Shown here: positions 1-53,648 of the stretch, one piece after another | Layout: every line of letters begins with the position of its first letter | How positions within the stretch are numbered: the stretch's first letter is position 1 | DNA from: Escherichia virus TH29 | Length of the DNA stretch: 53,648 nucleotides | Sequence record: MT446403.1 | Direction: 5' to 3' (one strand) | Made by a program: the position numbers and the translations under genes | Notes under the pieces: model-generated | Databases searched by the model: none | Seen by the model: only the letters and a program-made list of their open reading frames with translations | Told to the model about the DNA's origin: nothing

Positions 1-17
1 TCAATTCCAACTAATGT
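1..17 (-). promoter_or_regulatory. Conserved motif copy tcaattCCAACTAATGT at the repeat boundary
   Basis: Member of a motif family with at least 9 copies; this one sits exactly at the first base of the terminal repeat. Confidence 0.4.
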
Positions 18-187
18 CGAATACTCTTCTTGCAAACAGGACAAGTGATGAATCTGTATGCAAAGTATCCTCGGTCATTCTTTCCTGTGTACATCTTTAA
101 GTCAGAGAACACGTAAGATATTGCAGAGAAACATACCCACACTGGCGTGTGAATGTTACGTTATCCTTTTCCAAAACTTTTATCATT

Positions 188-204
188 TCAATTCCAACTA
201 ATGT
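188..204 (-). promoter_or_regulatory. Conserved motif copy tcaattCCAACTAATGT
   Basis: Identical 17-mer to positions 1-17, 187 bp further in. Confidence 0.4.
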
Positions 205-274
205 TTCAGAATTATTCCAATATTCCAAACAAAAAGAATAATAAGAATAAATTAAAAATAAATGAAGAAAGTTC

Positions 275-304
275 TTGACACCCATTTGGCGATAGGTGTA
301 TAAT
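275..304 (+). promoter_or_regulatory. Consensus sigma70-type promoter (TTGACA, 18-bp spacer, TATAAT) with AT-rich upstream tract
   Basis: Perfect -35 TTGACA at 275-280 and perfect -10 TATAAT at 299-304; AT-rich 240-270 resembles an UP element. Points opposite to all genes. Confidence 0.6.
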
Positions 305-330
305 GCCTTTCTTCCCTAAGAGGTCAGAAT

Positions 331-346
331 CAAATCCCACTAATGT
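331..346 (-). promoter_or_regulatory. Conserved motif copy caaatCCCACTAATGT (variant)
   Basis: Third motif copy inside the terminal repeat, one mismatch to the core. Confidence 0.35.
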
Positions 347-414
347 TTCAGACGAAGTGCCGAAGGCGAATCCTCTCCCAAACCCGCTTGGAACAAGATG
401 CCTCCGGCCTGGAA

Positions 415-651
415 CTATACTGCTTTCCAATCTGAATCAAACAGTTCCTTTGGTCTTGAATAAATTATCGAATTAATTCCCAAGAAAGTGTGATTTCCAT
501 ACTTCTTAACTTCCTGGTAAGCAAATCCATCTACCCAATTACCGCAGTGGGTTTTAATCTTTGTAGCAAACAGAATTCGGTAGTAGTGACCACGTGGCTG
601 GTGGAAGAGAATATCTTCTGGCTTGATTGAGTTGATATTTAAATCAGACAT
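415..651 (-). CDS. Hypothetical small protein, lies inside the terminal repeat so it is present twice
   Basis: 78-aa ORF (MSDLNINSIKPEDILFH...); identical copy at 53338-53574. Confidence 0.5.
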   Translation of the reverse strand: MSDLNINSIKPEDILFHQPRGHYYRILFATKIKTHCGNWVDGFAYQEVKKYGNHTFLGINSIIYSRPKELFDSDWKAV

Positions 652-1192
652 TTAAGAACAATACCCCTTCGGAGAAGATGTAGTCACTGCCGTAATCTTT
701 GGTGATTGCATCCCAATCAATATATGGCGCAAGGCGGTCTGGAATATCCAGTGCTTCACTTTGCTTCAAATATTCTGCAATTGAGTCGCAACGTGTGATG
801 AACATGTCGTTCAAACTATCCACGGTGAAAATATCAATCTCACCACTACGGAATGCCGCAAGAATTACAAACAAATCAGTGTCATTTAAAAGTTCATTGA
901 ATTTGTCATACTTGCGTAGGCTGAATAGGCCATCAACAAAGCAAACTTCTGTAACATCCTCATCTCTTGATTCGAGAATGTCATAAGTCCCTGTTTCTGG
1001 GTACTCGATGCCATATTCTTCGTGTAAATATTCTGACATGTTGAAGCCATAGAGCCGCCATGCCAGACCATCAATCCAAGCATCTTCATACTCGGAATTG
1101 TTTTCGCCTGTGTAGAAACGAACCAATAAGGTTTCATCTCTACGCCAGGACTTAAGCTGTTCTACTGCTTGAGTAATGTTATCGTTTTGCAT
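644..1192 (-). CDS. Hypothetical protein
   Basis: ORF 644-1246; likely start at MQNDNIT. Acidic protein with no recognised motif. Confidence 0.5.
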   Translation of the reverse strand: MQNDNITQAVEQLKSWRRDETLLVRFYTGENNSEYEDAWIDGLAWRLYGFNMSEYLHEEYGIEYPETGTYDILESRDEDVTEVCFVDGLFSLRKYDKFNELLNDTDLFVILAAFRSGEIDIFTVDSLNDMFITRCDSIAEYLKQSEALDIPDRLAPYIDWDAITKDYGSDYIFSEGVLFLNV

Positions 1193-1469
1193 TGAGTTTC
1201 TCCCACATACCTTGAAGTTCCATGTTAAGGATTTTGAGCTGTTCAATTCGCTCTTTCCCGCCCTTGACCATTATACTTAGGATGGCGGCCTTCTCTTCAT
1301 ATGTTACTAGATAACAGCATCTGCCAACCTCAATTTCGTGTCTCAGACTACGGGAATCTTGCACATGATTTGACAAATGTTGGTGGAGTTCTGCCTCTGC
1401 ACGAGACGTACGCTCCTGCATACGCTCTAATTCTTTCGGTATTTCCTGATATTCCATCGGATGCTCCAT
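1179..1469 (-). CDS. Hypothetical protein (charged, coiled-coil-like)
   Basis: 96-aa ORF immediately downstream of the M15 peptidase gene. Confidence 0.45.
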   Translation of the reverse strand: MEHPMEYQEIPKELERMQERTSRAEAELHQHLSNHVQDSRSLRHEIEVGRCCYLVTYEEKAAILSIMVKGGKERIEQLKILNMELQGMWEKLNAKR

Positions 1470-1477
1470 TGATGAAG

Positions 1478-1873
1478 TTATGCTGGAAGTTCGAAGTGCG
1501 GTGCGTCGAGGAATTTAGCCCATTTCACTGGCTTAGTGAAGGTTCGTTCCCATGTTCCGCCCCAACGAATTACAACTCCAAGCTCTTTTGCAGCTTTGAA
1601 CATGTGTTCAGCCACAATTTGGAATCGTTCGAGGTCATTCCAGTCAATTGGATATGGTGCAATATCCAAAGCATTGCCTGACATATGTCGGCTAATAGAT
1701 ACTTTGGTTGCACCCTGCTTTAAAAGCTCTTGTTGACGTTCATAAGAGCGTAAACCTTCCAAAACAGTTACGTCAAAAGGCATGGTTTCACATGCCCGTT
1801 TGAAAACTGCAACTAATGAAGGATTTACTCCCTTAAGTCGGTCTAAAGAACGTTGACCGAGCTTAACATTCAT
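1478..1873 (-). CDS. Endolysin, L-alanyl-D-glutamate peptidase (M15 family, T5 Lys-like)
   Basis: 131 aa with SRHMSGNALDIAPY, WGGTW and DAPHFEL, matching zinc-dependent M15 phage peptidases. Confidence 0.8.
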   Translation of the reverse strand: MNVKLGQRSLDRLKGVNPSLVAVFKRACETMPFDVTVLEGLRSYERQQELLKQGATKVSISRHMSGNALDIAPYPIDWNDLERFQIVAEHMFKAAKELGVVIRWGGTWERTFTKPVKWAKFLDAPHFELPA

Positions 1874-2148
1874 TATTTACCCTTTAACGCATCGTTTAAA
1901 GTATTGTTTAACAGTGTGTTGAGGTTATCAAGTTCATTAAATGCCGCCTGGGCCTTGGTAACTTCATCAACAAGTAATGCTCGAAGGACTGTATGCTCAA
2001 CAAGAACCCATCCGTCAATACAGTCGATGAAAACTTTAACTTTATCGACTGGAGCATTTAAATCAAAGGCAGATAAGTCAGATTTGGCATTGTCCAACTT
2101 GCCTTTTGCCTTACTCAGTTCAACTGGAACTTGGTCAATTGAAATCAT
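1873..2148 (-). CDS. Hypothetical protein
   Basis: 91-aa ORF in a tight same-strand array with overlapping stop/start. Confidence 0.45.
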   Translation of the reverse strand: MISIDQVPVELSKAKGKLDNAKSDLSAFDLNAPVDKVKVFIDCIDGWVLVEHTVLRALLVDEVTKAQAAFNELDNLNTLLNNTLNDALKGK

Positions 2149-2501
2149 TTAATTAGAAATGCCTTAATAGTTGCCGCAGATGGCATAGCTACTTCACCCA
2201 TGCCGCCAATAGGCTTCTCAACACCTTCAAGTGCCTGATTAACAGCCGCTTGACCCGCAGTATGAGCAGCAGAAAGTTGACCGTGAAAGGTCATTTGAGA
2301 CAACAGAATATTCTGTTGAATTTGCCAATATTCCTGTAAAGGAACGTAGGTCCATTCGTCATTTGTCTGGTCATAGAGTTTAATTTCTCTGGCACCAGAC
2401 TCAAACATTGCTGTCAGACGTGCTACATATTCTTGTTGACGTCCTACAGACGTTTCAACCGATTTTGCATATGCAGGCAAATCTTTAATATCAATATTCA
2501 T
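2145..2501 (-). CDS. Hypothetical protein
   Basis: 118-aa ORF with 4-nt overlaps to both neighbours. Confidence 0.5.
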   Translation of the reverse strand: MNIDIKDLPAYAKSVETSVGRQQEYVARLTAMFESGAREIKLYDQTNDEWTYVPLQEYWQIQQNILLSQMTFHGQLSAAHTAGQAAVNQALEGVEKPIGGMGEVAMPSAATIKAFLIK

Positions 2502-2731
2502 TGAAATTTATTCCCACTTGGGTGGATGGTTAATTTGAAGGATGCTAACTCCTTATTGATTGAGGTTGTTCCAATAACTGTTGCCTCAAACAACATAGAT
2601 TTAGCAGTTTCCTTCCCCACACGTTCCAAGTATTTTACAACTCGGTCGTGAATTACTGCCCATTGGCGATATTCGCAATCGGATTCCAGCAGGTATTGAA
2701 CTCCATCAATGATAAATTCGGATGACGTCAT
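2498..2731 (-). CDS. Hypothetical protein
   Basis: 77-aa ORF, translationally coupled to neighbours. Confidence 0.45.
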   Translation of the reverse strand: MTSSEFIIDGVQYLLESDCEYRQWAVIHDRVVKYLERVGKETAKSMLFEATVIGTTSINKELASFKLTIHPSGNKFQ

Positions 2732-3078
2732 TTAACTTCCTTACAATAGGTTGATAACAATGGAAATTTGGCATGAAAGAAGTCAATGTCACGGTAAATC
2801 TGTAGCACCAAACGTTCCTCAGCGTCAACACCAACTAAGGCCAGCTTACTGCTCTGTGTATTGTAGAACACTGTTGACATTGGGTTAGGATTTCCATTGT
2901 CTGGAATCTCAATCCATGTACCTTCGTGCAAAGAAATTGTTACAATGAGTGGCTGGCTCATTGTGATTGTTTCAACAGACATTTTGTATCCGCCACACTG
3001 GAAGCTGCGAACAGATGCTTCTGATTTGAATGCGAATACTCCAAACAAAATTGTGAGTGCAATATATAAAGTTTTCAT
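2728..3078 (-). CDS. Putative secreted/periplasmic protein
   Basis: 116 aa; N-terminus MKTLYIALTILFGVFAFKSEA looks like a cleavable signal peptide. Confidence 0.5.
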   Translation of the reverse strand: MKTLYIALTILFGVFAFKSEASVRSFQCGGYKMSVETITMSQPLIVTISLHEGTWIEIPDNGNPNPMSTVFYNTQSSKLALVGVDAEERLVLQIYRDIDFFHAKFPLLSTYCKEVK

Positions 3079-3080
3079 GA

Positions 3081-3302
3081 CTACTTCGTTACAAGTGGAT
3101 TTCTATATGCCCAAGGTCTGGATAAGAGTTCTATTTTAAATCCCTCGTATCCACTCTCTTTTGAAAGACTTTCTCTAGCAACTGAAATGGCATTTTGCAA
3201 AGTCAGTCTTCCGTCGATAGCAATATTTCCAAAGCTACCACAAGCATCACTCAACTCACCTTTCAAGTCTCGTGTAAGCATTGTTGCATAATAACTTGCC
3301 AT
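3081..3302 (-). CDS. Hypothetical protein
   Basis: 73-aa ORF; GGAGG Shine-Dalgarno just upstream of the ATG. Confidence 0.5.
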   Translation of the reverse strand: MASYYATMLTRDLKGELSDACGSFGNIAIDGRLTLQNAISVARESLSKESGYEGFKIELLSRPWAYRNPLVTK

Positions 3303-3329
3303 AATTCCTCCTAATAATAATAATTAATC

Positions 3330-3355
3330 GAGGCCACTCGAAGTGGAATGGCCTC
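3330..3355 (-). terminator. Intergenic hairpin, possible terminator or processing site
   Basis: GAGGCCA...TGGCCTC 7-bp inverted repeat followed on the minus strand by a U/A-rich tract and the next gene's RBS. Confidence 0.3.
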
Positions 3356-3361
3356 TGTTAA

Positions 3362-4051
3362 TTACAGCTTCTTAATAAGCTCTGCGGATTTGCTTGCGGC
3401 AACTTTCATTTCACCCCGTGCGGCTTTAACGATTGATGCCTTGTCCACGCGAATGTTGCAGTTGCCGATTGCAATCTTGCCATCTGCTGTTGGTGCAAGT
3501 TGCTGTAAGTCAAGCATTTGCTCCAGCTTTTGCAGAAGAATATGTTGTGCTTCGATTGCATTTTGGATATTTAAAGTTTCCATTGTTGCTCTTACCTTTC
3601 TTGAATAAGTTCCGCTTAACGTTAGGCGTACTTGCAAACCTTTTACACCATCATGGTCAATATTGACTTTATTGTATGGTGAGTATGGATGCTTGTACGC
3701 ATTTGTAACAGTTGCCCAATTGCCCTTGTACCAAATAATATCACCAACTTCTACATCAGCGCCTTTAACATCCTCTTCATCTGAGAATGGTTTCACTGCT
3801 TCACCATAAGGGAGAAACACTGGTGTTATCTGTGTGCTGAATGTCGCTGTTGGAGTTCCCAAAGCTGGTGGCCTGTCGAGCACTTTGACTATGCGGCCAA
3901 ATTCAAAATTGTAGTACCCACCAGAATATTGCAACTGAACTGCATCACTAAACCGGAGGATGTTTTCAATCCGGTATTCCCTGTTGCCGTAAACCAATAC
4001 ATCACCAGGCTTTACCAAATTGGCAGGTATTTCGACAAATTTATTTGCCAT
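3362..4051 (-). CDS. Hypothetical protein
   Basis: ORF 3362-4063; probable start at MANKFVEIP. Confidence 0.55.
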   Translation of the reverse strand: MANKFVEIPANLVKPGDVLVYGNREYRIENILRFSDAVQLQYSGGYYNFEFGRIVKVLDRPPALGTPTATFSTQITPVFLPYGEAVKPFSDEEDVKGADVEVGDIIWYKGNWATVTNAYKHPYSPYNKVNIDHDGVKGLQVRLTLSGTYSRKVRATMETLNIQNAIEAQHILLQKLEQMLDLQQLAPTADGKIAIGNCNIRVDKASIVKAARGEMKVAASKSAELIKKL

Positions 4052-4156
4052 GATATTCCTCACGCATTTCTGAACAATGTTTGCAAAACCAAATGGTTAC
4101 ATAATCGTTTTCGTGTGAAATTTCCCAATTATGTAGCCCTATAAAACATAGAATTT

Positions 4157-4552
4157 TCATCGATTAAGTCCCTCTCCGTTTTCGGCATGCCACTCATTAT
4201 GGTGGCGAGGACACAACCAGCGAACATCAAGTGGTTTGTTGTAATCATCATGGTGAGCATGAGTTATTTCACAGCCACATACTTGACAGGGTTTTACTTG
4301 TAATCGTCCACTCCTAATGGCAAGATTCACCTTATTTTGTGCCTTGTATTGATTAGGATACTTCTTCCTGGCATCATTAAGGCCATTACCGTGATAACCC
4401 CGTTTGCGGTCATAGTTTCGGTAATAGTCAATCTTCTCTGCACGGTTTGCCCGTACCTTAGCACATCTGCAAACTTTACATGTCTTGTCATTGGCGTAGA
4501 AGTCTGTAGGAGCTTTTAAACTCCCGCAGATTTTACATTGCTTATCCATCAA
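4157..4552 (-). CDS. HNH endonuclease
   Basis: 131 aa with Cys pairs (CKICG, CKVCRC, CQVCGC) and HAHHDDYNKPLDVRWLCPRHHNEWH HNH motif. Confidence 0.75.
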   Translation of the reverse strand: MMDKQCKICGSLKAPTDFYANDKTCKVCRCAKVRANRAEKIDYYRNYDRKRGYHGNGLNDARKKYPNQYKAQNKVNLAIRSGRLQVKPCQVCGCEITHAHHDDYNKPLDVRWLCPRHHNEWHAENGEGLNR

Positions 4553-4929
4553 AATGGAATTTCAGAGTCAAAGCCCTGCGGCTCATTTGGGTTGTATCCA
4601 GATGACTGCGGAGCTTGTTGCTGAACAGGCGCTTGCTGTTGCTGTGCAGCAGAAGGTTGCTGACGTTGCTGTTGAGCGGCAGCTTGAGGTTGAGCTTTGG
4701 CTTTAGCTTTCTCTTCACGCTTACGCATCATTTCATCAACTTGTTCTTGGGTCATGATGGTCAGTGCCAGCGAGGTAAATTCATTACCATTGGCTTGCTT
4801 GTTCCAACCAGACACCCAATACCAGATTCCGTCAACGTTAATACGTCCACGAACGTCAGGATGTTTTGGGTCTTTCTTGAAGCCATTGGAGCCGATGATG
4901 CCAGTGTTTACGTCTGAATATTGTGCCAT
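4549..4929 (-). CDS. Small protein with SSB-like disordered linker and acidic C-terminal tip (DSEIPF)
   Basis: 126 aa; Q/A/P-rich linker ending GFDSEIPF, closely resembling the E. coli SSB C-terminal DDDIPF tip; N-terminal domain only about 70 aa. Confidence 0.55.
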   Translation of the reverse strand: MAQYSDVNTGIIGSNGFKKDPKHPDVRGRINVDGIWYWVSGWNKQANGNEFTSLALTIMTQEQVDEMMRKREEKAKAKAQPQAAAQQQRQQPSAAQQQQAPVQQQAPQSSGYNPNEPQGFDSEIPF

Positions 4930-5002
4930 GATTAAGATTCTCTTAAGTTAATTTACGGTTTAAGTTTCAGCGACATTGCTAACCACGGAATAGCTTTGTC
5001 TC

Positions 5003-5019
5003 TCACATCCAACTAATGT
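5003..5019 (-). promoter_or_regulatory. Conserved motif copy tcacatCCAACTAATGT
   Basis: About 75 bp upstream of the start of gene 4549-4929. Confidence 0.45.
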
Positions 5020-5059
5020 TGAATTAATCAGGAACACTCAATGAATGCTCCTTGTTAAT

Positions 5060-5281
5060 TTAACAGGATTTACAATCGTTTATAAACTTTCTGCGCAATT
5101 TGCGCACTTGCTTTTTGGTCGGCTTCGCTGGAAAGAATTTGCATTCAACGTTGTGCCAAGGACTGCATTCTTCACCGACAAACCATAAAGTCCATCCAGC
5201 AAAGATGTTCATAGGACTGTGGCTTTTGTGGCTGTACAAATGTGTATTTACACGCATTTCATTCTCCAAGTACTTTATCAA
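5060..5281 (-). CDS. Hypothetical protein
   Basis: 73-aa basic ORF. Confidence 0.4.
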   Translation of the reverse strand: MIKYLENEMRVNTHLYSHKSHSPMNIFAGWTLWFVGEECSPWHNVECKFFPAKPTKKQVRKLRRKFINDCKSC

Positions 5282-5492
5282 AGTACCACATATTTTTGGT
5301 TATCCATTCGCCACTTTTGGATTTGACGTAGCAGGAACCATTGATAGTGTATTTGAATTCAGTTTGTTGCAATTCTGCAAAGGTTTTACACTCATACTGG
5401 TAAACAAAGTATGTAGGCACACCAATGACAACCAGAACAGACAACAACATTAGTACGAAAGGTATTACAACATCTCTCATAACCCAATTCAT
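5259..5492 (-). CDS. Small membrane protein
   Basis: 77 aa with hydrophobic N-terminal segment VIPFVLMLLSVLVVIGV. Confidence 0.45.
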   Translation of the reverse strand: MNWVMRDVVIPFVLMLLSVLVVIGVPTYFVYQYECKTFAELQQTEFKYTINGSCYVKSKSGEWITKNMWYFDKVLGE

Positions 5493-5779
5493 TACATCAC
5501 CTTTGAGATTGGGATTGGGTCGATGTTTGATTCAGGTTTATACCAGCTTACATCACCTGAATCTTTCACAAGCTCCCACAAATTGGAGAATGTACGATAA
5601 GATAAATTGCGGTTATCATCATTAACGACAAAACCCAAAGGAGATTGAATATACGCACCGAGTGTACCGTTGTTGCGAGGAACTCCGTCACCACGACCTG
5701 CGACGATTTTGTATTTCTTACCTTTGGTGAAGTTGTAATTAGTTTCACCAACATAACGTAAAATCGAATTCTTGTTCAT
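5492..5779 (-). CDS. Hypothetical protein
   Basis: 95-aa ORF with stop/start overlap to neighbours. Confidence 0.5.
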   Translation of the reverse strand: MNKNSILRYVGETNYNFTKGKKYKIVAGRGDGVPRNNGTLGAYIQSPLGFVVNDDNRNLSYRTFSNLWELVKDSGDVSWYKPESNIDPIPISKVM

Positions 5780-6006
5780 GACTTTAATTTCTCTAAAGTT
5801 GCCATAACTACCTCTTCTGTACCTTCAATAACCAAAGTGTTCAAAGGTGTGTTTACAGAAAAGAATGTGAATTTCCAAATGAATATACTCCGTCGGAATA
5901 CTCTCATGTCACCTGCCTCTACCCTCTGGTTAATTCCAGATAGAAGCATTGTCTCACCGCCAACTTTCAAATCTCGAAACTCACTTACCAATTCGTCAAG
6001 ATTCAT
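5776..6006 (-). CDS. Hypothetical protein
   Basis: 76-aa ORF. Confidence 0.4.
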   Translation of the reverse strand: MNLDELVSEFRDLKVGGETMLLSGINQRVEAGDMRVFRRSIFIWKFTFFSVNTPLNTLVIEGTEEVVMATLEKLKS

Positions 6007-6044
6007 TTCTCCACCTTCTCCAAAGTTCTCTTCAAGGTTTCTAT

Positions 6045-6356
6045 TTATAAGAAGTCGAAATCTTTAACCTTCTTATGAAATTTCTCCCATTTGGATAGGC
6101 CACCTTCAAGGCTAAAGATTCGGTTACAGCCAGATTCATCTTTAATGACAAATTGAGTTCCTGTCAGTTGAATTGGCTCAAGTGCGCCAAACAACACTTT
6201 AGGTTTTGACAAGCTGGTGGCAAGAACCACATAAACTTTGCTTGGGCAAATATCAAAAGCAAAGTCACGAGTGTAAACTAAGTCACCAACTTTCAAATAT
6301 GCTGGCAACAGGCGACCTGTGGCTGGGTCACGTTGTAAACAAGTACGTTGTTTCAT
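6045..6356 (-). CDS. Hypothetical protein
   Basis: 103-aa ORF. Confidence 0.5.
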   Translation of the reverse strand: MKQRTCLQRDPATGRLLPAYLKVGDLVYTRDFAFDICPSKVYVVLATSLSKPKVLFGALEPIQLTGTQFVIKDESGCNRIFSLEGGLSKWEKFHKKVKDFDFL

Positions 6357-6419
6357 AAATGCTCCAAGTTAATTAATAATATTCAGCAACCACTCTCATT
6401 ATAAGAATGGTTGAGGAAA

Positions 6420-6647
6420 TTATTGAAGTACACCTTGTTCACAAATGTCTGCAAACTCTGCACGATGGTCACGCTGCCATGCCCAGAATGCACCATTCAT
6501 AGGAACGACAGCACCTTTACGGAATGCTGGAGAAATGCTTTCAGCAGACTTAGTTACTTTAAATTCCAAAGGTGAAACAGCTTCACCCTCAATGATTAGG
6601 CCAACTGGAACGTAGTCTTTGGTTGAAGCAACACATTTAAATTTCAT
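6420..6647 (-). CDS. Hypothetical protein
   Basis: 75-aa ORF. Confidence 0.45.
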   Translation of the reverse strand: MKFKCVASTKDYVPVGLIIEGEAVSPLEFKVTKSAESISPAFRKGAVVPMNGAFWAWQRDHRAEFADICEQGVLQ

Positions 6648-6900
6648 GGTACAAAACCCCTAATTCAGATTCTAATTTAAATTCACGGAAGAAATCCATT
6701 GTTACAAATCGGACTTTACCTTCGTCATCAACTACGTTACAGGAAATGTCGGAGTGGACCATCCTGCCTAGCTTCAAAGCAACTTCTGAAAGATTCGCTT
6801 CGCCAGTCCCTGAGATTACACGGTAGATGCGATATGGTGTAAAGCCGCTTAAAGAGTTATTACGGCTTGGGACAATCATCATGCCTGTTCTAGTAGCCAT
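6637..6900 (-). CDS. Hypothetical protein
   Basis: ORF 6637-6951; probable start at MATRTGMM. Confidence 0.45.
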   Translation of the reverse strand: MATRTGMMIVPSRNNSLSGFTPYRIYRVISGTGEANLSEVALKLGRMVHSDISCNVVDDEGKVRFVTMDFFREFKLESELGVLYHEI

Positions 6901-6996
6901 AATAACTCCAATATTAAAAGTACATGAATGCGCCAATAGTAAGTAGCACAAGTGGAAACATCAGAATACAGAATACTAATTTCTTTACGATATCCA

Positions 6997-7170
6997 TTAT
7001 TTCACCAGGAAGTAGAGAACAAGGGCAACACCAACACATGCAATGATTGTTGGCATATAATTATCAATTTTACGATATTTACGTTCGACTGGCTTCTTGC
7101 CTTCGATGGCATTCATCAGTTCTTGATGATTAATCTGCTGCATTAATGTGTTGAATTGCTGGTCGTTCAT
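6997..7170 (-). CDS. Small tail-anchored membrane protein (57 aa, absent from the ORF track)
   Basis: Hand translation MNDQQFNTLMQQ...MPTIIACVGVALVLYFLVK; ATG at 7168-7170 preceded by GGAGG. Confidence 0.45.
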   Translation of the reverse strand: MNDQQFNTLMQQINHQELMNAIEGKKPVERKYRKIDNYMPTIIACVGVALVLYFLVK

Positions 7171-7355
7171 TTAGCCTCCAGAATTTGGTTTAAAGAGCTG
7201 AACACGATTTCCTCATGTTCGTCAGGTGTACATGCATTGATGTATTCAAAGTCATAACCAACAAACTTCTCCGCCCACTGTTGTAAACGAAGTAAAGAAT
7301 TGAAGTACAAACGTTGCTCTACACCATTTAATTTAAAGTAGACGATGAAGTCCAT
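7167..7355 (-). CDS. Hypothetical protein
   Basis: 62-aa ORF. Confidence 0.45.
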   Translation of the reverse strand: MDFIVYFKLNGVEQRLYFNSLLRLQQWAEKFVGYDFEYINACTPDEHEEIVFSSLNQILEAK

Positions 7356-7356
7356 G

Positions 7357-7599
7357 TTAACCTCTTACTTTCAGGAAATCTGGATGTGCGGCAGTTGCCA
7401 CAACTTTGTGATGTTTATCATTCTGGATTGCTTGCCAAACGTATTCAGGATACGCTGCATTCTTCCACACCAGCTTGTTTTCGTAAATTGATGTACCAGA
7501 CATTAAGTCTGCTAACATTATTGCTCTGGTTTTAATATTAACCAAAGCATGAGAAACAACACCATCACGATTGATATATTGATACAGTGCATAATTCAT
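7357..7599 (-). CDS. Hypothetical protein
   Basis: ORF 7357-7659; likely start ATG at 7597-7599 (MNYALYQ) with AAGGA RBS, adjacent to the upstream stop. Confidence 0.5.
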   Translation of the reverse strand: MNYALYQYINRDGVVSHALVNIKTRAIMLADLMSGTSIYENKLVWKNAAYPEYVWQAIQNDKHHKVVATAAHPDFLKVRG

Positions 7600-7600
7600 T

Positions 7601-7849
7601 TCAGAATCCTTTAGTGTACCCAACAGTTTTGCGCAGAATGATTTCATCATTTGAATCATCTGGCTCTAATTCGATTTCAATATTGACAACAATATTGTCG
7701 CTAAAAGTACATGCCTTACTTGAATCAAAGAACTTTACAGCATTATACTTATCTGACTCATTTACTTTAATCCACTTCACAGAACGAACAGTAAAGATTT
7801 GTCCATCTTGCAGGTCTTTAAAGTAAGCCGCTTTAGTAACAGTATCCAT
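7601..7849 (-). CDS. Hypothetical protein
   Basis: 82-aa ORF with AGGAGA RBS; first gene downstream of the 7.86-9.1 kb non-coding region. Confidence 0.55.
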   Translation of the reverse strand: MDTVTKAAYFKDLQDGQIFTVRSVKWIKVNESDKYNAVKFFDSSKACTFSDNIVVNIEIELEPDDSNDEIILRKTVGYTKGF

Positions 7850-8133
7850 TTTATTCTCCTAAGTTAAAAGAAAACTCCCGTCATAACGATTGTGGAGGTC
7901 TTGTGTTACCTTAATCCACCTTAAAGAATCAGGGAGTTACATATTAGTCTGTGTGTGCTGCTCTCGGTTACTTCCTAGTATTGCGAAGCTCTTGCATTCC
8001 CGCAAACCACACCTTTTGCACAGACCGTATGTGACACAACAAGTGCCGAAAACTACAATGATTAGCTTGGAGACATAATCTCTCTAAAATCTGTCACACA
8101 ATTTCAGCAGAATTTACAGAGATTTGGTCTTAT

Positions 8134-8149
8134 TCACATGCAACTAATG
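8134..8149 (-). promoter_or_regulatory. Conserved motif copy tcacatgCAACTAATGa (variant)
   Basis: Inside the 7.86-9.1 kb non-coding control region. Confidence 0.35.
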
Positions 8150-8342
8150 ATAAATGGACATGCTTAATTGCAACCAATTCATCTGCCAAATAGACGAATT
8201 TAGTCACAATCAAACATGCATCATTAATTACAGGTTTGCTCCTATCTTGGAATGTATTTGGCACATCAAGAAGTGGCGCAACAGGTACGGAAAACCGACC
8301 ATGTACAGCATAATAAAACTAATTAAATAAAGGGTTTTATCC

Positions 8343-8360
8343 CAATATTGTCACAATATT
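8343..8360. repeat. Tandem palindrome CAATATTG-tca-CAATATT, operator-like
   Basis: CAATATTG is self-complementary; the same 18-mer recurs at 8592-8609 with degenerate copies nearby and at 11383-11601; often followed by ACATGC. Confidence 0.5.
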
Positions 8361-8591
8361 TACATGCGATGATAAAGCCTTCGCTTGGCTGGAAGCCAGT
8401 ATTCATGCGGGTTGCAAGAATATTGGGTCAATACTGATATAGCTATTACATGCGAAATTGGCACAAATACTGTTACAAAATTAACATGCCGGATTGGTAG
8501 ACAATTGTATCTTCGAGGTGATTAGTCCTCTAACAATTCTGCCACATTCTAACATGCCAATTTGTAGCAATATTTACATGCCATACTATGA

Positions 8592-8609
8592 CAATATTGT
8601 CACAATATT
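8592..8609. repeat. Second exact copy of CAATATTG-tca-CAATATT
   Basis: Identical 18-mer to 8343-8360. Confidence 0.5.
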
Positions 8610-8983
8610 TGTTGCTCAAATTCGGGTGCGGCTACGAGACTAATCTCGATGCTTTGCTCCGACTCTTCTCTTCTTTCGAATTCTGATTGAAAGAAAGAAG
8701 CATGTCCAAAAGTTCCAGTCTTGCCAAAGTTATCTCCCGGCTTGTGGGTGGGCCTTGATAATAGGAGAATACAATATTGGAACAATTGGTCATGCTTGTA
8801 TTGAAGAACAGTTTCGAATGATAATCCTACTTCACACATGGTTGTTGGAGCTTTGTCTGGCCAAAGACAGGGAGTTCAATGATTGCCACATCATTACAAC
8901 ACTGTGTGTTTAGTTGACATGCTGAAATGTTTCTAGAATGATTTCAACATGACATGCGGAATACTTCTCCGTATTCTGTTACT

Positions 8984-9000
8984 TCACATCCAACTAATGT
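8984..9000 (-). promoter_or_regulatory. Conserved motif copy tcacatCCAACTAATGT
   Basis: Just downstream (minus sense) of the RNAP terminator and upstream of the repeat-rich region. Confidence 0.45.
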
Positions 9001-9062
9001 CGAATATTGAAACAATATTACATGCAGCAATATTGCTTGAATATTGGGAATTAAAGGATTTA

Positions 9063-9109
9063 ATTAATAAAGAATAAAGAAAGGGCCATCACCTTTCGAT
9101 GACAGCCCT
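9063..9109 (-). terminator. Rho-independent terminator after the RNA polymerase gene
   Basis: Hairpin AGGGC/GCCCT plus CATC/GATG at 9082-9109, followed on the minus strand by UUCUUUAUUCUUUAUU, directly after the stop at 9117-9119. Confidence 0.6.
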
Positions 9110-9116
9110 AGGTCTA

Positions 9117-11057
9117 TTACTGGCAGAAGTAGTAAGCGTGTTCGCTCATAAGCAGCTCTTCAGTAACAATGTTCTCGTGGTACATGTTGATGCCACCAAG
9201 TTGCTTAGACAGAGATTCAAACTGGTTATTATGAACAAAGATTTCAATATAAGCAGAACGAATAACTTCCATCATTTTAGGAGCATCAGCCAAGCAGCAA
9301 CGGAAACAATCGTGAATTGAAGTAAAGCCACGAAGACCAGCTTCTTTAGCTTTGACTGCAACAGTACGAGCAACCAATGCGTCAATACCTTGAATGTAGT
9401 TAACAACGAAGGTACGCTTGAATTCTTCTTTAGTTGGATTGGACTCACGAATGGTCCAAGGCTTATTCTCCTGAATCTGACCAAAGATGACACGAGTTTG
9501 ACTATCAACACGAATGCTGAATGCATCACAAACATCACGAGATGGGAAGCAAGGCTTCATTACAACTTGACCATCAGTGTGCTTATAGGTGATGTACTCT
9601 TTGTTGAGTTCAACACAACGAGCAAATGCAGCATCAGCAGCTTTCTCAATGAACATGTTAATCTTAGCACCCAATGCGTTATGGATTGCTTCTACACACA
9701 GTTCAGCAAATGCCTCAGCTTTCTCCATAGGAATCTGGAGCGCTTCTGTCATGTATGCAATGAAGTCAGAAGAACCAGTTAATGCAGCTTTACCACCACC
9801 ATATTGGATAGCCATGTATGGAGTTTTGATAAACTTACGACCAGCTTTCGGATTCAAGAATTCATCCATAATTTCAGCGGATGGTTTCATTGAAGAACGG
9901 TCTAATAACTTCAACAGTTCACGGAGAGATAACTGGTATGGGTCAGATGCTTTAGTCTCAGAATCAACCAGACCTGTAGCACGAGCCATTTCCATGTTAC
10001 CAGCAATGAATGCCAGATATTGAGTACCAGAACATTTAGCATCTAAGCCAAAGCCTACACGAGAATCACACTCACCTGTAGTCTCAAACTTGAACCAATC
10101 CAGAGCCAGACGAACATAAGTGAATGGCTTAGAAGGACGCTCACCTTTAGGCATGTTCAGCATACGAGCCAAAGAACCAGCAGGATTCTGTGCAACATAG
10201 GTTAAACGTTTTGCAGAAGTCCAGTCTCCACCAGCAATATCTTCCAGCTCAAGCATGAACATGTTGTATGCCAGAGTTGTTGAACCATCAGCATTAAACT
10301 TGCTCACAGTGTTCTCAACATTGTGGGAATACAGGCAACGAGCAAAGTCAGATGATTGTGGGTTAGGACCAGCACATGCTACATGATACAAACGACCACG
10401 GTTATCAGCAAAGTAGTCAGAGAACAGAGTGTCCTGACCAACCATTGCTACAGCATTGTTCCAAACATGGAGTTCAGTCTGGATTGCTTCTGGCATCTGT
10501 AAGCCACCAAATGTACGTTGTTCTAACATGGAAGAGATAACCCTAACCATTGTTGCATCAACGTGATATTCAGTATCTTGCAGGAATTCGATTGCAGCTT
10601 TCAGAGTTTTGGATGGCTTAACTTTGCCACCTTTAACGAAAGGCTTGCGACGAGATTCAGTTGTTACCTTCTCAGTGAATGGAACTGAGGTATCTTTGGT
10701 TGTAACCAGTTCAACCCATGCATCAGTCATCTGGAACGATTTGTCCTCGTTCATGGTGATGAAACCGAAGTGTTTAGCCAGACCAATCAGGTTGATAGCT
10801 GGGTCAACATAGTGCATTGACTTTAAGTCGTTGTTGTAACGGTTGGCATCAGCAATGGAAGCAGAAGCCAGTTCAACCATCGAGATAGCTGGAATAACGT
10901 CATCACGCGTGAAAGACGTCATCATCTTGAATATGGCTAAGGCAGCAATAGCACAAGTCTGAGGCTGCATATAGTTCTGCTTCTCTTTGGCACGGTATAC
11001 CAGAGCGGTGATAGCAGGGACAACAGATTTGATAGTTTGAGTAGTGATAGTAGTCAT
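9117..11057 (-). CDS. Single-subunit (T7-like) DNA-dependent RNA polymerase, compact form of about 646 aa
   Basis: Motifs align to T7 RNAP: DNRGRLYHV, LDAKCSGTQYLA (motif A), RKFIKTPYMAIQYGGG (motif B), IHDCFRCCLAD (motif C). Start set at MTTITTQ (ATG 11055-11057, GGAGA RBS), not the ORF-track TTG at 11144. Confidence 0.85.
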   Translation of the reverse strand: MTTITTQTIKSVVPAITALVYRAKEKQNYMQPQTCAIAALAIFKMMTSFTRDDVIPAISMVELASASIADANRYNNDLKSMHYVDPAINLIGLAKHFGFITMNEDKSFQMTDAWVELVTTKDTSVPFTEKVTTESRRKPFVKGGKVKPSKTLKAAIEFLQDTEYHVDATMVRVISSMLEQRTFGGLQMPEAIQTELHVWNNAVAMVGQDTLFSDYFADNRGRLYHVACAGPNPQSSDFARCLYSHNVENTVSKFNADGSTTLAYNMFMLELEDIAGGDWTSAKRLTYVAQNPAGSLARMLNMPKGERPSKPFTYVRLALDWFKFETTGECDSRVGFGLDAKCSGTQYLAFIAGNMEMARATGLVDSETKASDPYQLSLRELLKLLDRSSMKPSAEIMDEFLNPKAGRKFIKTPYMAIQYGGGKAALTGSSDFIAYMTEALQIPMEKAEAFAELCVEAIHNALGAKINMFIEKAADAAFARCVELNKEYITYKHTDGQVVMKPCFPSRDVCDAFSIRVDSQTRVIFGQIQENKPWTIRESNPTKEEFKRTFVVNYIQGIDALVARTVAVKAKEAGLRGFTSIHDCFRCCLADAPKMMEVIRSAYIEIFVHNNQFESLSKQLGGINMYHENIVTEELLMSEHAYYFCQ

Positions 11058-11124
11058 TTGTAAGTCTCCAAGATTGTGTATGATTTGAATGAAACGGATT
11101 ATAATAGCGTAGCCATTACACAAT

Positions 11125-11140
11125 TCACGTCCAACTAATA
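11125..11140 (-). promoter_or_regulatory. Conserved motif copy tcacgtCCAACTAATa
   Basis: About 70 bp upstream of the RNAP start codon. Confidence 0.45.
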
Positions 11141-11326
11141 TCACAAACCTGTGCCATTGTTAGCACAGCACAGGGACTTTGACCTTGACTCATAAGCGAA
11201 GCGCCTAACTTGGTGTTGTTTGAAAGCCGATAGGCTGCAGGAAAAAGTTGGGGCAGGGACCGTATTTAAGTCCGATAGGACGTTGGGCTTCCCCTCCCCG
11301 CCACCTCAAAAATAAAAATAATATCG

Positions 11327-11401
11327 CCACAATTCTAGTCTCGTCAATATCGTTACAATTCTAGTCTCATTAATATTGTAGCAATTCGAGTCTCATTAAT
11401 T
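11327..11401. repeat. Three tandem 24-25 bp direct repeats (iteron-like)
   Basis: ccacaattctagtctcgtcaatat / gttacaattctagtctcattaatat / gtagcaattcgagtctcattaatt, head to tail. Confidence 0.6.
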
Positions 11402-11452
11402 CCGTAACAATATTTAAATTAAAAAAAATTATATAAAAATTTTTTATAACAT
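11402..11452. promoter_or_regulatory. Strongly AT-rich tract next to the iterons, possible DNA unwinding element
   Basis: ccgtaacaatatttaaattaaaaaaaattatataaaaattttttataac is nearly pure A/T. Confidence 0.4.
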
Positions 11453-11717
11453 AGTCGGACTTCTGTTCGAACAAATTTCGGCTAGATACAGCTGACCGAT
11501 TGTGAACGAATCTATGTCTAGGTACAGTTGACCGACCATGTACCATTTGGTTTTGAATTTTACGCATTCCTAATATTACTCTTAATATTGTAGCAATATT
11601 GGGAATAAATAAATATTTAACTTACTTATTTTATTCTAGCTCAAAGAGAAACGACGCTAACGCATCGAATCTCTTCTCACATATTAACTGACAAACGTCA
11701 GCCTTCACCATATCCAA

Positions 11718-12836
11718 TCATAATTCAAATCCACCGAGTGCATTAGTATCAACTTCAGAGTCAATTTGCCCAACCAGGTAGGAACTAATCTCAGTCTCCT
11801 GTGGAGCAACCTGTACAGCATCCGAATTCAACCATGCATTAATCCACGGAATAGGATTCGTAGCATCCTTAAATGGAGCATCTAATCCAACTGCTTGCAT
11901 ACGAATATTCGTGATATATTCCACATATCCACACAGAATTTGCTTGTTTAAGCCTATCATTGAGCCATCTTTGAACAGATAATCGGCCCAATCTTTCTCT
12001 TGTTGAGCAGCATCTTCGAACAATTTCTGGCATTCTTCACGACATTCTTGAGCAATTTCGCCCATTTCTGGGTCATCTTTTCCACTCGCCAGAATATTCA
12101 ACATGTGCTGAGTTCCGGTCAAATGGAGTGCTTCATCTCGTGCAATCAGTCGAATAATCTTGGCATTTCCTTCCATTAGCTTACGTTCAGCGAAGGCAAA
12201 TGAGCAAGCAAAGCTAACATAGAAGCGAATTGCTTCCAGTGCGTTGATAGACATGAGGCATAAATAGAGCTTCTTCTTCAACTCACGAAGACTAATTTCA
12301 TGACCGACATGATTCCCTTCCCCAAACAACTGCCATAATGCAGTAAGTTGTTGGAGTTCGTCGTAATATTGGGAGATGCCAATTGCCCGTGCTTTGATAT
12401 GTTCGTTAGTTACGATTTCATCAAAGATTACGCTTGGGTCTGTAACGATGTTACGGATAATGTGAGTGTAAGAACGTGAATGGATAGTCTCGGAGAAGGA
12501 CCAAGTTTCAATCCAAGTTTCAAGCTCAGGAATGCTAACGATTGGAAGCAAAACTGTGTTAGGCCCACGTCCCTGAATGGAGTCCAGAAGGATTTGATAG
12601 CGCAAATTACTGGTGAAAATGTGCTGCTCATTTGGTGGGAGCTTCTGATAATCAATACGGTCTTGTGAAACATCCACCTCTTCTGGTCGCCAGAAGAATG
12701 ACAATTGTTTCTCAATCAACTTCTCGAATATGCCATACTTCTGCTGGTCATAGCGAGCAACGTTGACGTTCTGACCAAAGAACATTGGTTCTAATAGTTG
12801 GTTATTCTTGGTTTGTGAAAAGGTAGTGTAAGACAT
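11718..12836 (-). CDS. nrdB: Class Ia ribonucleotide reductase small subunit (NrdB), very close to enterobacterial NrdB
   Basis: 372 aa; N-terminus [22 protein letters not shown] and internal [29 protein letters not shown] are near-identical to E. coli NrdB as recalled from memory (roughly 80 percent, not computed). Confidence 0.9.
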
Positions 12837-12838
12837 TA

Positions 12839-13399
12839 TTATTTATTTCCTAAATACTTATAAAATTTGTGTCCACCGTAGACTCCTCTTCCAGCAACTC
12901 TTTTGAAATTGCATTTCTCTGTAGCTGTGCAGAAGTGGGTGGCATCGGTTGCATCTGGAGCATCCAACAATGCGAAGTTAATTGCTACATTCATGGTGTC
13001 CCAAACCTGTTTTGATTCAGTCTTCCAATTTGTTTTAACTATGTTCTTCCATTGAGCATTCTTCTTCTTTGCTTCTCTTGTCCAAGCAAACTGGTTGCGT
13101 TGATAAACTACATCGCAAACGGTGTTAGCGAATGGCTTCCCGAATTTGACTCGATTACGGACGACATTAGCTACCAGAATCTTTCCATGTTTGCTTTCTC
13201 CACGAGCTTCAAACCAAATTACTTTGGCATAGCATTCTATATCTTTGCGTTGAGAAATAGATAGTTTCGGATTTCCATTTAAATAGGATTGACTTGCAAA
13301 TTCTGTAATAGTGGCGTTCACTGCCCCAGCCGAAGCTGGGACATTTGCGTGAAACAGACTCACCAACAGAAATGCAAGAACTTGTGCTGAGGGCATCAT
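12839..13399 (-). CDS. SleB-like cell-wall hydrolase with N-terminal signal peptide, probable endolysin
   Basis: 186 aa; signal-like [24 protein letters not shown] and [29 protein letters not shown] typical of the SleB/Hydrolase_2 family. Confidence 0.7.
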
Positions 13400-13414
13400 A
13401 GTTCCTTGTTTGCA

Positions 13415-13756
13415 TTATTTGGCCTTCTTAAACCAATTGAGTGGGTTGAGTTGTTTGATTGCAGCAGTGAAGCAATCTCGAATTGTGGTAATGATTAGGT
13501 TAGCCCCAATCAAACCAATCACCATTGCAGCGATTGTGGCATAGCGCGGTTCATCTTTGAATATGTCCACGAAGCCGGGGAGGGAGAAAACGAACGTACC
13601 AATGACCACACAAAGCAGAGCATCGAGAATAGCTTTCAGCAAGCCTTCCTTTTCATATGCCCCACGAATGAGTGCAGTCAATCCAGCCAGGAGTCCATGA
13701 AGAACTCCATACTGGTGCATTGCTTCCCAAACCATTTGGAAAGTTTGTCTATCCAT
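13415..13756 (-). CDS. Holin-like membrane protein
   Basis: 113 aa with three hydrophobic segments and a basic C-terminus (KKAK), immediately upstream of the SleB-like hydrolase. Confidence 0.55.
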   Translation of the reverse strand: MDRQTFQMVWEAMHQYGVLHGLLAGLTALIRGAYEKEGLLKAILDALLCVVIGTFVFSLPGFVDIFKDEPRYATIAAMVIGLIGANLIITTIRDCFTAAIKQLNPLNWFKKAK

Positions 13757-14298
13757 TAGAATTCTTTCCAGTCGATTGTTTTAGTTAAGTCGAGTTGAGA
13801 AAGTTTGATACGCTTCTTCTTAAGTTCAATCAACATTTCGTTGTCAGACTTCTTAGCCATACCAAGCTCAACCATGTCAGTGAGAATACCGATTTCTTCG
13901 GTCAGTGGTGCGAGTTTCTTCTTACGCATAAACTCGTTATATTTCACACGGTTTTCTTTGTGCTCAACAAACTTCTCACCATCAAACTTCCAGAAGTGTC
14001 TGTTTTCTTCAACACCATCTGGCAGTGATTCCAGCTCAACTATGTTTCCACCGAGCGGTGTAGCCACAGTATCACCAGGACCAAAGTCAATGTGTCGGAT
14101 AGAGCCATCATTTTCGTACACAACTTTGGCTGTACCGTCTTTTAAAGATTTACGAATCTCGTACCAACATGTTCCATTCTTATCGCATCCGAATAGAATC
14201 TTGTGCTCGTCCCTGAGCACTTGTTGGCTTTCAGTCAGGTTCGTATTCTCAACAAACCCTTCATACTTACACAGAATAGCTGTCATACCATGTTCCAT
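13756..14298 (-). CDS. Hypothetical protein, possibly tail fibre assembly chaperone
   Basis: 180-aa ORF directly downstream of the distal tail-fibre gene; call is positional only. Confidence 0.35.
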   Translation of the reverse strand: MEHGMTAILCKYEGFVENTNLTESQQVLRDEHKILFGCDKNGTCWYEIRKSLKDGTAKVVYENDGSIRHIDFGPGDTVATPLGGNIVELESLPDGVEENRHFWKFDGEKFVEHKENRVKYNEFMRKKKLAPLTEEIGILTDMVELGMAKKSDNEMLIELKKKRIKLSQLDLTKTIDWKEF

Positions 14299-15619
14299 TC
14301 ATATATTTCTGGAGTTTACGACGACCAACGTAGTCGATGAATTCGTCAGCAGTTTGGTTGATTACAGCAGTGATTACCCAACCAGATTCATCTCGATACC
14401 CGTAGCCACGCCATGTGGTAGTCTCTTGGTAGGAGGCCAGGCGAATATCGCTCATGAAAGAAGCGTTTACCCAATTCTCTCGTGCAAAACGGAATGGACC
14501 ACCATTGCCAGTGTAGTCAATGTTGCCGTCATTCTGGAATGTCCAGTTGTGTACAGCACCATTATCACCACGTCGTGAGATTACAGGATTTGAGAAATCA
14601 TTATTTCTGCTGTACGCACCAAACGAAATATGGGTTCCATACCCTTGACCAGATGTTACAGTTTGGAGTGTCAAGATTGGGACCCAGGCATCTGGACCAA
14701 CTTCACAGTTGTACACTCCATAAGGGACGTGCCCATCTGTCTCTTGACCCCAACCACGGCCCCAAGTTACGCCGCGATACTGCCCATTCAGGAACAGCTT
14801 GAAGTCTGTGCCAGTTCCACGTAAAGCTAACTGATTGTATCCTTCTGCGATAATACGTGCAGTGTAGTCTAAACCAGAGTTTGCATAGTGGAAGTCGATG
14901 TATGGAATATCGTTATACAACTCTATTGCACCAACTTCTGTGATGCGGTCGCGCTGATTTACTCGTGCAAGCTCTCTCCAATCGGCCCAATTCTGCGAGG
15001 AATCAAGCGTACGACTACGAACCCAAACGTTACCATATATGGATGTATAGCGTTGCTGTACACCATATGCAGTTGGCAAAACTTCCAGTGTGCCAGCATG
15101 TGCTGCTGGATAGCCACCAGCAGAGCCAGCAACAGCATCAGACTCTTGATAATAAACACCAACATCTGACGCACCTGTAAACAGGTTAATGTTCGCGCTT
15201 CCGGCATCCTTGCAAGACATTAGGGGTTGCGCTGTGTACGACCTGCTACCAGACGGTCCGCGAGAATAGTACATGATTGGAGGTCGCGCTGCCTCACCAT
15301 GTGTTACGAGGATGGAGGCATTGCTGTTATCAGAAATTCCAAGCACAGTTATAATTACATATGCCCCACTGAACTTCCCAAGGTCCCACTTCTGTAACTC
15401 TGGTGGAACGTTTACAGCAGAGTTCATCTCAACATATAGAACTTCACCATTGGTGAATGTGTATGTATTGAAATTGAAGTTTGTTACAAATGCTGTGGTT
15501 GGAATCTGGGCATTCTTTTGTCCAACAGTGATTACTTCACCACGAGCAGTACCTGCATTTAAGAATGCAGCAGACTTTAAGGCGGCAATTAAGCCGCCAA
15601 ATGACCAACCTTTAGCCAT
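14267..15619 (-). CDS. Tail fibre / receptor-binding protein
   Basis: 450 aa, Gly/Ser/Thr/Asn/Tyr-rich, following two tail-fibre genes. Confidence 0.55.
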   Translation of the reverse strand: MAKGWSFGGLIAALKSAAFLNAGTARGEVITVGQKNAQIPTTAFVTNFNFNTYTFTNGEVLYVEMNSAVNVPPELQKWDLGKFSGAYVIITVLGISDNSNASILVTHGEAARPPIMYYSRGPSGSRSYTAQPLMSCKDAGSANINLFTGASDVGVYYQESDAVAGSAGGYPAAHAGTLEVLPTAYGVQQRYTSIYGNVWVRSRTLDSSQNWADWRELARVNQRDRITEVGAIELYNDIPYIDFHYANSGLDYTARIIAEGYNQLALRGTGTDFKLFLNGQYRGVTWGRGWGQETDGHVPYGVYNCEVGPDAWVPILTLQTVTSGQGYGTHISFGAYSRNNDFSNPVISRRGDNGAVHNWTFQNDGNIDYTGNGGPFRFARENWVNASFMSDIRLASYQETTTWRGYGYRDESGWVITAVINQTADEFIDYVGRRKLQKYMNGTWYDSYSV

Positions 15620-15629
15620 TACATTACCT

Positions 15630-17021
15630 TTATAAAGTAGAGATTTGGTTTGGTGTCATTTTGAAATCCCAAACTCGGAAGTTGCGAACAGCATAGTTTC
15701 TTGATGTTGGCTGGAAATGAATCTGAGGATACCTGCCAACACATGCAGCCGCACCATTCTGCGAGGTATTAGCAGCTACACGAACACCATCAACGTATAT
15801 TTCAAGTCCAGCGGTTGTGCTTAGGGTTGCAGCAATACGATACCAGCGATTCACTTGGTTAGGGAGGTTATAGTAAATCCAGTCACTAGCACCAGAGGCA
15901 TTTCGGTTAAGGTTAAGCTGCCCCTTGTTCTGCAAATAGAAGTCTATGTTCTCCCCATTCAATCCATTTAAGGAGAAGAATACGCCAACAGAGTCGTCAC
16001 TGCTTGGCGCACGAGGTGAGTTGGAAAGAATATCCACACAGATTGTGCAGTCTGTAAATCCGTATCCAGTACCTTCGTAAAGAGTCTCTCGAACATCCTG
16101 CCCAGCAGTTCTGTACAGGGCGCCACCATAATCGTTGTTAAAATACAGACTATCTGAGGCATTGATTGCACCCTTACCAGAGTTGATATTAAAATCGCCA
16201 ATCAAGTGCTGACAGAAATTTGGTGTAGGTACTGCATACTTTGGTTCTTCTCGCGCCTTAACTTCTGCAAATGTTGCATCAGTAATAATTCGGGAGTTGG
16301 TGTTTGTTGATACCTTGCCAACAACCGGAACACCACTGGCATCCAGCCCAATACGTTCGTCACCTGACTGCATATAAAGGCCAGCAGGACCAAACGACAA
16401 CTTAGAAGTTCCGCTTACATCGAACAGCATACCTTGCTGGAATGTAACAGGTCCGGTGTAAGTACCTCCAGCGACAGGAACAGCACCTGCCTGGGCAGCA
16501 GTTACTTTGTGAGGATTGTTCCGGTCATTGGCATGACTTGCAACAAGGGCATTATATTGAGAAATCAGCGAATCAATCTGTGCTTTGTTGTATGCACCAA
16601 TCATGTTGGCTGTCAGTCGATGTGGGTTGGAAGTGGTATCTGCGATGTGTGCAGAAATCTTGCTAACAATATCATCGTAGTCGTAACGAGATACTTGAAT
16701 AGCACTTGCAGCCCACTGCCCCAAGTTCTCACTAGGACGTAAAGTACGGCTAGGAGAACCAACAGTTGCAACATAAACAGTTCGAGTCGCATCATCCCAT
16801 ACGAGTGAACCAAGTCCATACTGAACATCGGTTCCCCATTCGAAGACACCACGCTCAGCCAGTGCTAGGAGAGTAGTGTCAGCCTTATACTGCAAATAGT
16901 TAAGAACCTGGAAGGTTGGGATTTCTGCAATCCACCCTTGAAGATACTTGGCATCCCCAGGGTCACGCCGTAGGTTGGCATTGTTTGAAGTCCAGACTCT
17001 ATTAAGTTTTGGTCTTAACAT
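15630..17021 (-). CDS. Tail fibre protein
   Basis: 463 aa with NPH-type motifs (SNPHRLTA, NNPHKVTAAQAG) and GGTYTGPVTFQ; shares motifs with 17021-18220. Confidence 0.6.
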   Translation of the reverse strand: MLRPKLNRVWTSNNANLRRDPGDAKYLQGWIAEIPTFQVLNYLQYKADTTLLALAERGVFEWGTDVQYGLGSLVWDDATRTVYVATVGSPSRTLRPSENLGQWAASAIQVSRYDYDDIVSKISAHIADTTSNPHRLTANMIGAYNKAQIDSLISQYNALVASHANDRNNPHKVTAAQAGAVPVAGGTYTGPVTFQQGMLFDVSGTSKLSFGPAGLYMQSGDERIGLDASGVPVVGKVSTNTNSRIITDATFAEVKAREEPKYAVPTPNFCQHLIGDFNINSGKGAINASDSLYFNNDYGGALYRTAGQDVRETLYEGTGYGFTDCTICVDILSNSPRAPSSDDSVGVFFSLNGLNGENIDFYLQNKGQLNLNRNASGASDWIYYNLPNQVNRWYRIAATLSTTAGLEIYVDGVRVAANTSQNGAAACVGRYPQIHFQPTSRNYAVRNFRVWDFKMTPNQISTL

Positions 17022-18220
17022 TATCGTCTCGCAAGCATAGAGATTTGGTTAGCAGAAAGTCTTGGATATACCTCAAAGAATCTTAGAGCCATTACATCCT
17101 TATCTGCAAAGAGTTTGTTATCAATGTAGTCTTTCAGGTCAAGTCCGTCTGGAAAACTGAAAGAATCTTCATTAGAAGTTCGCATAACTACATCAACTTC
17201 ATCGGTAGTAACTACAACAACAACTGTGGTTGGGATATTAAAGGTTGGTCCAAAGAACTTCAACCCATTGTTGGAGATGTTAAATCCACCATACCAAAAT
17301 TCTGGGGAAGCGGTTGTCTCAACAGTCCATAAACCAACAGACTCCGCATCATTAATGTCTTCATGAAAGTCAGCACGAAGCATTGGCACAGGGAGTGCAA
17401 ACTGGTTTCCGTACTTAATGTTGAACTTGTTGTAGTTTGCTTCTGTAATGATTTCAAAAGCACCAGCGGAGTTGATGAACCACGCATGACCACTGCTGTC
17501 CACACCAATTGCAGTGGTCCCATTAACCAATTCGAATATGCCAGTCGAATCATTTCGGTGTACATATTGTGAAACACCGCCACCAGCATATGCTTCTTCG
17601 GTGGAAGTTATCGGTCCTGTGAAAGTCCCACCAGATGTTGGAAGTGTTCCAAGCTGTTCTGGAGTTACCCTGTGGACAGATGCGCCGGTTCTGGAGATGT
17701 GGTATGGGATTGTTGTAACTCGTTCGTCGCTGGCAAATCTGTCGTACACATATTCTTGAAGGTATGTCCCATCAACAATTGTGTCTACAGAATCTTTGTG
17801 AGGGTTCTGTTCTGCCATATGAGCATTGAACACATTCTTGAGATATTGAACCTTTTCATTAAACTTAACAAGGTCGGTCTCAAGAACTTCTTGCCAACCA
17901 CTTCCAGAAGTTGGAGGATTTATATTGCCAGGAACTTCTTCCCGCTTCTGATAAATCTTACCATCAACTATTGCAAAAGCGCCGAGTGAATATGTTACAG
18001 TATCGCACCATTGTAGTATGCCACCAATTAACATATCACGAATCTTAACGTCAGTAATTTGAGTTAAGAAGTTTTGCCATTGTTCGGGAGGCTTTTCAGC
18101 TTCCCAGCCGACATTTTCGTATCGGTCTGGGATATAGGATGGTGCAGCCGTATCCAAATCGGGGTCAAGTGCTTCGCCATCCTGCGCCCAATATTCTGGG
18201 TAATTCAAACGATTTGTCAT
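17021..18220 (-). CDS. Tail fibre protein
   Basis: 399 aa with QNPHKD and GGTFTGPITS motifs. Confidence 0.6.
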   Translation of the reverse strand: MTNRLNYPEYWAQDGEALDPDLDTAAPSYIPDRYENVGWEAEKPPEQWQNFLTQITDVKIRDMLIGGILQWCDTVTYSLGAFAIVDGKIYQKREEVPGNINPPTSGSGWQEVLETDLVKFNEKVQYLKNVFNAHMAEQNPHKDSVDTIVDGTYLQEYVYDRFASDERVTTIPYHISRTGASVHRVTPEQLGTLPTSGGTFTGPITSTEEAYAGGGVSQYVHRNDSTGIFELVNGTTAIGVDSSGHAWFINSAGAFEIITEANYNKFNIKYGNQFALPVPMLRADFHEDINDAESVGLWTVETTASPEFWYGGFNISNNGLKFFGPTFNIPTTVVVVVTTDEVDVVMRTSNEDSFSFPDGLDLKDYIDNKLFADKDVMALRFFEVYPRLSANQISMLARR

Positions 18221-18861
18221 CGGTTCTCCGGTGGATAAACTTTAGAAACATATGGGAGTTCAATAGCACCACCATTGTCCGAAAGAGTTATGGAGATGCC
18301 AACAGGCTTAAAGTCTGGAAGCATGTAAGCCAACAACACTTTCTCTGCAACTGACAGTGTGTTATGCACTTGGTAATGCAAGGTCTGAAATCCTTCAATG
18401 ATTTCAAGATTCAGGCTACGACCAAGAACAAGGTCCACATAAACAATCAGTTCTTCGATTGTGCAGCTTCCTACAACCTTGCGGATACGTGCACGTATTG
18501 CATCTTTAAGTTGAGTGTCAGTACGAACAAAATCGCCAGAGTCTCGGTCACCATCTGACTTCAAGACACCACCAACGCCAGGATTATTGTCATCTCCAGC
18601 AGGGAATGCACTTGGGTCAGAATAGAAACCGAAGTACCCAAGTGGTGCAGCACCATAAATAGTACGGCTGGCACCAATGAGATATGCAATATCATCAACC
18701 ATGACGCCGAATGAATCAGCAAGGTAGCGATATTTAACAGACTCTTCTTGAGCATTTTGAACAAGTTTTAACTCGTCCAAGAAAATCTGGATGTATGCAC
18801 GTAAGTTTGGAGAATCGCTATACTGCATTAGCAGCATATCTAAACCAGATTTACCAGCCAT
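18217..18861 (-). CDS. Baseplate protein (P2 gpI-like by position)
   Basis: 214-aa ORF between the baseplate J-like gene and the tail fibres. Confidence 0.45.
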   Translation of the reverse strand: MAGKSGLDMLLMQYSDSPNLRAYIQIFLDELKLVQNAQEESVKYRYLADSFGVMVDDIAYLIGASRTIYGAAPLGYFGFYSDPSAFPAGDDNNPGVGGVLKSDGDRDSGDFVRTDTQLKDAIRARIRKVVGSCTIEELIVYVDLVLGRSLNLEIIEGFQTLHYQVHNTLSVAEKVLLAYMLPDFKPVGISITLSDNGGAIELPYVSKVYPPENR

Positions 18862-18869
18862 GATTAACC

Positions 18870-20024
18870 TTATGGTGTTTCAGTGAAAACTACAGACGCA
18901 GATGTGGCTACAGCCTTCTTGTCAATGTCCAGTTCGATTGTAGCAATTCCAGTTGGGCTTGCAGAAGTACCAATGAATAATGAATCAACCTGAACACCAT
19001 TAGTAGCGTCCATAATAGGCTTGAAACATTCTGACCAGATAACAGAATCACCTGGGTTCAGGGAGTTGATATACTTCATCATAGCCGTTTGCAACTGGCG
19101 TGCCGCATCGTTGGAACTAATATTAGAACCAGGGCGACGCTTGAATGTACCAGTTACATAAATGGTTGCATCTTCTGGACGACTGAACTTAATTTCGTGC
19201 GGATAGCCTTTACTATCGTAGATAGATACGGATGTAGTACCATGGGTAGGAACACCACCTGTTTTGGAGGAATAAATTCGACGAGCAATTTCGTCTTCTG
19301 TTCCACCCTCTACGACAACAAATACTGTACCCGAAGGCTGAGTCCCAATAGGAGCGCCGGTATCATTATCACGAATACGAATGTAAGAAAGATTAAGGTC
19401 AGCGAGTGCAGCGTAAATAGCTTCAACAAATGCTGAGCCGCTGTGCGCAGTAGTTCTGTCACGGCGGATACGAAGTGCTGGGTCAGACTCATAATCCACA
19501 CCTGTTTGCCCAACCTCTGGGTTGTTAACTGATTCCCAACCTGCGACTGTGGTAACAATTTTATTAACAGTGTTAGCAGCAATGTAATATTCGCCAGACT
19601 CAGTTGCTACTGCCGTAACAGTTCCTGGAATAATACAATCATACTGTGTTTTGAAATTCATTGTCCCGTCACTGACAATAGAGCCAGCAGGGACAAGAGT
19701 GCCAGCCTGACCAGCACAACGAACACCAACACGAGATGGCCAATTGACCAACCTCTTTGTGAAGGTTAGTTCGCAGATGTTGTCCAGACCAACCTTCTGC
19801 ATTGCACCAGGGCGATAGGCATTGAACACCATTTCAGCCTGTTGCCAACACTTAGAGATTTCTTCTGAAATAATTCCAATAACCTGCCCATCTGGGCCTT
19901 CTGGACTAATGTCGAAGTTGGCACCGAACACGCTACGGAATCTGCTATTAATGTGCGACACGATTTCTTGAACAGGCTTCTGTACGAACCCGTTTTCAGT
20001 CACGCCGTACTGGATTGTTGCCAT
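18870..20024 (-). CDS. Baseplate protein J-like
   Basis: 384-aa ORF downstream of a gpW/gp25-like gene, typical baseplate wedge order. Confidence 0.5.
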   Translation of the reverse strand: MATIQYGVTENGFVQKPVQEIVSHINSRFRSVFGANFDISPEGPDGQVIGIISEEISKCWQQAEMVFNAYRPGAMQKVGLDNICELTFTKRLVNWPSRVGVRCAGQAGTLVPAGSIVSDGTMNFKTQYDCIIPGTVTAVATESGEYYIAANTVNKIVTTVAGWESVNNPEVGQTGVDYESDPALRIRRDRTTAHSGSAFVEAIYAALADLNLSYIRIRDNDTGAPIGTQPSGTVFVVVEGGTEDEIARRIYSSKTGGVPTHGTTSVSIYDSKGYPHEIKFSRPEDATIYVTGTFKRRPGSNISSNDAARQLQTAMMKYINSLNPGDSVIWSECFKPIMDATNGVQVDSLFIGTSASPTGIATIELDIDKKAVATSASVVFTETP

Positions 20025-20371
20025 GTTAAGTAATCCTCAAGACTTCCATAATCTGAGATAGCAATGAATGAAACTCTTACTTCACGCTCACGAAAGTCAG
20101 CATCAATATTTATAGAGATAAGTTGTTGAACACCTGGGGTGCTCCGAATGACGTTGGCGATGGCTGCTTCAATATCAGCAGTTCTGACAGTCTTAGTGAA
20201 GATTCCCTCGAACCAAGGGAGGCCAGTGGTCGTGTCATGTTTCCATTCTCCGAACACTGTTAATAATCTACACTTAACTATTTGAGCAACCTCTTCTACA
20301 CCACCGACTCTGGTTGCACCACGACCAATAATAATATCGTGGTTAGAATCTAACAGTAAGTTTCCAGCCAT
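20000..20371 (-). CDS. Baseplate wedge protein (gpW / gp25-like)
   Basis: 123 aa, size and position typical of gp25/gpW. Confidence 0.45.
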   Translation of the reverse strand: MAGNLLLDSNHDIIIGRGATRVGGVEEVAQIVKCRLLTVFGEWKHDTTTGLPWFEGIFTKTVRTADIEAAIANVIRSTPGVQQLISINIDADFREREVRVSFIAISDYGSLEDYLTWQQSSTA

Positions 20372-21162
20372 TATTTCATCGGCCCTACATCGCCGCCTTC
20401 TGGGTTAGTGTGGGTGTGTTCGTTAACCGTGACTCCGTTAATGGTGAACGTACCCTGTTGAACCATGTTACCTGTGATGGACATTGTTCCACCACTACCA
20501 CCGGACACGGACATTCCACCAAGTACGGTGAGTGATTTGGTAACTGTTGTGTCGCCATCCAAAAGGATTTGCGGCGAGATAACAGACGCTTTCTCTGTCG
20601 CTTCAATTACTATCTCCGAATCTTTCGTGATTGTAATCTTTGCAGCACCAGTAATAAGTTCTACCTTTCCGTCACCATGGAGTGTTAGACGTTGGTCACG
20701 ACTTGCATTTCGGAGTTCGGTAACTCCTGCATTAAATCCTGGTATTGCACCTGGAATTGGTTGTGTCCCAATAATGCACACAGCAGAATTGTGAGAGAAC
20801 AATTGGCTGAATGCTGGGGCAGGTCTTCCACCAATCATGCCAGCAGAGTCTTTATTCTCTGCCAGCCAATGTTCGATTCCACGTTGAGCAAAATGAACAT
20901 AGCAAGGAGTACCATCTGGGACTGGATGCGTTAAACTCCAGCCACCACCCTGAATGAATTGTACGGGAACATTTCTGAGCCGCTTCTTCTTCTCCAGGGT
21001 GTAGGCATTGGTGTAACCTGTGAATAGGTTTTCGATTGCAAGCTGCACCTCACATGTTTGAGTTACAGCATCGAAGTTGTAAATATGGCCTGGGTATCCT
21101 GTGTTAACAGTTGCAGACTTTACATCGTTGTTATGACTCGCCACGTTCAAGTACACTCGCAT
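20371..21162 (-). CDS. Baseplate central spike (gpV-like)
   Basis: 263 aa; Gly-rich beta-strand C-terminal region ending VNEHTHTNPEGGDVGPMK. Confidence 0.5.
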   Translation of the reverse strand: MRVYLNVASHNNDVKSATVNTGYPGHIYNFDAVTQTCEVQLAIENLFTGYTNAYTLEKKKRLRNVPVQFIQGGGWSLTHPVPDGTPCYVHFAQRGIEHWLAENKDSAGMIGGRPAPAFSQLFSHNSAVCIIGTQPIPGAIPGFNAGVTELRNASRDQRLTLHGDGKVELITGAAKITITKDSEIVIEATEKASVISPQILLDGDTTVTKSLTVLGGMSVSGGSGGTMSITGNMVQQGTFTINGVTVNEHTHTNPEGGDVGPMK

Positions 21163-21493
21163 CTACGATGAAGAGAAACATTTGTCGCCAAGTGTAAATC
21201 TCTTCTCCTGGGCTTACAGTATTCGTAACGTACATGTTCGGCAGTGGTGTACTGTATTGTTTAAGAATATCAATACCACCACGAATAGGGATTCCATAAA
21301 TCTTTTCGGATGAACCCCAAGCAAGGTCAAACATATAACAGTTCAAATACTCGTTTAAATACAATGCAGACATTTTGACTGTGATTCCACGGAACTCAAA
21401 AGATACATCCTTTGAGATATCGTATGGAACAGTCTTCACATATCCCGGTGGGAGTAGTGATAATATTTCTTGCAGTGCTTGTTGTTCTGTCAT
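21131..21493 (-). CDS. Hypothetical baseplate assembly protein
   Basis: 120-aa ORF within the baseplate cluster. Confidence 0.45.
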   Translation of the reverse strand: MTEQQALQEILSLLPPGYVKTVPYDISKDVSFEFRGITVKMSALYLNEYLNCYMFDLAWGSSEKIYGIPIRGGIDILKQYSTPLPNMYVTNTVSPGEEIYTWRQMFLFIVDASVLERGES

Positions 21494-22392
21494 TTGAACA
21501 GCCTTCCTTTAACCGAAGACAGTGGGGATTCAAGTTTGGCAAGTTTATCTTTCAACGTACCAAGTTGACTCACTGCCGTAGCACCAACTGCACCCAGACC
21601 TGGGAGAGTTATACCAGCACCACCGAGAGCACCTATTCCAGCACTTTGAGCAATCTTCCCAAACTCTGAATAGTCTGTCATGGACTGCATTGCTTTACGG
21701 GCTTCGATTGCCAGAACATCTTCACCGATAACTTGCAACTCTTCCAGTGTGATTTCAACAGCCAGGATTGCAGAAGTCATCTTGTCGGTCTTTGTTCGAA
21801 TGCCTGTTACTACGCAATTCAAATAAGGCCCAATGATAGTGGAGATGTACAGCTTGGTTCCGGTCGAACGGAAGTTGTTGAACAAATCATAAGTGGACTG
21901 GATTCGGTTGCTTGTTTCAAATGCAGAAGCAACAGCACCAGCAGCAGCACCAATGATTGGGATGATTGGGTTATTAAAGATTGCACCAGTGGCAACAGAT
22001 AAACCCTGAACAGAAGCAGTCCACATTGCAGCGTTCTGCATGTTTGTTGCAACAGCAGTTAACTTTAAGATTCGGTTCTGTTTGATGATGTGGTCACTTA
22101 CCATGAAGCCCGAACTTACAGGGAACTTGGTAACGATTGATTGAGCATCGTGCTCTTCACTAACCATTGCATCAAACTTGAAAGAGTTGAAGCTCTCTGG
22201 AACCGAAGAAACGACAAGAGATTCCATTGTCTTGGCAATGCCTCCAAAGGCTTTACCAAACAATCCTTCATCTTCTTTCTGTACCGATGGGCCATTTGAC
22301 CACATGATTACAGATGGGTTATGCCCATAGCTAAATGCTTTTGACAGGGATGATAATCCATCCCCGATAAGACTTGTATCAATTAATGCCAT
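21490..22392 (-). CDS. Baseplate / tail structural protein
   Basis: ORF 21490-22440; start likely at MALIDTSLIGDG, overlapping the upstream stop by 1 nt. Confidence 0.5.
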   Translation of the reverse strand: MALIDTSLIGDGLSSLSKAFSYGHNPSVIMWSNGPSVQKEDEGLFGKAFGGIAKTMESLVVSSVPESFNSFKFDAMVSEEHDAQSIVTKFPVSSGFMVSDHIIKQNRILKLTAVATNMQNAAMWTASVQGLSVATGAIFNNPIIPIIGAAAGAVASAFETSNRIQSTYDLFNNFRSTGTKLYISTIIGPYLNCVVTGIRTKTDKMTSAILAVEITLEELQVIGEDVLAIEARKAMQSMTDYSEFGKIAQSAGIGALGGAGITLPGLGAVGATAVSQLGTLKDKLAKLESPLSSVKGRLFK

Positions 22393-23498
22393 TAGAAAGA
22401 CTCCATAGCCATTCCACTGTTTAAGTAGGCTTGCTGCCAAGCCGCTTCTTTACCGCCCATTGCAGTATTGCCACCAAGCATTGCAGTGATGGTTGTTTGG
22501 AAAACAGTTTCATGGGTTGAGCCATGGTGGACAACTTCTGTGATGAAGTATTTATCTTCCATCGCCCAACGGAACACGCTTTGGTCTGTGTTAAGAACAA
22601 CACCCTTTCCAGTTACAGAAGTAACACCATTCGCCAGCAATTGTTCTCCCAGCAAAGGAGATACATCCAGAATCATCCCTGGTTGATAACTGGCATTCAG
22701 AAATGTATTCAAGGAGTATGTTGCAATTCCAGCAATAGGGTTTCCAATAACCTGGTTGGCATCCAGCTTGATTGGTTCACGGTCTTTTGACATTCTATCT
22801 ACAGCATCTTTGTTGCCGTAGGTATCTGGGAAGATTTGAATCTCACCAGTGGTTACAGAGAATAGTAAATTGTATTCTCCAAGCAGGGTTCGGAACTCTT
22901 CCAAGAATGTGTCATGGAATACTCGACCCAACTTCAACTGAGATTTGAATACAGATTCTTCAACACCAAAAGATGAAATGGTGGAGAAGCCATAGTCTGC
23001 ACACATAGAACGAATGGCGTCTTCCAAAGTTGCACCATTTGGAATATCTTTCATCTGAGTAAATTCAGTAGATGCACCGTAGGCTTTGGAGATACAAAAC
23101 AATTGTGTTACGTGTTCTGGAGGACGTCTGAATCCAACTGCGTTTGTTACTATGCCAGAGAAGATTGTTGGCAGGACTTGGCCAATTTCAATCCTTACTT
23201 CCGAATCAGCCTGGCTTGGGCTTTGATACTTACTATGACCAGCATTAACAATACGCTCGTCTTCATAGTATCCTGCACGAATTTCAATATACATATCACC
23301 ATAAGACTTGTCTTGAAGGAATTTAACTTCATCGACGCCCAGGTTGTATAGAGTAATATCGGCAGTATCTGCTGGCCAACCAACAGTTGACCGGATGGTG
23401 AAATCAATCTTGTGCGCTTTAAACACAGACTTGGTTTCTGGGTCATCCTTTCTTGAGACAACTATCTCTATACCACGCATCCACGGCATGTTATACAC
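22392..23498 (-). CDS. Tail / baseplate hub protein
   Basis: 368-aa ORF immediately downstream of the tape measure gene. Confidence 0.5.
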   Translation of the reverse strand: MYNMPWMRGIEIVVSRKDDPETKSVFKAHKIDFTIRSTVGWPADTADITLYNLGVDEVKFLQDKSYGDMYIEIRAGYYEDERIVNAGHSKYQSPSQADSEVRIEIGQVLPTIFSGIVTNAVGFRRPPEHVTQLFCISKAYGASTEFTQMKDIPNGATLEDAIRSMCADYGFSTISSFGVEESVFKSQLKLGRVFHDTFLEEFRTLLGEYNLLFSVTTGEIQIFPDTYGNKDAVDRMSKDREPIKLDANQVIGNPIAGIATYSLNTFLNASYQPGMILDVSPLLGEQLLANGVTSVTGKGVVLNTDQSVFRWAMEDKYFITEVVHHGSTHETVFQTTITAMLGGNTAMGGKEAAWQQAYLNSGMAMESF

Positions 23499-23520
23499 CT
23501 ATTGAAATTAATACATATTC

Positions 23521-23559
23521 AAATAATATTAAAGAAGAATGCCGAGACGAATCCCGGCA
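23521..23559 (-). terminator. Rho-independent terminator after the tape measure gene
   Basis: Minus-strand RNA forms UGCCGGGA-UUCG-UCUCGGCA (8 bp with one G-U, UUCG tetraloop) followed by UUCUUCUUUAAUAUUAUUU; stem is perfect only on the minus strand. Confidence 0.55.
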
Positions 23560-23564
23560 CTTTC

Positions 23565-26500
23565 TTATCTACGTTCCATTGCACCATTACCCATGTTGAT
23601 TGTTTGGGTAACAGTTTGACCGTTCGGAGTTGACACGGTTGCAGACGCTTGCTTATTGTTCACAGTAGCTTTGACTTCAACGTTAACTACAGTGGCCTGT
23701 GTCTGACCATAAGACAGTCCATTTCTGGTGAAGCCAGTTGCACCTTCTGCAATAGAATCGCCCTGAGAAGCCCATTCACGGTACTTCTTGACGCGGTTCT
23801 GTGCCTGTAGAGGAACAGCATTGAGCCAGTCGGTTCCGTGTTTGTTGATAGCATCATCAACAGTTCCAGCACCATCCGTATACGCCGCCATAGCCTTCTC
23901 AGCGTCACCATTATAACGCTTGAGCATTGCATCATAGTAGTCACGACCAACGCGAGCACGCTCTTCCAGCGAGTTATCACGGGCAGGTTTAACACCAAAT
24001 CCTGGGTCACGGGAAGTTGAATCAAGAACCTGCATACGACCTTTAGCACCAGTCGGAGATGTAACCACCGAACCATCTGCGTTCAAATCGCGGTTCCCTG
24101 ACTCCTCTCCTGCGATAAAGTCATATACCGTTCTGGTAGTATCAGCTAAACCATTTGACGCTGTACGCGCTACTCTGGCTGCATCTCCACCTGCTTCGAT
24201 AAATGAACTCCCGTAGGATATTGCAGCTTGCGGAACTGCGTATCCTGGCAGCACCCCAGCACGCTCCGTCTGCGCTATTCCTAGCTGTGCAACGCCATCG
24301 GCATACTGTGAGTTGGCTCCACGGCTTACGTTCTCCTGAGCCTCGTTCACGCTGTAATCTGTACGGTCATAGGCGCGAGCCATGCCATCCAGACCTGCCA
24401 TCTCCATAGCCCCAGCGATACGAGCCTGACTCCAGCCCCGCTCCTGACCACGTTCACGCATTACCCGCGCTAAGGCCACAGGGTCGCCCTGTGCCGCACG
24501 AATGTCGCCAATAGTGATAAGACCACGGGTTCCCTGAACGATGTTGACAGCGCCGCTGGGGTCGCCATTCAGGAGGGTGTTATAGGCACTATGTGTGGTT
24601 CGATTGAGTCGGCCAGCTTGTTGCTGATTAAGCCCCAACATTTCCAAGCCCTGCGACATGGAAGAATACTCATTAGGGTTATTGACACCAGCGTCTAAAG
24701 AGTTTCCGTAGAAATCGTTCAGACCTTCGAGCGCCTCGTTACCAATCTGGGTAGCACCAATAGCCATACCCGCCACACGACCCCACGGAGTCATCATGAG
24801 AGCATTCATCGCACCATTGGATAGTGAGCCTATACTACCGCCAGCCACGCCAGCAGCCAATGCGCCACCAGCACGACCGAAGTCATCTGAGAAGCTGCCG
24901 CCAGTGTTCCAACCACGACCACCGCCGCCACCGGAACCACCTCCACCAATGCCATAACTACTAGCATCGAAGGTGTCCCAGAAGCCGCCACCACCGCCAC
25001 GACCACCATTGTCCCCGAAGTCGGCATCTTGTCCACGCAGCTTGTTTTCTTCCTGAGCAGCGAGGATACCTTTCTTGACAGATACTGCCATCAGGTCATT
25101 ACCAGTTGTGCTGTCAGAGCCTACGGCAGAGGCTGTGGCTTCACCAACTCCAGCACTGGTACGGTTGCCTATGAATGGGTCATCGGCTGTACCAGCAGCG
25201 GCAGAGTAGCCACGCGTTGACTTCTGCTTAACATCCTTCCAGATGCCATCGCCAGTCATTGCAGCACGAGCACCTTTGATTAAATCATCATTGGACAAGT
25301 CTGAATTAGCTTCAACAAACTCTCGACCAGCATTAAGACGACCAATAGTAGAATCAATCTTATCTTTGTTGCGTTCGTACCATCCCTCGTCTTTCTCAAT
25401 CCATTCCGATACCGTCTTGTCTCCGATTGTCTGAGAGAACAATGCACGACTACGGCCAGATACAAGCATACCAAATTGAATTTGGTCGAGGTAATCCTTA
25501 TGCTCACCAGCAGATAGGTTAGAAAACTTCTTAGCCCTTTCAGGGTTCTTGTGTTCCCAAATCGCGTCATCACCGATAAGGCCATCTGGGGAATACATGA
25601 ACGACGGATAATTGTCATTTGTTATTGCGCCAGCTTGCTCAATGTCGAATCCAAACTCTTTGGCGACACGGTTACGAGCAACTTCTTCCGTCCGATGACC
25701 TGCTTCGAACATTCGTTGGGTAAATTCACTTGGCCCCTTTCCGCGTTGTAGGCCAATTTTATCAACCATTGCAGCCCAAGGTCGAGTATATTCATTGTTA
25801 CCAAGAAATGAACCGACAGTTGAGCCAGTAATGTCATATTGCTTGCGGAAGTCTAACCATTCCTGAGTGCCCTGTTCCATGTTGTGATAACGGATTGGAC
25901 CTTCTTGCGGAGCTGGTTGTGGAGCAGAGTCCAAATTAGATATAGCAATGCTCTCGCGACGGGCGCGAGCAGAGTTCCAACTTGTTGGAGAATCAAGTTG
26001 TGCAAGAAACTCTGTAGAGGGACTCAGTTCTACAGGTCCAGTATTCCTTAAACGTTCAGCAGGGTCGAATGTTCGAGCGACTTCTGCCTCATTATATTGA
26101 TGAGCATTCTCAAGAACGCCACGAATAGATGAACCAGAGTAACGAGGGTCGTCACCAATATCTTTCTTAAGGTTATCGTAACCGGAACGAACATCTGCAA
26201 TGTCTGCGTAACGAGAAGCAGAGTCCAGAATTAAATCTCTGTCAGAAGATTGAGTGCGATATGCATTCATTCCTCTTTCAGCACCACCAGAATAAACCTT
26301 TGCCGCAGATTTAACTACGCCAGAAACATCTTGGTAGAGCGTTTTGCTTGCATCAGACCAACCTGGAGAACCAGACAAGGATGCAGATAAAGAATATTCA
26401 GCCTTAATGCCACCACCAAACGAACCAAGAGGTAAACCAGATGCGTTAAGAGGCTGTCGAGGATGCTGAATATCACCGACAATAGATTCGGAGCCAAGTT

Positions 26501-27242
26501 GTGGCAATGAATCCATGTATGAAAGTTTTGGCCCCGACTTATTTCCTACATTCATTGCAGATACGGCAGCAACTTCTCGGAAGTTTTGCGGTAATTCTGA
26601 TTCTAAACGTTTGGCTACACGATAAACATCTCGTGCATAGCGGTCTGGGTTGTCGTATTGTTCACGGTCAACATACATGTGAGCAAGATAACCAAATGAC
26701 TTGGCAATATCTCCACGGTTTGTGGAATATTCATCCATAATATTACCGGTGTAGTGTCCGGCAAGTTCAGGCATTATATCTTGATGACCTGCAAGAGTAT
26801 CTCGCATGTACGAGTTAAGCATTCCCCAATGACCTTCCGGCTTGTTGGGGTTGGCTTTAGGCATGTGCATCCAAACATCATCAGTGGATACACCAAGTTG
26901 TTCCATGTATGCGTGAACTGCTTCTACATGGTGTCCTGGTCCGTTCATTGCAGCATGGAATGTTTCAGTCAGCCCAGCACCAGAAATCATCTGTGCTACA
27001 TGTGCTGCATCTGAAATCATATCAGAAGTCCCGTATGAAGTTTCATCCTCATACATCTGGGAATCTGGTTCGCCCAAAAGCTGTGAATTTGTTTCCATCC
27101 AACCTGACGCAGCACTTGATTCAAGTTGCTGGGCCATATCTCGTTTGCGCATACCAGGATTGAAGGACAGACCGTACTGAGCACCCATGCCGATTAGTTC
27201 GGCCTCGGATAGCTTCATTAAATCTTTTAAGTTCTTAGCCAT
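23565..27242 (-). CDS. Tail tape measure protein with C-terminal lytic transglycosylase (SLT) domain
   Basis: 1225 aa; Gly-rich central tract (GGGGGFWDTF..., GGGGSGGGGGRGW); C-terminal ESGNRDLNADG...GAKGRMQVLDSTSRD...AYTDGAG matches SLT motifs. Confidence 0.8.
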   Translation of the reverse strand: MAKNLKDLMKLSEAELIGMGAQYGLSFNPGMRKRDMAQQLESSAASGWMETNSQLLGEPDSQMYEDETSYGTSDMISDAAHVAQMISGAGLTETFHAAMNGPGHHVEAVHAYMEQLGVSTDDVWMHMPKANPNKPEGHWGMLNSYMRDTLAGHQDIMPELAGHYTGNIMDEYSTNRGDIAKSFGYLAHMYVDREQYDNPDRYARDVYRVAKRLESELPQNFREVAAVSAMNVGNKSGPKLSYMDSLPQLGSESIVGDIQHPRQPLNASGLPLGSFGGGIKAEYSLSASLSGSPGWSDASKTLYQDVSGVVKSAAKVYSGGAERGMNAYRTQSSDRDLILDSASRYADIADVRSGYDNLKKDIGDDPRYSGSSIRGVLENAHQYNEAEVARTFDPAERLRNTGPVELSPSTEFLAQLDSPTSWNSARARRESIAISNLDSAPQPAPQEGPIRYHNMEQGTQEWLDFRKQYDITGSTVGSFLGNNEYTRPWAAMVDKIGLQRGKGPSEFTQRMFEAGHRTEEVARNRVAKEFGFDIEQAGAITNDNYPSFMYSPDGLIGDDAIWEHKNPERAKKFSNLSAGEHKDYLDQIQFGMLVSGRSRALFSQTIGDKTVSEWIEKDEGWYERNKDKIDSTIGRLNAGREFVEANSDLSNDDLIKGARAAMTGDGIWKDVKQKSTRGYSAAAGTADDPFIGNRTSAGVGEATASAVGSDSTTGNDLMAVSVKKGILAAQEENKLRGQDADFGDNGGRGGGGGFWDTFDASSYGIGGGGSGGGGGRGWNTGGSFSDDFGRAGGALAAGVAGGSIGSLSNGAMNALMMTPWGRVAGMAIGATQIGNEALEGLNDFYGNSLDAGVNNPNEYSSMSQGLEMLGLNQQQAGRLNRTTHSAYNTLLNGDPSGAVNIVQGTRGLITIGDIRAAQGDPVALARVMRERGQERGWSQARIAGAMEMAGLDGMARAYDRTDYSVNEAQENVSRGANSQYADGVAQLGIAQTERAGVLPGYAVPQAAISYGSSFIEAGGDAARVARTASNGLADTTRTVYDFIAGEESGNRDLNADGSVVTSPTGAKGRMQVLDSTSRDPGFGVKPARDNSLEERARVGRDYYDAMLKRYNGDAEKAMAAYTDGAGTVDDAINKHGTDWLNAVPLQAQNRVKKYREWASQGDSIAEGATGFTRNGLSYGQTQATVVNVEVKATVNNKQASATVSTPNGQTVTQTINMGNGAMERR

Positions 27243-27869
27243 TGTCTTCTTCTTTAGGTTTTAGTTCATTACGCAAATCAAGTATTGCGTGGAAAGTTAA
27301 CAAATCCATAATAGAGTAGGTCCCGTCCGAGAGTTCTTTAAGAGAACAGAGAGAACTGTCCTCTATTACAGGACGGTGCAGGAAGTATTTTATTTCCGGG
27401 AACTTCTGAGTTAAATCGTTTCCGGACTCGAATTCTTCTGCTCGGCCATTTTGGATGCTTCCACCGCCTCCAATTGTCTGCGTTCGTTGAGTTCGAGCCC
27501 TTGCTTGAAAAAATCAAGGAAGTTCGATTCAAGAACAAATGCAAACACATGGTGCATGAGCATTAAATTGCCGTTGTACTTCATCTGCATAGTGCGTGGA
27601 TTAACTTCGACACCATCAATGGTCGCCATACACACTACACGTTTAATTAATTCTGTTACTTCCGTATGAGTTCCACCCTGCTGCATCAAATGAATAATGT
27701 CTGCAAAGTTATATTTGTTCTCAACGAATGGGAATATCGAAATACCGAGTTTCTGAACAAGCTCGACTTGGAGGTCAAGAGCTTGGCTGGCACCGAGTTG
27801 TCGCGTACCAACCAAGACTGTCTCACCAGAGTCGGCTTGTAACTCGCGTTGGCGAAGTTCACAAGCCAT
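27235..27869 (-). CDS. Predicted -1 frameshift product of the tail assembly chaperone (G/GT-like)
   Basis: Slippery heptamer U_UUU_UUC at 27507-27513 in the zero frame; the -1 frame is open for 88 codons and stops at 27235-27237, overlapping the tape measure ATG. Confidence 0.5.
27411..27869 (-). CDS. Tail assembly chaperone (zero-frame product)
   Basis: 152-aa ORF between the tail tube and tape measure genes, the canonical chaperone position. Confidence 0.55.
   Translation of the reverse strand: MACELRQRELQADSGETVLVGTRQLGASQALDLQVELVQKLGISIFPFVENKYNFADIIHLMQQGGTHTEVTELIKRVVCMATIDGVEVNPRTMQMKYNGNLMLMHHVFAFVLESNFLDFFKQGLELNERRQLEAVEASKMAEQKNSSPETI
27507..27513 (-). other. -1 programmed frameshift slippery site UUUUUUC
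   Basis: Zero-frame codons GAU UUU UUC fit X_XXY_YYZ. Confidence 0.5.
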
Positions 27870-27885
27870 TCTCTTTTACCTTATA

Positions 27886-28341
27886 TTAGACGCCGATTTC
27901 TGGATACTGGCCAGTTACGATGGTAAGGCGTTCTACAAACACAGCCCACATATTCGAAGTGAAAGTTACACCACGAACGATTGCTGGCTGTTGCAGAATT
28001 GCACCATTGACACCGTTAACCAGAACATCACCCATCTTGTCAACCAACTGCAACTGCAAAGGTTCCCAGAGAGATTTGTTACCAGACAAACCAGTTGCAC
28101 GAGTAAGCTGTGCACGTTGGTAAAGGATTTCGTTCCAGTCTGCCGTTTGCAGCAGTGGGAAAGTGATAACCCCAGACTGGTCAGCAGTGGTTGCTACAGC
28201 AAGTTTGCCGTATGCATCCATGACAGGAACATGCTGTGGCACGTTGTATCGTGCCGTAATTACAGATTGCCCTGCCTGAAAACCGTCTACACGAGCACCG
28301 TCAATCAGGAGGTCTGTATTATAAAACGAATATTGCTTCAC
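27886..28341 (-). CDS. Tail tube protein
   Basis: 151-aa ORF directly downstream of the sheath gene. Confidence 0.6.
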   Translation of the reverse strand: MKQYSFYNTDLLIDGARVDGFQAGQSVITARYNVPQHVPVMDAYGKLAVATTADQSGVITFPLLQTADWNEILYQRAQLTRATGLSGNKSLWEPLQLQLVDKMGDVLVNGVNGAILQQPAIVRGVTFTSNMWAVFVERLTIVTGQYPEIGV

Positions 28342-28350
28342 TGTTCACCC

Positions 28351-29799
28351 TTACTGAATGAAGTTGCCAGAGATTACAGCACCCTGGATTGCACCGGAAC
28401 CGATAGCAATAAAGGAAGTACCTTCCCAAATACGTTCGCCCTTCTGCGACTGCAAGAGTTCTAACGGAGTAGAGATAACTTTGTAGCCTTCTGGATAGAA
28501 GACACCTTCGTTATCAAAGCCAGGGGCAATGAGGCCGTTAGTCTTAGCGAGTTCGAGCGCCAGGGTTACTTGCTGGTTAACCATTGCTACACCAGTGTCC
28601 GTCCAAGGAATCTTGGTAGTGGAAGTGTAGAACAAGTTGAACACGTTCAGTCGAACTTTCTGAGTCAGCCATTCAACACCCTGTACGGAGTCGAACCACG
28701 TCCCATCAGCCATACGACCGTTGAAGAACATTACGTTGCCAGCAACAGAAATGAATGCGTTACCACCACAAGCCAGCAGTGCGCTTACCTGACCAGAAGA
28801 CAAGTCAGCAGTGGAAATACCTGGACCTTTCTTGTATGCCAGAATAAGAACAGAGTTTGCAACGTTGAAGTTAACAGTTGATGCACGGCCCAGAATAGAA
28901 ATTTCTGGATATTCATCACCGTTTGCGGAAGCATCGTAAACACACAGAGTGTTACGCAGGTTCTGGTTCTTAGCACGACGGAAGCTGTTATCAGTGCCGT
29001 TGATAAGAATGTTCTTGTCGTTATCACCCCAACCAAATACTTTGCTGGATGCTTCACACCACTTCGCCACAGACATTTGGTTGTCTACTGGAGAGGTTTT
29101 GCCACGATACTGGCGGTCAAGGCCTACATAGAAGAAGTTGAATGGAGCATCTGCAATATTAGACAAGTCGGAAGAGATGGATAGCTCGTTCTTACCAGCA
29201 ACAATAACTGCACTGACAGAAGATTGCAGCTTCAACACTTCACCAACTTTACCACCAACGTTGCTGATAGTTGCGTTGATGCCAGTTGCAGAAGTGGTCA
29301 GCTTGAACTTGCCAGCTTCCTGGGTAACAGTTACGCCAGCACCAACAGAAGATAGTGCAGTAGTTACCAAATTTGCAACTTCGTCGAAGTCGGCAGCAGA
29401 AGAGAAATCAATCGGGTCAGTAACGTACTGAACGCCGCTAACACTTAACTGCATGGTTGCAGCAGTTTCCAGCTTAATGGTTGCCAGTACAGCAGCAGTT
29501 GCAGCAGTAACAGTGGCAGGAGTTGCTGGAGTCAGAGTATCGTACTTGATAGCGCCGACCAGGAAAGTCTTCGGAGTTGGCTTTTGCGAGTACCAAGAGG
29601 TAGCAGCTTTAGCAATCTCACCACCAGGGAAGTCTGCGAGAACTTCTTTCAAACTGGTATACGAGCGAACCGGATATACATCAACGGTTGGTACAAACTC
29701 TTTGCTCAGGAAGAGCAACGGCCCAAAACCATCAGTCGCAATGGCGTTCGGGGAGATTGCGATATCAACCTGAACTAAGTCAGAAATTGGGATTGACAT
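28351..29799 (-). CDS. Contractile tail sheath protein
   Basis: 482-aa ORF upstream of the tube gene; size and order typical of myovirus sheaths. Confidence 0.65.
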   Translation of the reverse strand: MSIPISDLVQVDIAISPNAIATDGFGPLLFLSKEFVPTVDVYPVRSYTSLKEVLADFPGGEIAKAATSWYSQKPTPKTFLVGAIKYDTLTPATPATVTAATAAVLATIKLETAATMQLSVSGVQYVTDPIDFSSAADFDEVANLVTTALSSVGAGVTVTQEAGKFKLTTSATGINATISNVGGKVGEVLKLQSSVSAVIVAGKNELSISSDLSNIADAPFNFFYVGLDRQYRGKTSPVDNQMSVAKWCEASSKVFGWGDNDKNILINGTDNSFRRAKNQNLRNTLCVYDASANGDEYPEISILGRASTVNFNVANSVLILAYKKGPGISTADLSSGQVSALLACGGNAFISVAGNVMFFNGRMADGTWFDSVQGVEWLTQKVRLNVFNLFYTSTTKIPWTDTGVAMVNQQVTLALELAKTNGLIAPGFDNEGVFYPEGYKVISTPLELLQSQKGERIWEGTSFIAIGSGAIQGAVISGNFIQ

Positions 29800-29801
29800 T
29801 A

Positions 29802-30320
29802 TTAAACCTTTTTGGTTGTGATAAGTGTATTACCATCATAGAAGTTGCCACCAACATATGCACCAGACATGACTCCTATAGGACTCAAATCTTCACGAAT
29901 AATATTGAATTGCATTTTAACCGCTTGGCGAACTTCCCAATTGGTTTCCATTTGTATGGTGGCAAGATTTAAAGGTTCTTTACCAAGAGCAGCAAACTTC
30001 TCCTGCTTCAATTTGGCTTGAACATCGGGACGGTAAAACGAATTATCAAACTTGATAAATTCATCACCCTCACGAGAAAACAATATTGCAAATGTCAGAA
30101 TACGAACACCACGAGTACGGAACATTTCTTCACCATCAATGGTTACTATCCTGTTCTCGTCAAAACCTGGGTTGGTGCTTGATAAACATTTGATTGCAGC
30201 ATACTCACCATGGGGTCGGGGAGCGTTAATCTGCATGTTGTATGTAAATTGTGGGATGCCCACACATACATCTACAATCTCTTTCATGGATTGTAGTTCT
30301 TCGAGTCGAATATCCATCAC
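29802..30320 (-). CDS. Tail completion / neck protein (hypothetical)
   Basis: 172-aa ORF between head and tail genes. Confidence 0.4.
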   Translation of the reverse strand: MMDIRLEELQSMKEIVDVCVGIPQFTYNMQINAPRPHGEYAAIKCLSSTNPGFDENRIVTIDGEEMFRTRGVRILTFAILFSREGDEFIKFDNSFYRPDVQAKLKQEKFAALGKEPLNLATIQMETNWEVRQAVKMQFNIIREDLSPIGVMSGAYVGGNFYDGNTLITTKKV

Positions 30321-30682
30321 TTCTCCAGTACACGAGCGGCAATTACAGAGAAGAATCCGGCATCTTCATAATCGTTTATTGCTATAACTTTATACTGAAT
30401 GCCATAAACAGTGATGATTGATTTCATCGGCATCTCAGTACGACTATGAATCTTCATGAATGATGGTTGACGTTCTCCAACATCCGTTGCTTTAAGCTGT
30501 TGACCAGCTACACCCGAATCCCTGTCACCATATGCAATAGGAGTACAGCGGAACTTCTTCGGAGGTTTCCAGGAATCTTCCACCCAATTATTAAGATTGT
30601 CGTAATGACCTTCTACATATACTGCAAGGGTAGGACGACCAGTGGTTGTGTATTTGTTGAAAGCTAAGCGTTGATTAATCAA
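30317..30682 (-). CDS. Head-tail joining protein (hypothetical)
   Basis: 121-aa ORF, positional. Confidence 0.4.
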   Translation of the reverse strand: MINQRLAFNKYTTTGRPTLAVYVEGHYDNLNNWVEDSWKPPKKFRCTPIAYGDRDSGVAGQQLKATDVGERQPSFMKIHSRTEMPMKSIITVYGIQYKVIAINDYEDAGFFSVIAARVLEK

Positions 30683-31067
30683 ACTGGAACCCAGGACTTA
30701 CCCTCGGCCCAGCAAATGCCATGCGCCGCCATTGCAAATAACGTTGACCGTATACGGTTGACATGAAATCAGCTTCGATATATGGAATAGTCGAAATGAT
30801 TCGGTCGCTGAACTCTACCTGTACATCGTCCACATCGGTACGACTTACAGGCATAGCTGGCATTGCGGCATCACCAGGCATTATGTCGTCAATTGTTGAA
30901 GACCAATGCGCGACAAGTGATGCCATAGCTGGGTCATAAAACCCACACCAACGCGATTCGATTGTACCCATCACAAGTTTTGCATCTTCAACTAAGATAT
31001 CAAAACGGCCTTGGGTCATGTCAGCCATAGCCGGATAACGTTTCACCAAATCGGTCAGTGTAATCAT
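30675..31067 (-). CDS. Head-tail adaptor (hypothetical)
   Basis: 130-aa ORF, positional. Confidence 0.4.
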   Translation of the reverse strand: MITLTDLVKRYPAMADMTQGRFDILVEDAKLVMGTIESRWCGFYDPAMASLVAHWSSTIDDIMPGDAAMPAMPVSRTDVDDVQVEFSDRIISTIPYIEADFMSTVYGQRYLQWRRMAFAGPRVSPGFQFD

Positions 31068-31507
31068 TATGCCAACTTATCGTAGAGGGCCAGTTTAGCT
31101 TCTTCCGGCATATCTTTGATGTTCACACCATTAGCAACCAACACTTTATCAATGTCAGGCATACCAACTTTCACGCGTTCAACAATAGATAGACTGCCAG
31201 CTTTGATAGCTTCTTTGACCAGGTTTACTTTACGAGTTTTACCCGTGGTGTAATATTCCTTAATCACGAGTGCTTCTTTGCCAGACTTAACGTCAGCACC
31301 GATGTTGGAGTCGTCCAGCTTAACTACTTCTTCACGCATCACTTCAACTTCAGTGACAGAAGAGGTAATTGCTTTATACACTTCATCATCAATTTCAACA
31401 GTTGCACCGCCAGGAATATGTACAAAATCCAGCACAGGTTTGCCAGATTTATCCTTCTTGTAGAAGAAGAATTGGAGGTTGCGAGTTTCGTTGTTCTTAA
31501 GCTGCAT
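31067..31507 (-). CDS. Head completion protein (hypothetical)
   Basis: 146-aa ORF immediately downstream of the major capsid gene. Confidence 0.4.
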   Translation of the reverse strand: MQLKNNETRNLQFFFYKKDKSGKPVLDFVHIPGGATVEIDDEVYKAITSSVTEVEVMREEVVKLDDSNIGADVKSGKEALVIKEYYTTGKTRKVNLVKEAIKAGSLSIVERVKVGMPDIDKVLVANGVNIKDMPEEAKLALYDKLA

Positions 31508-31525
31508 TACATTTCTCTTAAATTA

Positions 31526-31543
31526 GGCGAGATTTCTCCCGCC
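31526..31543 (-). terminator. Stable hairpin directly after the major capsid gene
   Basis: Minus-strand GGCGGGA-GAAA-UCUCGCC (7 bp, GAAA tetraloop) between the capsid stop (31551) and the next start (31507). Confidence 0.45.
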
Positions 31544-31550
31544 ATCGGGA

Positions 31551-32558
31551 TTAAATACCGGAGTTGATGGAGATTGCTGCCGGATACATTGCCTGGAAGC
31601 CAGCGAAACGGCCACGGCCAGGTACTTCATAAACCAGACCATGCAGCTGAACTGGTTGCCAAGTTAACGGCAGCGGTTCACGCAGACGGAAGGTACGGTT
31701 GCCCATAGCTTCACGGCACACAACTACGAAGCAATCTGCACCAGAAGCACCGTGACCTTTGATTGCGTTCAGACCCTTGATTTTGTCGCGGGAGTTGATG
31801 AATTGGTTGTTGTCAATGAAGAACTGACCAATAGTCTTGTCAGACTGCTCAGAACGTGCGGTGTTGAAGATGTACTGCTCATGCTCAACAGGCATCCAGA
31901 TTTCAGAAGGACGCATGATTTTCAGAGTAGATGCGTACATTGCAGACACAGCAGTGGTCAGGTCAGCGATAACTTCGGTCGGAGTCTTCTCGTTCCACTT
32001 AGTAGAGCTGCCAGCGCCCTGAGCAACAGTTGCTTTGGTAACGTCTGGGTTTTCGAAGAAGCCAACGAAGCCGTTAGCCTGGTCGCCGTACCATGCAGCG
32101 GAGTTTACATACTGCTCGTAACCACGAATCGCAGCATTTGCTTTACGAGTTTCCAGCGGCAGACCGGTTACAGCAGCAGATGCAACTTCGTCAATATCAT
32201 AGTCGAATGCAGTACCAACAGACTTAACTGTTACGCTGTATTCTTTGCCAGAAATGCTGGACTTCGGCAGGTCGGTTGCACGGGCGTTAATTACCTGAGC
32301 TTTACCAACATGGTTGTAAGAACGGTAGGTCAGCGTGTTAACACCAGCGCCGCCAGTAGTATCAACACCGAAAGCAGCACGAGCTTCCAGTTCAGGATAC
32401 AGGGTGTCGTAAGTTTGAGCTTCAATGAACTCAAGCTGACGTTGAAAGAACACTGCGTCGTCGTCATTCAAAACAACGGTGCCAGAGTCCTGGATACGGG
32501 TGATGGCATCATTCAGTTCAAATTCAGAACCGTCGGCCAGTTTAATCATCTTTGGCAT
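31551..32558 (-). CDS. Major capsid protein
   Basis: 335-aa ORF after portal, protease/scaffold and head-protein genes; followed by a strong hairpin. Confidence 0.65.
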   Translation of the reverse strand: MPKMIKLADGSEFELNDAITRIQDSGTVVLNDDDAVFFQRQLEFIEAQTYDTLYPELEARAAFGVDTTGGAGVNTLTYRSYNHVGKAQVINARATDLPKSSISGKEYSVTVKSVGTAFDYDIDEVASAAVTGLPLETRKANAAIRGYEQYVNSAAWYGDQANGFVGFFENPDVTKATVAQGAGSSTKWNEKTPTEVIADLTTAVSAMYASTLKIMRPSEIWMPVEHEQYIFNTARSEQSDKTIGQFFIDNNQFINSRDKIKGLNAIKGHGASGADCFVVVCREAMGNRTFRLREPLPLTWQPVQLHGLVYEVPGRGRFAGFQAMYPAAISINSGI

Positions 32559-32602
32559 TAAATTTATTCCATTAGGCGCAGATTATTCTACGCCAATTAA
32601 AC

Positions 32603-32898
32603 TTAAGGATGCGTAATGGTGATTGCTTTAGTAGCAGTTACACCAGGAGCAGTCTTATGGGTTGCTTTGATTGTTGCAGAAGTCGCAGTACCAATCGTCG
32701 CAGTTGCAACAGTTACAGTACCATTGGCCGCCACAGTTACTCCAGTGACCGCTGGGTCAACAGTGAAGTTGTAGTCACTTGCAACAGAGTTTGCAAACGT
32801 AAACAGTTTATCAACAGTTACGGTAGCATTTACAGTTGAAGCATCAGCAGTCACAGCTGCCGCTACCGCAGTAACGGTCGGTGCTGGAGGTGGCGTTA
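32603..32898 (-). CDS. Ig-like domain extension reached only by -1 frameshift from the upstream head protein
   Basis: Open -1 frame (RSPKVVTPPPAPTVTAVAAAVTADASTVNATVTVDK...ITITHP) with Thr/Val/Ala-rich repeats; no ATG or RBS of its own (ORF track starts it on GTG). Confidence 0.5.
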
Positions 32899-33369
32899 CG
32901 ACTTTGGGACTACGTTAATCATGACCGGAACAACATCACCAGCAGCAGCCGGATAGCGAAGTGCAGTCAGGTTGGTTGCCTTAGTATAGCCAGCGCCAAC
33001 ACCACCAAATTGACCAGTGGCAGATACGCCAATGTCTTTATCGGTGATTGCAGTAACCAGTTTAACCATGATTGGGCCAGACAGCATAACGCCCAGAGGC
33101 CAGCCAGCTTTGATTGCAACAGTGCCGTCACCAGGACGAGTTGCGGATTCGATGTTAATCTGGCGCATAGTAATGCCCAGAACAGTGCCGTCGGCTTCAA
33201 TACCAGGCTTAACCTGATTGGAAGCAGTACCCTGAACAACAGCTAAACCAAAGTTAGCCATTTCAGTTTCAGCATTGAAAGTCAGGCGCTGAGAGTTAGT
33301 GGTAGCCAGGCCATATTGCTCACCCGCATATGCTGCACCAGTATTAATAGACCAATCTTGCTTTGGCAT
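32896..33369 (-). CDS. Head protein (decoration-like by position), zero-frame product
   Basis: 157-aa ORF between the protease/scaffold gene and the major capsid gene, the lambda D position. Confidence 0.45.
   Translation of the reverse strand: MPKQDWSINTGAAYAGEQYGLATTNSQRLTFNAETEMANFGLAVVQGTASNQVKPGIEADGTVLGITMRQINIESATRPGDGTVAIKAGWPLGVMLSGPIMVKLVTAITDKDIGVSATGQFGGVGAGYTKATNLTALRYPAAAGDVVPVMINVVPKS
32902..32908 (-). other. -1 programmed frameshift slippery site CCCAAAG
   Basis: Zero-frame GUC CCA AAG UCG UAA: heptamer C_CCA_AAG one codon before the stop; -1 slip gives CCC AAA then the open Ig-like frame. Confidence 0.5.
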
Positions 33370-33378
33370 TGTCTTACC

Positions 33379-34443
33379 TTATAAAGAGTTGAAGCGTTCT
33401 AAACGACGTTTGTTAGCTTCTTCGGAAATAGAAACTTTAGGCTTGCGAGCTTCTGAATCTTTCTTAGCAGTGAATTGCATAGATTGGTTCAGGGCATCAC
33501 CCAAAGTAATGGAATCACAATCTTCAAGTGCTGCATCGAAACGAGCGGAGATGTAATCTTCACTCTTATCGCTGAAATCCTTGTCATGCAATTTATTAAC
33601 TACAGCCAACTTAACTTCCGAATCGGACTTGCCGGAGAAATCAAGACTGGAGAACTCGTCGCCAAGACGGGCCACATCAATGAGAAGTGCTGTACGAGCA
33701 ACAACACGTTTGTCTACCTCAGCCTGAATGGCTTCATCGGATAGTCGTGCAGTTTCTGCATCAGCAAGTTTCTGCTCAAGGGTGCTAATCTTGTCAAGCG
33801 CCGCATCACGCTCTGCTTCAACAACATCAAAGGTTGCCTTATCGACAATGGAAATCTCTTCACCAGAGTCACCAATGCGAGTAGTCTGAGCACGACCACG
33901 AACAACAATTGCAGCATGGTTAGGGATAATACGAACTTTGTCGAAGTCTGCATCGGCATCTTCTGCAACAGCCAGTTCTGCATTATGGCCCAGGGAGATT
34001 TGGTCAACACCAGAATCAACTAATCGGATAGCTTGCTCGTCATTCAAAACGATTGATGCAGCCAAGAAAGAACCGTCTGCAATTGGACGACCTTCGATGA
34101 ACCCTTTCTGGAGTTCTTTGTTGTTCTTGATATTGACGTCATCTTTTGGATGACCGATAGTAACCGGAATTGAACGACAACCTTCAATGGTTGCCTCATC
34201 AAATAATACTTCCGGCTTGGTGCGAACACGGCAAATAGATTCTGGGTCTAGATGTTTTGCAATCTCACCAAGTTCTTTCGCTTTGTACAGCATAATGCCA
34301 GTACGAGCAATGGTGCATTCTGCAATCATTTCGCCAGAGTCGCGTAAACGACGGGTCGTCAGAGTGGCCTTGTCGGTTAACAAAACTACTTCATTCACGG
34401 TATCTTCGTCGTTAAGCTGAACCAGGTTTTGGCTTTGCTTCAC
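33379..34443 (-). CDS. Head morphogenesis protein (putative prohead protease/scaffold)
   Basis: ORF 33379-34617 overlaps the portal gene, so the real start is internal (GTG at 34441-34443 or ATG at 34327-34329); C-terminal half is coiled-coil-like. Confidence 0.4.
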   Translation of the reverse strand: MKQSQNLVQLNDEDTVNEVVLLTDKATLTTRRLRDSGEMIAECTIARTGIMLYKAKELGEIAKHLDPESICRVRTKPEVLFDEATIEGCRSIPVTIGHPKDDVNIKNNKELQKGFIEGRPIADGSFLAASIVLNDEQAIRLVDSGVDQISLGHNAELAVAEDADADFDKVRIIPNHAAIVVRGRAQTTRIGDSGEEISIVDKATFDVVEAERDAALDKISTLEQKLADAETARLSDEAIQAEVDKRVVARTALLIDVARLGDEFSSLDFSGKSDSEVKLAVVNKLHDKDFSDKSEDYISARFDAALEDCDSITLGDALNQSMQFTAKKDSEARKPKVSISEEANKRRLERFNSL

Positions 34444-35728
34444 TTGCGTTACCCTTTTGGATGTTAGGAGGTTTAGGATTTGGCTTGCCCAGGTCGCAAG
34501 TTCCGAACACGCCCGAATGGAACATGACTTCGTTTGCAACTTCTGTAGTAATGGTTCCATTGTTAACCAGCAGGTCAACTGCGAATGCCAAATCTTTAGC
34601 TCGCTTCGCTTTCTCAACGTTGGATTCAGGGAAGATATCTAACCATTCATAGTCATATTCTTCAATGCCAAAGTGCGCCTGGACAATCTTATCTACCACA
34701 TCTAAACGTGGGTCAAAGACAGAAGTCTGCAAGCCTGTCAACAAGTCGATATAGTTTACGAGGTCAGATTCGCCCGTAGCGTTCATACCGTCTGGAGATG
34801 CAGAAAGGAAACGTGTAGCCGGAATACCAACTGCGGCAGCAACTATCTTTAAGTATTCCCAAATCAAATCTTTCACACCAGATAGTGCAATTGACTTGGT
34901 GTCATACTTCTCAGTGTTGTCGAGAATTAGGACATTATAAATACTCTTTGCCAGCTTCATGAGTTTGAAGCGCTTCATCACAGCAGCTTCACCTTCAGGT
35001 GATGTAAGCAGAGATTGTAAGCCTTCAACAGTTACCACATCAATTGTGGCTTCTTGAGCAAGGCTGGCAGCAGCAGCAGCGGTTGTATAAAATTGGTCAA
35101 TCGTTTTCAGCAGTGGAATAAGTACCGAATCAGAATACCACATGTTACGTTGGAATTCGAACAGTGGAAGTTCAGTACCCTCGAACCGAAGGAAACGAGT
35201 GTAATGGATATAGCCGGGATACCCCGCCAAAGTGTAAAACTCTGGCAAACCATAATGAGGACTCAAAGGGTCCAGCACCATAGTTCCTGCGGCAAATAAG
35301 CGTGAGCGGTCAATAACTCTCATGGATTTAATACATCCAGTCTTCAAGTTATCCAGACGCAATGGTGTATCAAGTTTACCCGTCCCTTTCAGGTCGAGTA
35401 ATACAAATGAAGTCCCATACAGTCTGGCCCATTGATATGCTTCACGGAACAGTTTGCGGATACGAAGTTTCTTATCAGCTTTGCGCCCTTCTTCACTATC
35501 AATATGTCGCCACTTACGCGTCATGTCTTGAGGAATAACGGTACACACTTTCTGTGATACCCAATCCTCACGGAAGCGGTTCATCAGTTCGCGATAGTTC
35601 GCGTTCTTGTTGGAGAAAGACCACTGGTTAAAAGTAGACTTATCTGCCTGACCGCCCAACCCTGTTACAAGGTTTTCTAACCCATCTGCAACTTTAACAG
35701 AGAGATTGTTTTTCTTTTTGGAAGTCAT
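34412..35728 (-). CDS. Portal protein
   Basis: 438-aa ORF immediately after the large terminase region. Confidence 0.6.
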   Translation of the reverse strand: MTSKKKNNLSVKVADGLENLVTGLGGQADKSTFNQWSFSNKNANYRELMNRFREDWVSQKVCTVIPQDMTRKWRHIDSEEGRKADKKLRIRKLFREAYQWARLYGTSFVLLDLKGTGKLDTPLRLDNLKTGCIKSMRVIDRSRLFAAGTMVLDPLSPHYGLPEFYTLAGYPGYIHYTRFLRFEGTELPLFEFQRNMWYSDSVLIPLLKTIDQFYTTAAAAASLAQEATIDVVTVEGLQSLLTSPEGEAAVMKRFKLMKLAKSIYNVLILDNTEKYDTKSIALSGVKDLIWEYLKIVAAAVGIPATRFLSASPDGMNATGESDLVNYIDLLTGLQTSVFDPRLDVVDKIVQAHFGIEEYDYEWLDIFPESNVEKAKRAKDLAFAVDLLVNNGTITTEVANEVMFHSGVFGTCDLGKPNPKPPNIQKGNASEAKPKPGSA

Positions 35729-35952
35729 TATTTCTTCCTTAGAACAGTTCCATTACCTTTAACAATTTGAATGTTGTCGGAGGTGTGGAGTCGCAGATTT
35801 GACTCGTGTTTTAATTTAACACAGTCACTCTCTGTGGTAGAAACTGCCTCAATCACACACAAAATGTTCCCTTCCAAATCTTGAATCTGGAGGGAGTTGT
35901 TCTTGCGTGAGCGGGCATCTAAGCGAGTGATAACCGCCATATTTACATCCAT
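35728..35952 (-). CDS. Hypothetical protein
   Basis: 74-aa ORF between terminase and portal genes. Confidence 0.4.
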   Translation of the reverse strand: MDVNMAVITRLDARSRKNNSLQIQDLEGNILCVIEAVSTTESDCVKLKHESNLRLHTSDNIQIVKGNGTVLRKK

Positions 35953-37988
35953 GCCGAGTAGTTGGCACTTGGGCCGGAGAATTCGATTGCAACCATATCT
36001 GAAACGTTATCGACACAATCGTCGTGTCCAGTACCACTACCCAAAGAAGTGAATCCAAGTATTTCACGTCTAACGTGGTCAATGTGTTCATGACCAGCAG
36101 GGAAGAATATCCTCTTTTGGGAGAAATATGGGATTGCGTTAAGGAATCGAGTTACCTTGTCATTACCGTTAATGCCATCACGAGGCAGTGGTAAAACTCG
36201 GACACTCCCATCTCTAATAAATTGTTGGTTCAAGAACTGTCCAGCAGACTTATCTTCCATGTACAAAGCACGAGGAATGCAGCCTACATATTTCAAATCC
36301 AACTTATTGCATTTATTCCAGAAGTCGATAATAGCAGTCTTGAGTTCTGGAGTTTCAAACTTACCGAGCATGATATCTAAACAATAAACATCCCGCTCTT
36401 TAGTCACGCCCCAATGCTTAAGGACCGAATAGTCAGAATAAGACTTGGCAGTTGATGCCGTATCAGCAGTGATGAAACTTCTAACTATACGACTTCTGTC
36501 GAAAGCGTCTGGCTCATACTCTTGCCACCAGTCTTCTTTAACAAGGCCATGACCTTGAGCAGACGGGTCGCCAGCATACTGTGAGTTGTATGTGTATGGG
36601 TTGGACTCCTTCATTGCCTCCAAAGATTCTAAACTCTTACGTGAAGGCCACAATGCAGACTTCTCTTCTTTCCTGTTCAAATCATAGAGAATAGGGATAG
36701 CATGAGTGTAGTTCTGCTTCTTAATTAATTTGTCGTACCACTGAGCACTGCCAACACCTTTCTCAATAATCGCTGGGATATTGAGATAGTGGTATTTATC
36801 AGAGGAGCCACCACGGAGTATATAACCAACTAAATCTTGGTCATGAACTCGCTGCATGATGATAACCATCGGAGTACGTGAACACTTAATTTGGTTTCCA
36901 CGTGAATCTGTTATGCACCCATCATTGGCAAGACGGGACATAAAGGTGTTATCAAATCGGTCGTTGATTTCTGCTCGAACAGTGTCAGAGTAGGCATCCT
37001 TCGGTTTGATAACGTCATCCACCACAAAGCAACCGGAGTAGTTTGCGACAAGAAGTCCAGCACCTTTGCCAGTTAGCTTACCACCAGTAGGTACTGCGTG
37101 CATAACTCCAGCTTTGGTCGTACCCCAGCGTTCAAGTGAACGTTTGTTAGGGTCGATTCTCACCTTCGGGAATATGCGTTGGAACAGCGGGTCCAACATT
37201 ACTGCACGGATGTAGCCACTAGATTCCAATACAACGTCTTCTGCATAGGAGGTGATGATGTTGTGGCTTGATTCATTGTGGCAGAATGAATACAGCGGCA
37301 ATGCAATACTCATAAGCTGAGTTTTGGAGTGTCGTGGTGGAATGGTGACAATTAGTCGGTCAATCTCACCGTCAACAACTTTCTGCCCTACTTTGAATAT
37401 TACATCGTGAAAGTCTTGAGACTGGAATGGGAATCCCATCTGAATGTGGAACTGCCATTTACCAAATGCCTCAAAACTCTTCATCAAAATTTTACGGACT
37501 TGTTCTGCAACCTTGGCTGGGATTACAGTTGGGTCAACGTTATGCGGGTCATAAAGGATTTTATCAACAAGCTCTTGTGTATTGTCGTGTTCAGAAGTTG
37601 GCTCTTCTAAAGTCGAACCAGCTACACGGTCTGTTACACCAGCTTGGATTCCTTTCTTCAACTCGTCGGCATACGCAGTTGAATCTTTCTTATCGCCAGA
37701 GCGAAGGCGCTCAAGTTGTGCTCGGAAAACGGAACGCAATACAGCATCGTTTTCAAGACCCTGGCCTTCTAACTCTGCTTGAATTTGTTCTTCATAGCTG
37801 TCAACTATCGCAGTATTTTCTGAAATATATCGACGGAGCAATGGCAAAGATAGAATGCAGAATCTTTCTCTTGAGACTTTTAATACGTCACCGTAGTGTT
37901 TGGCAAGATACGAGGCTACTGTATCATTAAACTCCGGTCCGAGGTCATCAGTCTTTGACATTGATTCGTTCTCTTTGGTTTTAATCAC
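35943..37988 (-). CDS. Terminase large subunit
   Basis: 681 aa; N-terminal ATPase region (VTIPPRHSKTQL, VVDDVIKPKD) and C-terminal nuclease-like acidic motifs (GHDDCVDNVSD). Confidence 0.8.
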   Translation of the reverse strand: MIKTKENESMSKTDDLGPEFNDTVASYLAKHYGDVLKVSRERFCILSLPLLRRYISENTAIVDSYEEQIQAELEGQGLENDAVLRSVFRAQLERLRSGDKKDSTAYADELKKGIQAGVTDRVAGSTLEEPTSEHDNTQELVDKILYDPHNVDPTVIPAKVAEQVRKILMKSFEAFGKWQFHIQMGFPFQSQDFHDVIFKVGQKVVDGEIDRLIVTIPPRHSKTQLMSIALPLYSFCHNESSHNIITSYAEDVVLESSGYIRAVMLDPLFQRIFPKVRIDPNKRSLERWGTTKAGVMHAVPTGGKLTGKGAGLLVANYSGCFVVDDVIKPKDAYSDTVRAEINDRFDNTFMSRLANDGCITDSRGNQIKCSRTPMVIIMQRVHDQDLVGYILRGGSSDKYHYLNIPAIIEKGVGSAQWYDKLIKKQNYTHAIPILYDLNRKEEKSALWPSRKSLESLEAMKESNPYTYNSQYAGDPSAQGHGLVKEDWWQEYEPDAFDRSRIVRSFITADTASTAKSYSDYSVLKHWGVTKERDVYCLDIMLGKFETPELKTAIIDFWNKCNKLDLKYVGCIPRALYMEDKSAGQFLNQQFIRDGSVRVLPLPRDGINGNDKVTRFLNAIPYFSQKRIFFPAGHEHIDHVRREILGFTSLGSGTGHDDCVDNVSDMVAIEFSGPSANYSAWM

Positions 37989-38166
37989 AATCCACTAATG
38001 GCGGAGTTTGCACGGGATTGATGCGAATGATATTGCCCAAACTAGAATCAGCTTTTAAAATGAGCCGATTTAGTGGCATGAATGAATCACAGATAGGACA
38101 TTGTTGGACGATGAAATCATCCTCTGCCACTTCGTAATGGCAGTTACTACATTGAATTGTGCGCAT
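37981..38166 (-). CDS. Zinc-ribbon protein
   Basis: 61 aa with CSNCHY...CPICD Cys pairs; directly upstream of the terminase gene. Confidence 0.5.
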   Translation of the reverse strand: MRTIQCSNCHYEVAEDDFIVQQCPICDSFMPLNRLILKADSSLGNIIRINPVQTPPLVDCD

Positions 38167-38169
38167 AAG

Positions 38170-38204
38170 CGACTCCGAATAAGATAGGAGGCTAGATAGC
38201 CTCC
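38170..38204 (-). terminator. Hairpin between the replication/nucleotide module and the packaging module
   Basis: GGAGGCU-AUCU-AGCCUCC (7 bp) followed by UAUCUUAUUCGG on the minus strand. Confidence 0.45.
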
Positions 38205-38220
38205 CTATTATGCGTGCCGC

Positions 38221-38550
38221 TTAATATTTAATATCGCTCCAATCCATATCTTTAAAGAAATCTTCAAGATATTGTTGGGTAGAACCAACAACCACCACAA
38301 TCTTAAATGGCAGTATCAGCGGCTTTACAGCCGACATTAAATCTTCGCGCCCACGCTTGATACGTTCGACGTTCTTGATTGTATTTTCACCACGAGGAAG
38401 CATGAAAACGATAACATCCGCACCTGTTTCATTGCGCGTTGCAAGTGCACGGGTGAGATAAGTACCACCGCCAGTTGAAGTGACGGTGGATTTCAAATAT
38501 GCAAACTTGACTTTGCGATTATTTACAACAACAGGTGAGGACAGTTTCAT
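38221..38550 (-). CDS. Hypothetical protein
   Basis: 109-aa ORF. Confidence 0.5.
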   Translation of the reverse strand: MKLSSPVVVNNRKVKFAYLKSTVTSTGGGTYLTRALATRNETGADVIVFMLPRGENTIKNVERIKRGREDLMSAVKPLILPFKIVVVVGSTQQYLEDFFKDMDWSDIKY

Positions 38551-38579
38551 TCAGATAGGTTCCAAATAGTTACTAATTA

Positions 38580-39032
38580 CTAAACTCGTCCAGTTGAACC
38601 AAACCCACCTTCACCACGAACAGTAGAATTTAAGTGGTCAACTTCAACGAAATGGTGTTGAGTAGCTTTACTAACTTGCACTTGACAAACACGTTCGCCT
38701 GGTTGAATAACAAAGGCTGTGTCCGAGTCGTTGTGCAGCTTAACCATAAGATTACCGCGATAGTCGGAATCCAGAATGCCTGTGCAATTTGCAAGGCGAA
38801 TACCAGACTTAAAGCCGTGACCAGAACGGCTATGCACTTTGAGTTCGTATCCAATTGGTACTTCGAACTGGAGGCCAGTATCGACAACAACAGAAGAGCC
38901 GGGATTGATAACAACAGTGGTATCGGATACAGTACAAACATCAGCAGCAGCAGCGCCAGCTGTAGCGTACACAGGTAATTTCGCATTAGGATGTACTCGC
39001 TTAACTGCAACAACTTGGGTAATACAGGACAT
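38580..39032 (-). CDS. dut: dUTP diphosphatase (dUTPase)
   Basis: 150 aa with GILDSDYRG and C-terminal RGEGGFGSTG motifs. Confidence 0.85.
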   Translation of the reverse strand: MSCITQVVAVKRVHPNAKLPVYATAGAAAADVCTVSDTTVVINPGSSVVVDTGLQFEVPIGYELKVHSRSGHGFKSGIRLANCTGILDSDYRGNLMVKLHNDSDTAFVIQPGERVCQVQVSKATQHHFVEVDHLNSTVRGEGGFGSTGRV

Positions 39033-39033
39033 A

Positions 39034-39762
39034 TTATTTCTCTGCTTGATAGGTTATGCGTTCAATCCAGTTGAACACTTTGAATACGGAATCACCCACT
39101 TTACCATCAATTAGATGTTCATCCACTGTTACGCGGGTAGGTGTGTCTGGGAGGTTGATGTATCTGCGAGAATCGCCCGTGAAATCAAAACCATCACGAT
39201 GCAAACGCACAATGATGACGAAATCGTAAGCAGACTCAACGGCAACGACTTCATCGCCAAAACCGCCATCGGGATAAATGACATTAATAACGCCACCCAT
39301 ACGCCCCGCGAGTTCTTTAACACGAGCAGCTTCAACATTGCCGAAGTAGTCCTGTCCGTGACGAGGTTTATAGATGTTTTCACTAACATGAATAAGAGCT
39401 TGGCGAGGTGTTCTGCCACCCAGACCTGCAAGGGAGATAGAGTCTTTGAGGTCACGGTCCGAAGCGTAGTGAATAAACTTGTCCACATCAACTTGAAAGT
39501 GTTTGGCAGTATGCTCATACAGTGCATCCTTAAACTGGTGTTTAGTGAATCGGCGCTTGCCGAGAAAGTAAGGTTCCTCGGCAGCAACTATCCTGTTGGC
39601 AATTGTGTCTTTACCACAGCCAGGAGGTCCGTTAAGAATAACGGCTAATTTCTTAATCAAAACTTTCCTCACTCTTGTCTGCGCGAAGTCGAACCAAAGA
39701 AGGGAAGCGGAATTTACCAGCCTCAGTCTTCTCACGATACCGGACTTGCATAATCGAACCAA
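39034..39762 (-). CDS. P-loop nucleotide kinase (putative dNMP kinase)
   Basis: Walker A ILNGPPGCGKDT; ORF-track start is TTG and overlaps the ligase gene, so the true start is probably internal (GTG 39672 or TTG 39660). Confidence 0.55.
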   Translation of the reverse strand: MVRLCKSGIVRRLRLVNSASLLWFDFAQTRVRKVLIKKLAVILNGPPGCGKDTIANRIVAAEEPYFLGKRRFTKHQFKDALYEHTAKHFQVDVDKFIHYASDRDLKDSISLAGLGGRTPRQALIHVSENIYKPRHGQDYFGNVEAARVKELAGRMGGVINVIYPDGGFGDEVVAVESAYDFVIIVRLHRDGFDFTGDSRRYINLPDTPTRVTVDEHLIDGKVGDSVFKVFNWIERITYQAEK

Positions 39763-40408
39763 CTAGCTCGTTACGGTGTTCCCACAACCACTTGCGGATT
39801 TCAGTGTTTGATTCTGGAATACCGTGGTCTGCCAGACAGTCTTTCACCATCGAGCCAGCACTGCCGTAGTTAGAAGAGATAGAACCACACATACCCTTAA
39901 GAGCACCAGTACCTTCTTTCATACCAGTAATCTTCACATCGGCGTATTTGTATGGTACAATCTTCCACCACTTACCTTTTGCATCGCGGACGATAATACC
40001 CTCATGACCAAGCGCCAGATATTTATCCATCAATGCCTTAAGGTTTTCATTGCTTGGGTCCTTGCACCAGCCGATGTACAGGCGTGGGTCAACAGCACCA
40101 TCACTCAACTCATACACGTTTTCTTGAGTTAGTGCGACCGTAGGCGGGTCAATACGACCGAGGATGCTAGAAGTCTCATTCCAACTATTACGGAATATCT
40201 CAGCATCTCTGAACTCCAGGTGCGATAAATGAGGTAAGGGTTTGGAATTACGACTCCAGACACCACCTGCTTTATTACGGATAGCTCGAATTCCGTCAAT
40301 CTTGATGAAGAGTTCGCAGCGTCCTTTGATTTGGCAGTCTGGGTCTTCCCAATCATGAGCATGGGCCTTCGTATATTTTGTACCATCATCGAGAAGCTTA
40401 ATAGTCAT
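39653..40408 (-). CDS. ATP-dependent DNA ligase
   Basis: 251 aa with adenylation motif KIDGIR (in ELFIKIDGIRAIR). Confidence 0.75.
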   Translation of the reverse strand: MTIKLLDDGTKYTKAHAHDWEDPDCQIKGRCELFIKIDGIRAIRNKAGGVWSRNSKPLPHLSHLEFRDAEIFRNSWNETSSILGRIDPPTVALTQENVYELSDGAVDPRLYIGWCKDPSNENLKALMDKYLALGHEGIIVRDAKGKWWKIVPYKYADVKITGMKEGTGALKGMCGSISSNYGSAGSMVKDCLADHGIPESNTEIRKWLWEHRNELVGSIMQVRYREKTEAGKFRFPSLVRLRADKSEESFD

Positions 40409-40922
40409 TAAGATTCAGTCTCAAGTATTCTCGGACAGCACTCTTACGTCCGATTTTGGTTTTAGGGATTGGGTCAATCTTGGCGAGTTTGCACTTAGCA
40501 ATTTGCTCGTCATCTTTCAATTTGGCGAATGCAATACACTTCTTCTCTATGACTGCATCTCGGCGAGATACTCCATATCGTTCCATGTATGTGATGATGC
40601 CATGACAATCATGACACAACAGTTCCAAATCTTCTGGCTGAACCAATAAAAGGTTGTCCACAAAACGGTGAAGGTCTTCCAACTTAAGGAGTCCTCCAAC
40701 CTGCTTCTTGTGGTTTACTTCAATCTCTTTTAACTTATACAGTTTCTTACAGTGATAGCACTGAATGTGGAATATTGGTTTGTTGGATGTACCAACTTTC
40801 AACGCCACACGTCGAGCCTGGATAAGAGATAGCTTGCTTGGGTGTTTAGACCAAACACTGCGAATAGCAGACTGGAGCCAAGAAACAAACTTGGCTTCCG
40901 TACCACAATAACCGTAAGCCAT
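40398..40922 (-). CDS. HNH / endonuclease VII-like nuclease (putative)
   Basis: 174 aa with CYHCKK...EVNHKK...CHDCHG Cys/His arrangement. Confidence 0.45.
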   Translation of the reverse strand: MAYGYCGTEAKFVSWLQSAIRSVWSKHPSKLSLIQARRVALKVGTSNKPIFHIQCYHCKKLYKLKEIEVNHKKQVGGLLKLEDLHRFVDNLLLVQPEDLELLCHDCHGIITYMERYGVSRRDAVIEKKCIAFAKLKDDEQIAKCKLAKIDPIPKTKIGRKSAVREYLRLNLNDY

Positions 40923-40933
40923 TTCAACTCCAA

Positions 40934-41995
40934 TTATTTCTGGAGATACTCTGCATGAGGGATTATACGGTTCTCTTTAAGATGGAATCGGTCAATGACA
41001 CCTTTGTAGTGCCACAAGCGAACGAGGTTTCCATCATCAATTTGGTGATGCATGTACACGAGTCGACCAACTTTGAGGAGTTCTTCTTCCCAACCGTCTC
41101 CGAATCGCATGATAAATGCACCAATAACTTTCTTCAAACCTTCTGCATAAGTAGTGGTCTTATCCAAAAGTTCGAAAGATTCGACAGCACCGACACCACT
41201 TCGACGGAAATATGTTTCTCCAGCCTTGGCACCAGTCTTGTAAATCTTCTCTTCCAGAACACCGCAACCCATAACGTTATCCGTTGAGTCGCCTATAAGT
41301 AGTTGATGCAAGAAGAATTTAGGGCCACAGCCTTTAACTTCTTTCTTCTTAGATTTACCGTTGTCTTTGATAATTAATTTGAGTTCACCATAATCCTTCG
41401 GGATTACAATCTTCTCACCAATACCCTGGGATTCACGCTCCCATTGGTAATGTTTGATTACTGGACCAGTGCCACCGAATTGTCCGATTTGGCGCAAGTC
41501 TTTGTCAAGCGACGCAATCCAAACTTCATCATATGTGCACGGACCAATACGCGTGAGGCTTTTAATCTCATTACGTTTACCCATTGTTGCTTCGTATTCA
41601 TGGCGAGCGAATACAGCCAGAAGGTCATCTGCTTCCAGACCCTTCATCCACATTCCGTTCCATGCAACCATGAGATGTGCTTTCGCATTCTTAAGGTTTT
41701 CTGGACGCCATACGCCATCACGGTTGCCCTTATAGTCAGGAGCAAATTCGTTGCGCATTGTTTTGGATGGGGAGATGAAAGTAATTACTTCCGTGGCACC
41801 AGCACGTTTGGCGAGGAATTCCATTTTAGAATCCATCGACATTTGAATCTTAGCAAAGTTAATATCTTCGGGGTCTTTGCCGTACTCTTCAGCAGCACAG
41901 TGGCTGAATGCAACCATGTCGCCGTCTACCAGCAACAATACTCGTTTCTTACTCACTTTGGTAAGCTCCAAATTAAAGGCTCCCGAAGGAGCCAA
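40934..41995 (-). CDS. 5'-3' exonuclease / flap endonuclease
   Basis: 353 aa with LLLVDGDMVAF, GLEADDLLAV and GDSTDNVMGCGV, the conserved acidic clusters of Pol I 5'-nuclease / T4 RNase H family. Confidence 0.8.
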   Translation of the reverse strand: MAPSGAFNLELTKVSKKRVLLLVDGDMVAFSHCAAEEYGKDPEDINFAKIQMSMDSKMEFLAKRAGATEVITFISPSKTMRNEFAPDYKGNRDGVWRPENLKNAKAHLMVAWNGMWMKGLEADDLLAVFARHEYEATMGKRNEIKSLTRIGPCTYDEVWIASLDKDLRQIGQFGGTGPVIKHYQWERESQGIGEKIVIPKDYGELKLIIKDNGKSKKKEVKGCGPKFFLHQLLIGDSTDNVMGCGVLEEKIYKTGAKAGETYFRRSGVGAVESFELLDKTTTYAEGLKKVIGAFIMRFGDGWEEELLKVGRLVYMHHQIDDGNLVRLWHYKGVIDRFHLKENRIIPHAEYLQK

Positions 41996-42001
41996 TTACA
42001 A

Positions 42002-42865
42002 TTAGAACGGCATTCCAGTGCCGCCAGCAGCACCACCTTCCGCTTCACGCTGTGCTTTTGCAGCAGCTTGAGCTTCCAGTTCAGCTTTCATTGCTGCATC
42101 AACTTCTTCATCAGAAGCCTGATTCGGAACAGAATCATCAGCAGGTTTACCGCCCAGCAGAACAGACAGTTTGGTTTTGTAGAAGTCAACACCAGCAGTG
42201 ATGCGGTTCTTGATTGCGTAAGGAGAATCACCACCAGGCAGTTTGTTGAACACTTCCAGGTCTGGTTCAGACATGTCGAAGAACACAGTCGGGTTAACCA
42301 GAGCTTTGGCTTCTTTCTTCTCTTTGGACTTCATTGGGGAGAAGGTAGCAACCTTGTTCGCAACCTGACCAGCGTTCTTGCCAGACTGTTTGGTGTATTG
42401 AACAATGCCAACAACCAGAGGTTCGCTCAGCCAATCTGGCAGGTTCTTAGCAGGGTGGCCCTGAATACCTTGTTCCAGATTCTGCTTAACTTCCAGAGCA
42501 TCAATCGCCTTAGCGAATTTGTAGATGTGGGAGTTGTCACCCATGAAGCCGTCAGCGTTGTAGGTAAACTCAAAGTCAAACCAACGCGGCTTGTCTTCAA
42601 GATTCTTCGCCATCATTACGCCGTCATCTTCGTCCGGGTCTTGGACCATGACCATGGCACCATTGCCATCAACTTCTTTCATGTACTCGTCGAGCAGCTC
42701 GAAAGTGACCAGAAGTTTCAGAGATGGGTTTGGATATTTAGCAGAGCCTGGCTGTAAGCCCAGGTCGATAATACGGCAGACACGAGCAGGATAACCACCC
42801 GCTTCCAGTAATGGTGCAGCAGAAGGAGTCTTGTTCGAGGCCAAAGTAGGAGCAGCAAATGCCAT
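42002..42865 (-). CDS. Putative ssDNA-binding protein (T7 gp2.5-like by position and C-terminus)
   Basis: 287 aa between exonuclease and polymerase genes; ends with a charged/Ala/Gly-rich tail and C-terminal Phe. Confidence 0.3.
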   Translation of the reverse strand: MAFAAPTLASNKTPSAAPLLEAGGYPARVCRIIDLGLQPGSAKYPNPSLKLLVTFELLDEYMKEVDGNGAMVMVQDPDEDDGVMMAKNLEDKPRWFDFEFTYNADGFMGDNSHIYKFAKAIDALEVKQNLEQGIQGHPAKNLPDWLSEPLVVGIVQYTKQSGKNAGQVANKVATFSPMKSKEKKEAKALVNPTVFFDMSEPDLEVFNKLPGGDSPYAIKNRITAGVDFYKTKLSVLLGGKPADDSVPNQASDEEVDAAMKAELEAQAAAKAQREAEGGAAGGTGMPF

Positions 42866-42876
42866 TTTGAGTACCT

Positions 42877-43122
42877 TTAAATTTCAATAATGTGAGAGTC
42901 AATGTCCAGGTCGGACAGGATAGATTGTGTTACTGCGAAATCTTCCGATTCCTTTAATGCTTTCAGGGCACTTTCGTAGGTGATATCGCCCTGATAATCA
43001 CTTCCAAATAATGCCGAGGCGTGCATCTCAATTGCAGACACCGCCAGTTGTGTGGCCGGAATATCTCCAGCCGCTTGATGGAGTTCCATCTGTTGTTTGT
43101 CGTACAAGGCTAAAACACGCAT
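42877..43122 (-). CDS. Small acidic protein
   Basis: 81 aa with about 14 Asp/Glu versus 4 Lys/Arg. Confidence 0.45.
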   Translation of the reverse strand: MRVLALYDKQQMELHQAAGDIPATQLAVSAIEMHASALFGSDYQGDITYESALKALKESEDFAVTQSILSDLDIDSHIIEI

Positions 43123-45056
43123 TAGTGAATCTCCGCGTAGTTATCACCGAACTGTACATCACATGCACAATCACGGTTAAGTTTAAGTTCTTTGTTGGTA
43201 CGTTCCATTGCTTCATTAAGCAAGTCCGTCCACAAATCACGGAAACCTTTCTTAACTTGGAGAATCAATTCATCGTGGAATTGTCCAGACAGAAGCGGGT
43301 CACAGCCCCAACGTTCGTTGCAAATTGCAATAATGTTGTTACACCAGATATCAAACACATATGCACCAGTACCCTGACACAGTGTTGAGAAGCGGTCTTT
43401 CTCTGTACGCAGAGAATACCAGAATTTGTTTACTGGATTCTGTTGCCACATCTGACCATCAACTGTGATGACTTTAGTGTTAGCAGCAATCTCTTTGATT
43501 GACCAGTTCAGGTCCCAATATGCTTTATGCAGACGTGCAGCCGTTGATTGGTCACAGTCAGCAGAACGAGCAACAGTTGGAATACCAGCACCATACTGAC
43601 AAGCATAGTTAGTGGTCTTAAACATTGGACGTTGCTTACATTTCTGTATGCCATCCTTGTGGTCCTGAGATTCTTTCTCAGTGATGAACCCACCGATTAC
43701 GCCGATTGCAAGGTGAGCATCATAGTCTGGTGCCAACTGCTTCTTAACATATTCAGGGTCATACATCCATTGGAAGTGGTGCTTACAGCGGTCTTCCAGT
43801 GAACACAAGTCAGAGCCTAACTGTTCGTAGTCTTCGCGCCACGCTTCCAGCAATGAACGGAGTTCTTCACCGCCAAATACACGAATAGAAGGGAGGTTAA
43901 CAAGTTCGCGGTGTTTAAGACGTAGAGTATTGGTAAGGCCACCGCATCGCGCAGTAAGGAATCCATCTTCATCGACGTCGCGAAGGAAGCCGTTAACAAC
44001 AGACAGACGGTGTTTATACACGCCCAACCCAATAAGATGTTGAATACCAGAGTCGGGGTTTCTTTCTGCCAGCTTATGCAAGCTCGGACAGATTTCAGGA
44101 TTGCCATCTTCATCCTTAACTGTGATTTGAGGAATCTGGCGAGTCTCGCCCGTCTCCTTGTTACGGTCAAACTTAAAGGTTTCTGGAACCCAGCCAAGGC
44201 TGAATAACCAATCTTTGATTTGTACGTGTGAACCAGCGTTAGGTTCTTTGTAACCCTTGAGCACCTTAATGTGTAAGTCTGGGTCTTTCCAGTCCAAACC
44301 GTTTGCATCACAGACAGCCTTCCACTTAATACCAGTTGCAGACAATTGTCCGTTCATTTTGTGGCATTTAGCTGGACGGGCCTTGATTGCATATTCTGGA
44401 ACACGAGGCATTGACGCTTCCAACGCATCCGTCTTCTCTTTAATCATTGGTTCAAGTTTGGCCTTAAATGCCAATGCTTTCTCAATGTTCAGCTTCCAGC
44501 GAGTGCGTTGTTGAATAACTTGTTGACGAGCTTTGGTCATAAGGTATTCCACGAAGCGACGAACTTCGCCAGGAGTTTTGTAAATCTTAAGCAACTGCAT
44601 GAACTGCTGTTCCCACAAGAGGTGTTGAATCTTGCAGTCTTCCAGTACACGGTTGTTATAATCTGCTTGAGTTTGATTTTCCCAATCTTCAATGACTGGT
44701 TTCGGCACACCAAACTCTTCCCCATAACCTTCCAAACCGTGCTTAACACGACGAGGTTGGAGATACCAACTGATAAACAAAGTATCAATTAGCAGAACTT
44801 TTGAAACGTCGTAACCAAGAAACTTAAGAGCTTCCATATCAAAGGTTGCGCCGTTATGCATAATCATTGTTGGACCGGAGTCCAGAAATGCTTGAATGGA
44901 TTTACGGTCAGTCCATTCGATGACTTTCTCTTCACGAGTCAGTACATCAATAAAGCCAATGTTGTGAAGACGTGGGGCAGCTTGTTTCTTCATCTGCTCC
45001 AACAGGCCAGTTGTTTCAATGTCACTGGCATACATATTTTCCCAAGGATACAACAC
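43122..45056 (-). CDS. DNA polymerase, family A, with 3'-5' exonuclease domain
   Basis: Exo motifs YASDIETTGL and HNGATFD; polymerase motif B RPMFKTTNYACQYGAG and motif C QFHDELILQV. True start may be the Met at about 45035. Confidence 0.85.
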   Translation of the reverse strand: MLYPWENMYASDIETTGLLEQMKKQAAPRLHNIGFIDVLTREEKVIEWTDRKSIQAFLDSGPTMIMHNGATFDMEALKFLGYDVSKVLLIDTLFISWYLQPRRVKHGLEGYGEEFGVPKPVIEDWENQTQADYNNRVLEDCKIQHLLWEQQFMQLLKIYKTPGEVRRFVEYLMTKARQQVIQQRTRWKLNIEKALAFKAKLEPMIKEKTDALEASMPRVPEYAIKARPAKCHKMNGQLSATGIKWKAVCDANGLDWKDPDLHIKVLKGYKEPNAGSHVQIKDWLFSLGWVPETFKFDRNKETGETRQIPQITVKDEDGNPEICPSLHKLAERNPDSGIQHLIGLGVYKHRLSVVNGFLRDVDEDGFLTARCGGLTNTLRLKHRELVNLPSIRVFGGEELRSLLEAWREDYEQLGSDLCSLEDRCKHHFQWMYDPEYVKKQLAPDYDAHLAIGVIGGFITEKESQDHKDGIQKCKQRPMFKTTNYACQYGAGIPTVARSADCDQSTAARLHKAYWDLNWSIKEIAANTKVITVDGQMWQQNPVNKFWYSLRTEKDRFSTLCQGTGAYVFDIWCNNIIAICNERWGCDPLLSGQFHDELILQVKKGFRDLWTDLLNEAMERTNKELKLNRDCACDVQFGDNYAEIH

Positions 45057-45122
45057 AGTATGGCTCCAATGGATTTGGTGAGGTCTACGCTGGTGGGCGA
45101 ACCATGCAGCGTAGAAGCTCTG

Positions 45123-46886
45123 TTATTGATGCGGACCGTTCTTCTTAGTAAGTTGAACAATCTCTTTGGTTTCGAACAAGGAGTCGTCCCAAGAACGTTG
45201 AATGATTCGACCAGAGTCTGAGTCATAATACGTCTTGAAGCCTTCTGTCTTACCACTCTTACGGGCTTTGATAGAACGAATGATTGAACAGTTTGGGTCT
45301 ACTGCCTGACTATTACGCTCGAAGCCAAACATACCATGAGAATATTTAGCAGCAGCACGAGAGCCAGTAAAGTCTGACTTCTTGATTCGTCCACCATCTT
45401 CATGAGGTCGCTGACCTTTTGCCACAGGGTTAAGGTGCGACAAGATATTGACGTGGAACTGGTATTGGTCTGCCAGCTTAGTAATGTCTGCATACAGCTT
45501 GCCTAAGAAGTCGTTCTTCTCTGAGGCAGAAATCCCTTCCGATAAGTAGGTTAAGTTATCTAGAACAAACATATCAATGTCTGGACCAATCTGACGAAGA
45601 ATCGTCTTTAACCCATCCCAAGTTTCATAAGGGTCTTCTCCAGCTTGCTTTCGGTCCCAAATCTCCATGTTACGAAGCATCTTCGCAGCAGTTTGACGGA
45701 ACTTCGCTTCATCGTATCGAGGGTCTTCACGAGTAAACGCAGGTTCCCAATACGGCAAGTTGTCATTGAGGCCAGCCATGCGGCGCAATGTTTCCGCAGG
45801 AGTTTCCTCCATGTATGCAGTAAACACTCCCCAATCATGCTGAATGATATTGTGATGCACAATCTGTCGGGACAGTGTAGTCTTACCACCGCCTTCTGCA
45901 CCACCGATTGAGATAACTTCGGCACGACGCTGACCAAACATTAAGTCGGTTAGTTTAGTCCAGGGATAATCTACACCCTGTTCAACTTCGTCATCAAGCT
46001 CTTCCATAAGAAGTTCTTTATTGACAAGAGCTGTGGGCAGAGGACGAGCAGCACGGAATACAACAGCAGATTGAGTAGCTTTCAACAAGCCACGTTTCAA
46101 ACAGTCGTTGGCATCGTTGGCAGGAAGTGTGGCAATCATCGCACCAGGCAACAAACGACATGCTTCTTTGGCAGCTTTACGACCAGGTTCATCATCATCA
46201 AATACGATAACAACCTGCTCCCAACGTTGCTTAATTTCTTCTGCAACACGAGAAAGACATTTATGCACAGAGCTACTGCCATCACTTAAGCTAATAACAG
46301 CAAAGTCGAGGTCTTCATAAGCACTGCCACGATTCATTGTTTTAAGGATTTGACGAATAGCAATACAATCTTCTTCGCCTTCGGTAATGAATAATGTCTT
46401 ACCGCCAATGGCCTTTGCAGCCATAAAGTTATATGGGTCATTATCTTGAGTATCCCCAACTGACCACATAACCTTCTTATTTAGTAATTTGATTTTCCAA
46501 CGTACAAGTTTACCATTCTTGGTATACCCGTGAGCCAATGCGTTGGGCGTTTTCCCGTCGTATTCAGAATACAACAGTCTCACACCAGCAGCCTTCCAAA
46601 ACTCAGGCTCTATGCTTCTGTGGTCCAAATCAAATGGAGGGCAAGATGTTATTTCATCCACCTCTGCCTGAATCTCTTCTGGCGTCTTGATATGGACTTC
46701 GGGAAACTTCTCTGCATCTGTTCCATATGGATTTGGAACAAGAACACCACATGCAAAGCAAAATCCAGAATATGATGTGTTTCCAGATTCGTCCGTATTA
46801 ATCCAAACTTGCAAGGATTTTCCAGACGTAGATTTACAACCAGGTACATCGTGCTTTATCTTCGCGACGCATTGCTTAATATTCAT
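45123..46886 (-). CDS. Primase-helicase (T7 gp4-like)
   Basis: 587 aa; N-terminal zinc-binding region (PGCKS...FCFACG) and DnaB-type Walker A GGAEGGGKTT. Confidence 0.85.
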   Translation of the reverse strand: MNIKQCVAKIKHDVPGCKSTSGKSLQVWINTDESGNTSYSGFCFACGVLVPNPYGTDAEKFPEVHIKTPEEIQAEVDEITSCPPFDLDHRSIEPEFWKAAGVRLLYSEYDGKTPNALAHGYTKNGKLVRWKIKLLNKKVMWSVGDTQDNDPYNFMAAKAIGGKTLFITEGEEDCIAIRQILKTMNRGSAYEDLDFAVISLSDGSSSVHKCLSRVAEEIKQRWEQVVIVFDDDEPGRKAAKEACRLLPGAMIATLPANDANDCLKRGLLKATQSAVVFRAARPLPTALVNKELLMEELDDEVEQGVDYPWTKLTDLMFGQRRAEVISIGGAEGGGKTTLSRQIVHHNIIQHDWGVFTAYMEETPAETLRRMAGLNDNLPYWEPAFTREDPRYDEAKFRQTAAKMLRNMEIWDRKQAGEDPYETWDGLKTILRQIGPDIDMFVLDNLTYLSEGISASEKNDFLGKLYADITKLADQYQFHVNILSHLNPVAKGQRPHEDGGRIKKSDFTGSRAAAKYSHGMFGFERNSQAVDPNCSIIRSIKARKSGKTEGFKTYYDSDSGRIIQRSWDDSLFETKEIVQLTKKNGPHQ

Positions 46887-47329
46887 TAGATTTTACCTTC
46901 GTTGGCGAACTCCTTGTGCAGAGATTGCCTTATTCTTTTGGACATAACTTGAGCCTCTTCCAATGAAGAAGCCCTCATATACGTTGTCTTACCGTTGTGG
47001 CAGACCCTTACCTGGTAAGAGTTACCTACCTTACGGACGCCTTTTACACCGAGAGCGTTATTAGAGAACACTTTCCTGTTGCTGCAATTTTGCGAGCGAG
47101 TAGAGTCTCTGAGGTTGCTCGGTTCATTATTCAATGTGTTGCCATCAATGTGGTCAACCTCTTCTGGAACGTATCCATTATGAATAAAGAATACTAGGAC
47201 ATGTTTATAAATAGTATATTTATGATTATTATGCCGCATGGTTGCAGACAAATAACCTTTACCATTGAGGGTCCAAGTAAGTGTTCGGGTGCTGGCGACC
47301 TTATATATATAGCTTTTGGCTAGCTTCAT
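46886..47329 (-). CDS. HNH homing endonuclease with AP2-like DNA-binding domain
   Basis: HNH core VDHIDGNTLNNEPSNLRDSTRSQN and AP2-like GVKGVRKVGNSYQVRVCHNGKTTYMRASSLEEA; ORF 46886-47380, likely start MKLAKSY. Confidence 0.7.
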   Translation of the reverse strand: MKLAKSYIYKVASTRTLTWTLNGKGYLSATMRHNNHKYTIYKHVLVFFIHNGYVPEEVDHIDGNTLNNEPSNLRDSTRSQNCSNRKVFSNNALGVKGVRKVGNSYQVRVCHNGKTTYMRASSLEEAQVMSKRIRQSLHKEFANEGKI

Positions 47330-47349
47330 CGCCAGACCTCCTTCAACTA

Positions 47350-48000
47350 TTATTCCTGATTGGTCAGAGCCTTCCAGCAAATTGGGAATAGTTCTGACAT
47401 AATTTTATTCACTTCTTCCGCAAACAAGCGAACTTCATACTGCGCATGTTCGGAGGAACGTTGATTATACATGGATGCCCAGCCATAAAGAGAGCCAGTC
47501 CAAACCCATTCAGTCATCATGGATTGTGGCAACACCATGCGAGCTTGCTCTGGAGCAATCCCCAAACCAATTAACGTTTCATATTCTGCAATGCAAGCCT
47601 TGTTATGGCTTTCCATGCGATAATGAATATCGTCAGCAAAATCTTGTGGCAACGATTGTGCAGTCTGAGTCATCAACTTCTCAGGACGACCGAGTACAAC
47701 ATCTGGTACAAAGCATTCAATCGAGATTGCTTCACCATCTTTGTAACGACGGCTAACTTCATTCCAGCTAAAGCCAGTTTGGTGTTTGCCAAGCTGACGT
47801 GCAATGAAGAGTGGAGCTTTGCAACGCAGGGTTACTTGTGCATGACGGAATGGCGTAATGTGCTTATGCTTTGCAAGAAACTCAATCAGCTTCTCGTCAC
47901 GTAAAGATATTTCATGCGACTCTGCACCATAAGAAACTCGTGCAGCATTAACAGTTGTAAGGTCGCTGCCCATGTGGTCAACGAGTGTGGCAGTAATCAT
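47350..48000 (-). CDS. ThyX-like flavin-dependent thymidylate synthase homologue with divergent active-site motif
   Basis: 216 aa; AARVSYG, KAPLFIARQ and the overall pattern match ThyX, but the RHR(x7)S signature reads KHQTGFSWNEVS. Confidence 0.65.
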   Translation of the reverse strand: MITATLVDHMGSDLTTVNAARVSYGAESHEISLRDEKLIEFLAKHKHITPFRHAQVTLRCKAPLFIARQLGKHQTGFSWNEVSRRYKDGEAISIECFVPDVVLGRPEKLMTQTAQSLPQDFADDIHYRMESHNKACIAEYETLIGLGIAPEQARMVLPQSMMTEWVWTGSLYGWASMYNQRSSEHAQYEVRLFAEEVNKIMSELFPICWKALTNQE

Positions 48001-48056
48001 TTGCTCTCCGGTTCATATGGTGGGAGATTAATTAGCTCCGCACCATAACAATGGTA

Positions 48057-48278
48057 TTATTTTAATGACGCCTGTAGCGACGCATTTAGTACAGAACGCT
48101 TTTCATATTCGCGCTGGTTGTACGTGTTTGTCAGTGCTTCCGCAGCTTCTATTGACAAGATTGCAAAACCACCAAAGGCATTGCGAACTTCTTCAATATC
48201 CATGTGCAGGACTTCACTTGTAATTTGGCTGGCTATTACAGCCTTGTAAATCTCTTCGGCAATTTCAGCAGTTTTCAT
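48057..48278 (-). CDS. Hypothetical small acidic protein
   Basis: 73-aa ORF. Confidence 0.45.
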   Translation of the reverse strand: MKTAEIAEEIYKAVIASQITSEVLHMDIEEVRNAFGGFAILSIEAAEALTNTYNQREYEKRSVLNASLQASLK

Positions 48279-49131
48279 GTTTCTCTCCAGTTAAATTTAA
48301 GTAAGTGCCCTGACGTGGACTATTACGAACATGACAATATATTGGCTTAAATGATGTTTCCACTGCGGCCAAGACACTTATTAAATTTGATTCGAACCGC
48401 CCAAGTGAATCAGCCTTGTTTATGGGGACCATCGGGGAAAAGTATAAACCCGCTTAATACCTATGTCAGATATTAAGAACCCTGGCTTGCATATTTCATG
48501 TGAATAGGAACATAGTCTGGATTTTGAATCCAGCTAACTTCGAGAAGAGGAGTAGCTCAAACGAAAGCCTGAACTTTCTTTCGACACATCACAATCAGCG
48601 CAACTGAGCCGTATCGCTACGGTATGCCAGACGCTAACTTGAGCCTTTTGAACAGAGGCATAACTGTTTGGAAAGTGGTGGATTCGGTGAACTCCGCGTT
48701 CACAATTACACAGTCGGCCTCGGATGCTACATCCCTATCCCATCGTGCAGGTTTCATTAACTCTACGAATCCATTGAATTTGGTGACCAGTACGTTGGTC
48801 AGACGCTGTGGCCTTTACGCGGCCAACGTGCCATTAATGCTGGCAAGACAGAGCTAACGTTCTCAAGCACTTTTGTCTAGGTCTGTTCCCGGCCACTGTT
48901 CTAGGAAGTGACTACCTGAATTTCACGCATTCAATACGGGGCTTCCGTCCTCGGAGGCAGCAATTTCAATTGTTATGCCCAGAGCAATTTGCAGGAATTA
49001 CACCTGCCATACTACAAGTAGCTAGAGTCTCGTTATTTAAAGTCGCACACTCCCTCGACTATAGTATACGTGTATTTAAAGTCCCGTACCGGACTGCCAA
49101 ATGAAATGCGATGGCGAGCATTTTGTTCAAC

Positions 49132-49341
49132 TCACTGTCGGGTAAGTTTCGAACACTTTTGTGACCACGTTTCATTGTGGACTAAAATCTGGGTTTTGGT
49201 TTCGCGTGATAAAACTTTCACTTCTGCAACATCCAAATAGATTGGTTGTGCAATCAAGCAATAATCACTTACGAACCCACTTTGAGAGCAACTCACTATC
49301 GACATTGCTATCAGAACTGCTAGACACTTCTTTCTGAACAT
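49132..49341 (-). CDS. Putative small lipoprotein overlapping the upstream membrane-protein gene
   Basis: Internal start MFRKKCLAVLIAMSIVSC has a basic n-region, hydrophobic core and lipobox-like IVSC; weak RBS. Confidence 0.3.
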   Translation of the reverse strand: MFRKKCLAVLIAMSIVSCSQSGFVSDYCLIAQPIYLDVAEVKVLSRETKTQILVHNETWSQKCSKLTRQ

Positions 49342-49501
49342 GCGATTTAATCTCGATAGATTCCTTAATAGAATCGAATTGCTTCTCTTTGGCTTCCTGA
49401 CGCTCCTCGGCTTTGCCTGAGCTTCTGCCTTTGAGGAACACTGCAAAGAGAATTCCCAATGCAGTCAAGACGCCAAGAAATATTGCCTTAAGCTGTTGCA
49501 T
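49265..49501 (-). CDS. Small membrane protein with N-terminal TM helix and charged C-terminal region
   Basis: 78 aa; TM segment AIFLGVLTALGILFAVFL; ATG at 49499-49501 with GGTGA RBS. Confidence 0.5.
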   Translation of the reverse strand: MQQLKAIFLGVLTALGILFAVFLKGRSSGKAEERQEAKEKQFDSIKESIEIKSHVQKEVSSSSDSNVDSELLSKWVRK

Positions 49502-49509
49502 GAATCACC

Positions 49510-49650
49510 TTAGATGGCACACGCACCACTTGAGCAGTCGTTATCACCAGCACCAGGGACGATTGCTTCTTCGTCCTGCTTCTTCTTGAGTTCTTCAATT
49601 GCTTCTTCGGCAGCACCGAAGTCTAAGTTATCAAGTGCATCAAAATCCAT
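49510..49650 (-). CDS. Small acidic protein (46 aa, absent from the ORF track)
   Basis: Hand translation MDFDALDNLDFGAAEEAIEELKKKQDEEAIVPGAGDNDCSSGACAI; GGAG 7 nt upstream of the ATG. Confidence 0.35.
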   Translation of the reverse strand: MDFDALDNLDFGAAEEAIEELKKKQDEEAIVPGAGDNDCSSGACAI

Positions 49651-49674
49651 GAGGACTCCATGTTTGTTGTTGAG

Positions 49675-49769
49675 GGTGGACGAGGTTGGGTTCGAACCAA
49701 CGACACATCTGTTCGACAGATTGCTCTACCTGACTAAGCTCTGGAGCAGACCTTCTGAGCTACTCGTCC
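49675..49769 (-). ncRNA. tRNA-like element (possible pseudo-tRNA or non-canonical tRNA, anticodon region CGA)
   Basis: Minus strand has a perfect 7-bp acceptor-like stem (GGACGAG/CUCGUCC), T-arm GUUGG-UUCGAAC-CCAAC, D-arm-like GCUU-AGUCAGGUA-GAGC and a 4-5 bp anticodon-like stem with loop GUCGAAC, but about 21 extra nt 5' of the D-arm. Confidence 0.3.
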
Positions 49770-50569
49770 AAAATTGGGTGGGTTTTGGTAACGCAGGTTT
49801 TCCCGAACTGCGAGGCTTGTAGAATCTGTGAGTCGCCTACTGTGTTTTGACATAACATGGGATTGATGGTCCCGACTCACTTCATCTCAGGTACGAGGCA
49901 CTACTTTGCGAGTGCAAGCAGGTGTTGAACCCAAGTACCAACAGGCAACCTAATTTATTCCACCGTTGTGGAAACCATTGGTTAGAGCAGTTTATTTCCA
50001 TGCTCCGGGCAATTCACTTTAAATGAATTAAGTTTGTACTCTGTCACATCCCTACGCGCACTGAGGGACTTAAGTCTGCATTACATCGCAGAATACAAAT
50101 TAATTAATGCTCCGATTTATTAATCACATCTCGAAGCCACAATGCGCCAAATTTGGTTACGTGGGGTTGGAAGACCACGGAGAGAACTTAAATTTAATTA
50201 AGCTGCAACTCGCATTTCAGAATCATTTGCATTTATTTTAAATGAATAAAACAGTCGCAATAACTCCAGGCAGTTTAGGCCCGTCGTAAGACTCAGAAAA
50301 CTACTTCAATTTGCACACAACAAATTTCCCAACATTGCCTTCCGTCGAAGGCTCATGCAATGGTGTTTGAATTATGTACAAATTGAAGCAACTTCAATGA
50401 ACACTCTTGTCTGGGCCACGAGCTTGGGCATCGACCTACCTCCCAACTCTAATCACAAGAATGCTCATTGAAGCCCACTCACTCTGGAATGGGTTCAAGG
50501 CAGCACCGGACAACTTCCAGTGCATGCCAGATCGATTTAGCTTAGCTTCTCAAGTTTGCTCTTGGCAAC

Positions 50570-50908
50570 TTAGAATACCGGAGCTTCTTCTACAGCAGCT
50601 TCTGCTACTGCAACAGCGGCTTCTTCTTCGACCTTAACTTCTTTCACGGTGTCGAACACAGTGCGTTCAACTTCCGGACAACCAGCTTCAACCCACGGCA
50701 GGTAGAATGCCAGGAATGCAGCAGCGGTGTTGGTCTGCATTGAGCGAGAACGGTCAATCAGTTTGTTGGTGTTTGCGAACGCTTCAACAGCAGCTTCAAT
50801 TTTAGCGCCGTTTTCCAGTTTAAAATCGTGTGCGTTACACTCAGCTTCGCTCAGGAACAGGGAACCATCGTTAGCTTCGTACTGAGTTACGGTTACAATC
50901 TTAGCCAT
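50570..50908 (-). CDS. Hypothetical early protein with acidic Ala/Glu-rich C-terminus
   Basis: ORF 50570-50995; likely start MAKIVTVTQ at 50908; motif copy about 80 bp upstream. Confidence 0.5.
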   Translation of the reverse strand: MAKIVTVTQYEANDGSLFLSEAECNAHDFKLENGAKIEAAVEAFANTNKLIDRSRSMQTNTAAAFLAFYLPWVEAGCPEVERTVFDTVKEVKVEEEAAVAVAEAAVEEAPVF

Positions 50909-50985
50909 TTGTATATACCTTATATTAAATAGTTTTGCACGCCACGGTGACGTGACTGTAGATAGATTAAAGAGCCTTTCTCTTT

Positions 50986-51002
50986 TCACATCCAATTAAT
51001 GT
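50986..51002 (-). promoter_or_regulatory. Conserved motif copy tcacatCCAAtTAATGT
   Basis: One mismatch to the core; upstream of gene 50570-50908. Confidence 0.45.
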
Positions 51003-51031
51003 GTCAGGACTGCTCTGATTTAACAAACAAC

Positions 51032-51706
51032 TCAATACATATTGAATCGTTCGATTGTTTTGATTACCAAATCCTTTGTCTCAGCGACAGTGAGTTCAGT
51101 GATGATTGATTCGTCATAACCCTCAATCTGGATTGCTACAAAACGCCCAACTCCTGTTACGGTAAGTCGGTTAGTTCTGTCACGAACAACTACACCAGCT
51201 TCTTGCGCGACTGCTCGCAACAATTTCCAGCGTAAAGTTCGGTTTGGTACAGCAAAGCCCTTTGTCAAGAACAACTCTTTCATGAGTTCCCCAAGGCAAA
51301 CAGCTTCAATGTTTTGTCCTCTTCCAACTAATTCTTGCAACAGGCACAACGTCAACATTTCTAAATTGTTGAAGTGACCAGCGCGCTCCAAGTTAAAGAA
51401 CTCTGGAGGAACAGTCGAACGAGATTTAACAGCTTGCTTATATGCACGTTCTTCTTCCTGTGCAGCAAGCATCAGCATCTCTGGCTTAATGTACTTCATA
51501 GCAGAGAAGCCAGCGCGGGTGGCTTTAATTATGCGACAAGCCTCTTTCATCTTGTAGCGTTGCCACTCACCGCGCTTCGATTCTGGATTAAAATGGACCC
51601 ACATAATGATGACATCTTCCTTGGCAAGATAGACGGCATCATTATCATTGAGCCATTGCTTGCACGTTGATAGTGCAATCTCTTTGTCATCATCATGATA
51701 AGACAT
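51032..51706 (-). CDS. Hypothetical early protein
   Basis: ORF 51032-51763; likely start MSYHDDDK at 51706. Confidence 0.5.
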   Translation of the reverse strand: MSYHDDDKEIALSTCKQWLNDNDAVYLAKEDVIIMWVHFNPESKRGEWQRYKMKEACRIIKATRAGFSAMKYIKPEMLMLAAQEEERAYKQAVKSRSTVPPEFFNLERAGHFNNLEMLTLCLLQELVGRGQNIEAVCLGELMKELFLTKGFAVPNRTLRWKLLRAVAQEAGVVVRDRTNRLTVTGVGRFVAIQIEGYDESIITELTVAETKDLVIKTIERFNMY

Positions 51707-51707
51707 T

Positions 51708-52085
51708 TTAGTGGCCTTGTAGGATACGTTTGTTCGCAGTTTCTGCGTCGATTCCCAAATCAACTAATGTAACCAAGCACTGTGAAATCCGCTCTTGCGC
51801 AGCTTTCTCCAGAATTTGGTATTTTTCGTCGTTAACGCCTAACACATTCTTGGCATGAATGAGTGTAGCCATTAGGCCATGCCCCAAAGCAACTGCTTGC
51901 ATTGCCTGGAGTTCAAAGTTGATTGTGATACCAGCGAGTTCATGCTCTTTCTGGATAATCTCAATCAACTCTTCTTTCGATTTGTCTTGTAAGTTCAAAA
52001 TGGAACTCCGTACATTGGCTGGTCTGTTGTCCAGCTGTAAATGAAAGATTTGGACAGAAGATGCTCGACTGGCTTGCCGAAGCAA
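51708..52085 (-). CDS. Hypothetical early protein
   Basis: 125-aa ORF; N-terminal extent uncertain because it overlaps the upstream ORF. Confidence 0.45.
   Translation of the reverse strand: MLRQASRASSVQIFHLQLDNRPANVRSSILNLQDKSKEELIEIIQKEHELAGITINFELQAMQAVALGHGLMATLIHAKNVLGVNDEKYQILEKAAQERISQCLVTLVDLGIDAETANKRILQGH
51755..51770 (-). promoter_or_regulatory. Conserved motif copy ccaaatCAACTAATGT (variant)
   Basis: About 55 bp upstream of the MSYHDDDK start, inside the 3' end of the upstream gene. Confidence 0.35.
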
Positions 52086-52285
52086 TATTCCATGAAGGAT
52101 GGGTTGTAGGTTGCATTGTTTAACAATTCTTTAATCGAATACTTATTCATAAAGAATGCAAACTTTGAGTCGCTTCCTTCCCAACCAAATATATAAAACT
52201 TTCCACCCAAGAAAGCAAATGCTTCCATCTCTCCTGTGTGAATATTACGGGCCTTAATGACCCGGATAGAATGTTTGCGAATCAT
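51995..52285 (-). CDS. Hypothetical protein, first gene after the right-hand non-coding region
   Basis: 96-aa ORF; ATG at 52283-52285 with GGAGAG RBS. Confidence 0.5.
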   Translation of the reverse strand: MIRKHSIRVIKARNIHTGEMEAFAFLGGKFYIFGWEGSDSKFAFFMNKYSIKELLNNATYNPSFMEYCFGKPVEHLLSKSFIYSWTTDQPMYGVPF

Positions 52286-52923
52286 AGGAACTCTCCAATT
52301 TTCGATTCGATGTTTGTGACGCTTCTCTCATCTTTTGGCCTTGTGGAAACAGCCACAGGGTAGCGCAGGAAGCCCGATTTCCGGGCCGTAGCCTACCGTT
52401 TGTGTCAATTCTGGATAACTGCATTGGCGAAGGGTTACTCCCGTTAGGGTGCGATACGCTAATCACATGAGTGTCGTCGCCTTACGGCTCAGGCGTGTCA
52501 CAGAGGCTTTGCAACCCTTCCCAATACATTCACCCAAATACCAGCTTTGGCGTAGCTGGTGGCTCTGTTTTGTGCGGATTATGCCACTCTAAGCCCTGTT
52601 TGTCCGACTTCCTCGGAGCACCAGCGGCTTGTGGCACAAACCTATTTTAGAATGACTAACATAAGCATGAGGCATAACCCTCTAATTATTCAGCCCTAAC
52701 AGCTTGCTTATTCAGTACCAATTCAACCCAATACATACACAACTATATACAATAGCGAACTATCTGCGAAAACTATCCGGCCCTATGGCCTAAGTTAAAG
52801 TTAATAGTGTGTGATGGAAACATTCCATCGAAAATAACTTTGCAGAATGAGTCGAACATTCTCACACGTCTAGCGGCCGCAACGGTCTACCGAGTTACAA
52901 AGTTATTATCTGATGTTGTTTCT

Positions 52924-53648
52924 TCAATTCCAACTAATGTCGAATACTCTTCTTGCAAACAGGACAAGTGATGAATCTGTATGCAAAGTATCCTCGGTCA
53001 TTCTTTCCTGTGTACATCTTTAAGTCAGAGAACACGTAAGATATTGCAGAGAAACATACCCACACTGGCGTGTGAATGTTACGTTATCCTTTTCCAAAAC
53101 TTTTATCATTTCAATTCCAACTAATGTTTCAGAATTATTCCAATATTCCAAACAAAAAGAATAATAAGAATAAATTAAAAATAAATGAAGAAAGTTCTTG
53201 ACACCCATTTGGCGATAGGTGTATAATGCCTTTCTTCCCTAAGAGGTCAGAATCAAATCCCACTAATGTTTCAGACGAAGTGCCGAAGGCGAATCCTCTC
53301 CCAAACCCGCTTGGAACAAGATGCCTCCGGCCTGGAACTATACTGCTTTCCAATCTGAATCAAACAGTTCCTTTGGTCTTGAATAAATTATCGAATTAAT
53401 TCCCAAGAAAGTGTGATTTCCATACTTCTTAACTTCCTGGTAAGCAAATCCATCTACCCAATTACCGCAGTGGGTTTTAATCTTTGTAGCAAACAGAATT
53501 CGGTAGTAGTGACCACGTGGCTGGTGGAAGAGAATATCTTCTGGCTTGATTGAGTTGATATTTAAATCAGACATTTAAGAACAATACCCCTTCGGAGAAG
53601 ATGTAGTCACTGCCGTAATCTTTGGTGATTGCATCCCAATCAATATAT
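52924..53648. repeat. Right copy of direct terminal repeat (identical to 1-725)
   Basis: Exact repeat of the left end, including the three motif copies, the sigma70 promoter (53198-53227) and the 78-aa ORF (53338-53574). Confidence 0.9.

What the first reader, a model, noticed from the sequence alone, without database searches (positions are those of the whole stretch)
275..304. Perfect sigma70 consensus promoter inside the terminal repeat, oriented against every gene
TTGACA, an 18-bp spacer, TATAAT and an AT-rich upstream tract make one of the strongest host-type promoters in the window, yet it fires on the plus strand while all genes are on the minus strand. In the left copy it would transcribe antisense into the 415-651 and 644-1192 genes; in the right copy (53198-53227) it points off the genome end or across a concatemer junction. 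Possible roles (inference only): antisense control of the left-end genes, transcription-activated replication, host RNAP-driven DNA entry, or a small non-coding RNA.
Basis: partly seen in the sequence, partly recalled or inferred. Interest (0 to 1): 0.6.

Follow-up and report, generated by a model that had tools for sequence, protein, structure and literature searches.

The report
Conserved backward-facing host promoter in phage
The sequence is a real and strongly conserved host-type promoter that points against every gene of a Chaseviridae phage, but it lies in an internal control region rather than a genome end, and the "terminal repeat" around it is an assembly overlap.

Summary
The motif is there as described: TTGACA, 18 bp, TATAAT at 275-304 (+). 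It is the only 12/12 site in the window (0.043 expected per shuffled genome), and an 83% A+T tract lies upstream.

The window is a Carltongylesvirus-like phage (Chaseviridae) with all genes on the minus strand. The same perfect hexamers, with the same 18-bp spacing, strand and syntenic slot, occur in 5 lineages (E. coli, Yersinia, Erwinia, Pectobacterium and Aeromonas phages), although the spacer sequence differs. I rate it a functional sigma70 promoter at about 0.85.

The "terminal repeat" is not biological. An independent assembly of the identical phage carries the 725-bp segment once, in mid-contig. Mapped Chaseviridae terminal repeats (2.3-3.1 kb, holding the RNA polymerase gene) correspond to about window 8991-11270. 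The promoter is therefore single-copy, about 20% in from the left end.

It sits after the early operon's hairpin, between two putative phage-polymerase promoters, and faces one of them with start sites about 20 nt apart. The RNA it would make is not conserved, so polymerase binding or firing is probably what matters.

- **Favoured role (about 0.35):** a T7-style transcription-activated origin.
- **Close rival (about 0.3):** head-on transcriptional interference at the early/middle boundary.
- **Complication:** in Loessnervirus the two hexamers are only 8 bp apart.

The parts
275..280 (+). -35 hexamer TTGACA
   Evidence: Invariant in 13 close relatives. Also present in 4HA13, Faunus, phiA050 and PM1.
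278..299 (+). Dyad or hairpin-capable element that fills the 18-nt spacer (ACACCCAT-N6-ATAGGTGT). On the gene-strand RNA it makes 8 pairs, one of them a G.U pair.
   Evidence: Equivalent dyads with different arm sequences occur in PYps23T, 4HA13, Faunus and phiA050. A random spacer reaches a stem of 6 or more bp with P = 0.028, and 7 or more with P = 0.0056. The dyad is absent in PM1. It is unique in this genome.
299..304 (+). -10 hexamer TATAAT, always preceded by TG and followed by G
311..311 (+). Predicted transcription start, 7 nt after the -10 hexamer. This is inferred, not measured. Positions 306-317 are all pyrimidines.
   Evidence: Sequence. The spacing rule for sigma70 promoters is established knowledge.
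211..274 (.). A+T-rich tract (83% A+T) with short repeats: ATTCCAA at 214 and 222, GAATAA at 236 and 245. It could be an UP-element-like upstream region and/or an easily unwound tract.
   Evidence: Repeat number differs between genera. The first 35 nt next to P5 are invariant across 4 genera.
188..210 (-). Phage-polymerase promoter-like motif P5 (ACATTAGTTGGAATTGA), divergent from the sigma70 site
   Evidence: Annotated as 'putative phage promoter 5' in GJ1 and as 'promoter' in SA91KD. The motif has 14 hits in the window, 13 on the gene strand, against 0.84 expected.
330..352 (-). Phage-polymerase promoter-like motif P4, convergent with the sigma70 site. Its downstream edge lies at +20 of the predicted sigma70 transcript.
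   Evidence: A P4-like core lies 34-47 nt after the -10 hexamer in all N18 lineages.
358..410 (-). Strong hairpin that ends the upstream (early) operon
   Evidence: -30.6 kcal/mol, z = -3.05 in the window; z = -4.5 for the GJ1 equivalent. SA91KD annotates a terminator at this position.
415..1192 (-). The 78-aa gene (415-651, PHROG 2652, function unknown) and the ArdA-like antirestriction gene (644-1192). These are the first genes a + strand transcript would run antisense to.
   Evidence: Annotations of relatives.
1..187 (-). Variable 187-bp cassette bounded by direct copies of the phage-promoter motif (1-17 and 188-204). It is absent from GJ1, TH37 and 4HA13 and replaced by other inserts in PYps3T and phiA050.
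52924..53648 (.). Wrap-around duplicate of 1-725, including the second 'copy' of the promoter at 53198-53227. It is an assembly overlap, not a physical terminal repeat.

Best explanation
This is a genuine, single-copy promoter for the host sigma70 RNA polymerase. It belongs to a conserved non-coding control module of a Carltongylesvirus-like (Chaseviridae) phage, about 20% in from the physical left end. The module lies between the early gene block and the block leading to the DNA-metabolism genes.

Proposed sequence of events:
1. Host polymerase binds TTGACA-18-TATAAT, helped by the A+T-rich tract upstream.
2. It fires leftward from about position 311, against all genes.
3. Within about 20 nt it meets the putative phage-polymerase promoter P4 head-on. 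It then meets the hairpin and the 3' end of the early operon.

Only the polymerase-binding geometry and the promoter arrangement are conserved, not the transcribed sequence. The act of binding or transcribing therefore probably matters more than any RNA product. The event is probably early-only, and ends once phage polymerase fires through the site from P4.

Most likely use: activation and/or leftward priming of a T7-style, transcription-dependent replication origin. That origin would be formed by P4, the A+T-rich repeat tract and P5.

Shown: the anatomy, single-copy status, position and conservation. Inferred: promoter activity, the start site, the timing and the origin role.

My probabilities are about 0.85 that it is a functional sigma70 promoter and about 0.35 that the origin-linked role is correct. 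The confidence field refers to the whole statement.
For: Promoter identity:
- It is the only 12/12 site in the genome, against 0.043 expected.
- Both hexamers and the 18-nt spacing are kept in 14 Carltongylesvirus-like phages (17 nt in PYps23T), and in Sabourvirus 4HA13, Faunus, Aeromonas phiA050 and Suwonvirus PM1. Strand and slot are always the same, while the spacer sequence differs.
- Hexamer columns are 12/12 invariant, against 5/18 spacer columns (Fisher p = 9e-5).
- Block 188-352 is 95-100% identical to relatives whose flanking genes are 71-96% identical.

Internal, single-copy position.

Origin-like anatomy:
- Two tandem phage-promoter motifs bracket one of the most A+T-rich tracts of the genome.
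- The tract is made of short direct and inverted repeats whose number varies between genera.
- The module lies in the conserved non-coding region of about 0.4-1.1 kb, at 20.5% of the genome, upstream of the small genes that precede the helicase-primase and DNA polymerase genes.
- T7 has its primary origin (phi1.1A, phi1.1B and an A+T-rich tract) at about 15% of its genome. T7 also has a leftward host promoter, A0, back-to-back with phiOL. The link between phiOL and a secondary origin is my own knowledge, not a tool result.

No conserved RNA product.
Against: - No transcript, promoter-activity or replication-initiation data exist for any Chaseviridae in the library searched.
- Cumulative GC skew is monotonic, with no inflection at the module.
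- The T7 primary origin needs no host promoter.
- The A+T tract could simply be an UP element, and the repeats could be regulator sites.
- PM1 keeps the promoter and P4 but lacks the ATTCCAA repeats and an adjacent P5. The most constant partner of the promoter is therefore the convergent P4 and operon end, which suits the interference rival equally well.
- In Loessnervirus (Y2, SSEM1, EaPF7) both hexamers persist but are only 8 bp apart, a geometry sigma70 cannot use.
- The predicted start falls in a 12-nt pyrimidine run.
- The phage-promoter motifs are themselves only predicted, and the ICTV profile says the family's promoters are not yet identified.
Confidence: 0.35

Rival explanations
1. 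Head-on transcriptional interference, or an insulator, at the early/middle boundary. Host polymerase sitting on or firing from the consensus promoter would block read-through of rightward host transcription out of the early operon. It would also occlude the phage promoter P4. Once phage polymerase accumulates, firing from P4 would sweep the host enzyme off and silence the antisense promoter. The result would be a temporal switch with no RNA product needed.
For: - The convergent layout with P4 and with the early operon's hairpin is the most constant feature in all N18 lineages, including PM1.
- The P4 edge lies at +20 of the predicted sigma70 transcript in this phage. The P4 core lies 34-47 nt after the -10 hexamer in all five lineages.
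- A dyad fills the spacer in 4 of 5 lineages, as in operator-controlled promoters.
- No RNA product is conserved.
Against: - Other phage-promoter motifs (P5, P3) lie just downstream, so blocking P4 alone would not delay middle transcription.
- The distance to P4 varies, and is about 105 nt in Loessnervirus.
- Antisense firing into the antirestriction gene early in infection looks costly.
- There is no experimental support.
Confidence: 0.3
2. A cis-antisense RNA regulator. The + strand transcript would pair with the 3' part of the early mRNA (the 78-aa gene, the ArdA-like gene, perhaps the endolysin) and lower its stability or translation. Lambda oop RNA does this to cII mRNA.
For: - The geometry fits: the transcript is fully complementary to 415-651 and 644-1192.
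- The promoter is strong and conserved.
- The first 200 nt of the RNA are C-rich and G-poor (C/G = 1.6). By inference, Rho would probably cut an untranslated transcript short.
Against: - No + strand intrinsic terminator within 2.7 kb.
- No significant structure (z = -1.18) and no Rfam family.
- The transcribed sequence is not conserved between genera, apart from the P4 motif.
- Silencing an antirestriction gene at the moment of entry seems counter-productive.
Confidence: 0.12
3. Not a working sigma70 promoter. The two hexamers and the dyad would be conserved for another reason. Examples are a binding site for a phage protein, or a 5' stem-loop with flanks in the gene-strand RNA made from P4. 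The resemblance to the sigma70 consensus would then be secondary.
For: - In three Loessnervirus phages both hexamers are intact at a spacing of only 8 bp, while the 8-mer between them differs in all three.
- The mismatches in the Carltongylesvirus dyad are C.A on the + strand but G.U on the gene-strand RNA. This is weak evidence, since two events give about a 0.25 chance.
- Identity across the whole 165-bp block could partly reflect recombination between phages rather than selection on the promoter.
Against: - Exactly the 12 consensus positions are invariant across five lineages, at the spacing sigma70 needs (17-18 nt). The spacer and the neighbouring tracts change in sequence, and the neighbours also change in length.
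- A hairpin alone does not explain the invariant ATTAT and CAA outside the stem.
- PM1 has the promoter without the dyad.
Confidence: 0.1
4. The promoter would lie in a physical terminal repeat and act at genome ends, through transcription off the end or across concatemer junctions, or by pulling DNA into the cell.
For: - The window does carry the 725-bp segment at both ends.
- The left edge of the repeat coincides with a phage-promoter motif.
Against: - An independent assembly of the identical genome has the segment once, in mid-contig.
- Mapped family terminal repeats are 2.3-3.1 kb and lie elsewhere. The mapped PYps23T and Y2 repeats contain the RNA polymerase gene.
- The repeat truncates a gene.
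- The promoter points towards the left end from 10.8 kb inside the genome.
Confidence: 0.02

Closest known systems
Phage T7 'E. coli promoter A0 (leftward)' beside the T7 promoter phiOL
   Same: A host-type promoter that points against the otherwise unidirectional genes of a phage with its own single-subunit RNA polymerase. It stands back-to-back with a phage-polymerase promoter, with short repeats between them. From my own knowledge, A0 has no established function and phiOL is associated with a secondary replication origin.
   Different: - A0 lies about 60 nt from the end of the 160-bp terminal repeat and is a weak match (TTGACT-17-TAGGCT).
- The site here is 10.8 kb inside the genome, is a perfect consensus, is conserved across genera, and also faces a second phage promoter head-on.
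- There is no sequence homology.
Phage T7 primary replication origin (phi1.1A, phi1.1B and a downstream A+T-rich tract)
   Same: Tandem phage-polymerase promoters with an A+T-rich tract, at 15-20% of the genome, in a phage with a T7-like polymerase, helicase-primase and DNA polymerase set.
   Different: - The T7 origin contains no host promoter.
- Here the A+T tract lies between the two phage motifs and is built of short repeats.
- Origin activity is untested.
Lambda oop (and paQ) antisense promoters
   Same: A constitutive host promoter convergent with an upstream gene, whose transcript would overlap that gene's 3' end. The lambda details are from my own knowledge.
   Different: oop is a defined 77-nt RNA ending at an intrinsic terminator. 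No + strand terminator, conserved RNA sequence or conserved structure is found here.
Face-to-face promoter switches (for example coliphage 186 pR/pL)
   Same: Two convergent promoters whose start sites are tens of nucleotides apart, so that firing of one interferes with the other. The 186 details are from my own knowledge.
   Different: Here the two promoters would be read by two different polymerases, one from the host and one from the phage. No lysogeny decision is involved, and interference is untested.

Membership tests
Sigma70 (housekeeping) promoter | -35 hexamer close to TTGACA | tested here: met
   6/6 at 275-280.
Sigma70 (housekeeping) promoter | -10 hexamer close to TATAAT, with A at position 2 and T at position 6 | tested here: met
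   6/6 at 299-304.
Sigma70 (housekeeping) promoter | Spacer of 17 +/- 1 bp | tested here: met
   18 bp here and in 17 other phages, and 17 bp in PYps23T. Not met in Loessnervirus, where the spacer is 8 bp.
Sigma70 (housekeeping) promoter | Selective constraint on the hexamers and their spacing rather than on the spacer sequence | tested here: met
   12/12 hexamer columns invariant against 5/18 spacer columns across 4 lineages, p = 9e-5. PM1 adds a fifth lineage.
Sigma70 (housekeeping) promoter | Transcription start and activity with the host holoenzyme | not testable with these tools
   No transcript data found for the family.
Chaseviridae direct terminal repeat | Present twice in virion DNA, at the physical ends | tested here: not met
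   The Logan contig SRR11772969_1093 is 100% identical and holds the segment once, in mid-contig. The homologous region lies at 9.6-10.1 kb in PYps23T, whose ends were mapped experimentally.
Chaseviridae direct terminal repeat | Length of about 2.3-3.1 kb, containing the RNA polymerase gene | tested here: not met
   The segment is 725 bp and contains a truncated antirestriction-like gene.
T7-type transcription-dependent replication origin | Phage-polymerase promoter(s) reading into an A+T-rich tract | tested here: inconclusive
   The motifs and the tract are present, but the motifs are only predicted promoters.
T7-type transcription-dependent replication origin | Replication initiates there | not testable with these tools
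   GC skew is uninformative.
T7 A0-type leftward host promoter | Host promoter on the anti-gene strand, divergent from a phage promoter, next to the terminal repeat | tested here: inconclusive
   The anti-gene strand and the divergence from P5 are met. The position next to a terminal repeat is not met.
oop-type short antisense RNA | Intrinsic terminator that defines a short RNA, with conserved RNA sequence or structure | tested here: not met
MerR-type regulated promoter | Over-long 19-20-bp spacer carrying the regulator's dyad | tested here: not met
   A dyad is present, but the spacer is 18 bp, or 17 bp in PYps23T.

The most novel reading that the evidence does not exclude
The 165-bp module (P5, the repeat-built A+T tract, the backward sigma70 promoter with a hairpin-forming spacer, and P4) is the primary replication origin of Chaseviridae and, at the same time, their early-to-middle switch. 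Host and phage RNA polymerases would be set head-on about 20 nt apart. The host enzyme would open or prime the origin leftward at entry. The phage enzyme would then take over rightward priming and shut the host promoter off.
Probability: 0.3. Interest if true: 0.6.

Novelty: new member of a known kind. Interest (0 to 1): 0.4.

Why it matters
Chaseviridae are myoviruses that carry a T7-like RNA polymerase. Their ICTV profile states that their promoters have not yet been identified, and I found no transcript map for any member.

This site is the clearest host-polymerase signal in the genome. The best site on the gene strand scores only 10/12. Yet it points the wrong way, and it has been kept in perfect form in phages of at least five host genera.

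It gives a precise, cheap experimental handle for several questions:
- how host and phage polymerases hand over to each other in this family;
- where replication starts;
- what a leftward host promoter such as T7 A0 might be for.

It also corrects the genome map. The ends of this contig are not the ends of the virion DNA.

Tried and rejected
- **GC and AT skew.** I computed cumulative skew on the genome rotated to the inferred physical left end. It is monotonic with no inflection at the module, so it says nothing about an origin.
- **Known RNA families.** An Rfam scan of 1-1600 on both strands gave only sub-threshold noise. There are no tRNAs in the window.
- **RNA structure.** The fold of + strand RNA 311-520 gives z = -1.18, which is not significant.
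- **Small + strand ORFs after the promoter.** The first ATG (343) has no ribosome-binding site, and the reading frame is not conserved even within the genus (read). I rejected this.
- **More copies of the spacer dyad elsewhere in the genome** (a regulon). None were found.
- **Functions of neighbouring proteins.** Pfam and PHROGs give only a weak, sub-threshold ArdA match and families of unknown function.
- **More distant relatives in IMG/VR.** Two DNA patterns and one protein query returned only known isolates, one close metagenomic relative and chance hits.
- **Phage-promoter motif as the packaging cut site.** Both boundaries of the mapped PYps23T repeat fall right after ATTAGTTGGA, but the mapped Y2 repeat does not start or end at the motif. 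This is not a family rule.
- **Literature.** The GJ1 and Y2 genome papers are not held. The ST32, 4HA13, PP101 and 'Tiny' papers say nothing about this site or about transcripts.

Full report
**What the window is.** Megablast and blastn of the left end hit about 50 phage records at 80-93% identity. They include ST32, phiEcoM-GJ1, flopper, Mangalitsa, SA91KD and the PYps phages, all Chaseviridae, subfamily Cleopatravirinae, mostly genus Carltongylesvirus. [quoted passage not shown] In the window that strand is the minus strand.

**The observation.** TTGACA lies at 275-280, followed by 18 nt and TATAAT at 299-304 on the + strand.
- A scan of the whole window shows this is the only 12/12 site on either strand.
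- The runner-up is 11/12 with a 19-nt spacer. No gene-strand site exceeds 10/12.
- 300 dinucleotide shuffles of the unique genome give a mean of 0.043 perfect sites.
- The 64 nt upstream (211-274) are 83% A+T, and that region holds the second most A+T-rich 60-mer cluster in the genome.

So the site is real, correctly placed, and unlikely to arise by chance even in one genome.

**The "terminal repeat".** Window 1-725 is identical to 52924-53648, but the repeat ends inside the antirestriction-like gene 644-1192. Three lines of evidence show it is a wrap-around of a circularised assembly.
- A 52,892-bp Logan contig from run SRR11772969 is 100% identical to the window across the junction (4192..1 continuing into 52923..50567). 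It carries the segment once, at 26-33 kb of that contig. An ENA scaffold agrees with this.
- The family has long terminal repeats: about 3 kb in the ICTV profile, 2,339 bp mapped by restriction, PCR and run-off sequencing in PYps23T, 2.6 kb in Y2 and PM1, and a predicted 3,120 bp in 4HA13.
- The PYps23T repeat, which contains the RNA polymerase gene, maps at 94-97% identity to window 11129 down to about 8991. The Y2 repeat (2,608 bp, verified in the record) starts about 140 nt further upstream.

Rotated to that left end, the promoter lies at 10.8 kb of 52.9 kb, which is 20.5%. There is one copy per genome and it is internal. Every idea that relied on a genome end falls with this.

**What surrounds it.** A 17-nt motif, ACATTAGTTGGAWKTGA, occurs 14 times at up to 3 mismatches. 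Thirteen of those are on the gene strand, against 0.84 expected. The GJ1 and SA91KD records annotate its copies as putative phage-polymerase promoters, although the ICTV profile regards the family's promoters as unidentified.

In gene orientation the local order is:
1. the ArdA-like gene;
2. the 78-aa gene;
3. a strong hairpin at 358-410 (z = -3.05, and -4.5 in GJ1), where SA91KD annotates a terminator;
4. motif P4 (352..330);
5. the sigma70 site on the other strand;
6. the A+T tract with ATTCCAA x2 and GAATAA x2;
7. motif P5 (210..188);
8. a variable 187-bp cassette;
9. motif P3;
10. about 460 nt more of non-coding DNA.

The sigma70 site is therefore divergent from P5 across the A+T tract and convergent with P4. 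The edge of P4 lies at +20 of the predicted sigma70 transcript.

**Conservation within the genus.** In 13 relatives the block 188-352 is 95-100% identical to the window. The adjoining hairpin region is 71-73% identical and the two genes are 71-96% identical. Both hexamers are invariant. The spacing is 18 nt, except 17 nt in PYps23T.

**Conservation between genera.** A perfect TTGACA-N18-TATAAT is found on the anti-gene strand, in the same slot after the antirestriction gene and the small gene, in four further lineages:
- Sabourvirus 4HA13;
- Faunusvirus Faunus;
- Aeromonas phage phiA050;
- Suwonvirus PM1.

Their ArdA-like proteins are only 29-35% identical to the one here. The spacer sequences differ. 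In the five-sequence alignment, 12/12 hexamer columns are invariant against 5/18 spacer columns (p = 9e-5). The flanking tracts differ by tens of nucleotides in length, yet the spacer length does not change. This is the signature of selection for sigma70 geometry, and it is why I put about 0.85 on a working promoter.

In every one of these lineages an A+T-rich tract precedes the -35 hexamer, and a P4-like core (ACTAA) follows the -10 hexamer by 34-47 nt on the other strand.

**Extra features.** The spacer holds a dyad.
- Here it is ACACCCAT-N6-ATAGGTGT. It makes 8 pairs on the gene-strand RNA, including one G.U pair (-8.8 kcal/mol), but is interrupted on the + strand.
- PYps23T, 4HA13, Faunus and phiA050 have 6-7-bp dyads with different arm sequences.
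- A random spacer reaches 6 or more bp with P = 0.028, and 7 or more with P = 0.0056.
- PM1 lacks the dyad, and it occurs nowhere else in this genome.

It could be an operator or a 5' stem-loop of the P4 transcript. I cannot tell which.

**A complication.** In Loessnervirus (Y2, SSEM1, EaPF7) both hexamers are intact but only 8 bp apart, and the 8-mer differs in all three phages. Sigma70 cannot use that pair. Either the promoter was lost there by a 10-bp deletion or the hexamers have a second role. This keeps a "not a promoter" rival alive at about 0.1.

**What the transcript would be.**
- No + strand intrinsic terminator lies within 2.7 kb.
- There is no Rfam match and no significant fold.
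- No small ORF is conserved.
- Apart from the P4 motif, the transcribed sequence is not conserved between genera.
- The first 200 nt are C-rich and G-poor (C/G = 1.6). By inference, an untranslated RNA would probably be ended by Rho.
- The predicted start falls in a pyrimidine run.

I conclude that polymerase binding or firing matters, not a specific RNA.

**Mechanism.** Two readings fit about equally well.

(a) *Origin-linked.* Tandem phage-polymerase promoters around a very A+T-rich, repeat-built tract, at 20% of the genome and upstream of the replication genes, resemble the T7 primary origin at 15%. T7 also has a leftward host promoter, A0, back-to-back with phiOL. Firing of the sigma70 site and P5 in opposite directions would underwind the tract between them, and a leftward host transcript could prime the first leftward strand. 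I put this at about 0.35.

(b) *Head-on interference at the early/middle boundary.* The constant partner of the promoter in all lineages is the convergent P4 and the end of the early operon, and the dyad suggests regulation. I put this at about 0.3.

A true antisense regulator in the style of lambda oop is less likely (0.12), because no defined RNA is evident. End-related roles are excluded.

**Novelty.** None of the records I examined annotates this site. SA91KD annotates only a 10/12 site on the gene strand, and GJ1 annotates only the phage motifs. No held paper mentions it. In kind it is an ordinary sigma70 promoter, with a precedent for the odd orientation in T7 A0. I therefore file it as a new member of a known kind, of moderate interest, with a more interesting but unproven origin/switch reading.

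Noticed in passing
window 8991-11270 (minus strand): By homology with the mapped ends of PYps23T and Y2, the real direct terminal repeat of this phage should be this block of about 2.1-2.3 kb. It contains the phage RNA polymerase gene and is present only once in the window, so the assembly collapsed it.
   Followed up: partly
window 11125-11141 and 8984-9000; L044 1 and 2339: Both boundaries of the experimentally mapped PYps23T repeat fall exactly after ...ATTAGTTGGA of the putative phage-promoter motif. The mapped Y2 repeat does not, so this is not a family rule. It could be real for this clade or an artefact of the mapping.
   Followed up: partly
window 11320-11397: Three tandem 26-bp repeats lie next to the most A+T-rich stretch of the genome (11357-11488, GC 10%), just outside the inferred left end. 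On the gene strand they read as TTGACG-18-TATTAT-like units. They might be early host promoters or packaging-related repeats.
   Followed up: no
whole window, gene strand; window 11098-11103: No sigma70-like site on the gene strand scores above 10/12, so it is unclear how host polymerase first transcribes the phage RNA polymerase gene. A perfect TATAAT without a good -35 hexamer lies about 45 nt upstream of that gene's start.
   Followed up: no
window 1-187: A 187-bp cassette is bounded by direct copies of the promoter motif (1-17 and 188-204). It is absent from GJ1, TH37 and 4HA13 and replaced by unrelated inserts in PYps3T and phiA050. This looks like an insertion hot spot between promoter repeats. 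It holds a 43-aa ORF (11-142) with a CxxC pair.
   Followed up: partly
window 195-253: About 35 nt (CCAACTAATGTT..A..ATTATTCCAATATTCCAAA) are invariant in Carltongylesvirus, 4HA13, Faunus and phiA050, although their proteins are about 30% identical. This stretch is more conserved than the sigma70 site itself. The repeated TTGGAAT core also occurs inside the phage-promoter motif.
   Followed up: partly
window 52812-52828: The palindrome GATGGAAACATTCCATC, in the long non-coding leader downstream of P3, is conserved in 4HA13, Faunus and phiA050. In Y2, SSEM1 and EaPF7 it is replaced by a compensated version (GATAGCATAACGCTATC). This points to a conserved hairpin or a dimer binding site.
   Followed up: no
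L040 ~2940-2960, L041 ~2940-2960, L062 ~2760-2780: Loessnervirus phages keep TTGACA and TATAAT only 8 bp apart, which is one helical turn less than elsewhere. The 8-mer between them is different in each phage.
   Followed up: partly
L007 ~1650-1685; L005 ~1648-1668; L040 ~2885-2910: In phiA050, 4HA13, Faunus and Y2 the + strand just after the sigma70 -10 hexamer carries a sequence resembling the phage-promoter core (CTTAGTTGGAAG and CTTTAATTGATTTGGAA). It is either an antisense phage promoter or the other arm of a hairpin with P4. It is not seen in the window's own genus.
   Followed up: no
window 644-1192: The 'antirestriction protein' label rests on a weak Pfam ArdA match (E = 0.003, 18.6 bits, below the 27-bit cut-off). 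Some records call the same gene 'tail fiber protein' or 'replication inhibitor protein'.
   Followed up: partly

What the first reader, a model, noticed from the sequence alone, without database searches (positions are those of the whole stretch)
4549..4929. Small protein carrying an SSB-like disordered linker and C-terminal acidic tip (DSEIPF)
The C-terminal 50 residues are a Q/A/P-rich linker ending GFDSEIPF, strikingly like the E. coli SSB tail (...DFDDDIPF) that recruits many host genome-maintenance proteins. The N-terminal domain is only about 70 aa, short for an OB-fold SSB, and a separate SSB-like gene sits in the replisome module. This may be a minimal SSB, or a tail mimic that recruits or titrates host SSB-interacting proteins.
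Basis: partly seen in the sequence, partly recalled or inferred. Interest (0 to 1): 0.55.

Follow-up and report, generated by a model that had tools for sequence, protein, structure and literature searches.

The report
Non-OB phage SSB-like protein with host tail
This phage gene encodes a 126-residue protein that joins a tiny, previously undescribed beta-sheet domain (not the usual SSB fold) to a copy of the bacterial SSB recruiting tail; it belongs to a large, untested phage family that sits where SSB genes normally sit.

Summary
Window 4549..4929 (- strand) encodes a 126-aa protein with a folded N-terminal ~80 residues, a Q/P/A-rich disordered linker, and the tip GFDSEIPF. The window is a complete phiEcoM-GJ1-like (Chaseviridae) phage genome, and the gene is the homolog of gp15, annotated "SSB" since 2008.

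That label appears to rest on the tail alone. Every SSB-model and PDB hit aligns only to the last ~40 residues. The family consensus tail, ...NEPPMDFDDDIPF, equals the E. coli SSB tail.

The domain defines a large family: about 1,800 clusters at 50% identity. Most members are 80-140 aa and about two thirds to four fifths end in -PF. Some carry two tandem domains.

In environmental viral contigs the gene lies directly after YqaJ-type exonuclease or Erf annealase genes. In 2-aminoadenine phages it lies between the DpoZ polymerase and PurZ.

Best reading: a non-OB, SSB-like hub that coats phage ssDNA and recruits proteins that read the SSB tail. A pure tail decoy remains possible. ssDNA binding is inferred, not shown.

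The parts
5002..5021 (-). Phage-RNA-polymerase promoter (CAACATTAGTTGGATGTGAG), 73 nt upstream of the start codon
   Evidence: Exact copy of phiEcoM-GJ1 'putative phage promoter 3', which sits at the same distance upstream of gp15.
4938..4944 (-). Ribosome-binding-site-like AAGAGAA, 8 nt before the ATG
   Evidence: Read from the sequence. The same motif is listed for the ST32 homolog ORF19 in PMC6266442.
4549..4929 (-). Complete CDS (126 aa plus stop) of the SSB-like protein, the homolog of phiEcoM-GJ1 gp15
   Evidence: PHROG 7364 E 6e-44. 44 close homologs.
4750..4929 (-). Residues 1-60: four-stranded antiparallel beta-meander domain (strands 10-14, 26-32, 35-46, 49-58). This is the family-defining core, with motifs NxG, HPDxRG, GxWYWxSGW and FTSLA
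   Evidence: AlphaFold model with 129-sequence alignment, pLDDT 91-98. Invariant columns. A profile of this domain finds 1,800 cluster representatives.
4693..4749 (-). Residues 61-79: alpha-helix (TQEQVDEMMRKREEKAKAK). Conserved in the Chaseviridae branch and absent from the shortest family members
   Evidence: helix 61-79. Alignment. Short members such as P0066, 83 aa, have no room for it.
4576..4692 (-). Residues 80-118: Q/P/A-rich disordered linker
   Evidence: Composition. No secondary structure, pLDDT 37-68. Length and sequence vary among homologs.
4552..4575 (-). Residues 119-126: GFDSEIPF, an SSB-Ct-type tip (family consensus DFDDDIPF)
4157..4549 (-). HNH-type endonuclease gene (130 aa) directly downstream. 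Its start overlaps the stop (TGATG). It is in the same transcription unit and absent at this position in phiEcoM-GJ1
   Evidence: PHROG 2340 'endonuclease' E 3.6e-30. Sequence. Comparison with the gp15-gp16 arrangement.
3330..3355 (-). Terminator-like hairpin that probably ends the promoter-SSB-like-HNH-39aa-229aa transcription unit
   Evidence: Consensus scan only. A terminator is annotated at the equivalent place in SA91KD.
42002..42865 (-). 287-aa ORF between DNA polymerase and 5'-3' exonuclease, ending ...GTGMPF. Candidate second, gp2.5-style SSB; not part of the finding but relevant to its role
   Evidence: No SSB similarity found.

Best explanation
The gene encodes a non-OB, SSB-like hub protein.

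A ~60-residue four-stranded beta-meander, followed here by one helix, is proposed to oligomerise and bind single-stranded DNA. This step is inferred. A ~40-residue disordered Q/P/A linker presents a C-terminal tip, FDSEIPF-COOH, of the bacterial SSB-Ct type. Bound to phage replication or recombination intermediates, the protein would display many such tips. Those tips would recruit proteins that read the SSB tail: the host SSB interactome and/or the phage's own enzymes.

It is transcribed as the first gene after a phage-specific promoter.

Shown here: the ORF, the domain layout, the predicted fold class, the tail identity, the family-wide coupling of domain and tip, and the gene neighbourhoods.

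Inferred: ssDNA binding, oligomerisation, and which partners dock on the tip.
For: (1) Architecture. The confident model is beta1-4 plus a helix (residues 1-79, pLDDT >90) followed by an unstructured tail.

(2) The tail matches host SSB.
- PDB and NCBIfam ssb hits come through the tail only.
- Relatives share up to 20/27 residues with the E. coli SSB C-terminus (E 1e-10).
- In phages K21lambda1 and PMBT28 the last 40-42 nt are 92.5% and 88% identical to the E. coli ssb 3' end. This suggests capture from a bacterial ssb.

(3) Domain and tip are coupled across a large family.
- 1,800 representatives at E<=1e-3.
- 96 of the 149 sequences examined (the window protein plus the 148 best representatives) end in PF and 110 end in F.
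- 92 of 113 IMG/VR copies end in PF.

(4) 17 of those 149 have two tandem N-domains and one tail. This fits a functional unit made of at least two domains, as in two-OB SSBs.

(5) Gene context.
- In 29 distinct environmental viral loci, 17 have a same-strand upstream neighbour of 150-320 aa. Of these, 7 are YqaJ/RecE-type exonucleases, 6 are Erf, 2 match a PHROG family labelled 'recombinase' and 1 is an endonuclease VII.
- The other neighbours within 3 genes add hits to Erf-like, RecE-like exonuclease, 'recombinase', Sak-like, UvsX-like and DnaB/primase families, with no canonical SSB family among the 25 most frequent.
- In phiVC8, SH-Ab 15497, K21lambda1 and PMBT28 the gene lies in the helicase-DpoZ-[X]-PurZ block.

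(6) No ORF in the window or in PMBT28 resembles the E. coli SSB OB domain or T7 gp2.5.

(7) Precedent from papers.
- Phage SSB tips recruit annealases. Sak4 needs the last six residues of its cognate SSB (PMC5928155).
- RecTs read the last 7 residues of SSB (bioRxiv 10.1101/2020.04.14.041095).

(8) Indirect function. A PMBT28 helicase-dpoZ-ssb cassette raised 2-aminoadenine incorporation in E. coli (PMC12944874; bioRxiv 10.1101/2025.10.22.683976). That the 'ssb' in this cassette is the family member is my inference from gene order.
Against: - No member of this family has been shown to bind ssDNA. The 'SSB' labels in GenBank and PHROGs appear to trace to tail similarity.
- In this phage the gene is in the early/middle small-gene region, not in the replisome block. 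No Erf/RecT-type annealase was noted in the annotation of its relatives.
- If the 287-aa protein is the replicative SSB, this gene could be accessory.
- In the PMBT28 experiments the ssb was never tested alone.
Confidence: 0.55

Rival explanations
1. Tail decoy. The protein does not bind DNA. The small N-domain only oligomerises, and the abundant free SSB-Ct tips compete with host SSB for its partners (chi/Pol III, PriA, ExoI, RecJ, RecQ, Ung). This would shut off host replication and repair or protect phage DNA ends.
For: - The tail is host-identical in many members, down to 13 residues, and is similar even at DNA level in some.
- The domain is very small with no DNA-binding homolog.
- The gene is promoter-proximal among early small genes typical of host takeover.
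- A second candidate SSB exists in the replisome block.
Against: - Family-wide synteny with exonuclease/annealase pairs and with DNA polymerases is what is expected of a working SSB, not of an inhibitor.
- Tandem-domain variants and strongly conserved aromatic and basic positions (W36/Y37/W38/W42, K18, R29, K44) suggest a ligand-binding surface rather than a mere oligomerisation plug.
- The PMBT28 cassette helped rather than hindered plasmid replication with dZ.
Confidence: 0.2
2. Protein adaptor. The N-domain binds a phage protein or host SSB rather than DNA. Candidates are an annealase, an exonuclease, the polymerase or the 287-aa protein. The adaptor would lend that partner a host-type SSB tip in trans.
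For: - The gene is tightly adjacent, on the same strand, to Erf/YqaJ or DpoZ genes.
- Several small proteins in this phage carry conserved -PF ends, which hints at a shared docking system.
Against: - The neighbours differ: Erf, YqaJ exonuclease, Sak, DpoZ, or none in Chaseviridae. The N-domain stays conserved. That is easier to explain by a common ligand such as ssDNA than by many different protein partners.
Confidence: 0.12
3. Ordinary minimal OB-fold SSB. The N-terminal domain is a shortened OB fold that tetramerises like bacterial SSB, as the database annotation implies.
For: - Annotated 'single-stranded DNA-binding protein' in relatives and in PHROG 7364.
- Weak local sequence matches to the OB-fold Shiga toxin B subunit (E 0.3-1.5).
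Against: - No Pfam SSB or other OB-family hit, even at E<=10.
- ssb models align only to the tail.
- The confident model has beta-beta-beta-beta-alpha order, not the OB order beta1-3/alpha/beta4-5.
Confidence: 0.03

Closest known systems
Bacterial homotetrameric SSB (E. coli SSB; Pfam PF00436 / TIGR00621)
   Same: - Same three-part logic: a folded N-terminal module, a low-complexity disordered linker, and an acidic tip ending I-P-F-COOH.
- The family consensus NEPPMDFDDDIPF is identical to the E. coli tail.
- It occupies the gene slot where phage-encoded SSBs usually lie.
   Different: - The N-module is ~60-80 aa with beta4(-alpha) topology instead of a ~112-aa OB fold.
- There is no sequence or structural similarity outside the tail.
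- The window's own tip is a variant, DSEIPF.
PC4-like / Whirly / PUR ssDNA-binding domains, including the phage T5 PC4 homolog (PDB 4bg7) proposed as the T5 replicative SSB
   Same: - Non-OB, small, beta-beta-beta-beta-alpha units that work as dimers or as tandem repeats (review PMC7549692).
- The model here has the same order of elements.
- The family has both single- and double-domain members.
   Different: - Generic beta-meanders score as well or better.
- The helix is missing in short and tandem family members, so the conserved core is beta4 only.
- PC4-like proteins do not carry an SSB-Ct tip.
DUF736 (Pfam PF05284), an uncharacterised backbone protein of conjugative elements
   Same: - 6 of 129 family members give weak DUF736 hits (best E 3e-4).
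- A DUF736 viral protein is the first non-family structural match in BFVD (E 0.09, probability 0.96).
- DUF736 genes are core genes of Mesorhizobium ICEs (PMC8627217). Conjugative elements transfer their DNA as a single strand (my own knowledge).
   Different: - The window protein itself gives no DUF736 hit.
- One family member's N-domain (P0075) found nothing in 72,556 plasmids by tblastn.
- DUF736 has no known function. I have not verified whether it lacks the SSB-type tail.
T7 gp2.5 / Enc34 ORF6-type phage SSBs
   Same: A phage-encoded SSB whose acidic C-terminal tail, ending in an aromatic residue, docks replisome proteins (described in bioRxiv 10.1101/2025.11.11.687766).
   Different: - gp2.5 is a 232-aa OB-fold protein with its own tail type (...DGDF). 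The target has a host-type tip and a different fold.
- In this window the 287-aa ORF (42002..42865) is the better candidate for a gp2.5 analog by position and tail style. It shows no sequence similarity to gp2.5 either.
SSB of phage HK620, partner of Sak4
   Same: A phage SSB encoded next to an annealase. Its last six residues (NDYPPF) are needed to load the annealase on coated ssDNA (PMC5928155). This parallels the Erf/exonuclease-[X] gene pairs found here.
   Different: HK620 SSB is described in that paper as a distant homolog of bacterial SSB, purified as a 21-kDa monomer that forms tetramers. That it is an OB-fold protein is my own knowledge. The target family is 80-130 aa and non-OB.

Membership tests
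Bacterial-type SSB (PF00436 / TIGR00621) | N-terminal OB-fold ssDNA-binding domain of about 110 aa | tested here: not met
   [not shown]
Bacterial-type SSB (PF00436 / TIGR00621) | Intrinsically disordered, low-complexity linker | tested here: met
   Residues 80-118 are Q/P/A-rich, have no predicted secondary structure and have low pLDDT. Length varies among homologs.
Bacterial-type SSB (PF00436 / TIGR00621) | C-terminal acidic tip ending [IL]-P-F-COOH (SSB-Ct) | tested here: met
   FDSEIPF at the C-terminus. The family consensus DFDDDIPF is identical to E. coli SSB.
Bacterial-type SSB (PF00436 / TIGR00621) | Cooperative ssDNA binding as a homotetramer | not testable with these tools
   Needs biochemistry or multimer/nucleic-acid structure prediction. 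The only indirect hint is the existence of tandem two-domain relatives.
PC4-like (PC4 / Whirly / PUR) ssDNA-binding fold | beta-beta-beta-beta-alpha unit | tested here: met
   Strands 10-14, 26-32, 35-46 and 49-58, then helix 61-79, all at pLDDT >90. The definition is taken from PMC7549692.
PC4-like (PC4 / Whirly / PUR) ssDNA-binding fold | Significant 3D similarity to solved PC4-like domains | tested here: inconclusive
   [not shown]
PC4-like (PC4 / Whirly / PUR) ssDNA-binding fold | Two units pack, as a dimer or a tandem repeat, into one nucleic-acid-binding domain in which the helices are integral | tested here: inconclusive
   Tandem members exist (17 of 149). However, the segment between their two domains, and the short single-domain members, lack a helix-length stretch. 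Dimer geometry is not testable here.
DUF736 (PF05284) | Match to the Pfam model at or above its gathering score | tested here: not met
   No hit for the window protein. 6 of 129 relatives give weak hits (best E 3e-4). One weak structural match to a viral DUF736 protein. This points at most to a distant relationship.
PHROG 7364 / 18154 (phage proteins labelled 'single strand DNA binding protein') | Profile match over the N-terminal domain | tested here: met
   phrog_7364 E 6.1e-44, residues 1-91. phrog_18154 E 2e-13, residues 3-126. The label is an annotation, not a tested function.
T7 gp2.5-like SSB | gp2.5-type OB fold plus an acidic tail ending in an aromatic residue | tested here: not met
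   The tail criterion is met. phmmer of T7 gp2.5 against all window ORFs finds nothing, and the fold is beta4-alpha.

The most novel reading that the evidence does not exclude
The ~55-residue beta-meander is a new ssDNA-binding module, neither OB nor clearly PC4-like. It defines a third structural class of phage replication/recombination SSBs. It is evolutionarily linked to DUF736 of conjugative elements, which would then also be ssDNA-handling proteins. These mini-SSBs repeatedly captured the SSB-Ct tail from their hosts' ssb genes, so that an 80-130-aa protein can plug phage ssDNA into the host SSB interactome and into phage annealases and polymerases, including DpoZ in 2-aminoadenine phages.
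Probability: 0.35. Interest if true: 0.75.

Novelty: new variant of a known kind. Interest (0 to 1): 0.6.

Why it matters
SSBs are treated as near-universally OB-fold proteins. The bacterial SSB-Ct tip is a hub for at least a dozen genome-maintenance enzymes, and it determines whether recombineering annealases are portable between hosts.

An 80-130-aa non-OB protein family that carries this tip and sits in the SSB slot would matter in four ways:
- It would add a new minimal DNA-binding scaffold to the SSB repertoire.
- It would correct a tail-driven annotation carried by at least 130 sequenced phage records found here and by about 1,800 sequence clusters.
- It would offer very small, host-matched SSB partners for Erf/RecT recombineering and for DpoZ-based synthesis of 2-aminoadenine DNA.
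- It would give a first functional lead for DUF736 on conjugative elements.

If it is instead a decoy, it would be a compact natural inhibitor of the SSB interactome, which is already pursued as an antibacterial target.

Tried and rejected
- Pfam, NCBIfam and PDB sequence searches with the protein and with family profiles found nothing for the N-domain.
- For the 287-aa protein, Pfam, a PDB profile search and hhalign against T7 gp2.5 were all negative.
- tblastn of a family N-domain against plasmids found no match.
- Literature searches for an SSB-tail mimic or a described non-OB SSB of this family found nothing specific.
- The Retron-Eco8 paper concerns T7 gp2.5, not this family.
- Providencia phage Kokobel2 was checked as a possible named exonuclease-Erf example, but all of its neighbouring genes are unannotated.

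Full report
WHAT THE WINDOW IS

Megablast of 3000-7000 hits 45 phage records at 85-95% identity. The relatives examined are Carltongylesvirus (Chaseviridae), such as Escherichia phage phiEcoM-GJ1, ST32, MLP1 and SA91KD. The gene order matches those genomes in reverse orientation. Bases 1-725 are identical to 52924-53648, so the window is a complete genome with a 725-bp terminal repeat.

THE OBSERVATION

The ORF listing gives a single ATG ORF at 4549..4929 on the - strand. It encodes 126 aa: MAQYSDVNTGIIGSNGFKKDPKHPDVRGRINVDGIWYWVSGWNKQANGNEFTSLALTIMTQEQVDEMMRKREEKAKAKAQPQAAAQQQRQQPSAAQQQQAPVQQQAPQSSGYNPNEPQGFDSEIPF. Residues 80-126 hold 16 Q, 7 P and 7 A.

Only three ORFs of >=50 aa in the window end in [ILVM]PF, against 0.1 expected from shuffles.

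The gene is the homolog of phiEcoM-GJ1 gp15, which is annotated 'single strand DNA binding protein'. The same label is used in most annotated relatives and in PHROG 7364 (E 6e-44).

WHERE THE 'SSB' LABEL COMES FROM

Pfam gives nothing relevant for the whole protein or for residues 1-72.

The NCBIfam ssb models align only residues 40-126 to their C-terminal ends, far below cutoff (TIGR00621: 19.9 bits against 53.95).

A profile of 28 homologs hits only E. coli-type SSB chains in the PDB, and only through profile positions 82-122, which align to ...SNEPPMDFDDDIPF.

BLASTP against E. coli K-12 SSB, taken from NC_000913, aligns 11/24 terminal residues for the window protein (E 0.002). For the Pantoea phage homolog P0033 it aligns 20/27 (E 1e-10).

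Among 28 homologs, F120, D121, P125 and F126 are invariant, and most tails read (P)P(M)DFDDDIPF. The similarity to SSB is therefore real but confined to the linker and tip.

In phages K21lambda1 and PMBT28 the last 40-42 nt are 92.5% and 88% identical to the 3' end of E. coli ssb. This suggests the tail was captured from a bacterial ssb. The window's own tail is diverged at DNA level (23/42 identical).

THE N-TERMINAL DOMAIN

A first AlphaFold model from 28 close homologs was weak (mean pLDDT 62).

A profile of the N-domain alone, searched against 1.84 billion cluster representatives, found 1,800 proteins at E<=1e-3 and 111 at E<=1e-10. With 129 of these in the alignment, the model became confident. 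pLDDT is 91-98 for residues 1-80. Strands lie at 10-14, 26-32, 35-46 and 49-58, and a helix at 61-79. Residues 81-126 have no secondary structure and pLDDT around 60-68.

This order, beta-beta-beta-beta-alpha, is not the OB order.

The review PMC7549692 defines PC4-like domains as beta4-alpha units that pair as dimers or tandem repeats. That resembles this family. However, the scores are not significant, and the helix is absent from short members such as P0066 (83 aa) and from the segment between the two domains of tandem members. I therefore treat the PC4 resemblance as topological only.

The only other lead is DUF736. Six of 129 members give weak Pfam hits (best E 3e-4). A viral DUF736 protein is the first non-family match in BFVD (E 0.09, probability 0.96).

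THE FAMILY

I examined 149 sequences: the window protein plus the 148 best representatives, leaving out one spurious repeat protein. Most are 80-140 aa. Of the 149, 96 end in PF and 110 end in F, usually after acidic residues. Seventeen carry two tandem N-domains followed by one tail.

A DNA-pattern scan of IMG/VR (YDNTNxG, 12 codons, HPD) returned 120 loci. Of these, 113 encode a family member with a median length of 85 aa. The commonest endings are IPF (40), DPF (10), and VPF, LPF, APF and TPF (8 each); 92 of the 113 end in PF. The coupling of this small domain with an SSB-type tip is thus a family trait, not a peculiarity of this phage.

One family member's N-domain (P0075) found no plasmid match by tblastn. 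Cultured-phage members number about 130-150 records. They include Chaseviridae, the Vibrio cholerae VP2/VP5/phiVC8 group, Acinetobacter, Klebsiella, Salmonella, Burkholderia and Providencia phages.

GENE CONTEXT

In this window

An exact copy of phiEcoM-GJ1 'phage promoter 3' lies at 5021..5002 (- strand), 73 nt upstream of the ATG. The gene is followed by an HNH endonuclease gene whose ATG overlaps the stop (TGATG). Then come a 39-aa and a 229-aa ORF and a terminator-like hairpin at 3355..3330. The gene is thus the first cistron of a phage-polymerase transcript in the early/middle region, not in the replisome block.

Elsewhere

In the 2-aminoadenine phages phiVC8, SH-Ab 15497, K21lambda1 and PMBT28, the homolog lies inside the replication block. 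The order is helicase, DNA polymerase I (DpoZ), the small gene, then PurZ.

The 113 IMG/VR copies fall into 29 clusters at 70% identity. In 17 of these the immediate upstream same-strand neighbour is 150-320 aa. Of those 17:
- 7 are YqaJ/RecE-type exonucleases (PF09588).
- 6 are Erf (PF04404).
- 2 match a PHROG family labelled 'recombinase'.
- 1 is an endonuclease VII.

The remaining 95 neighbours within three genes give further hits. The counts are per PHROG family, and one protein can match several related families:
- Erf-like families: 10 and 8 members.
- 'Recombinase': 5.
- RecE-like exonuclease families: 4 each.
- Sak-like: 3, and UvsX-like: 3.
- DnaB-like helicase and primase/helicase families: 3 each.
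- No canonical SSB family appears among the 25 most frequent.

Exonuclease, annealase, then SSB is the usual layout of phage recombination modules. In my reading, the small gene occupies the SSB position.

No ORF in this window or in PMBT28 resembles the E. coli SSB OB domain or T7 gp2.5 by phmmer.

FUNCTIONAL PRECEDENTS AND INDIRECT DATA

[quoted passage not shown] RecT proteins recognise the last seven residues of SSB (bioRxiv 10.1101/2020.04.14.041095).

A PMBT28 'helicase-dpoZ-ssb' cassette raised 2-aminoadenine incorporation in E. coli plasmids (PMC12944874; bioRxiv 10.1101/2025.10.22.683976). By gene order, the 'ssb' there should be the 113-aa family member at L007:30248-30589. This identification is my inference, and the gene was not tested alone.

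I found no paper that tests ssDNA binding by any member of this family.

THE 'SEPARATE SSB-LIKE GENE'

The only candidate is the 287-aa ORF at 42002..42865, between the DNA polymerase and the 5'-3' exonuclease. It ends in ...GTGMPF.

Its family has 184 homologs. It matches PHROG 862 (function unknown) and gives a below-cutoff match to NCBIfam NF046043, 'replication initiation protein NGO0469 family'. Family members have acidic C-termini ending in PF, PY, PW or DW. That is the tail logic of T7 gp2.5.

Pfam, a PDB profile search and hhalign against T7 gp2.5 were all negative. Every GenBank homolog is labelled 'hypothetical'. It may be the replisome SSB, but this is unproven.

INTERPRETATION

Shown here:
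- A real gene with a small non-OB beta4-alpha domain, a disordered linker and a host-type SSB tip.
- A large family in which domain and tip travel together.
- Gene neighbourhoods typical of SSB genes.

Inferred:
- That the domain binds ssDNA and oligomerises.
- Which proteins read the tip.

I put 0.55 on the SSB-like hub reading, 0.20 on a pure tail decoy, 0.12 on a protein adaptor, and 0.03 on a conventional OB SSB.

The finding is not new as a gene, since it is already annotated. What is new, to my knowledge, is that the annotation rests on the tail and that the DNA-binding module, if it is one, belongs to no described SSB fold. I rate it a new variant of a known kind.

Noticed in passing
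window 42002-42865 (- strand): A 287-aa 'hypothetical' protein between the DNA polymerase and the 5'-3' exonuclease. Across its family (184 homologs) the C-termini are acidic and end in an aromatic residue (PF/PY/PW/DW), like T7 gp2.5. It has no Pfam or PDB sequence match. It may be an unrecognised replisome SSB.
   Followed up: partly
window 51995-52285 (- strand): A 96-aa early protein ending ...WTTDQPMYGVPF. The motif WTTxQxxYGVPF is conserved in relatives that are only 33-38% identical over the rest of the protein. This is a third protein in this phage with a hydrophobic-Pro-Phe C-terminus, which hints at a shared docking site.
   Followed up: partly
window 4157-4549 (- strand); L004:6001-6863: An HNH-type endonuclease gene is inserted directly after the SSB-like gene (stop and start overlap as TGATG) and is absent there in phiEcoM-GJ1. 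Endonuclease genes also abut the homologous gene in phiVC8 and the Vibrio K-series phages. In phiVC8 p31 and in homolog P0017 the ORF reads 14-15 codons past ...IPF. From my own knowledge of SSB-Ct complexes, that would bury the terminal carboxylate that partner proteins recognise.
   Followed up: partly
L004, L005, L006, L007 (phiVC8, SH-Ab 15497, K21lambda1, PMBT28): In these 2-aminoadenine (Z-genome) phages, the small SSB-like gene always sits between the DpoZ-type DNA polymerase and PurZ, or one gene away from that position. It may be a conserved accessory of the DpoZ replisome.
   Followed up: partly
window 1-725 and 52924-53648: A perfect 725-bp direct terminal repeat. The window is a complete phage genome including its terminal redundancy. 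The repeat contains two copies of phage-promoter-like sequences (187-206 and 329-348, - strand).
   Followed up: yes
window 5002-5021, 8133-8152, 8983-9002, 53110-53129, 53252-53271 (- strand): Exact copies of the five phiEcoM-GJ1 phage-RNA-polymerase promoter sequences (core ATTAGTTGGA). Further near-matches lie at 11124-11143, 50985-51004 and 52923-52942.
   Followed up: partly
GenBank PP952070.1 (hit H136): A record named 'Staphylococcus phage Pel53' (host Staphylococcus hyicus, 53,660 bp) encodes a 287-aa protein 99.3% identical to the window's. It is evidently a Carltongylesvirus-type enterobacterial phage, so the host label looks doubtful.
   Followed up: no
window 50570-50908 (- strand): A 112-aa protein ends in an acidic, alanine-rich stretch, ...EEAAVAVAEAAVEEAPVF. 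The C-terminal 25 residues did not align with relatives in tblastn, so conservation of this tail is unknown.
   Followed up: no

Follow-up and report, generated by a model that had tools for sequence, protein, structure and literature searches.

Promoters of the T7 group are contiguous elements of about 20 bp, which occur in many copies and in one orientation, often after terminators and before 5' stem-loops, and are read by a single-subunit RNA polymerase equipped with a specificity loop. One of them, phiOL of T7, lies near the left genome end. The virion RNA polymerase of phage N4, a distant T7-like enzyme, uses hairpin promoters with a stem of 5-7 bp and a 3-nt loop. A relative of the phage studied here, phiEcoM-GJ1, was reportedly characterized by Jamalludeen et al. 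(2008, Appl Environ Microbiol 74:516). Its GenBank record (EF460875) contains nine 'putative phage promoter' features, which are the same element as the repeated motif analyzed below, and the record of phage SA91KD annotates the same putative phage promoters. For the group of Pectobacterium phage PP101 (PM1 shows ~94% ANI to PP101), the published account hypothesises eight consensus promoters of a T7-like polymerase (PMC6989608), whose consensus is given there as a figure. In PM1 itself, the motif was found at equivalent positions.

The window analyzed in this study is the whole sequence record MT446403.1 (53,648 nt), i.e. the complete genome of Escherichia virus TH29, a phiEcoM-GJ1-like myovirus (Chaseviridae, Carltongylesvirus), in which every gene is carried by the minus strand. 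All nine phiEcoM-GJ1 sites have same-position counterparts in TH29, with the same placement around the genes for polymerase, SSB, antirestriction and baseplate hub. The 20-mers of phiEcoM-GJ1 promoters 1, 2 and 3 (e.g. CGACATTAGTTGGATGTGAA) are identical at TH29 positions 8984, 8134 and 5003, while the other sites differ by 0-3 bases. TH29 has one extra copy, bounding a 187-bp insertion, and its counterparts of P6, P8 and P9 are more degenerate than those of phiEcoM-GJ1. Both genomes also have a copy ahead of the polymerase gene, which is unannotated in EF460875. Both promoter sets are predictions, and the motif as a putative promoter is already on record (phiEcoM-GJ1, 2008).

Motif copies and their surroundings in the TH29 genome

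The motif is a repeated element of 17-20 bases with the gene-sense consensus T-N3-ACATTAGTTGGA(T/A)(G/T)TGAA. With at most one mismatch, the 11-mer CCAACTAATGT gave 12 matches (1.36 expected), and the 17-mer with at most three mismatches also gave 12 (0.27 expected); in neither case did any of 100 shuffles reach that number. Strong and weak sites were separated with a 22-column weight matrix scanned over the genome, a check proposed in the initial annotation: eight unique sites scored 28-34 and all other sequence 16 or less. The element is contiguous, asymmetric and about 20 bp long, its information content falling to nearly zero beyond the 22 columns. Since positions 1-725 are identical to 52924-53648 (the genome ends overlap by 725 bp), the sites at 1-17, 188-204 and 330-346 recur at 52924-52940, 53111-53127 and 53253-53269, which brings the strong sites to 11. 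Seven of the eight are intergenic in a genome with 14% non-coding sequence (binomial P = 7e-6). Counting from the polymerase gene, all strong copies fall within approximately 14 kb, roughly the first genome quarter (Table 1).

These results agree only in part with the initial annotation. Against its count of at least nine copies, there are eight unique strong sites (11 with the overlap); the copy it placed at 51755-51770 is within an ORF and has a weight-matrix score under 8. Its statement that all copies are in gene sense is borne out, every strong site being on the minus strand with a top antisense score of 12.5, as is that of a copy ahead of the RNA polymerase gene. The distance to start codons, given as 55-150 bp, is in fact 46-285 nt, including 68 (RNA polymerase), 74 (SSB, start at 4929), 78, 145 and 285 nt. 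The absence of copies from the 12-50 kb block holds only for strict matches, and the inference of a different promoter class for that block is weakened because degenerate copies lie within it (23513-23529, 42998-43014 and 37985-38001), one of them at a conserved site ahead of the baseplate-hub gene.

Table 1. Motif copies and associated features of the TH29 genome
Feature	Sequence	Position	Strand	Remarks
Pre-polymerase motif copy, weaker variant	ATATTAGTTGGACGTGA	11125..11141	-	score 28.6; 68 nt before RNA polymerase ATG at 11057
P1, downstream of RNA polymerase gene	ACATTAGTTGGATGTGA	8984..9000	-	score 33.9; 20-mer identical to phiEcoM-GJ1 'putative phage promoter 1'
P2	TCATTAGTTGCATGTGA	8134..8150	-	score 28.2; identical to phiEcoM-GJ1 promoter 2
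P3, upstream of SSB gene		5003..5019	-	score 32.0; identical to phiEcoM-GJ1 promoter 3
P4 (duplicate 53253-53269)	ACATTAGTGGGATTTGA	330..346	-	score 28.4; matches phiEcoM-GJ1 promoter 4
P5a (duplicate 53111-53127)	ACATTAGTTGGAATTGA	188..204	-	score 31.7
P5b (duplicate 52924-52940)	ACATTAGTTGGAATTGA	1..17	-	score 31.7; exactly at edge of 725-bp end overlap
Second three-motif cluster, in 725-bp end overlap		52924..53269	-	scores 31.7, 31.7, 28.4
P7, last strong copy before replication block	ACATTAATTGGATGTGA	50986..51002	-	score 29.7; phiEcoM-GJ1 promoter 7 counterpart
Degenerate copy between tape-measure and baseplate-hub genes	ATATTATTTGAATATGT	23513..23529	-	score 10.9; phiEcoM-GJ1 promoter 9 counterpart
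Degenerate copy inside small ORF after DNA polymerase gene	GCATTATTTGGAAGTGA	42998..43014	-	score 15.9; phiEcoM-GJ1 promoter 8 counterpart
Weak motif-like site inside 224-aa ORF	GAATTAGTTGGAAGAGGA	51317..51334	-	score <8; phiEcoM-GJ1 promoter 6 counterpart
Possible weak copy, 24 nt before large-terminase ATG	CCATTAGTGGATTGTGA	37985..38001	-	score 10.9
Weak match inside ORF	ACATTAGTTGATTTGGG	51754..51770	-	one mismatch to 11-mer; weight-matrix score <8
Sigma-70-like promoter (TTGACG, 18-nt spacer, TATTAT), upstream of polymerase gene		11318..11347	-	10/12 consensus matches
Terminator-like hairpin directly upstream of pre-polymerase copy		11148..11174	-	
Terminator-like hairpin after polymerase stop codon, upstream of P1		9082..9109	-	12-bp stem then T run
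Terminator-like hairpin after tape-measure gene, before degenerate copy		23538..23561	-	
Gene for 646-aa single-subunit RNA polymerase, presumed motif reader		9117..11057	-	Pfam PF00940, E = 2e-18

Terminator-like hairpins precede three sites, two strong ones and the weak baseplate copy: the pre-polymerase copy follows its hairpin directly, P1 lies 82 nt past the hairpin at 9109-9082 (SA91KD has a terminator annotated at the equivalent place), and the copy at 23513-23529 is found 9 nt past its hairpin and 24 nt before the baseplate-hub start (23489). Several copies have stable stem-loops just downstream, among them the conserved stem-loop GAATACGGAGAAGTATTC after P1. The next convincing ORF is 285 nt past P2, and P7 lies 78 nt before a 112-aa ORF. 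The sigma-70-like site at 11318-11347 corresponds to the feature annotated in phiEcoM-GJ1 as 'putative host sigma70 promoter'.

Comparison with related phages, a further check named in the initial annotation, revealed the motif in four further genera, where it occupies equivalent positions and differs in sequence by lineage. The pre-polymerase position is kept in Mangalitsa, PM1, 4HA13, PA_03, L010 and phiEcoM-GJ1 (571-587 of its record), that of P7 in Mangalitsa, PM1, 4HA13 and PA_03, and that of P3 in five genomes, where it forms a conserved island within diverged flanks. More generally, in diverged intergenic regions of TH29, Mangalitsa, 4HA13, PM1 and PA_03 the motif is the only conserved block. 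The pre-baseplate-hub position is shared by TH29, phiEcoM-GJ1 and three phages of two further genera, and better motif matches occupy it in Mangalitsa, PM1 and 4HA13. At the copy before the large-terminase gene, which overlaps the end of a small ORF, the ATTAGT core is present in Mangalitsa, 4HA13 and PA_03 and lost in PM1. The copy at 42998-43014 lies in coding sequence, and therefore its conservation is not independent evidence.

The encoded RNA polymerase and lineage variants of the motif

The product of the gene downstream of the 11125-11141 copy is confidently modelled as a T7-type enzyme whose fold includes a specificity-loop-like hairpin. It aligns with T7 motifs A and C, and the AlphaFold model (pLDDT 91.8) has T7 RNA polymerase (3e2e_A, E = 2.8e-19) as its top Foldseek match, with residues 513-537 forming a beta-hairpin that resembles the specificity loop; a phmmer search of the polymerase against PDB gave no match at E <= 0.001. 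The protein is 95% identical to that of phiEcoM-GJ1. Conservation of its hairpin (SIRVDSQTR-VIFGQ..KPWTIRE) goes along with that of the motif in every case; the hairpin tip is variable, and PA_03 has a 4-aa insertion in it.

The motif variants are GGATGTGA in Carltongylesvirus, GGAATTGA in 4HA13, GAGTGTGA in Proteus phage PA_03, GGA(A/T)GTGA in PM1 and nnGTTAGTTGGG in a contig with a 55% identical polymerase. In IMG/VR, 13 of the 16 stretches with the exact 17-mer are chasevirus-like contigs. Phages of the sister subfamily Nefertitivirinae, whose polymerase is 33-36% identical, lack the motif and instead have a different, hairpin-type repeat (GGCTCTnCGAGCC then AAAG) just after the polymerase gene. 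Across five lineages of Cleopatravirinae the motif thus appears to co-vary with the polymerase lineage, which is a correlation; the apparent link between hairpin and motif variants spans four to five lineages, and their overall divergence is a confounding factor.

We infer that the motif is most probably a double-stranded promoter for the phage's own 646-aa T7-type single-subunit RNA polymerase. This cognate-promoter reading, suggested in the initial annotation, is the best supported, although two of the arguments offered for it failed. A point against it is the copy upstream of the polymerase gene, as the first polymerase must then be made another way. The host RNA polymerase would transcribe this gene first, with 11347-11318 as the candidate sigma-70 promoter. 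The phage enzyme may then bind the TTAGTTGG core via the beta-hairpin 513-537, melt the A/T-rich (T/A)(G/T)T segment and initiate at the conserved GAA or close to it. Transcription from the eight strong copies would cover the polymerase gene, the genes for SSB, peptidase and antirestriction, and the small ORFs of the early/middle class; with the weaker copy driving the polymerase gene itself, positive autoregulation is proposed. The last strong copy (50986) would lead into the replication block. A further point against this reading is that, with strong copies restricted to the first ~14 kb, late genes need long read-through or weak sites; they may be reached by read-through aided by weak copies, e.g. 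after the terminator 23561-23538.

Comparison with known promoter classes

The likeness to T7-group promoters is one of architecture, not sequence. As in that group, the TH29 element is contiguous, ~20 bp long, multicopy and uniformly oriented, with copies after terminators and before stem-loops, and a weak copy is found near the left genome end, like phiOL. A T7-fold polymerase with catalytic motifs and a specificity-loop-like hairpin, together with a contiguous, asymmetric, intergenic element of ~17-23 bp in multiple gene-sense copies, would place the motif functionally among promoters of T7-like polymerases. Unlike in the T7 group, the strong copies occupy only a limited part of the genome, and the enzyme is shorter (646 versus 883 aa in T7) and ~15% identical in a structural alignment. 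The resemblance to T7/SP6/K11 promoters mentioned in the initial annotation is no better than that of a shuffled motif: against the T7, T3, SP6 and K11 consensus sequences, the best ungapped match covers 7-9 positions (shuffle p = 0.35-0.99). Membership in the T7-group sequence family (23-bp consensus, +1 G) was therefore rejected, the similarity being at chance level and the CACTATAG core absent, and the alignment fixes no conserved purine as +1, both of which also count against the promoter reading.

Sigma-70 promoters, with hexamers 16-18 nt apart, were rejected as well, and the poor fit to sigma70 spacing noted initially is upheld: nothing is conserved outside the motif and sigma-70-like sites are not enriched in TH29 (24 found versus 33.9 expected). 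The same data bear on the view that the motif is an operator of another phage DNA-binding activator or repressor acting with the host RNA polymerase, like the T4 MotA box. Strand-specific, intergenic and lineage-specific repeats would fit such a phage-encoded regulator too, and many of the small early ORFs lack a functional assignment; however, no -10/-35 element is conserved at any fixed distance, a -10-like hexamer pairs with one motif copy only, and operators are usually palindromic, which the TH29 element is not. The MotA-type arrangement itself (box at about -30 plus -10) was rejected, as downstream columns hold ~0-0.5 bits and TAnnnT does not recur at a constant spacing. Altogether, an operator is a very unlikely explanation.

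The N4 system resembles that of TH29 in that its promoters are also read by a distant T7-like polymerase, but the conserved inverted repeat of N4 promoters is not a feature of the TH29 motif, hairpin-type repeats being found in Nefertitivirinae instead. A hairpin promoter of the N4 type was rejected, as the GGAATTGA variants no longer allow the ACAT/ATGT pairing and show no compensating changes. This loss also counts against an element acting at the RNA level (processing site or 5'-UTR signal), for which its strand specificity and location upstream of genes could speak; with the variable start-codon distance, no consistent pairing of the motif in predicted folds, zero Rfam matches and copies directly after terminators, where upstream RNA would be scarce, such a role is extremely unlikely.

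Motif copies at genome ends and module boundaries

The copies could also be recombination or packaging signals at module boundaries or genome ends, with transcription secondary. Several observations point this way: the 187-bp segment without a counterpart in phiEcoM-GJ1 is bounded upstream by P5a and downstream by P5b, many alignments to relatives break at TH29 position 187, the TH29 end overlap stops exactly at a copy, the flopper record begins inside the homologous copy, and in PYps23T the terminal repeat of 2339 bp reported from experiments has both ends inside copies. However, in PM1 (2665 bp), Mangalitsa and 4HA13 the terminal repeat begins ~120-185 nt ahead of the pre-polymerase copy and extends to ~350-415 nt past P1; being displaced from the copies, these ends are not at motifs. 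Moreover, a packaging site would not be expected in as many as eight dispersed copies, and promoters that are repeated can be expected to recombine simply as a by-product of their repetition, so that signals of this kind are exceedingly improbable as the primary function.

With the motif taken as the promoter of the phage polymerase, its copies might in addition be preferred break or recombination points that shape genome ends and modules, which we regard as very unlikely. If promoter-bound transcription complexes did direct nicking or end formation, this would constitute a new link between the phage polymerase and genome-end processing.

Motif sites and their surroundings

A weight-matrix search of the window separated eight unique strong sites (scores of 28-34) from all others (16 or less; top antisense score, 12.5), and the repeated motif reported in the initial annotation is real. 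The window also contained 12 matches to the 11-mer with at most one mismatch (1.36 expected) and 12 to the 17-mer with at most three (0.27 expected). Alignment of the copies in gene sense revealed about 22 conserved columns, T-N3-ACATTAGTTGGA(T/A)(G/T)TGAA, and no conservation beyond them. Seven of the eight strong sites are intergenic, in a genome with a non-coding share of 14% (P = 7e-6), and the next start codon follows after 46-285 nt (68 nt for the polymerase gene and 74 nt for the SSB gene). One copy listed earlier, at 51755-51770, turned out to be a poor match located within an ORF. The late block (12-50 kb), previously described as free of the motif, does contain weak copies, of which the one before the baseplate-hub gene has kept its position across relatives.

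Coordinates, sequence variants and lengths of the motif and related features
Feature	Genome	Coordinates, sequence or length	Strand	Source
Motif copy before the polymerase gene	Window	11125-11141	gene sense	weight matrix
Motif copy P1	Window	8984-9000	gene sense	weight matrix
Motif copy P2	Window	8134-8150	gene sense	weight matrix
Motif copy P3, before the SSB gene	Window	5003-5019	gene sense	weight matrix
Motif copy	Window	50986-51002	gene sense	weight matrix
Motif copy	Window	53253-53269	gene sense	weight matrix
Second copy of 53253-53269	Window	330-346	gene sense	end overlap
Motif copy	Window	53111-53127	gene sense	weight matrix
Second copy of 53111-53127	Window	188-204	gene sense	end overlap
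Motif copy	Window	52924-52940	gene sense	weight matrix
Second copy of 52924-52940	Window	1-17	gene sense	end overlap
T7-type RNA polymerase	Window	9117-11144 as listed; real start, ATG at 11057	-	Pfam
Motif variant	Carltongylesvirus	GGATGTGA
Motif variant	4HA13	GGAATTGA
Motif variant	PM1	GGA(A/T)GTGA
Motif variant	Proteus PA_03	GAGTGTGA (also written TTGAGTGTGAA)
GGCTCTnCGAGCC repeat	Aeromonas phage pAh6-C (L007)	23740, 24497, 24531, 25084, 28885
GGCTCTnCGAGCC repeat	Shewanella phage Spp001 (L012)	9114, 9143, 9173	gene sense
Motif copies holding repeat ends	PYps23T	L003 1-20; L004 2520-2536, 4855-4870
Terminal repeat	PM1	2665 bp
Terminal repeat	Mangalitsa	3234 bp
Terminal repeat	4HA13	3120 bp

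All long ORFs of the window lie on the minus strand; besides the polymerase, Pfam identified the RNR small subunit, family A DNA polymerase, primase/helicase and large terminase, and a tRNA scan of the window found none. The pre-polymerase copy is directly preceded by a hairpin (11174-11148), and a terminator-like hairpin (9109-9082) is placed between the polymerase stop codon and P1. Another hairpin (23561-23538) follows the tape-measure gene, and 9 nt further on is a degenerate copy (23513-23529), 24 nt upstream of the baseplate-hub gene. Several copies have stable stem-loops just downstream, that of P1 being conserved across genera. A stretch of some 750 nt following P1 and P2 (7850-8600) is without a convincing ORF (weak ORFs of 44-58 aa only) and is annotated inconsistently among relatives; it could represent a long leader or non-coding transcripts.

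Four other views of the motif were rejected. The proposed resemblance to T7/T3/SP6/K11 promoters did not rise above chance level. For an RNA structure or hairpin promoter, the folds were inconsistent, with neither compensating changes nor an Rfam match. A MotA-like box plus -10 lacked an element at fixed spacing. The motif, which the initial annotation had described as not fitting sigma-70 spacing, is not a match to sigma-70 promoters either: no -35 or -10 is conserved and sigma-70-like sites are not enriched. One sigma-70-like site (11347-11318) is the counterpart of a host promoter annotated in phiEcoM-GJ1.

Earlier predictions and conservation among relatives

Megablast of window 4500-12000 matched 75 phage records, the top matches being Escherichia and Yersinia phages of the phiEcoM-GJ1 group (Chaseviridae, Cleopatravirinae, Carltongylesvirus), with identities of up to 95%. 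The phiEcoM-GJ1 record (EF460875) has nine features named "putative phage promoter". Its promoters 1-3 are 20-mers identical to those at window 8984, 8134 and 5003; the window sites 330, 188 and 50986 are the counterparts of promoters 4, 5 and 7, and the weak sites 51317, 42998 and 23513 those of promoters 6, 8 and 9. The pre-polymerase copy is present there too (record positions 571-587), unannotated. The SA91KD record has the same promoter annotation, citing the 2008 phiEcoM-GJ1 paper, and eight polymerase-specific promoters were hypothesised for this phage group in the PP101 paper (PMC6989608). The motif is therefore already known as a promoter prediction. The ICTV profile of Chaseviridae states that promoters of the family were not identified, the ST32 paper is silent on promoters, and our literature search found no chasevirus transcriptome.

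The motif occurs at the same places in all four relatives compared (Mangalitsa, 4HA13, PM1 and Proteus PA_03): on either side of the polymerase gene, ahead of the SSB gene, behind the antirestriction gene and ahead of the homologue of a 112-aa ORF. The copy before the baseplate-hub gene was found at the same aligned position in three of them (Mangalitsa, PM1 and 4HA13). The motif is the sole conserved block in these intergenic regions, and each lineage has one variant common to its copies. The polymerases of 4HA13, PM1 and Proteus PA_03 share 77%, 71% and 66.5% identity with that of the window. In a metagenomic contig with a 55%-identical polymerase only TTAGTTGG(G/A)nnTGAA is kept, and in contig L011 (polymerase 41% identical) a de novo search gave no clear or convincing motif. 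The exact 17-mer was found in 16 IMG/VR stretches, 13 of them in chasevirus-like contigs and three being singletons, which were judged by motif count alone.

The sister subfamily, Nefertitivirinae, encodes polymerases 33-36% identical to that of the window. Its members pAh6-C and Spp001 have no weight-matrix match at the polymerase-flanking sites; pAh6-C has none, and Spp001 a single weak one (score 13) within its polymerase gene. In both, copies of another repeat, GGCTCTnCGAGCC followed by (A/C)AAAG, form a cluster immediately behind the polymerase gene. This repeat has a stem of 5 bp and a loop of 3 nt, is arranged in tandem in Spp001 (29-30 nt apart), does not constitute a gene-sense terminator and is reminiscent of N4 hairpin promoters; it may be the Nefertitivirinae promoter.

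Genome ends and the 187-bp indel

Window positions 1-725 are identical to 52924-53648. This overlap of exactly 725 bp has one boundary in the interior of the antirestriction gene and the other at the final base of a motif copy. The homologous copy contains the first base of the flopper record, and both ends of the 2339-bp terminal repeat published for Yersinia phage PYps23T (MW147598) fall within motif copies, at a matching position in each, directly after ATTAGTTGGA. That genomes of this group end at motif copies was nevertheless rejected, since the repeat boundaries of PM1, Mangalitsa and 4HA13 lie elsewhere: their repeats start at a conserved AAATACGGTCCCTAC (window ~11268), which precedes the pre-polymerase copy by approximately 120-185 nt, and they end 350-415 nt past P1. 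The differing PYps23T ends may be a mapping artefact from a shared 10-mer, or a real difference. Because the 2.6-3.2 kb repeats of the relatives surround the polymerase gene, the overlap of 725 bp probably reflects the assembly rather than the physical terminal repeat. By homology, that repeat would be expected to run from about window 11268 to about 8640 and to include the polymerase gene together with two copies of the motif. The sigma-70-like promoter (11268-11347 region) is placed immediately beyond the position homologous to the relatives' left genome end, so of the polymerase gene copies in virion DNA it would lie ahead of the right-end one only.

The 187 bp between copies 188-204 and 1-17 are absent in phiEcoM-GJ1, where the two bounding copies are fused into one. 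This unit comprises a 170-bp segment (18-187 and 52941-53110) plus one motif copy, is flanked by direct copies, and a short ORF begins 2 nt past its upstream copy. The indel looks like the product of recombination between promoter copies; it accounts for the break at 187 in the alignments of many relatives and may be a mundane reason for contigs ending at motif copies.

The polymerase and the predicted promoter function

Chaseviruses are myoviruses with a podovirus-type RNA polymerase. A phmmer search of the window's 646-aa polymerase against PDB gave no match at the default cut-off and only weak T7 matches at E <= 10, in which motifs A (D..CSGxQ) and C (HD) are aligned; structure prediction was therefore used. 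The AlphaFold model (56 homologues as input; pLDDT 91.8) had T7 RNA polymerase 3e2e_A as its top structural match (E = 2.8e-19, TM 0.59). Residues 513-537 of the model form a beta-hairpin, SIRVDSQTR-VIFGQ-IQEN-KPWTIRE, whose QTR...GQ pattern resembles the T7 specificity loop (Q744-T-R746...G753-Q754, a numbering that agrees with the phmmer alignment). The hairpin strands are conserved in all homologues of more than ~60% identity, and the tip (residues 527-531) varies between genera, with a 4-aa insertion in PA_03. Such conservation and variation would fit, without proving, a matched pair of polymerase and motif. Homologues with 35-52% identity also occur in assemblies of Hafnia alvei, Lelliottia wanjuensis, Pseudomonas brenneri and P. 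laurylsulfatiphila (proteins P0074, P0078, P0104 and P0109); these may belong to prophage-like elements or contaminating phage contigs.

The motif is most likely the cognate promoter of the encoded polymerase, the reading that the initial annotation had suggested and, as a prediction, still the most probable one. The window itself is an ordinary case, a new genome with a known predicted element. The older prediction gains strength because the positions of the motif are conserved from genus to genus, its variants are specific to lineages, the sister subfamily lacks it, and the polymerase model has a T7 fold and a hairpin like the specificity loop. If confirmed, the two would constitute a compact pair of polymerase and promoter with no sequence relationship to the pairs of T7, T3, SP6 and K11 and with possible use as an orthogonal expression system, and the phage polymerase would act chiefly on the early and middle genome regions.

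Follow-up and report, generated by a model that had tools for sequence, protein, structure and literature searches.

A window of 53,648 nt, the whole stretch of Escherichia virus TH29 DNA analyzed here (MT446403.1), carries on its minus strand a gene for a single-subunit RNA polymerase (RNAP) of 646 aa. T7 RNAP has 883 aa. The locus raises the question of which parts of a T7-type enzyme have been given up, whether the loss is peculiar to this phage, and how the remaining protein might recognize and open its promoters.

The gene, its start codon, and its relatives

The coding sequence and the Shine-Dalgarno sequence that precedes it are placed as follows.

9117..11057, minus strand: RNA polymerase coding sequence, 646 aa, stop codon included; orthologue of phiEcoM-GJ1 gp01
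11066..11069, minus strand: Shine-Dalgarno sequence GGAG, 8 nt 5′ of the ATG at 11057; ST32 ORF1 is listed with the same site

At the DNA level, the gene is 93–97% identical to the annotated RNAP genes of phiEcoM-GJ1, ST32, MLP1, and PYps23T (97% to both TH25 and PYps23T; 93.6% to phiEcoM-GJ1 gp01, annotated as RNA polymerase), so the protein is already known. It has been annotated since 2008, when the phiEcoM-GJ1 genome paper referred in its title to a “podovirus-like RNA polymerase,” and its 646-aa length is tabulated for ST32. The protein matches Pfam PF00940 (E=2.8e-18) and PHROG 414 (E=3e-94), has the right-hand polymerase fold common to T7 and mitochondrial RNAPs, and is encoded by one uninterrupted ORF as a single chain, with no division into two subunits of the gp15 + gp16 type. 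We consider it probable that it is a phage-encoded, naturally minimized T7-family single-subunit RNAP of a Carltongylesvirus-like myophage of the Chaseviridae, orthologous to phiEcoM-GJ1 gp01. A search of the accessible literature found no biochemical studies of any Chaseviridae RNAP.

A gene can also look short when its start codon is misassigned, when a frameshift intervenes, or when its N-terminal part is encoded separately upstream, but here such an artefact is very improbable. An ORF is listed at the locus for 9117..11144 on the minus strand; started at the GTG at 11144 it would encode 675 aa, and one database representative is called at 704 aa. Against this, the length is kept in homologues down to 35% identity, and the AF2 model shows good packing from residue 6 on. 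An upstream exon or frameshift that would lengthen the N-terminus, envisaged in the initial annotation, was looked for in the 660-bp interval from nrdB to the ATG (11058-11717) and not found; stops occur there in all three frames, and the sole upstream ORF is 65 aa long. The GTG start was rejected, as its 29-codon extension would cross both the 18-nt motif and the terminal-repeat boundary described below, and the ATG fits the 646 aa of ST32 ORF1 and the span across which the PYps23T gene aligns.

Compactness is conserved throughout a broad clade, and a 646-aa RNAP is ordinary within its own lineage. Nearly all of 113 homologues, down to 35% identity, have 626-670 aa, and among 99 homologues the median length is 643 aa, with a median of 218 residues ahead of the RGR element. 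The RNAPs of the Chaseviridae themselves (phiEcoM-GJ1 gp01, ST32, MLP1, PYps23T ORF082, Y2, and PM1) range from 631 to 648 aa. An exhaustive profile search returned 112 clusters at E<1e-30, mostly of 640-780 aa and matching from near the N-terminus of the profile, whereas classical RNAPs of 780-900 aa match the compact profile only from position ~143-165 onward. For one uncultured compact-RNAP protein, the isolate relatives were solely Chaseviridae, at 25-27% identity. Describing the enzyme as unusually compact is thus apt with regard to T7 RNAP, which is ~237 aa longer, but not with regard to its kin, as the same length is common to every Chaseviridae RNAP and to more than 100 metagenomic clusters.

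A complete catalytic domain and a pared-down N-terminal domain

The catalytic motifs and the region aligned with the specificity loop are the following.

10392..10400, minus strand: RGR of the DxRGR element, residues 220-222, equivalent to T7 423-425 (D218-x-R220-G-R222)
10026..10046, minus strand: Motif A, LDAKCSG, residues 338-344; D339 corresponds to T7 D537
9795..9839, minus strand: Motif B, with KTPYMAIQYGG at 411-421; R407/K411/Y419/G420 correspond to T7 R627/K631/Y639/G640
9438..9560, minus strand: beta-ribbon, residues ~500-540, aligned with the T7 specificity loop region
9303..9317, minus strand: Motif C, IHDCF, residues 581-585; H582/D583 correspond to T7 H811/D812

The catalytic domain has all its parts (palm, fingers, the specificity-loop ribbon, and a C-terminal foot), with a thumb of about half the T7 length. 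Motifs A, B, and C and the RGR element, all reported in the initial annotation, were located in the protein and aligned with the T7 catalytic residues, and these residues are invariant in 47 homologues. A phmmer search of the whole protein against PDB gave only marginal T7 matches (E ~0.005). Profile alignment with hhalign against 20 classical T7-like RNAPs placed query residues 149-639 on T7 313-879 with a probability of 100% (E=1e-39). The polymerase domain accordingly comprises residues 149-646, or 498 aa, vs. 571 aa for T7 313-883, with a thumb region of ~45 aa vs. 81 in T7. The ribbon at ~500-540, which corresponds to the specificity loop (T7 739-770), is full length, variable between subgroups, and conserved within them. 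At one position of the domain, T7 H784 is replaced by Q556.

The greater part of the size difference lies further upstream. The initial count of ~219 residues ahead of RGR vs. ~420 in T7 was borne out almost exactly (219 and 422), so that 203 aa of the deficit of ~237 aa precede this element. Because the profile alignment begins at query 149, equivalent to T7 313 and hence to the boundary between the N-terminal and C-terminal domains, the N-terminal domain has 148 aa vs. 312 in T7. For T7 RNAP, the N-terminal domain comprises residues 1-312, with the C-helix at 28-71, the promoter-binding domain at 72-150 and 191-267, the H subdomain at 151-190, AT-rich contacts at 93-101, the intercalating loop at 232-242, and the C-linker at 251-296; the thumb follows at 330-410 and the specificity loop at 739-770 (PMC11617373). 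The corresponding features in the TH29 protein are given below.

10614..11057, minus strand: N-terminal domain, residues 1-148 (T7 counterpart 312 aa); residues 1-88 have no significant T7 match
10728..10760, minus strand: beta-hairpin, residues 100-110, aligned with the T7 intercalating hairpin region 227-246
10608..10652, minus strand: residues 136-150, a conserved basic loop, RRKPFVKGGKVKPSK, with an invariant R136; R136/R137 align with T7 R291/R292

A broader profile that included relatives of intermediate length was used to reach residues N-terminal of 149, and it aligned residues 89-225 with T7 215-428 at a probability of 96%. Within this alignment, residues 89-148 correspond to T7 215-312 and contain the last promoter-binding helix (87-96), a shortened hairpin, and a shortened C-linker, with P126 at the position of T7 P270. 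The hairpin at 100-110 is 9 aa shorter than that of T7, has a short charged tip (NEDKS), and offers no equivalent of V237. Residues 1-88 gave only a non-significant resemblance to T7 67-146 (probability 2%), in which the AT-rich loop is deleted, and no basic loop resembling the AT-rich recognition loop (T7 93-101) was seen in residues 20-35. No alignment covers the H subdomain (T7 151-190), the element that in T7 refolds to build the RNA exit channel, query residues 1-88 facing the whole of T7 1-214. Neither the full protein nor residues 1-212 matched Pfam RPOL_N (PF14700, T7 36-322) at E<=1; T7 RNAP, as a positive control, matched at E=1.2e-34, and N4 gp15 was likewise without a match. An hmmsearch of the N-terminal profile against PDB returned only spurious matches to YetJ.

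Judged by alignment, the promoter-binding N-terminal domain is pared down, not missing. The N-terminal extension and C-helix of T7, its AT-rich recognition loop, and its H subdomain appear to have no counterpart in this RNAP. The initial annotation had noted that most of the T7-type domain appears absent, naming an intact domain as the finding that would speak against this. The domain is not intact when aligned with T7, and its 148 aa and the missing RPOL_N match agree with a large loss; the retention of residues 89-148, however, means that parts of it persist. The failure to match RPOL_N might also be expected if the N-terminal ~120 residues were a winged-helix DNA-binding module that had been swapped in for the T7-type promoter-binding domain. 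This domain swap is unlikely: a Foldseek search with the N-terminal model gave no significant match (best E-value 0.1), the helix and hairpin that would make up the “wing” correspond to T7 215-246 according to the 96%-probability profile alignment, and the helix that would serve for recognition, 87-96, consists mainly of hydrophobic residues and has no conserved polar ones.

Genome ends and a flanking 18-nt motif

Based on its sequence, the window is that of a Carltongylesvirus-like Chaseviridae myophage. It has a myovirus gene set with a T7-like RNAP and co-oriented genes, all long ORFs being on the minus strand, and 24 kb of it match TH24 at 95% identity. Genomes of this family are linear, are not permuted, and end in terminal repeats of ~3 kb (ICTV profile), the repeats being known here from the relatives. 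Bases 1-725 of the window are identical to 52924-53648, and the window is therefore a circularized assembly whose first base is arbitrary. In coding-strand direction the RNAP gene stands between nrdB upstream and small early genes downstream, the same order as in phiEcoM-GJ1, where the RNAP is gp01. A review likewise describes the Chaseviridae RNAP as early in the genome, with similar promoters used throughout (PMC8472413). The impression that the gene comes after the structural genes and away from the early end is an artefact, because the window is circularized and in relatives the RNAP lies in the left terminal repeat, before the early genes.

For PYps23T, a direct terminal repeat of 2,339 bp has been demonstrated experimentally and the ends have been mapped. 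Its record opens 72 nt ahead of the RNAP ATG and holds a second full copy at the right end, and PYps23T 1-2013 corresponds to window 11129-9117. The RNAP is also within the terminal repeat in the 4HA13 and PM1 records. The elements around the gene in the window, in coding-strand order, are as follows.

11320..11397, minus strand: three tandem 26-nt repeats resembling sigma-70 promoters; phiEcoM-GJ1 has its annotated promoter at the third, TTGACG-18-TATTAT
11148..11174, minus strand: terminator-like hairpin, just upstream of the 18-nt motif and the repeat boundary
11124..11141, minus strand: motif copy ATATTAGTTGGACGTGAA, candidate promoter, 67-84 nt upstream of the ATG; the PYps23T left end falls inside it, between window positions 11130 and 11129
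8989..11129, minus strand: equivalent of the PYps23T direct terminal repeat, holding only the RNAP gene and its terminator
9072..9109, minus strand: intrinsic terminator with a 12-bp stem, GAAA loop, and T-run, 8 nt past the stop codon
8983..9000, minus strand: motif copy ACATTAGTTGGATGTGAA, the “putative phage promoter 1” of phiEcoM-GJ1; the PYps23T right end lies at the same motif position

That the gene is framed by repeat-rich DNA and a clean terminator, as first described, agrees with this map: repeats occur on both flanks, and the terminator directly follows the stop codon (9109-9082, dG -20.2 kcal/mol, z -3.9). The distance from the stop codon to the downstream motif is 116 bp here vs. 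314 bp in PYps23T. Rfam gave no matches over 7800-11800. The case for host-type promoters is drawn solely from the tandem repeats and the phiEcoM-GJ1 annotation, because a sigma-70 scan of 8000-12000 found 10 sites vs. 12.2 in shuffled sequence, which is no excess.

In the phiEcoM-GJ1 record, nine sites are labeled “putative phage promoters,” with the 18-nt motif ACATTAGTTGGATGTGAA as consensus, and the window contains 10 matches (<=3 mismatches) vs. 0.08 expected, all on the coding strand; a position-weight-matrix scan found none on the opposite strand. Eight copies are unique once the assembly overlap is set aside, and a weaker copy lies at 42993. They sit on either side of the RNAP gene and across the early and replication region. 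The ICTV profile states that Chaseviridae promoters “have not yet been identified.” The motif flanking the RNAP gene is the likely phage promoter.

Comparison with mapped ends adds a second aspect. PYps23T begins with CGTGAA... and ends with ...ATTAGTTGGA, so that both termini fall at the same position in the two RNAP-flanking copies, between ATTAGTTGGA and YGTGAA. The left ends of 4HA13 and PM1 are ~140-200 bp further upstream, off the motif. Because both PYps23T ends fall inside it, the motif could be a DNA-processing site. It might then serve not as an RNAP promoter but as a site of genome-end formation or nicking by the terminase or an HNH enzyme, with the true promoters elsewhere. The coincidence of the two mapped ends, the confinement of all copies to one strand, the several HNH endonucleases encoded by this phage group (one adjoining the terminase), and the ICTV statement would all be in keeping with such a site. 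We nevertheless find this rather unlikely, as ~8 copies stand upstream of early gene blocks where two would do for the ends, and the left ends of two relatives are not at the motif. Moreover, the roles of promoter and end site are not mutually exclusive. T7 RNAP has been implicated in concatemer processing.

Proposed promoter recognition by a minimal polymerase

Compared with phiEcoM-GJ1 gp01 and the other Chaseviridae RNAPs, the TH29 enzyme has the same neighbors (nrdB upstream and small early genes downstream), the same flanking 18-nt motif, and no essential difference. Compared with T7 RNAP (883 aa; PDB 1CEZ, 1QLN, and 3E2E), it appears to have nothing that corresponds to T7 residues 1-66, the AT-rich loop at 93-101, or the H subdomain at 151-190. 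Yeast mitochondrial Rpo41 (PDB 6YMV) is a much bigger protein that carries additional N-terminal domains and requires Mtf1, and the N4 mini-vRNAP (~1,100 aa; PDB 3Q0A) is not compact, is carried in the virion, and recognizes hairpin promoters. Parallel to it in size is N4 RNAPII, which has 673 aa and a truncated thumb and N-terminal domain, and which needs gp2 and gp1 (PMC4496689; PMC7145618). The TH29 enzyme shares the truncated thumb and N-terminal domain. However, N4 RNAPII is a heterodimer (gp15, 269 aa, and gp16, 404 aa; PDB 6DT7) that works with gp2/gp1 on single-stranded promoters, in contrast to the one chain and the duplex motif candidate found here, and hhalign against a single N4 gp15 sequence gave no match.

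The parallel with N4 RNAPII in size and architecture suggests that the polymerase could be factor-dependent, in the style of that enzyme or of mitochondrial RNAPs, its trimmed N-terminal domain recruiting a phage cofactor for promoter recognition or melting and the protein being inactive alone on dsDNA. The AT-rich loop and hairpin V237 appear to have no counterparts, and the downstream DNA has many small early ORFs without known function, both of which would suit such an arrangement. On the other hand, the protein is a single chain, its specificity-loop region has kept its whole length and shows no marked acidity, the candidate promoter is a conserved 18-nt duplex motif unlike the minimal AT-rich -7..+2 middle promoter of N4, and a tblastn search of the window found no homologue of N4 gp1 or gp2. 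Dependence on a cofactor, be it an ssDNA-binding protein such as gp2, gp1, or Drc or an unrelated one, is possible, though somewhat unlikely.

The asymmetric 18-nt duplex motif and the retained specificity loop argue for direct, T7-style promoter recognition. The lack of an H subdomain and, it appears, of an AT-rich loop, together with a hairpin that is short and charged, speaks for melting and promoter escape unlike those of T7. These two steps may resemble those of N4 RNAPII. Autonomous melting in particular is uncertain, given the short charged tip of the hairpin and the lack there of anything equivalent to T7 V237. Under direct recognition, the RNAP would be made from a left-end gene, ahead of the small early genes as in relatives, and would then transcribe the early and replication genes from the motif, which would be read mainly by the specificity loop together with the reduced N-terminal domain. 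Because it has no H subdomain, the enzyme probably passes from initiation to elongation without the large refolding seen in T7. In its most far-reaching form, the proposal would make the Chaseviridae RNAP the smallest natural, autonomous, promoter-specific, single-chain RNAP of the T7 family, with a non-refolding N-terminal domain and a promoter that also bounds the terminal repeat, coupling transcription to genome-end formation; this full combination we hold to be distinctly improbable.

The ICTV profile calls the Chaseviridae enzyme “large.” N4 RNAPII, at 673 aa, has itself been counted among the smallest of the family, and that this lineage is smaller still seems to be unreported in the searchable literature, as does the source of the saving, a pared-down promoter-binding domain together with a shortened thumb. 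Should the enzyme prove autonomous on the 18-nt motif, it would have practical interest as a compact orthogonal RNAP and would serve as a natural test of which N-terminal elements of T7 RNAP are dispensable.

The 18-nt motif and the genome ends

The experimentally mapped ends of the relative PYps23T (position 1 of its left end, L002, and the end of its right end, L003) both fall at the identical position, ATTAGTTGGA|YGTGAA, within copies of the 18-nt motif that flank the RNAP gene. The corresponding flanking copies in the window are:

11124-11141, minus strand, 18-nt motif flanking the RNAP gene
8983-9000, minus strand, 18-nt motif flanking the RNAP gene

The boundaries of the terminal repeat may be marked by the candidate promoter motif as well. 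Past the RNAP stop codon, similarity between the window and PYps23T restarts precisely at the motif; the intervening segment measures 116 bp in the window (9001-9116) vs. 314 bp in PYps23T (L002:2014-2327), where a 66-aa ORF was called. The left ends of 4HA13 and PM1, relatives whose terminal repeat contains the RNAP gene, lie ~140-200 bp further upstream, away from the motif.

Copies of the motif, ACATTAGTTGGATGTGAA, were found on the coding strand only, with 0.08 matches expected:

187, 329, 5002, 8133, 8983, 11124, 50985 and 52923, minus strand, 18-nt motif
42993, weaker copy of the 18-nt motif

These are concentrated in the early and replication region; the scan of the window returned no copy above threshold ahead of the structural genes. 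The copy at 52923-52940 contains the boundary of an assembly overlap: positions 1-725 match 52924-53648 at 100% identity. This 725-bp overlap marks the window as a circularised assembly, with a unique length of 52,923 bp. The overlap boundary has no correspondence with the terminal repeat of the relatives.

Repeats around the RNAP gene

Just beyond the terminal-repeat equivalent, upstream of the RNAP gene, lies a tandem array:

11320-11397, minus strand, 26-nt repeat in three tandem copies, each resembling a sigma-70 promoter

The third repeat is the promoter annotated in phiEcoM-GJ1. Because the array is outside the terminal-repeat equivalent, it would precede only the right-end copy of the RNAP gene, or copies within concatemers. 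Downstream of the gene, ~1 kb of DNA (window ~8100-9080) holds few ORFs and many direct and inverted repeats of the AATATTG-N5-AATATT type, related copies of which also occur upstream (11578-11603). These repeats are possibly an origin or operator array; a search of the stretch against Rfam gave no match.

Composition and tRNA content

GC content rises to 0.557 at 24001-25000, vs. ~0.44 in adjacent segments, inside a 1,225-aa ORF (23565..27242). ARAGORN found no tRNA gene in the whole window, whereas phiEcoM-GJ1 has a tRNA-Arg; this absence fits the reported variation in tRNA presence across PYps23T-group phages.

The compact RNAP and its relatives in other records

Residue Q556 (window 9390-9392) aligns with H784 of T7 RNAP, and the glutamine is invariant in the compact-RNAP clade. 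Titles cited in PMC11617373 link H784 to both ribose discrimination and start-site selection. An RNAP gene 96% identical to that of the window occurs in PP952070.1 (H11; 53,660 bp), deposited as 'Staphylococcus phage Pel53' with host S. hyicus; the gene belongs to the enterobacterial phage group, and the Staphylococcus host label looks doubtful. Further hits lie in Lelliottia and Pseudomonas genomes. A Hafnia alvei chromosome (NJFP02000002.1, 2778075-2800021; L006) encodes a compact RNAP, 52% identical, next to genes for an integrase, a holin and a cell-wall hydrolase (Hydrolase_2); the early-type genes ArdA and TerB/TerC come after these. This arrangement points to the integration of a relative of the phage group, which is considered strictly lytic.

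Follow-up and report, generated by a model that had tools for sequence, protein, structure and literature searches.

A short tandem-repeat array beside an A/T tract, set between nrdB and the gene for the phage RNA polymerase (RNAP), raises the question of what such a locus does in a coliphage genome: does it start replication, mark the site at which genome ends are made, or control early transcription? A first-pass annotation of Escherichia virus TH29 (MT446403.1) had proposed a candidate replication origin. We analyzed the locus within the whole 53,648-nucleotide stretch of DNA (the window) and in related phages, and we describe here its anatomy and conservation, its position relative to the mapped termini of relatives, the distribution of its dyads and the variation in its copy number. 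The spacer that holds the array fits best as a junction of the terminal repeat combined with an early control region, in a phage of the Chaseviridae.

The spacer between nrdB and the RNAP gene

The window derives from a Chaseviridae (Carltongylesvirus-like) coliphage with every gene on the minus strand, and the ~2 kb around the array are 84-93% identical to phiEcoM-GJ1-type phages (Carltongylesvirus and allies). Positions 1-725 recur exactly at 52924-53648, and the genome measures 52.9 kb; this 725-bp overlap looks like an assembly overlap, distinct from a biological terminal repeat. The RNAP gene (11057..9117, minus strand) encodes a T7-type single-subunit RNA polymerase. Its ATG at 11057 and the nrdB stop codon at 11718-11720 bound a spacer of 660 bp (11058-11717), which had been placed correctly between the two genes in the first-pass annotation but sized at only ~570 bp. 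Apart from the repeats, terminal hairpins and promoter-like sites treated below, the spacer contains the following elements:

11642..11667, minus strand: terminator-like hairpin with a T-rich tail, CGATGCGTTAGCGTCG TTTCTCTTTG, directly after nrdB (terminator scan)
11282..11319, minus strand: T-rich, then G-rich block, ATTTTTATTTTTGAGGTGGCGGGGAGGGGAAGCCCAAC (cross-genus alignment)
11148..11174, minus strand: leader hairpin with G-U pairs, CCTGTGCTGT GCTAACA ATGGCACAGG followed by TTTGTGATAT, resembling a terminator or processing site

The 20-nt bin over the nrdB terminator-like hairpin (11649-11668) is 100% conserved in 14 relatives, and the leader hairpin, which lies just upstream of the phage promoter, is partly conserved. 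A structured RNA or tRNA was rejected as an explanation of the spacer, since no tRNA was found in the window, Rfam returned no match in 10900-11900 even at E<=1, and the 181-nt leader folds no better than its shuffles (z = -1.1). We also rejected as a gene the 65-aa ORF at 11370..11567 (minus strand), the only ORF spanning the array region, whose frame is not conserved and whose frame and length (8-66 aa) shift among 15 relatives. The same ORF is annotated as a 'hypothetical protein' in some relatives.

The predicted terminal-repeat boundary and its hairpins

Chaseviridae have linear, non-permuted DNA with terminal redundancy in the form of ~3-kb repeats (PMC12842549) that start just upstream of the RNAP gene (PMC12842549, PMC8762354, PMC6753284, PMC6872899). 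To place the genome ends in the window, we transferred the published or deposited ends of relatives onto it by homology, reading the coding strand. The direct terminal repeat (DTR) of these relatives spans 2.3-3.2 kb and carries the RNAP gene. The mapped left ends of five phages from five genera all fall at window positions 11269-11275, inside a single 12-nt element:

4HA13 and Mangalitsa, PhageTerm: left end between 11270 and 11269, at the junction of GTCCTATCGGAC and TTAAATACGG (coding strand)
Y2 and PM1, both repeat copies present in the record: left end between 11273 and 11272, at the junction of ...TATCG and G... (coding strand)
Myduc, PhageTerm: left end between 11275 and 11274, at the junction of ...CTCCCTAT and CGGGAG... 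(coding strand)
8665..11269, minus strand: predicted DTR of this phage, 2605 bp, by homology, with the right end taken from the Mangalitsa PhageTerm DTR
11270..11281, minus strand: hairpin (dyad) 1, GTCC-TATC-GGAC, where the DTR left ends map; it holds the second 'ccgatagg' by position
11225..11236, minus strand: hairpin (dyad) 2, AGCC-TATC-GGCT, inside the DTR; it holds the first 'ccgatagg' by position

The exception was PYps23T, for which the published 2339-bp DTR starts between 11130 and 11129, 140 bp off and within the promoter repeat. Because each boundary directly follows ATTAGTTGGA within one of two phage promoter copies, this assignment is doubtful; the boundary was possibly displaced by the promoter repeat, and we did not treat it as a consensus terminus.

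The two 'ccgatagg' copies had been noted earlier, at about 11229 and 11273, and are indeed exact (11227-11234 and 11272-11279). The bare 8-mer pair is not significant alone, a comparable pair arising in 8 of 100 shuffles. Both hairpins have the form NNN-CC-TATC-GG-N'N'N' and are conserved across at least six genera, with hairpin 2 located 42-46 bp downstream of hairpin 1 at the eight junctions measured. Within the central spacer, 100% conservation in 14 close relatives is reached by the bin 11269-11288 alone; the block in which it lies is likewise the sole spacer block that can be recognised out to Erwinia and Pectobacterium phages and one phage labelled Aeromonas. Among seven representative hairpin instances from four phages, the inner two C-G pairs never change, nor do three of the four loop bases; the second loop base is G in one Y2 copy. 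The next two pairs outward appear as A-U, G-C, C-G or U-A, and every one of their cells is paired. Across the stem as a whole, 91% of cells are paired and 10 cells have changed on both sides, a result that none of 500 shuffles reached; controls in which the stem was slid gave 17-49% pairing. Hairpin 1 is the predicted end site and hairpin 2 lies inside the predicted repeat.

Along with hairpin 2, the predicted DTR contains the phage promoter, the RNAP gene and ~450 bp of non-coding early region. With the left ends at 11269-11275, the 26-bp array lies outside the DTR, 50-145 bp from its predicted left end, and would therefore be present as a single copy in virion DNA, before the right-hand copy of the RNAP gene. 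The anatomy that had been read as an origin signature holds, but the reading had missed the dominant feature of the locus, the predicted DTR boundary, a physical genome end. The T-rich/G-rich block at 11282..11319 has a -10-like element on one side and the terminus hairpin on the other. Each genus compared has a T-run and then a G-rich stretch at the matching place, preceded by a -10-like element ~45-50 nt before the terminus.

The 26-bp array and the dyad family

Upstream of the boundary, the spacer holds a series of repeated and symmetric elements:

11320..11414, minus strand: array with a 26-bp period, three units complete and a fourth partial (TRF, repeat search)
11402..11452, no strand: A/T tract with a 40/40 A/T core at 11410-11449 (composition, nearest-neighbour dG)
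11482..11535, minus strand: the tacagctgaccga pair, two copies of TCGGTCA(A/G)CTGTA(C/T)CTAG, 36 bp apart (repeat search)
11584..11600, no strand: perfect, stand-alone 17-bp dyad AATATTG-TAG-CAATATT, containing CAATATTG (exact match)

TRF reported the array at 11320-11411 (period 26, 3.5 copies, 81% matches, score 107), by far the top array in the window. Three in-register 26-mers start at 11320, 11346 and 11372, and a partial fourth unit occupies 11398-11414. The first-pass annotation had described three head-to-tail repeats of 24-25 bp at 11327-11401; the tandem repeat is real, but its period is 26 bp and its start had been set 7 nt late. Each unit comprises a 17-mer, AATATyG-N3-CAATTCn, and a 9-bp spacer, AGTCTCrTy. 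All 16 of the 16 array-bearing relatives have two to four units in exact 26-bp phase. Repeat number, the conservation of which had been proposed as a check, is variable, ranging from two to four units among near-identical phages. Carltongylesvirus-like genomes always carry at least two units, Faunus (RNAP ~78% identical) has two, and the units of phiA050 carry a near-perfect dyad.

The 17-mer is a three-mismatch copy of the dyad AATATTG-N3-CAATATT, matching 11 of the 14 specified positions. This match counts as about one event, because the four units are copies of each other, and we estimate p ~0.01 for a dyad match in the 92-bp stretch. Dyads with at most one mismatch number six in the genome, all of them within 8344-11600 (8344-9045 and 11584), and those with at most three mismatches number 21, against 4.8 expected. 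In the first 50 kb of PYps23T, dyads with at most one mismatch are likewise confined to the early region. The perfect dyad at 11584..11600 is 100% conserved in all Carltongylesvirus-like relatives; at the equivalent position the dyad is perfect in Y2, Faunus and L029 and near-perfect in 4HA13, and PM1 has one near its array. The palindrome CAATATTG, copies of which had been noted before, occurs once exactly in the region (11594-11601) and nine times genome-wide, against 1.6 expected. Sites at dispersed places are near-perfect dyads, whereas those of the array are degenerate, with three mismatches.

The second reported pair of short elements, tacagctgaccga at about 11486 and 11522, was recovered as two 18-mers (11482-11499 and 11518-11535) that differ at two positions and are spaced 36 bp apart, with a chance expectation of 0.03. 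The same pair can be written 'tacag(c/t)tgaccga'. BSBP01 and TH24 have one copy of the element, and GGTCGGTCAAyTGT also occurs in 4HA13, Y2, PM1, L029 and phiA050.

The array is the least conserved part of the spacer, owing to changes in copy number. In addition to the variation from two to four units, GJ1 has a 21-bp insertion in the array, and EcoM1 and MLP1 have array rearrangements. Such instability would suit functionless repetition, in which slippage or unequal recombination multiplied a 26-bp segment bearing one dyad and one -10-like element, and in which nothing but the DTR-proximal copy and the terminus block matters. Consistent with this, 4HA13, the mapped terminus of which is the same as that of the others, keeps only one dyad-like element at the place of the array. 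However, the unit sequences are nearly constant from unit to unit, out to Faunus and phiA050, the 26-bp phase is exact in every relative, and at least two units are always retained in Carltongylesvirus-like genomes. We regard a functionless array as quite unlikely.

The closeness of the array to the terminus, from which it ends 50 nt away, brings packaging into consideration. The units and a bendable A/T tract could form a cosB- or pacB-like recognition site on which the small terminase assembles next to a cut in hairpin 1. In other genera this place is taken by different repeats, tandem or clustered: approximately three 25-bp units in Myduc, three units in PM1 and six copies of GATTCG in Y2. 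In Myduc and Y2 the early region holds no further copies of the junction repeats, a confinement that would be expected of a function tied to the junction, for instance packaging or the initiation of replication. An architecture that stays constant while its sequence differs between genera is what a terminase and its site typically show. At the other end of the repeat, in 4HA13, Mangalitsa, PM1 and Y2, the first dyad lies 46-74 nt past the mapped DTR right end, mirroring the 50 nt between array and left end in this phage; as these four positions are homologous, they amount to one observation. The layout also resembles lambda cos (cosN, R-sites and the IHF bend) and T3/T7 pacB in having repeats and bendable DNA <150 bp from a sequence-specific end-generating site.

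Sabourvirus argues against this reading. 4HA13, with its PhageTerm-mapped end, and the Sabourvirus-like contigs L029 and L030 have neither the array nor a pure A/T tract, yet they keep both hairpins with the same hairpin sequence, and the proteins encoded next to their terminases share 69-87% identity with those of this phage. In addition, the unit number varies from two to four among phages with near-identical terminases, and the dyad is also found at many places in the early region where no end lies. Unlike at lambda cos, the product here is a long direct repeat and not cohesive ends, the predicted cut falls at a covarying hairpin, and the repeats are dispensable in Sabourvirus. Our search identified no small terminase subunit; the two candidates, a 61-aa zinc-ribbon protein and a 109-aa protein upstream of the large terminase, have no family assignment. 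A co-variation test with the small terminase was uninformative, since the divergence of both candidates across genera tracks that of the RNAP. We consider a packaging role for the array fairly unlikely.

Promoter-like sites and candidate functions of the array

We scanned the locus for host-type (sigma70) promoters and for phage-RNAP promoters, taking as the phage consensus the annotated promoters of phiEcoM-GJ1:

11318..11347, minus strand: sigma70-like site in the DTR-proximal unit, TTGACG-18-TATTAT (or TTGACG-16-GATATT), matching at 10 of 12 positions
11585 to 11557, minus strand: weak sigma70-like site, TTAAGA-17-TAAAAT, matching at 9 of 12 positions, overlapping the perfect dyad and reading to the A/T tract
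11124..11140, minus strand: phage-RNAP promoter-like site TATTAGTTGGACGTGAA, 66 nt upstream of the RNAP ATG

The site at 11318..11347 points toward the RNAP gene, 260 nt upstream of its ATG. Sites matching at least 10 of 12 positions on the coding strand number four genome-wide, and this is the only one upstream of the RNAP gene; in the 212 bp from the predicted left end to the RNAP ATG, the sigma70 scan found no comparable site. In the record of phiEcoM-GJ1, the depositors annotated the homologous site as a putative host promoter. Since it is outside the predicted DTR, the site would stand ahead of the right-end RNAP gene copy alone, or ahead of both once concatemers have formed. Every unit of the array, viewed on the coding strand, forms a -35/-10-like module. 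Several relatives have the weaker -35 element TTAACG, the -35 hexamers of the inner units are poor, and a simple sigma70 scan detected no site at the equivalent place in Y2, PM1 or 4HA13. The part of each unit that would correspond to the promoter spacer (GAGACTnGAATTG) is kept from unit to unit and in relatives as distant as Faunus and phiA050. Conservation of this part is needless for a bare promoter and points to protein binding; it also lends some weight to the packaging and origin readings.

Phage-promoter-like sites are 10 in number (12 hits, two of them duplicated in the terminal overlap), against 0.28 expected, and all are on the coding strand; none lies upstream of the A/T tract. According to the ICTV profile, promoters of Chaseviridae have not yet been identified. 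A repeat search tied the phage promoter region (11119-11142) to the array units at 71%. The idea that the units are degenerate phage-RNAP promoters was rejected as chance, as the shared bases lie in the flanks and the core matches at only 8-10 of 17 positions.

Our preferred, still tentative reading, for which we see a reasonable though far from assured case, is that the array may be an accessory host-promoter/operator array in front of the RNAP gene. Along the coding strand, the order of elements runs from the putative nrdB terminator through the perfect dyad, two GGTCGGTCAACTGT-type elements, the A/T tract and the 26-bp array, and continues with the T-rich/G-rich block, hairpin 1 (the predicted start of a ~2.6-kb DTR), hairpin 2, the leader hairpin, the putative phage-RNAP promoter and the RNAP gene. 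An early promoter module for the host RNAP (sigma70), duplicated in tandem, is the most likely source of the 26-bp units, each overlapped by a putative protein-binding site composed of a degenerate early-region dyad and the conserved spacer. The A/T tract could act as upstream DNA, either UP-like or bendable. A transcript driven by the DTR-proximal unit would begin near 11311 and run across the DTR boundary as far as the RNAP gene. The promoter activity of the array and the role of the A/T tract as upstream DNA are what we infer from these sequence features. Four dyad-like units at 26-bp spacing do overlap promoter-like hexamers, the arrangement expected of an operator array, and the alternative wording of the first-pass annotation, a 'multi-site regulator binding region', fits these findings.

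This early promoter/operator reading has parallels in known phages. At the T7 left end, the host promoters A1-A3 precede gene 1 and are ~125 bp apart. Here too, a T7-type RNAP gene comes first after the terminal repeat boundary, tandem host-type sites lie upstream, a phage promoter and a hairpin occur in the leader, and short repeat arrays flank the terminal repeat. Unlike in T7, the ~2.6-kb repeat contains the RNAP gene, the array is outside the repeat and the virion is that of a myovirus; with a spacing of 26 bp, moreover, the units would overlap as RNAP binding sites. Lambda OR and OL similarly have three to four 17-bp dyad-like sites at ~25-bp spacing that overlap a promoter, with the dyad recurring at several early sites. 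In contrast to lambda, the present phage is virulent and has no identified repressor gene, and it is the array sites that are degenerate and the dispersed ones that are near perfect. A dyad-binding protein, in its existence as in its identity, is likewise inferred; PHROGs and Pfam searches with 18 small proteins found no HTH or other DNA-binding family, and the early small proteins matched families of unknown function only.

The A/T tract had been described as ~50 bp of nearly pure A/T at 11402-11452, and composition bears this out (46 of 51 positions). Its core, 11410-11449, is the most A/T-rich 40-mer of the 52.9-kb genome and coincides with the least stable 60-mer by nearest-neighbour dG. 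Homopolymer runs vary in length among relatives, reaching T16 in L023; the other genera have no comparably pure A/T tract, and 4HA13 has none near the junction. If the locus were a replication origin, an initiator would bind the dyad repeats next to an A/T tract that unwinds, or, as in T7 or T4, transcription from an upstream promoter would run into the tract and prime synthesis. The iterons of lambda are dyad-symmetric and flank an A/T-rich stretch, and the array resembles lambda ori and iteron plasmids in placing dyad-containing tandem repeats by a ~40-bp A/T-rich stretch. Its 3.5 regular units provide at least three in-phase direct repeats by the least stable DNA of the genome, although the unit is longer than typical iterons, and the 40/40 core has the character of an unwinding element. 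The weak sigma70-like site at 11585 to 11557 reads toward the A/T tract, and one T7-type primase site (TGGTC) is present at 11538.

Set against an origin, the full record of a close relative has a T7-type replisome and no annotated initiator, and PHROGs and Pfam returned no initiator or DNA-binding family among the early small proteins. The spacer (11058-11717) contains neither DnaA boxes nor IHF consensus sites, no phage-RNAP promoter lies upstream of the A/T tract, and the dyad is dispersed over the early region, beyond a single locus. Further departures from lambda ori and iteron plasmids are that the array lies outside genes, lacks host-factor boxes, varies in repeat number and is absent from a sister genus; array and pure A/T tract are missing from Sabourvirus and are not conserved across genera. 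The phage shares with the T7 primary origin (phi1.1A/B and the A/T region after gene 1) its T7-like replisome genes and A/T tracts by promoters, but no phage promoter precedes the A/T tract here. That layout is found at 187-345 and after the RNAP gene, so that by T7 synteny the promoter-plus-A/T stretches at 9080-8100 and 187-345 are at least as good candidates. GC skew is monotonic without an inflection and uninformative, and our literature search found no paper reporting an origin for, or the replication of, Chaseviridae. The earlier observation of repeats next to the most meltable DNA of the genome stands, but the origin headline finds no independent support, and we consider an origin here unlikely.

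The way in which long exact terminal repeats are cut and duplicated is not well understood, and the dyad clusters and A/T tract could conceivably belong to the machinery that makes the repeat, a reading we hold to be improbable. One protein bound at both dyad clusters would then position the two end-generating cuts. Alternatively, the protein would fire or block local replication from the A/T tract, duplicating the 2.6-kb RNAP-bearing segment at the concatemer junction. The left cut would be made in the stem-covarying hairpin, ~40 nt into the early transcript. If this were true, transcription, replication and packaging would be coupled at one site.

Returning to the early promoter/operator array, the variation from two to four units and the existence of Sabourvirus without an array are easier to square with an accessory element than with a pac site or origin that the phage cannot do without. 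Both the terminal repeat and the putative promoter had been recorded before; for the end-site hairpins with their covarying stems, the dyad family of the early region and the modular 26-bp units, we found no description in the literature searched. The spacer bears on annotation practice as well, in that 'hypothetical proteins' called across it are not conserved in frame and several phage records open at non-physical positions. Within 450 bp, it brings together end-site hairpins, a host-type promoter candidate, a family-wide dyad and the most meltable DNA of the genome, and these candidates together make it the obvious fragment for start mapping, end mapping, and ori and pac assays.

Region behind the RNAP gene and the PYps23T terminal repeat

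The minus strand holds no convincing open reading frame over the ~1.25 kb past the stop codon of the RNAP gene (7860-9117), and the right end predicted for the terminal repeat, 8665, lies inside this ORF-poor stretch. About 13 GCATG(T) motifs occur here on the minus strand, often with the 17-bp dyad AATATTG-N3-CAATATT directly behind the motif. The following elements were predicted after the RNAP gene.

9109->9082, minus strand: strong terminator (predicted) after the RNAP gene
8999->8983, minus strand: phage promoter (predicted) within 7860-9117
8149->8133, minus strand: phage promoter (predicted) within 7860-9117

In Yersinia phage PYps23T (MW147598), the published 2339-bp terminal repeat has its two edges directly behind ATTAGTTGGA, one in each of two phage promoter copies, and the boundary lies 140 bp from the end position common to five other genera. 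This boundary is either an artefact of the promoter repeat or a different end.

Contig-end overlap and a candidate alternative origin position

The contig ends overlap exactly over 725 bp (1-725 and 52924-53648), far from the predicted biological terminal repeat, 11269..8665. One edge of this overlap, 52924, lies within a phage-promoter-like site, 52939->52923.

187-345 (= 53110-53268) and 52923-52939, coding strand: three phage-promoter-like sites within 350 bp
213-263: A/T-rich short repeats between these sites, ranking second in the genome for A/T richness

Together, these promoter-like sites and A/T-rich repeats resemble the primary origin of T7, which comprises phi1.1A/B plus A/T sequence. 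By this analogy, 187-345 with 52923-52939 is a candidate alternative position for the replication origin.

Annotation and deposition of relatives' records

Many linear records of relatives, including TH23, FXie-2024a, TH53, TH25, PO103-1 and SKA49, start or stop within the interval corresponding to 11177-11389, which lies in or near the array of 26-bp units (11320-11414) and the A/T tract (11402-11452), not at the mapped terminus (11269-11275). Either the repeat or the coverage step probably broke the assemblies at these points. Several GenBank records, including those we number L002, L003 (PYps23T), L006, L009 and L013, annotate small 'hypothetical protein' genes across the nrdB-RNAP spacer, at 11370-11567 on the minus strand; these are probably not genes, because neither frame nor length, which varies from 8 to 66 aa among relatives, is conserved. 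PP952070, 'Staphylococcus phage Pel53', is labelled as a Staphylococcus hyicus phage; at 92% identity to TH29, an enterobacterial Chaseviridae genome, its host label looks doubtful.

Zinc-ribbon protein and GATC content

The gene of a small protein directly precedes that of the large terminase.

37981-38166, minus strand: 61-aa double-CxxC zinc-ribbon protein

Its match to the Spt4/RpoE2 zinc finger is weak and sub-threshold, and relatives' annotations differ: it appears as 'RNA polymerase subunit', as 'hypA' or as a portion of the terminase. This protein could be a candidate for a small terminase subunit or for a regulator. Lastly, the unique part of the sequence (1-52923, 52.9 kb) contains a single GATC against ~200 expected, an extreme avoidance of this Dam/MboI-type site across the TH29 genome.
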